A program made the position numbers and the translations under genes. A DNA stretch of 11,871 nt from Chthonomonadales bacterium (GTDB lineage Bacteria > Armatimonadota > Chthonomonadetes > Chthonomonadales > Chthonomonadaceae), in contig JBBQPO010000193.1 of assembly GCA_038217285.1 (NCBI GenBank), positions 1 to 11,871 on the forward strand. The letters run 5' to 3'. The notes under the pieces are model-generated. The model searched no databases and was not told where the DNA came from. It worked only from the letters and a program-made list of their open reading frames with translations. Position 1 is the first letter of the stretch, and every line of letters begins with the position of its first letter. Positions 1 to 11,871 of this stretch are shown here, in pieces.

Positions 1-692
1 GACCAGATCTCCCGCGTCTCCGGAAAATGCACGATGGACTTCTCTGGATTGCACGGCCAGGGCTCGTCCTTCTGTCCGGGGGCGAGCGGAGCGCCGAGCG
101 TGTGCATGCACGGCACGACGCGCTTCTCGCCGGTGTCTATCTCCGCGAAGACCGGCTGGCCGATGCGGGCCATGATGCGCATACTGACGACGACATAGGG
201 CGAATCGGTCAGTTGCACACCGATCTGCGACATGGGCGAACCGATCGGCCCCATGCTGAACGGCAGCACATACATCGTCCGACCGCGCATCGAGCCTTCG
301 AACAGCTTCTTCAGCTTACGTCGCATCTTGAACGGCTCTTCCCAGTGGTTGGTAGGTCCGGCCGCCTCCTTCGAGAGCGAGCAGATAAACGTCCGATCTT
401 CCACCCGCGCGACGTCGTTGGCGTCGGAGCGCGCGTAGTAACAGCCCGGCCACAACGCCTCATTGAGCTTGAGGAAAGTGCCGCCTTCGACCATCTGCGC
501 GCAGAGAGCATCGTACTCTTCCTGAGAGCCGTCCACCCAATGGATCGTGGCAGGCTGCGTGAGCCGCGCCATCTTATCGACCCACTTCAGAAGGTGGACA
601 TTTTTACTCAGCGGGGCCGAAAGGGCACGACCACTCCAGGCCGCGTCTGCGTCATGCGCGGGAATCGCCTCGTTGGGTTTGGGTGTTTCCAT
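1..692 (-). CDS. pckG: Phosphoenolpyruvate carboxykinase (GTP), 5' part; continues past the left edge of the window
   Basis: Hand translation from ATG at 692 is open to the window edge: [64 protein letters not shown]...[20 protein letters not shown]...AGPTNHW...[44 protein letters not shown]...[20 protein letters not shown]. These are characteristic GTP-PEPCK N-terminal motifs. No Shine-Dalgarno is visible before the ATG. Confidence 0.95.
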
Positions 693-701
693 GTTCTATA
701 T
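630..701. repeat. Direct repeat A, left copy (first 21 codons of pckG plus 9 nt upstream)
   Basis: 72 bp matching 5437-5508 at 70/72 positions (mismatches 644/5451 and 693/5500), aligned by hand. Confidence 0.97.
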
Positions 702-904
702 CGCAGGGGGCCGGCGCTTCAGGGCGATCCGCGAAGGGAGACTCCTCACGCGAAATTGTTCTTTCACGACAGGGTCTTACAATTCAACCCCACTGTATTC
801 CTTTCGGTCTATTATTCTGACCTCGCTTGTCGGCTTACTCGGTCGTTCGAAGCACAACCCCTGAGAAGCCCGGATGCTTCGCAGGAGGCACAGGACAATA
901 GCAG
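702..904 (-). other. 203-bp segment found only in the left repeat copy; predicted pckG 5' leader and candidate structured RNA or small insertion
   Basis: Lies between repeat A and repeat B, which are directly adjacent in the right copy (5508/5509). Sits between a promoter and the pckG ATG. Hand-found stems: 711-724 with 859-873, 730-752, 769-796, 806-822. Confidence 0.5.
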
Positions 905-931
905 TATAGACGAATCCCTCGTGCAAGTCTA
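903..931 (-). promoter_or_regulatory. Putative sigma70 promoter of pckG
   Basis: Minus strand reads TAGACT (931-926), a 17-nt spacer, then TATACT (908-903). Confidence 0.6.
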
Positions 932-941
932 CGGTAATGAC
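905..941. repeat. Direct repeat B, left copy (promoter plus last codons and stop of the FAD oxidoreductase)
   Basis: 37 bp matching 5509-5545 at 33/37 positions (mismatches at 916, 932, 935, 938). Confidence 0.93.
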
Positions 942-997
942 ATACCTGTTCAGACTTACTCGAGTGATATTACGGCCATCACATGCCTCCCCTGAAG

Positions 998-1460
998 ATG
1001 ACCCAGCAACTGATCCAGCCCTTCCTGGCGGGTGTAGAGGGCGTCATCTCCGCCCTCCAGACCCTGTACGACAAGTGCCTGGAGCGCTCGAGGCGGACGG
1101 CAAGACAGACCCTTACCTGGCGTACATTCGGCAGCAGATCAGCAACTGGCACATCCTCTGGGCGGAATGGCATCTGCTGTCAAACTGTTGCGCCGAAGCC
1201 TAAGTCCCCATGCTGTTGGTGGTTCCTGCGGACCAGAGACCTCTGAGCAATGACGACGATTACGCCATCCTTTCTACCTTTCGGAACCCCCTACTCGTTC
1301 TCGCCTCGGCGCTCATCAAACACCCCTATCACTCCCCGCGACCTGTTTGGACATCTTGTGGGGTCTTACATCGCCGGTACAGGAGACGAAATAGGCCCTG
1401 TATGCGCCGAAACGGTGTGTGCGTTCTGCGTCCGCGTTCGGTGCGACCTAGGACGCTCCG
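998..1460 (+). pseudogene. Probable decayed hypothetical gene
   Basis: Protein-like blocks with GC-rich codons in successive frames: MTQQLIQPFLAGVEGVISALQTLYDKCL, frameshift near 1080, ALEADGKTDPYLAYIRQQISNWHILWAEW..., TAA at 1201-1203, VPMLLVVPADQRPLSNDDDYAILSTFRNPLLVLASALIK, frameshift near 1320, TPITPRDLFGHLVGSYIAG. No family recognised. Confidence 0.3.
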
Positions 1461-1461
1461 G

Positions 1462-1626
1462 GATACCATTCCGGCTTGACGGCAGCCGTCGGGCGCGCTC
1501 GCCACGCTGGAGCGCCTGGCCGCAATCCCCGAAGAAGAGCTGTGGCTGCAAAATCAGCGCAGTGCTCACACGCGCTGAGCCTACGAAGAAGATGTCCGTT
1601 ACTTCATGCAGATCGCAGCAGGCATT
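1462..1626 (+). pseudogene. N-terminal remnant of a tyrosine recombinase (integrase/XerD-like, core-binding SAM-like region)
   Basis: Frame 1 reads DTIPA*RQPSGALATLERLAAIPEEELWLQNQRSAHTR*AYEEDVRYFMQIAAGI. This fits the W-L-x4-S-x-x-T-R-R-A-Y-x-x-D-V-x-x-F helix pattern of integrase N-terminal domains (recognised from memory). In-frame TGA codons at 1477-1479 and 1576-1578. The catalytic domain is absent. Confidence 0.7.
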
Positions 1627-1658
1627 ATGAGAATATTAGCTCTTGGGGCTATTTGCAC

Positions 1659-4106
1659 TCAGATTTCAATTTCGATCTCAACTGGGGTCGCGGTTGGTGT
1701 AGTAATCAGAGACGCAACTTGTGTGTAAATATCGACATTGATTGGTGGAGTTTCAATGGAGACAATCAGGGCATAGCGGGCAGGCCTATTCCATCTTCCT
1801 ATTGTGTGTCTTTCACGCCACCATCCTGCCGATGGCCTGATAGCGATGAAATTTGAACTCGCCAAGTCGGCTGCAGTCCCTGTCCATATATCCGAATGGA
1901 TCGAGCCAACATCCCTTTGTTGGCCTAATAGCCAGTGTGAGGATGGAGAAGAGGTGTCAGGTGAACCCTCATCTTCGGACCTTGCCTGTGCATTGACCCG
2001 TTTATGAAAATCTTCCTTACTTTCGCTGGGTTCATTCAAATCGAAACGAAGACCATGTGACGCATAACGGTATCTATCTTTCCAACCTTTTTCGCCTGGG
2101 CCAGGCTCTATGAAATAGGAAAGCGTGATTCTAAGTTGAACTTCTAAGCCACCGAGTTGCTGTAATTCTTCATGCGGCCACGGTAGTTCATAAAAGTGGA
2201 GTTCATTCGTTCCGTAACCGCTGGTGGTTTCCTTCTTTTTGAATGGCTGAAGCTGTGCCTCGCTGACGAGGGTTAGCCGGTTTCTAAGGCAATGCAGTGC
2301 TATGTCAAGCTGTGGAACGCCATACCCACAGCTTCGCAGTAGATTCCTATATCCACCTTTCCCAGAGCTTGGTGGAACCTGTGCCTTCATCGCTTCTGTC
2401 CATCTCGCGGAATGTACAAGCAGCCCACGAACTGTTTCCGGCCATAGATTGGGATACTCGGCATAGATATTGGCGGCGAGATGAGATGCTTGCGCAGTCG
2501 CTGCACTCGTCTGTCCAAACAAAGTGAAATGTTTATTGGTGTATTTGTGGTGCGTTGATAGAACGAGCAAATCGTCTATTTCTTCTGCAAGACCACCGGG
2601 GGTTGTGGCGATATTGCCACCTTCCAAAACAATTTCGGGCTTAATGGGCCATAAGCGTGATGACCAACTGATGGATGTCGTACTGGTTGGAGAGAGGGTA
2701 CCTGCCTGCGCAATGGGATTGTATCCTACCAACTGTGGATTCGATATTTGAATTTTATTCGTATAAGCCCCGATGGTTAAAGCGTTCCATGACTGGGCAG
2801 GATCATATACATCGTTTGTGGAGTTACTTATCGGGTAATTTGCCCACTCAAGCGGATCGATAATATTTCCAGCACTGACAAGAATAAGACGGCGAGTCTC
2901 ATCATCGTATCCGCTAGCAAGTTTGTCAAGCATTGCAGACCAAGATGTTGGTCTGCCTTGGTCACGTGTGTCATCCGCCGCGACCGCCATGCAGATAACA
3001 CGCCTACGATAGGGTGCCTGAACCTCAGCCCGGAAAATTCCCTGGGCTGTCATATCACCCCAAAGTTCTATGGGATTACTTTGTCCAGATGGCGGCAGAA
3101 TCTTCGCTGACTCAAGCCGATGGCGTACATTTATCGTGGTGTTGCTGTCTACAGCTTCCTGAACATCGCCGAATATAGAGATACCTGCCATTGACGTCCC
3201 GTGCCCAAAACGATGGTGATCTTCTTTCCCCCATTCCGCCTTGACTGTGTGCAAGTCATCGGTGGATAGGACTGGCGATATCATGGGATGCCCTGAGTTG
3301 ATTCCATTATCCAAGATGCAGACGGAGACATTTGATGGGTCATCGAATGTAACCCGCTTCATTAGGTCTTCTACCCATTCCGCCTGTTCTTGGTTATCAA
3401 CCTCATAAAAATAAGAACACGTCTCGCGTGCCGCTCGCAATTCTGCCAACTGGTCCGATACAAGCAACAGACGGAGTAATTGCTCTTGATTAGCATTAAG
3501 CAGAAGAACCGATCGCTCAGGGAATATCAATACAGACGACGTCTCACGTTCGTGAATGCCGAGGCCTGAAACAACCGTGCGGAATTTTGTTATATCTTTA
3601 GGGGAATCTGACGACAGCCAGACCTCAACCCAGCGCGGTTCCCGTTGCGGTATTTTTGTTTCATCATCCGTCCAGAAAGATTTCAGAACAGCCACACGAA
3701 TATCTTCTATGCTCGTAACCAGTAACTGATTCCGTGGTTTAACTTTTGCAGGATCAAGGCTTACAGTGTTTTTGTCCCTGTAGGCTTCTATTTTCTTGAG
3801 GAAATGTCTGCTCTTTTCTTTCGGTACATATACCGTAGCCAATTGGATCTCCCGTCCCTCCTCGGAACGAGTTCGTACATTTAGTAGGCGAATATCAGCG
3901 GGCAGATATTCAAGGCTCTGTACTTTTACGTCATATCCGGCCGCGCATTCAAATTCCAAGTAAACCCCCTTCCTAGTGGCGTAGGAGGTCGCTTGAATAT
4001 TTTGGCTGGCATTCCAAGCAGCATCAAACCGTGCTATTAGCTGGTCTGCGTGTGCCACGCGGTCGCGGAGCGGAATAGGCGGAATGCTATCAGGATCTCT
4101 TCCCAT
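1659..4106 (-). CDS. ietS: S8 family subtilisin-like serine protease, IetS/Y4bN-like; frame stays open upstream to 4181, likely start ATC at 4178
   Basis: Catalytic Asp (VCILDNG), His (GHGTSMAG), oxyanion Asn (VSAGN) and Ser (GQTSAATA). Also the KPEIVLEGGN, WPETVRGLLVHSARWT and GYGVP motifs typical of AAA-ATPase-associated subtilases. No signal peptide evident. Lies directly downstream of the AAA ATPase. Confidence 0.9.
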   Translation of the reverse strand: MGRDPDSIPPIPLRDRVAHADQLIARFDAAWNASQNIQATSYATRKGVYLEFECAAGYDVKVQSLEYLPADIRLLNVRTRSEEGREIQLATVYVPKEKSRHFLKKIEAYRDKNTVSLDPAKVKPRNQLLVTSIEDIRVAVLKSFWTDDETKIPQREPRWVEVWLSSDSPKDITKFRTVVSGLGIHERETSSVLIFPERSVLLLNANQEQLLRLLLVSDQLAELRAARETCSYFYEVDNQEQAEWVEDLMKRVTFDDPSNVSVCILDNGINSGHPMISPVLSTDDLHTVKAEWGKEDHHRFGHGTSMAGISIFGDVQEAVDSNTTINVRHRLESAKILPPSGQSNPIELWGDMTAQGIFRAEVQAPYRRRVICMAVAADDTRDQGRPTSWSAMLDKLASGYDDETRRLILVSAGNIIDPLEWANYPISNSTNDVYDPAQSWNALTIGAYTNKIQISNPQLVGYNPIAQAGTLSPTSTTSISWSSRLWPIKPEIVLEGGNIATTPGGLAEEIDDLLVLSTHHKYTNKHFTLFGQTSAATAQASHLAANIYAEYPNLWPETVRGLLVHSARWTEAMKAQVPPSSGKGGYRNLLRSCGYGVPQLDIALHCLRNRLTLVSEAQLQPFKKKETTSGYGTNELHFYELPWPHEELQQLGGLEVQLRITLSYFIEPGPGEKGWKDRYRYASHGLRFDLNEPSESKEDFHKRVNAQARSEDEGSPDTSSPSSHWLLGQQRDVGSIHSDIWTGTAADLASSNFIAIRPSAGWWRERHTIGRWNRPARYALIVSIETPPINVDIYTQVASLITTPTATPVEIEIEI

Positions 4107-4181
4107 GCGAGGGCGCGTGTAGCTGATCCCCTGAGCTTTATCGACAAGGAAAAGGATTGGGAGATTGTTTGCTGCGATGAG

Positions 4182-5147
4182 TTATTGTCCCCCATTCGTA
4201 TGTTTCCGCTCGGCAAGTGCGGCTTCCAATCTTGATAAACTAATGGCTTTAATGTCCTGAAGGATCGCTTCTTTCAAAGCATCTTGGCATGCCTGAACAA
4301 TTTCGGCACTACTCAATCCCTCGCTAGCCGATACGGCTTCTTTCCATTTGAACCGTACTCCGATAAACGTCCCTATTGTGTTGGCAATCAGTCGATGTCT
4401 GTCTTCTTCTTGCGGATATTCATAAATGAGCAAGTCATCGAATCTGCGAAAGAGCGCTTTATCCAGTAGACCTGGGCTATTTGTCGCAGCAACGATCAGA
4501 CTATCGGATGAGTCCTGCTCGATAAACTGCAGCAGCGATGTGAGTACACGGCGCATTTCACCAACATCATTGCCTCGCTCGCGTCCACCACCAAGCGCGT
4601 CAAATTCGTCGAAGAGATAGACTCCTTCCCGCTCCCGGATCATATCAAACATTTGCCGTAAGCGGGCACCGGTTTCTCCCATGAATTTGGTAATCAGGCG
4701 ATCCGCCTGCACTGTATAGAGCGGTAGGCGTAACTCACTGGCTAGCACCTTCGCAGTCAGTGTTTTTCCTGTTCCTGGGGGGCCGTTCAGAAGAATCTTG
4801 CGACGATGTTGAAGGCCATGTTGCTTCAGTTTATCGCGTTGACGAAACTCGTAAAGGATGCGCTCGATACGGGCTATGAGAGGTTGAGGCAGGACGAGTG
4901 AGGCAAGAGAAACGCCAGGTAAGTCGATACGCACTAGGCTTTCAAGCTCTGGAGAAAACTTACCGATAGACGCTTTTTTTCGGTCACTGCGGGTCTTGTC
5001 CACCAAGTCACGAATTTCGTGTGCGAGTGCCCCATGTCCTTGGTGGGCTTCGTGAGCAGCTACCTGTAGTGCCAGGGTAAAGACACGTTCCTCGTCGTCA
5101 CTAAAGAGTGACCGGATTAACGCTTTGATTTGCTCTGCAGTCGCCAT
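4182..5147 (-). CDS. ietA: AAA+ ATPase, IetA/Y4kL-like (321 aa)
   Basis: Walker A GPPGTGKT, Walker B YLFDEFD, sensor-1 AATN, Arg finger ALFRRFD. Start moved from 5189 to ATG 5147 (MATAEQIKALIRS), which has the SD GGAG 6 nt upstream. Confidence 0.92.
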   Translation of the reverse strand: MATAEQIKALIRSLFSDDEERVFTLALQVAAHEAHQGHGALAHEIRDLVDKTRSDRKKASIGKFSPELESLVRIDLPGVSLASLVLPQPLIARIERILYEFRQRDKLKQHGLQHRRKILLNGPPGTGKTLTAKVLASELRLPLYTVQADRLITKFMGETGARLRQMFDMIREREGVYLFDEFDALGGGRERGNDVGEMRRVLTSLLQFIEQDSSDSLIVAATNSPGLLDKALFRRFDDLLIYEYPQEEDRHRLIANTIGTFIGVRFKWKEAVSASEGLSSAEIVQACQDALKEAILQDIKAISLSRLEAALAERKHTNGGQ

Positions 5148-5226
5148 ATATATCTCCGAGGGAGGCCATATAATCCAAAATGACAGCATTCTGGCTTAAG
5201 AACACTGCATGCCCTCTATGTTGTAA

Positions 5227-5499
5227 CTATAGTTCGTTACCTATATTCGGAAATCCTCCGCTCGTTATTATCGGACGCATTGTTTGGCAGATCTCCACTT
5301 GTCTTTGTTGTTGACGACTGTGCCCAAAATTCGACTTGGGCGGCCCTTGTCCAAGTTGGTTCCTCTGCCCCATTCTGAAAGTTCGCGCTCTACTTCGTGC
5401 CGAGATCGTCTTTGTTGCCGACGAGATTGCTGCGATACCACTCCAGGCCGAGTCTGCGTCATGCGCGGGAATCGCCTCGTTGGGTTTGGGTGTTTCCAT
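5227..5499 (-). pseudogene. Truncated pckG stub (21 codons, 5499-5437) fused in frame to 69 codons of island sequence
   Basis: [21 protein letters not shown] matches the PckG N-terminus except A17S, then runs into unrelated sequence from 5436. Confidence 0.85.
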
Positions 5500-5545
5500 A
5501 TTCTATATTATAGACGAATGCCTCGTGCAAGTCTATGGCAAGGAC
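5437..5545. repeat. Direct repeats A+B, right copy (contiguous 109 bp)
   Basis: 5437-5508 matches 630-701 and 5509-5545 matches 905-941. Confidence 0.97.
5507..5535 (-). promoter_or_regulatory. Putative sigma70 promoter, leaderless geometry, pointing into the pckG stub and ietAS
   Basis: TAGACT (5535-5530, overlapping the oxidoreductase TAG stop), a 17-nt spacer, perfect TATAAT (5512-5507), 7 nt, then ATG at 5499. Confidence 0.65.
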
Positions 5546-8394
5546 CGTGTATTTCGTGTCAGCAGAGCGTCCGCAAGCAGTTCGGCCATGTGTCTGGCAT
5601 GGACTGGGGAGAGGTGGTCGATCTGATGGCGACAGCTTGTGCCGGATGCGACGACAATGGTTCCTGGGGGCTGGTCCTGGATTTTTGTCACGAGGGGTTC
5701 CGCGACCTTCAGGGAGAGATCGTATTTCGACTCCAGCGCGCCAAAGGCTCCGGCCATGCCGCAGCATCCCGTCTCCAGTAAGGTGACGTCGCGACCGGGC
5801 AGACGTCGGACGAGCCGGGTCATAAAAGCAGGATCTATCAGAGATTTGGCATGACAGTGGGCGTGGATAACGATATTGGCCGGTTCTGCGCGAAACCGTA
5901 GGGCCTCGGGTTCGCGGGACAGCAACTCTTCGATGAACTGTTCAAATAGAAAACAGCGGCCTGCCGTTTCCTGCGCTCCGTCCAGTTTCAACTCACGATA
6001 GTCCTCCGCGAACATGGAGTGACAGGAGGGCTCCAGAAACAGAATCGGAGTGTCCGCGTTGGCAAGAAGGGAGAGATTGTGACGACCGAGCGTTGCGGCA
6101 GCGTCGAGGTTGCCCTGGCTGAACGCGGGCCGACCGCAGCAACGTCGATTGAGCGGCAGCACGACTTCAAAGCCCGCAGCTTCGAGCACTGTGACCGCCG
6201 CAATGCCGATGTTCGGCTCATGGTAGCGCACGAAGGTGTCGTCCCACAGAATGACGCGTCCACGGGTGGGAGGAGCGGGACGGGAACGCCGGGCGAACCA
6301 GCGGTCGAAGCGCGTGGTGGCATAGAGCGGCAGCGGGCGTCTGGCGGAGAGGCCGAGCGTCTGCTCCATCAGCCGCCGCAGCCAGGTCCACTGCAGCGTC
6401 TTGTTGGCGAGTCCGGGGGCGAGGCATCCCAGTCGTCCCAGGAGATCGACCGAGCTTAGCAACCGCTCGCGCAGAGGCATGCCGTCGCGCCTGTGACGGG
6501 CGTGCAGCAACTCCGCCTTGAGCAGCGCGAGATTGACGTTGGAGGGACATTCGGTGGTGCAGGCCTTACAGGCGAGGCAGTTGCTCAGGGCGGCATCGAG
6601 TTCGGAGGATCGCAGCGCGTCGCCATCCGGGTGACCACGGTGTTCCAGGGCAGCCCGAATAGTGTTGGCGCGACCACGCGTGGACATTATCTCGTCGCCG
6701 GTGGCGAGGAAGGTCGGGCACATCGTGGGGGTGTCCTTCCGGCAGCCGCCGCAGCCATTGCACTGTTCCAGGTTGCGGACGAAGGAGCCGTCTCGGGCCG
6801 CGAAAGCCAGCACCGGTTCGAACGGCAGTTCCAGGCGATAGCCGCCGCCCATGCGAAGATTCGTATCGATCCGGTAGCGGCCGTCGGGGATGACCTTGCC
6901 GGGATTGAACAGACTGTTCGGATCGAAGACCGCCTTGATCTCTCGCGACAACGCCATCAGCTCTGGGCCGAGGTGCGCGGGGACATACTCCGTGCGGGCG
7001 ATACCCACGCCATGTTCCCCTGCCAGGGAGCCTTTGAACTGCAGCACCAGCGCGGACACCTCGTCGCTGATCTGGCGGAATTTCTTCACATCCTCGGCGT
7101 CGTGCAGATCGAGGACGGGGCGGACATGCAGCAGCCCGGAGGCGGCATGGCCGTAAAACGAGCCGTGCAGTCCGAGCGGTTTCATCAGCGACTGAAGCCC
7201 TGCGACATAAGCGGGCAACTGCTCCGGGCAGACGGCGGTGTCCTCGATACAGGTGACCGGCTTGGCGTCGCCTGCGCAGCCGGTGAGCAGAGAAAGCCCG
7301 GCTTTACGCATGGCCCAAACGAACGCTATCTCGGCGCTGTTCTTGAGGATGGTAGTGCGCAGCCCGAGTCTTTTCTGCGCCAGCGCCGCGAGTCGCTCCG
7401 GCACATCTTCGTCAAAAAACTCCACGACCAGGAGCGATTCGCACGGCTTCTCATCCAGTTCCAGCAGGTCGCGCGCGGCCTTGAAAGGACGCTGCCCGCG
7501 CGTCTGGTCCAATAGAATGCGGTCCACATGCTCGATGGCTGCCGGTTTCAGATCGAGCAGCGCCACAGTCGCCTGCATGGCCTCCGTCACCGAAGCGAAA
7601 AAGAGGATGCCCACTCCCCTTGCCTTCGGCAGAGGAACGATCTTGAGCTCCGCCGAAACGATCGCCGCGAGCGTACCCTCACTGCCGGCAAAGAGATGGC
7701 TGAGGTTGTCGGGGTGGCGCAGAAATCGGTCCAGGCCGTAGCCGGGATAGCGCTTTAACAGTCCCGCCGGAAGCTGCCGCTCGATTGCGGCGGCGCGGTC
7801 ATGGACACGTGCGGAAATCGACCGTTGCTGCGCTGCCAGCGAGTCGTGCCGCGCACCGGTATTTGCGATTTGGCCGTCTGCAAGGGCGACCTCCAGCGAA
7901 AGCACATGGTCCGCCGTGACGCCGTAGACAGGAACGTGTGAGCCGGACGAGTTGTTGGCGATCATGCCGCCGAGGGTGGCGCGTGAACTGGTGGCGACGT
8001 CCGGCCCGAAACAGAGGCCATGCGGCTTGAGAAAAGCGTTGAGCTGATCCAGTACGACGCCTGCGCCGACCTGCACGGTCCGCCGCTCCAGATCCAGGCC
8101 GGTGATCCGGCGATTGTGCCGTGAGAAGTCGATCACCAGGCCTGCACCGATGGCCCCGCCGACGAGGCCGGTGCCGGCGCCACGGGGCGTCACAGGGAGT
8201 TCCGCCTCCCCAGCGGCGTTAATGATCGCAGATGCCTGGGCTGCACTACGTGGAAAAGCGACTGCTGCCGGTTCGATCTGATAGATGGACGCGTCGGTGG
8301 CGTAGAGCTGTCGTGTCAGATTATCGAAGGCGACATCACAGTCCGCCTGCTCCAGAAGTGACTTTTGTTTGGAAGAGAGCATCCGTCCGTTCAC
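5533..8394 (-). CDS. FAD-binding and Fe-S-binding oxidoreductase (GlcD/GlcF-type fusion, YdiJ-like D-2-hydroxyacid dehydrogenase family)
   Basis: FAD_binding_4 motifs PRGAGTGLVGGA, GGMIANNSSG, GSEGTL. FAD-oxidase_C motifs GHAASGLLHVRP, GEHGVG, FNPGKV. 4Fe-4S motifs CNGCGGC..MCP and CLACKACTTECP, plus two CCG motifs. The GTG start overlaps the upstream TGA (GTGA); alternative ATG at 8382. Substrate cannot be assigned. Confidence 0.92.
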   Translation of the reverse strand: MNGRMLSSKQKSLLEQADCDVAFDNLTRQLYATDASIYQIEPAAVAFPRSAAQASAIINAAGEAELPVTPRGAGTGLVGGAIGAGLVIDFSRHNRRITGLDLERRTVQVGAGVVLDQLNAFLKPHGLCFGPDVATSSRATLGGMIANNSSGSHVPVYGVTADHVLSLEVALADGQIANTGARHDSLAAQQRSISARVHDRAAAIERQLPAGLLKRYPGYGLDRFLRHPDNLSHLFAGSEGTLAAIVSAELKIVPLPKARGVGILFFASVTEAMQATVALLDLKPAAIEHVDRILLDQTRGQRPFKAARDLLELDEKPCESLLVVEFFDEDVPERLAALAQKRLGLRTTILKNSAEIAFVWAMRKAGLSLLTGCAGDAKPVTCIEDTAVCPEQLPAYVAGLQSLMKPLGLHGSFYGHAASGLLHVRPVLDLHDAEDVKKFRQISDEVSALVLQFKGSLAGEHGVGIARTEYVPAHLGPELMALSREIKAVFDPNSLFNPGKVIPDGRYRIDTNLRMGGGYRLELPFEPVLAFAARDGSFVRNLEQCNGCGGCRKDTPTMCPTFLATGDEIMSTRGRANTIRAALEHRGHPDGDALRSSELDAALSNCLACKACTTECPSNVNLALLKAELLHARHRRDGMPLRERLLSSVDLLGRLGCLAPGLANKTLQWTWLRRLMEQTLGLSARRPLPLYATTRFDRWFARRSRPAPPTRGRVILWDDTFVRYHEPNIGIAAVTVLEAAGFEVVLPLNRRCCGRPAFSQGNLDAAATLGRHNLSLLANADTPILFLEPSCHSMFAEDYRELKLDGAQETAGRCFLFEQFIEELLSREPEALRFRAEPANIVIHAHCHAKSLIDPAFMTRLVRRLPGRDVTLLETGCCGMAGAFGALESKYDLSLKVAEPLVTKIQDQPPGTIVVASGTSCRHQIDHLSPVHARHMAELLADALLTRNTRSLP

Positions 8395-11300
8395 CGATCC
8401 AGAGGCGAGACGGTCACCGTAATCTCGGTCCCGTGCCCCGTTGGACTGGAGATTGTGAACGTTCCTCCAAGGCTATCGGCGCGTTCCTTCATGCCGGTGA
8501 GGCCGAGGCCATCGCGCGGAGCGTCCTGGTCGAAGCCCTGCCCGTCGTCCCGGATGCTCAGCCGAACCTCGGAAGCGCTATAAGCGATTTCGAGGAGAAC
8601 GCGACTCACGTGACCGTGCCGGAGCGCGTTGGTGAGAGCCTCCTGACCGATACGGTAGAGCTCGCTCTCCGTCCTGCCAGGCAGGGCATAGGGCGATCCT
8701 TCGACGATGCAGTGGACTTTGATTCCGTTCGAGGTCTGCTGCGCGAGATGTTCAAGGGCGGAAACCAGACCACGTTCCAGTAGGGGAGATCGCAGCGCCT
8801 GAATGGAACGTCTGGCCTCCGTCACGCTTTCCATCGCGATCTCACGGGAGGCGGCAATACGCTCGCTCGCCTGGTCCGGATGCTCAGGCAGCGCGAGCTC
8901 CGCGGCCTCCATCTGCAGCTTTATCGCCGTGAAACCCTGGGCCAGCGTGTCGTGCAGCTCGCGGGCCATGCGGTTGCGTTCGGCCAGGACGGCAACCTCC
9001 TGTTCCAGGCCGATGCGTACGGTTTCAGAATGCTTCCGGGCTGTGATATCGACAAAGGTCAGCACGACGCCATCGATACGGTCGTCCACGGTACGATACG
9101 GCAGCATACGACCCAGAAACCAGACGCCGTTGCTGCTCACTTCACGCTCGATGGGCCTGAGATCGTACAGGACACGCTCCGCATCCGCCGTCAGGGCGGA
9201 GTAGTTCAGTTTGTGCGTGATGTCTGAGAGCGGACGCCCGATGTCCGTTGAAATGATGTTGAACAGCTCCTGAACGCGTAGCGTGAATCGCTTGATACGC
9301 AGTTGACGGTCGAGGAAAATCGTGCCGATCTCTGTGGAAGCCATCAAGTTCTGCAGATCGCTGTTGACCCGGCCGAGTTGATCGACACTGCTCTTGAGTT
9401 CCTGGTTGACGGTGGTCAGCTCTTCGTTGATCGACTGCAGTTCTTCTTTGCTGGTTTCCAACTCCTCGGTGGCCGAGCGCAGCTCTTCATTCATCGCCTG
9501 CAGCTCCTCGTTCGAAGCCTTGAGCTCCTCGGTCGAGGCTTCGTACTGTTCGGCTGTCGCGCTCAGTTCTGTCTGGAGGTCCTGTATCTCTTCCTCAAGA
9601 TCCCGTGCGACCTGTTCCGGAACGCGAGCAACAGCGATGACGGTCTCTTCCGTTTCCGCGAAGGGTTTGAAAAGGACCAACAGAAAGCCGTGACTCGCAT
9701 GCGTATCGGGTACTGGCCGCACATGGATGTCCACCAGATGGGTGACGCCTTCGCGTTCCATCGCGACGCCAGTCGCGGTGACGGCCGCGCCGCTCCGAGA
9801 CGCCCGGAAGAGAGCGGCGCGCAGCTCGGCCTGGAGAGCAGGATGCACGACCTTCAGCAGATTCATCGACGGCTCGCCGCCCGAGAACTGCAGGAACTGT
9901 CCGGCGTGCTCGGAGAGATGCACGATGTCGTAGGCCGGATTGATGAGGACCGAAGGGGGCGCCACCTGCTCCAGAAGCAGAAGGTGCAGCTCGCCGTACT
10001 GCATCGGCCGCATATCGGAAGTGGGCGGGCCGGCGACAGCCGTCAACTCCGTTGGTATGCTGACGGGCGGGCGCAGGCGTGGCATCACCGGCGGGCTTGA
10101 AGTGCGCTGAAGAGTGGACGGGAAAGGCAGGGGCGGAAGATTCCATCCGGAACGGGTGACAGCGCGGCGGGCGAACAGTCGATGCCGCTTGTCAAGCGGT
10201 ACAAAGAGTATATTGGCGTCGTCTACGCTCTCGGATCCGCCCAGAAAGAGAAGCCCGCCGGGCCGCAGCGCATAGTGGAAAATATCGAAGACACGCTCCT
10301 GAGCGTCGCGCTTGAGATAGATCAACAGGTTGCGGCAGGTGATCAGATCCAGGCGGGAAAAGGGAGGGTTCTTCAGCAGATTATGTGGCGAGAACAGGAC
10401 AGTTTCCCGCACCTCTTTCCGGATACGATAGCGGCCCTGATCCTTCTGGAAAAAGCGGCGGAGACGTTCTGCAGAGACATCCGCTTCTATCGTCGGAGGA
10501 TAGAGTCCGGCGCGGGCGAAGCGGATGACATCCTCGTCTATGTCGGTGGCGAACACCTGAATCGAGGGCGGCGATGCGAGACGGTTCGCATGTTCGTACA
10601 ACATCATCGCGAGCGAGTAAGCCTCCTCGCCCGTAGCGCAGCCTGCAACCCAGACGCGTACCTGATCGCCCGGCTCCTTGCCGGCAAACAGTTGAGGCAC
10701 ATGGCTTTCGAGGGCCGCGAAGGCTTCGCTGTCCCGAAAAAAGTTCGTGACGCTGATGAGCAGGTCGTGCAGCAGGGCGGGTATCTCTGCCGTATGGGTG
10801 CGCAGAAAATCGAGGTAGGCTGGAATAGTCTCCAGCAGATTGACCTGGAGGCGGCGCGCTACTCGGCGCAGGATGGTCGCTCGCTTGTAGTGCGAAAAGT
10901 CATGCCCAGTCTGCGCATGAAGGTACCTCATAACGTCCAGCAGAGCAGATTCGTCGGTGGTACTGGCCTCTAACTGGACTGTCAAGGGCCCCCCGGAATT
11001 CTTGTCGTTGGCTGCCGCATCCTCCCCCGTTTCCGGGTCGTCGGGCGGTACGTGCATCCGCATTTCGTTCTGCATGAATCGCATCAGGCGGGATGGCATT
11101 TCCGCGACCGGCAGCACCCAGTCCACCATACCGGTGCCGATGGCCGAGCGCGGCATACCGTCGTACTCAGCCTCCGTCGGATCTTGAACGATGGTGACGC
11201 CGCCCTGCTCCTTCACATGCTTGATTCCGATCGCCCCGTCCGAATCAGTACCGGACAGAATGATGCAGACCGCACGCGGGCCGAAGCCGACCGAGAGCAT

Positions 11301-11690
11301 ACGGAAAAATAGGTCAATCGCGACGCGTATTCCTGGCCGCTGCTGCGGCTCCACCAGGCACAATAGCCCGTCCTGAACCGAAAGGTGCCTGTTCGGGGGA
11401 ATGACGTAGACGTGGTTGGCTTCGACCGGGACCGACTCCGTCACCTGCGTCACCGGCATTCGGGTGCGCTGCTGCAGAATCTGGGCAAGATTGCTTTCAT
11501 AGTCCGGCGATAGGTGCATTACTACCACGAACGCCATCCCGCTGTCAGCCGGCATCTGCTCGAAAAAGGCTTGAAGCGGTTTGATACCGCCCGCCGAGGC
11601 GCCGATGCCGACCACCGGGAAAATATTTCGTGCCTGCTCGGCCGGTACAGCATCGAGGCGGTCGTCGGAAACTACGGAGTCGATTATCAT
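8391..11690 (-). CDS. CheB methylesterase / CheR methyltransferase / PAS / coiled-coil / HisKA_3-HATPase hybrid sensor kinase
   Basis: CheB triad motifs GIGASAGG, VMHL, SGTDSDG. CheR motifs VTNFFRD, RVWVAGCATGEEAYS, DLITCRNLLIY. PAS-like regions and a Glu-rich coiled coil. H-box ERNRMARELHDTLAQ, N-box QEALTNALRHG, G-boxes DDGQGF and GLGLTGMKERA. ATG 11690 has the SD AAGGA; the ORF is open to 11741. Confidence 0.92.
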   Translation of the reverse strand: MIIDSVVSDDRLDAVPAEQARNIFPVVGIGASAGGIKPLQAFFEQMPADSGMAFVVVMHLSPDYESNLAQILQQRTRMPVTQVTESVPVEANHVYVIPPNRHLSVQDGLLCLVEPQQRPGIRVAIDLFFRMLSVGFGPRAVCIILSGTDSDGAIGIKHVKEQGGVTIVQDPTEAEYDGMPRSAIGTGMVDWVLPVAEMPSRLMRFMQNEMRMHVPPDDPETGEDAAANDKNSGGPLTVQLEASTTDESALLDVMRYLHAQTGHDFSHYKRATILRRVARRLQVNLLETIPAYLDFLRTHTAEIPALLHDLLISVTNFFRDSEAFAALESHVPQLFAGKEPGDQVRVWVAGCATGEEAYSLAMMLYEHANRLASPPSIQVFATDIDEDVIRFARAGLYPPTIEADVSAERLRRFFQKDQGRYRIRKEVRETVLFSPHNLLKNPPFSRLDLITCRNLLIYLKRDAQERVFDIFHYALRPGGLLFLGGSESVDDANILFVPLDKRHRLFARRAVTRSGWNLPPLPFPSTLQRTSSPPVMPRLRPPVSIPTELTAVAGPPTSDMRPMQYGELHLLLLEQVAPPSVLINPAYDIVHLSEHAGQFLQFSGGEPSMNLLKVVHPALQAELRAALFRASRSGAAVTATGVAMEREGVTHLVDIHVRPVPDTHASHGFLLVLFKPFAETEETVIAVARVPEQVARDLEEEIQDLQTELSATAEQYEASTEELKASNEELQAMNEELRSATEELETSKEELQSINEELTTVNQELKSSVDQLGRVNSDLQNLMASTEIGTIFLDRQLRIKRFTLRVQELFNIISTDIGRPLSDITHKLNYSALTADAERVLYDLRPIEREVSSNGVWFLGRMLPYRTVDDRIDGVVLTFVDITARKHSETVRIGLEQEVAVLAERNRMARELHDTLAQGFTAIKLQMEAAELALPEHPDQASERIAASREIAMESVTEARRSIQALRSPLLERGLVSALEHLAQQTSNGIKVHCIVEGSPYALPGRTESELYRIGQEALTNALRHGHVSRVLLEIAYSASEVRLSIRDDGQGFDQDAPRDGLGLTGMKERADSLGGTFTISSPTGHGTEITVTVSPLDR
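9376..9600 (-). repeat. Coding heptad (21-nt period) imperfect repeat forming the EEL coiled coil
   Basis: STEELKASNEELQAMNEELRSATEELETSKEELQSINEELTTVNQEL, the usual coiled coil of CheB/CheR fusion proteins. Confidence 0.8.
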
Positions 11691-11747
11691 TTGAGTGTCC
11701 TTCGCACGGTTCGCCGTTACGCGGTGCATCACTATTGACATTCAGTT

Positions 11748-11753
11748 ATTGTA
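11748..11753 (-). promoter_or_regulatory. Possible -10 box (TACAAT) for the hybrid kinase gene
   Basis: TACAAT in an AT-rich gap, 6 nt before ATG 11741. No well-spaced -35 box. Confidence 0.3.
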
Positions 11754-11766
11754 TTAACGAGCGTCC

Positions 11767-11871
11767 CTACTTTTCGGGAAACAATTCCGATGCTTCCAGG
11801 AAACCATACATCACCTCCTGATCATTCACCAGTTGTTTGCGCATTCCCAACAACGAATGCTCAATGTCTGC
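11767..11871 (-). CDS. Probable 3' end of an upstream gene, product unknown
   Basis: Open frame from the window edge, ADIEHSLLGMRKQLVNDQEVMYGFLEASELFPEK*, ending 25 nt before ATG 11741. Confidence 0.4.
   Translation of the reverse strand, partial: ADIEHSLLGMRKQLVNDQEVMYGFLEASELFPEK

Follow-up and report, generated by a model that had tools for sequence, protein, structure and literature searches.

A probable decayed integrative island carrying an IetAS pair at the start of pckG in an Armatimonadota-like bacterium

We find that the segment from about position 942 to 5436 of the window (the whole stretch of DNA analysed, 11,871 bases), together with the repeats that flank it, is probably what is left of an integrative island that inserted site-specifically and has since decayed. 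A tyrosine recombinase, its gene lying just within the left end, would have recombined an element-borne site, apparently a copy of the junction from a close relative of this host, with the chromosomal junction between an oxidoreductase gene and pckG. The insertion appears to have left the chromosome's own promoter and the first 21 codons of pckG cut off beside the oxidoreductase, giving the right copy (5437-5545), and to have joined the body of pckG to the promoter and 21 codons brought by the element, giving the left copy (630-941), so that pckG stays open and keeps a putative promoter. After insertion the recombinase gene would have decayed, leaving the island immobile by itself. The operon that it carries, oriented as is pckG, would have upstream of it the chromosomal pckG promoter left behind by the insertion, and this promoter may add to its transcription.

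The ends of the island are marked by direct repeats. Positions 630-701 and 905-941 taken together match 5437-5545 at 103 of 109 bases (repeat finder, joined alignment), which confirms the report of the initial annotation that the pckG promoter and first 21 codons occur twice. The right copy is contiguous and comprises pckG codons 1-21, a 33-base spacer with a promoter-like site, and the oxidoreductase end. In the left copy, 203 unique bases (702-904) separate part A (630-701 against 5437-5508; 72 nt, 97%), which holds pckG codons 1-21 and the 9 bases upstream of the ATG, from part B (905-941 against 5509-5545; 37 nt, 89%), which holds a promoter-like region and a copy of the oxidoreductase end. 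Read on the minus strand, the repeat content runs from the oxidoreductase's final three codons and stop through the promoter-like site to the pckG ATG (at 5499 in the right copy and 692 in the left) and the first 21 codons of pckG. Mismatches occur at 644, 693, 916, 932, 935 and 938, leaving exact identity blocks of 14, 48, 8, 11 and 15 bases, of which the 48-base block is 645-692; the mismatch at 644 distinguishes Ala17 from Ser17 of pckG, so the copies share 20 of 21 residues. The next-best repeat that the repeat finder returned within the 11,871-base window is at most 34 nt at 74%, and because nothing longer at that identity is present the 103/109 match lies far beyond chance. An alignment of PckG proteins places the repeat boundary, at codon 21/22, at the junction of the hypervariable N-terminal tail and the invariant body. 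As for arm-type repeats, the two ends of the island have no 9-mer or longer sequence in common, and a motif at 770 and 1359 that was considered as such a repeat is not enriched, with 8 matches in the window against 6.4 expected.

A repeat of this kind also bears on whether the contig itself is correct. The window makes up the whole of one short contig from a metagenome, and a short-k assembly could have been misled by the repeat, such that an empty-site chromosome and a separate molecule with a look-alike site were joined through the shared 48-72 bases. We give this little credence, since the exact identity blocks are short and both junctions run straight through the repeats into unique sequence; moreover, with no gene for replication and a dead recombinase, the island is unlikely to exist in a free-living form. 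Even were the assembly at fault, an element with a mimic of the pckG junction would still exist.

Two genes flank the island. pckG, encoding a GTP-dependent PEP carboxykinase (3-692, minus strand), is represented by its first 230 codons (Pfam PEPCK_N, 8.2e-80) and can be aligned to full-length PckG proteins with no break in frame, at up to 91% identity. The proposal that the insertion kept this gene intact holds for these 230 codons, which form an open frame, but it extends no further, because the contig ends inside pckG. The chromosomal neighbour on the right is an FAD-linked oxidase / Fe-S (YdiJ-like) oxidoreductase of 953 aa (5533-8394, minus strand; Pfam FAD_binding_4, FAD-oxidase_C, Fer4_8 and CCG; NCBIfam YdiJ at 2.5e-158, below the cutoff), whose last three codons and stop occupy 5533-5544. 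The list of open reading frames also includes a chimeric one of 90 codons (5227-5499, minus strand), in which the stranded pckG codons 1-21 are fused to island sequence; it has no Pfam, PADLOC, PHROGs or plasmid match.

The initial annotation had suggested that relatives be searched for an oxidoreductase-pckG junction that is uninterrupted, and such a junction was found in a Chthonomonadaceae MAG (locus L001), in which the oxidoreductase orthologue (80% aa identity) ends 169 bases before pckG (83% aa identity) with nothing between. This MAG, which offers an empty site, is the only syntenic relative among the 80 pckG loci; the other 79 are from other lineages and are without the oxidoreductase neighbour, and IetA/IetS are absent from all 80 of the loci examined. 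Comparison of 693-1700 and 5190-5440 with the 80 loci by tblastx and blastn gave chance-level matches only. Homology between the left-copy intergenic region and that of L001, which is distant at 80-83% aa identity, is undetectable, with 73 of 300 shuffles scoring as well.

Within the island, about 540 bases inside the left repeat, there is a remnant of a tyrosine recombinase gene (1480-1614, plus strand). It amounts to about 45 codons, comprises the N-terminal SAM-like domain only, and is 82-89% identical at the amino acid level to tyrosine recombinases of about 340 aa. The segment aligns to residues about 23-74 of three 344-aa proteins (P0388, P0123 and P0389) that carry PF00589 and PF02899; both domains are present in three of the five matches recovered in the protein search with the remnant, and in a separate search 23 of the 25 scanned relatives carry Phage_int_SAM_1, the direct Pfam match of the remnant to this family being weak (E 0.0051, 17.5 bits, below the 22.3 cutoff). 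Detecting the remnant required a codon-usage scan and then a translation that was read through the stops, each written as X. Its frame has a possible ATG at 1402 and TGA codons at 1477-1479 and 1576-1578, with an in-frame TGA standing in place of the invariant Arg of a TRRAY motif, and no catalytic domain or other integrase piece is present anywhere in the window. These features argue that a recombinase gene was once present and is now non-functional, and since no more than about 45 of its codons can still be recognised, with a stop in frame, the island would no longer be self-mobile. The recombinase remnant noted in the initial annotation is real but small, the remainder of 942-1658 matching no family.

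A recombinase spanning all of 942-1658 was considered and rejected, as 14 stop-to-stop fragments from this region, searched at E up to 5, matched no recombinase family of Pfam or NCBIfam. The region contains a second remnant that is coding-like (983-1320, plus strand), in frame 2 to about 1100 and then in frame 1 with a stop at 1201. Its codon-usage score and GC3 periodicity resemble those of the flanks, and it has no match in Pfam, NCBIfam, PHROGs or a tblastn search of plasmids; a tblastn search of plasmids with 968-1243 likewise returned nothing, and 1063-1467 has no homologue among 1.84 billion representatives. Comparison of the read-through with solved structures gave chance homeobox matches only, with E above 0.5.

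The extent of homology at the ends invites a second explanation for the insertion. The 109 bases on both sides of the crossover exceed what a site-specific event needs and would also allow RecA-dependent recombination, and a single crossover of either type, site-specific or homologous, is compatible with the locus. In the homologous case a circular or linear DNA from a sister strain, containing the junction and IetAS, would have entered by a Campbell-type event, with the recombinase remnant a mere passenger. The homology, including the 48-base exact block, could support such an exchange, the imported copy resembles the orthologous junction of a close relative, and the recombinase is now non-functional. 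We nonetheless consider this route unlikely: a recombinase gene immediately within one of the repeats is the usual arrangement in site-specific islands, 72 plus 37 bases of homology is short for efficient RecA-dependent integration, and how a circle would come to carry just the junction and the cargo is left unexplained.

The differences between the two copies suggest where the left one came from. In the duplicated oxidoreductase end (Ser-Leu-Pro-stop) there are three, at 932, 935 and 938, and these fall on the third positions of the successive Pro, Leu and Ser codons and are without exception synonymous. Three random differences within 9 bases land on exactly those wobble positions once in 84, an argument that involves three substitutions only and was made after the data had been seen. 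The pattern is in keeping with import from a related genome, and not with decay in place, lending support to the suggestion in the initial annotation that a diverged copy of the oxidoreductase-pckG junction had been brought in. An origin in place would require a local 109-base duplication, or a very long target duplication at the insertion of foreign DNA, followed by drift and by the gain or loss of 203 bases. While direct repeats immediately flanking an insert do fit a target duplication, the non-functional oxidoreductase end differs only at three successive synonymous wobble positions and a tyrosine recombinase remnant is present; target duplications of about 100 bases are not known from bacterial transposition. 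We regard this explanation as highly improbable.

The 203-base segment that is present in the left copy only (702-904) would form the 5′ leader of pckG. The segment has no Rfam match and no second copy in the window or among the 80 pckG loci, and the putative 216-nt leader folds no better than shuffles (RNA fold z-score -1.74). The window as a whole is without Rfam matches (E up to 1) and without tRNA genes.

The cargo consists of two intact genes. IetA, an AAA+ ATPase (4182-5189, minus strand), matches Pfam AAA at 2e-29 and PADLOC IetA at 9.6e-72, with residues 16-332 aligned to positions 2-325 of the 374-position profile PDLC02196; its NCBIfam IteA_antiphage match (6.5e-61, 206.5 bits) is below the 510-bit equivalog cutoff. 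The longest open reading frame is 335 aa, and translation probably begins at Met15 (5147), which aligns with Met1 of the ATPase of pTiC58. IetS, an S8 subtilase-type protease of 815 aa (1659-4106, minus strand), matches Pfam Peptidase_S8 at 6.5e-57 and PADLOC IetS at 1.5e-38, and its alignment to PDLC02198 extends beyond the protease core (residues 259-802 on profile positions 253-780 of 795). Its closest IetS relative in the protein collection shares only 65% identity with it.

The ietA gene is upstream of and adjacent to ietS on the same strand, in the order and orientation found on pTiC58. IetA is 48% identical to the pTiC58 ATPase with the Walker motifs aligned (GPPGTGKT, DEFDA), and IetS is 41% identical to the pTiC58 S8 peptidase over 821 aligned columns (residues 11 to 812), with ILDNG/LLDSG, HGTS/HGTQ and TSAATA aligned at Asp, His and Ser. 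In S8 and AAA+ proteins generally, the residues in these motifs are the catalytic ones. The PADLOC matches to both proteins and the end-to-end alignment with the pTiC58 pair bear out the earlier identification of the AAA ATPase and S8 protease between the repeats as IetAS. At the level of DNA similarity, the one part of 693-5545 with plasmid matches is the AAA core of ietA (80 records, 60-80% identity), and a search of phages with this stretch gave no match. The GC content of the island is about 48% (0.44-0.52 across 1600-5400) compared with 60-66% in the flanks (0.58-0.67 in the flanking genes). We infer from homology that this intact, lower-GC ietA-ietS operon encodes a protease toxin and an ATPase antitoxin, and that the pair can also defend against phage; in the IetAS literature the protease is described as the toxin, the ATPase as the antitoxin, and the anti-phage mechanism as unknown (PMC13069673).

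Scanning for consensus promoters identified a site upstream of the intact pckG (903-931, minus strand; TAGACT-17-TATACT) and another in the right copy (5507-5535, minus strand; TAGACT-17-TATAAT), these being consensus matches only in a scanned region that gave 5 sites against 5.0 expected by chance. The -35 element of the latter overlaps the oxidoreductase stop codon, and the site now faces into the island, where it is the only promoter-like site upstream of ietA on the minus strand found in the scan. This arrangement raises the idea of a promoter swap, with the promoter and leader of the element taking over pckG and the chromosomal pckG promoter driving ietAS. We think this doubtful; if true, it would tie a toxin-antitoxin and defence pair to the carbon status of the cell.

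The closest comparison for the cargo is with IetA/IetS of the Agrobacterium plasmid pTiC58, a plasmid-stabilising toxin-antitoxin pair, ietAS also being an anti-phage system; in both settings an ATPase of about 330 aa is followed by an S8 protease of about 820 aa. Here the pair is chromosomal, in an uncultured, soil-type, Armatimonadota-like host, whereas that of pTiC58 is on a plasmid, and the intergenic gap is 75 bases as compared with 3 bases in pTiC58. The locus presents IetAS as probable cargo of an integrative island, outside the plasmid setting of its first description, and leaves knowledge of how IetAS works unchanged.

For the mode of insertion, the nearest counterparts are the dusA-specific elements (IMEVchUSA3) and the SXT/R391 ICEs at prfC, tyrosine-recombinase islands that insert within the 5′ portion of a housekeeping gene, giving it a new promoter and N-terminal coding sequence such that the target stays expressed (PMC8409611; PMC2791158). 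The initial annotation had called a duplication that includes the promoter unusual, which is wrong because the principle is documented for both SXT at prfC and the dusA islands; the locus is an ordinary example of a known insertion mode of mobile islands. The likeness is that here, too, the 5′ end of the target would be rebuilt by the island. The differences are that the target is pckG, that the duplicated stretch has 20 of 21 residues the same (the dusA case having 61% identity over 35 residues), and that the island is tiny, about 4.5 kb, without transfer or excision genes and with a dead recombinase. A full-text literature search for an integrase attB site at a phosphoenolpyruvate carboxykinase gene turned up no paper whose title was relevant. 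Among islands that replace the promoter and N-terminus of a housekeeping gene, the locus would bring in a further attachment site, the pckG 5′ end, and a further host phylum. It also holds a lesson for annotation, in that an orphan reading frame with the start of a neighbouring gene (5227-5499) and a 45-codon scrap of integrase suffice to delimit a fossil island. As in the defence islands and decayed integrative elements that lie beside att remnants, there is low-GC defence cargo, a pseudogenised integrase and flanking direct repeats; the locus shows no difference in kind from these, and what is new is the host phylum and the attachment site.

The locus is best read as a decayed integrative island that carries IetAS at the start of pckG. 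All of the recognisable host genes in the window are on the minus strand: the first 230 codons of pckG (3-692; Pfam PEPCK_N, E = 8.2e-80), a 953-aa FAD-linked oxidase / Fe-S protein (the oxidoreductase, 5533-8394), and a 1,116-aa fusion with CheB methylesterase, CheR methyltransferase, PAS, HisKA_3 and HATPase domains (8391-11741). The interval between pckG and the oxidoreductase is ∼4.8 kb long and contains two large minus-strand ORFs, and the GC content over 1600-5400 is 0.44-0.52, compared with 0.58-0.67 in the flanking genes. The window is a single entire metagenomic contig.

The repeat finder matches 630-701 with 5437-5508 (72 nt, 97%) and 905-941 with 5509-5545 (37 nt, 89%), and nothing else in the window comes near these two. 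Joined, the parts are identical at 103 of 109 bases, with mismatches at 644, 693, 916, 932, 935 and 938 (left-copy positions); repeat finder and alignment thus reproduce the initial annotation's claim that the promoter and first 21 codons of pckG occur twice. The right copy, read on the minus strand, passes from the oxidoreductase end (Ser-Leu-Pro-stop, 5544-5533) through a 33-base spacer to the pckG ATG at 5499 and codons 1-21, and then runs into unrelated island sequence, giving a chimeric 90-codon ORF (5227-5499, minus strand). The left copy shares these elements and reads on into the real pckG, but 203 unique bases (702-904) lie between its promoter-like part and the ATG. No target duplication or Rfam match was found for this segment, nor a second copy in the window or in 80 pckG loci.

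The consensus scan places promoter-like sites on the minus strand of both copies (TAGACT-17-TATAAT at 5535..5507 on the right, TAGACT-17-TATACT at 931..903 on the left), but because it returned five sites against 5.0 expected by chance these are consensus matches only. The 203-base difference sits within the −10 hexamer (TATA|AT right, TATA|CT left); if the sites are real, pckG would start almost without a leader from the right copy and with one of ∼205 nt from the left. The repeat boundary lies at pckG codon 21/22; across 12 aligned PckG sequences, hypervariable residues make up roughly the first 20 positions and Arg22 opens the invariant body. The tail encoded by 630-692 (starting METPKPNE) differs from those of the closest relatives, P0001 and L001 (both MATLY), and resembles those of more distant homologues, which may mean nothing given how variable the tail is in this family.

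Both large ORFs have the IetAS identity first proposed for them, the 335-aa ATPase matching the PADLOC IetA model (9.6e-72) and the 815-aa protease, with its stop codon at 1659, the IetS model (1.5e-38). The NCBIfam anti-phage ATPase model also matches IetA (6.5e-61), under its equivalog cutoff. On pTiC58 the gene order is the same, an ATP-binding protein followed by an S8 peptidase, and over their full lengths the window proteins are 48% (IetA) and 41% (IetS) identical to that pair, with protease and Walker motifs aligned; the gap between the genes is 75 bases in the window (4107-4181) and three in pTiC58. Because Met1 of the pTiC58 ATPase aligns with Met15 of IetA, the true ietA start is probably at 5147. 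Between this likely start and the chimeric ORF stop is a terminator-like hairpin (5183-5208, minus strand; 10 pairs, three of them G-C, then a T-run), which could restrict how far transcription from the stranded pckG promoter continues into ietAS. A plasmid DNA search matched the AAA core alone, in Agrobacterium, Rhizobium and Burkholderia plasmids among others. IetS relatives are widespread, with at least 2,472 proteins at E ≤ 0.001 among 8,000 scored, the closest of these 65% identical. According to a 2026 paper (PMC13069673), ietAS came to light as a toxin-antitoxin pair that stabilises plasmids, in which the protease is the toxin and the ATPase the antitoxin, and its anti-phage mechanism is unknown; we infer its function here from homology alone.

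The recombinase remnant proposed earlier is also borne out, as an N-terminal piece. Recombinase families had no match among 14 stop-to-stop fragments of 780-1853, but a codon-usage scan, with the flanking genes as training set, finds coding-like signal on the plus strand in frame 2 (961-1110) and frame 1 (1081-1320 and 1471-1620), interrupted by in-frame stops at 1201, 1477 and 1576. Frame 1 was read through, with X at each stop. The Pfam phage-integrase N-terminal SAM-like domain matches it weakly (E = 0.0051; 17.5 bits, under the 22.3 cutoff), and a HMMER search of 1.84 billion representatives returns 146 proteins at E ≤ 0.001, nearly all aligned to residues 135-190. Twenty-three of 25 of these that were scanned have Phage_int_SAM_1 at E ≤ 0.01 (16 exceeding the Pfam cutoff); one of the others has the catalytic Phage_integrase domain only and one has no domain. 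A word-indexed search with this stretch gave five proteins; three of them (344, 248 and 332 aa), each with both integrase domains, match the remnant at 79-82% identity. In tblastn with seven relatives only 1468-1644 matched (E = 1e-12 to 8e-24), every other match in the window having E ≥ 0.013, and the similarity stops near 1614-1644, where GC drops and the IetS stop codon sits; some 45 of roughly 340 recombinase codons therefore survive. The alignment puts the TGA at 1576 in place of the invariant Arg in a TRRAY motif. A possible start is at 1402, and the 440 bases between it and the left repeat are partly coding-like, homologue searches giving none. Within them, the codon usage of 983-1320 (plus strand) resembles that of the flanks, first in frame 2 and then in frame 1, which has the stop at 1201; the stretch has no family match or homologue and is possibly another decayed gene of the element.

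A genome scan with the pckG fragment yielded 519 confirmed candidate stretches, of which the best 80 were kept as loci. By local tblastn, IetA and IetS are absent from all 80, and the oxidoreductase is present in three, full length (80%) only in L001, a Chthonomonadaceae MAG locus, and partial (26-32%) in the other two. L001 is also the one locus with the CheB-CheR kinase, keeping the 1,116-aa fusion at 74%. The empty junction that the initial annotation had suggested seeking is found there: between the oxidoreductase end at 9831 and the pckG start at 10001 nothing intervenes, albeit at only 80-83% protein identity, and the intergenic regions of L001 and the window are not alignable. Three tandem copies of a 23-base unit span the L001 oxidoreductase stop codon (9802-9869, 95% matches), and the junction is therefore unstable in L001 as well. 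L001 has a luciferase-like monooxygenase and a FUSC-like membrane protein (4220-6637) between kinase and oxidoreductase; both are missing from the window, where the kinase and oxidoreductase ORFs overlap by four bases (8391-8394).

Three of the six differences between the copies (932, 935 and 938) are the wobble positions of the nine Ser-Leu-Pro bases, and all are synonymous (TCA TTA CCG versus TCC TTG CCA); in the left copy these codons belong to no gene. For a freely decaying local duplicate, three changes exactly on wobble positions would be a 1 in 84 event, by a post hoc calculation. This agrees with the copy having evolved as a genuine gene terminus in another, closely related genome, as expected for an attachment site that the element took over from a previous host. 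A crossover in the pckG codons (630-701) would mean that the element brought the 203-base leader and that the native spacer has 33 bases; with a crossover in 905-941, the native spacer would be the 236-base one, nearer in length to that of L001 (169 bases), and the compact version would have come with the element. The sequence is compatible with either site-specific or homologous crossover.

The main uncertainties concern the single, distant relative, the short metagenomic contig, the choice between the two kinds of crossover and the 203-base segment. A single full-text literature search turned up no paper whose title bore on pckG as an attachment site. The initial annotation had called a duplication that includes the promoter unusual, but this is already documented, as in SXT at prfC and the dusA islands, where the gene start is replaced and a new promoter supplied. 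Integrative islands of this kind are thus already known, and the IetAS island at pckG adds a member.
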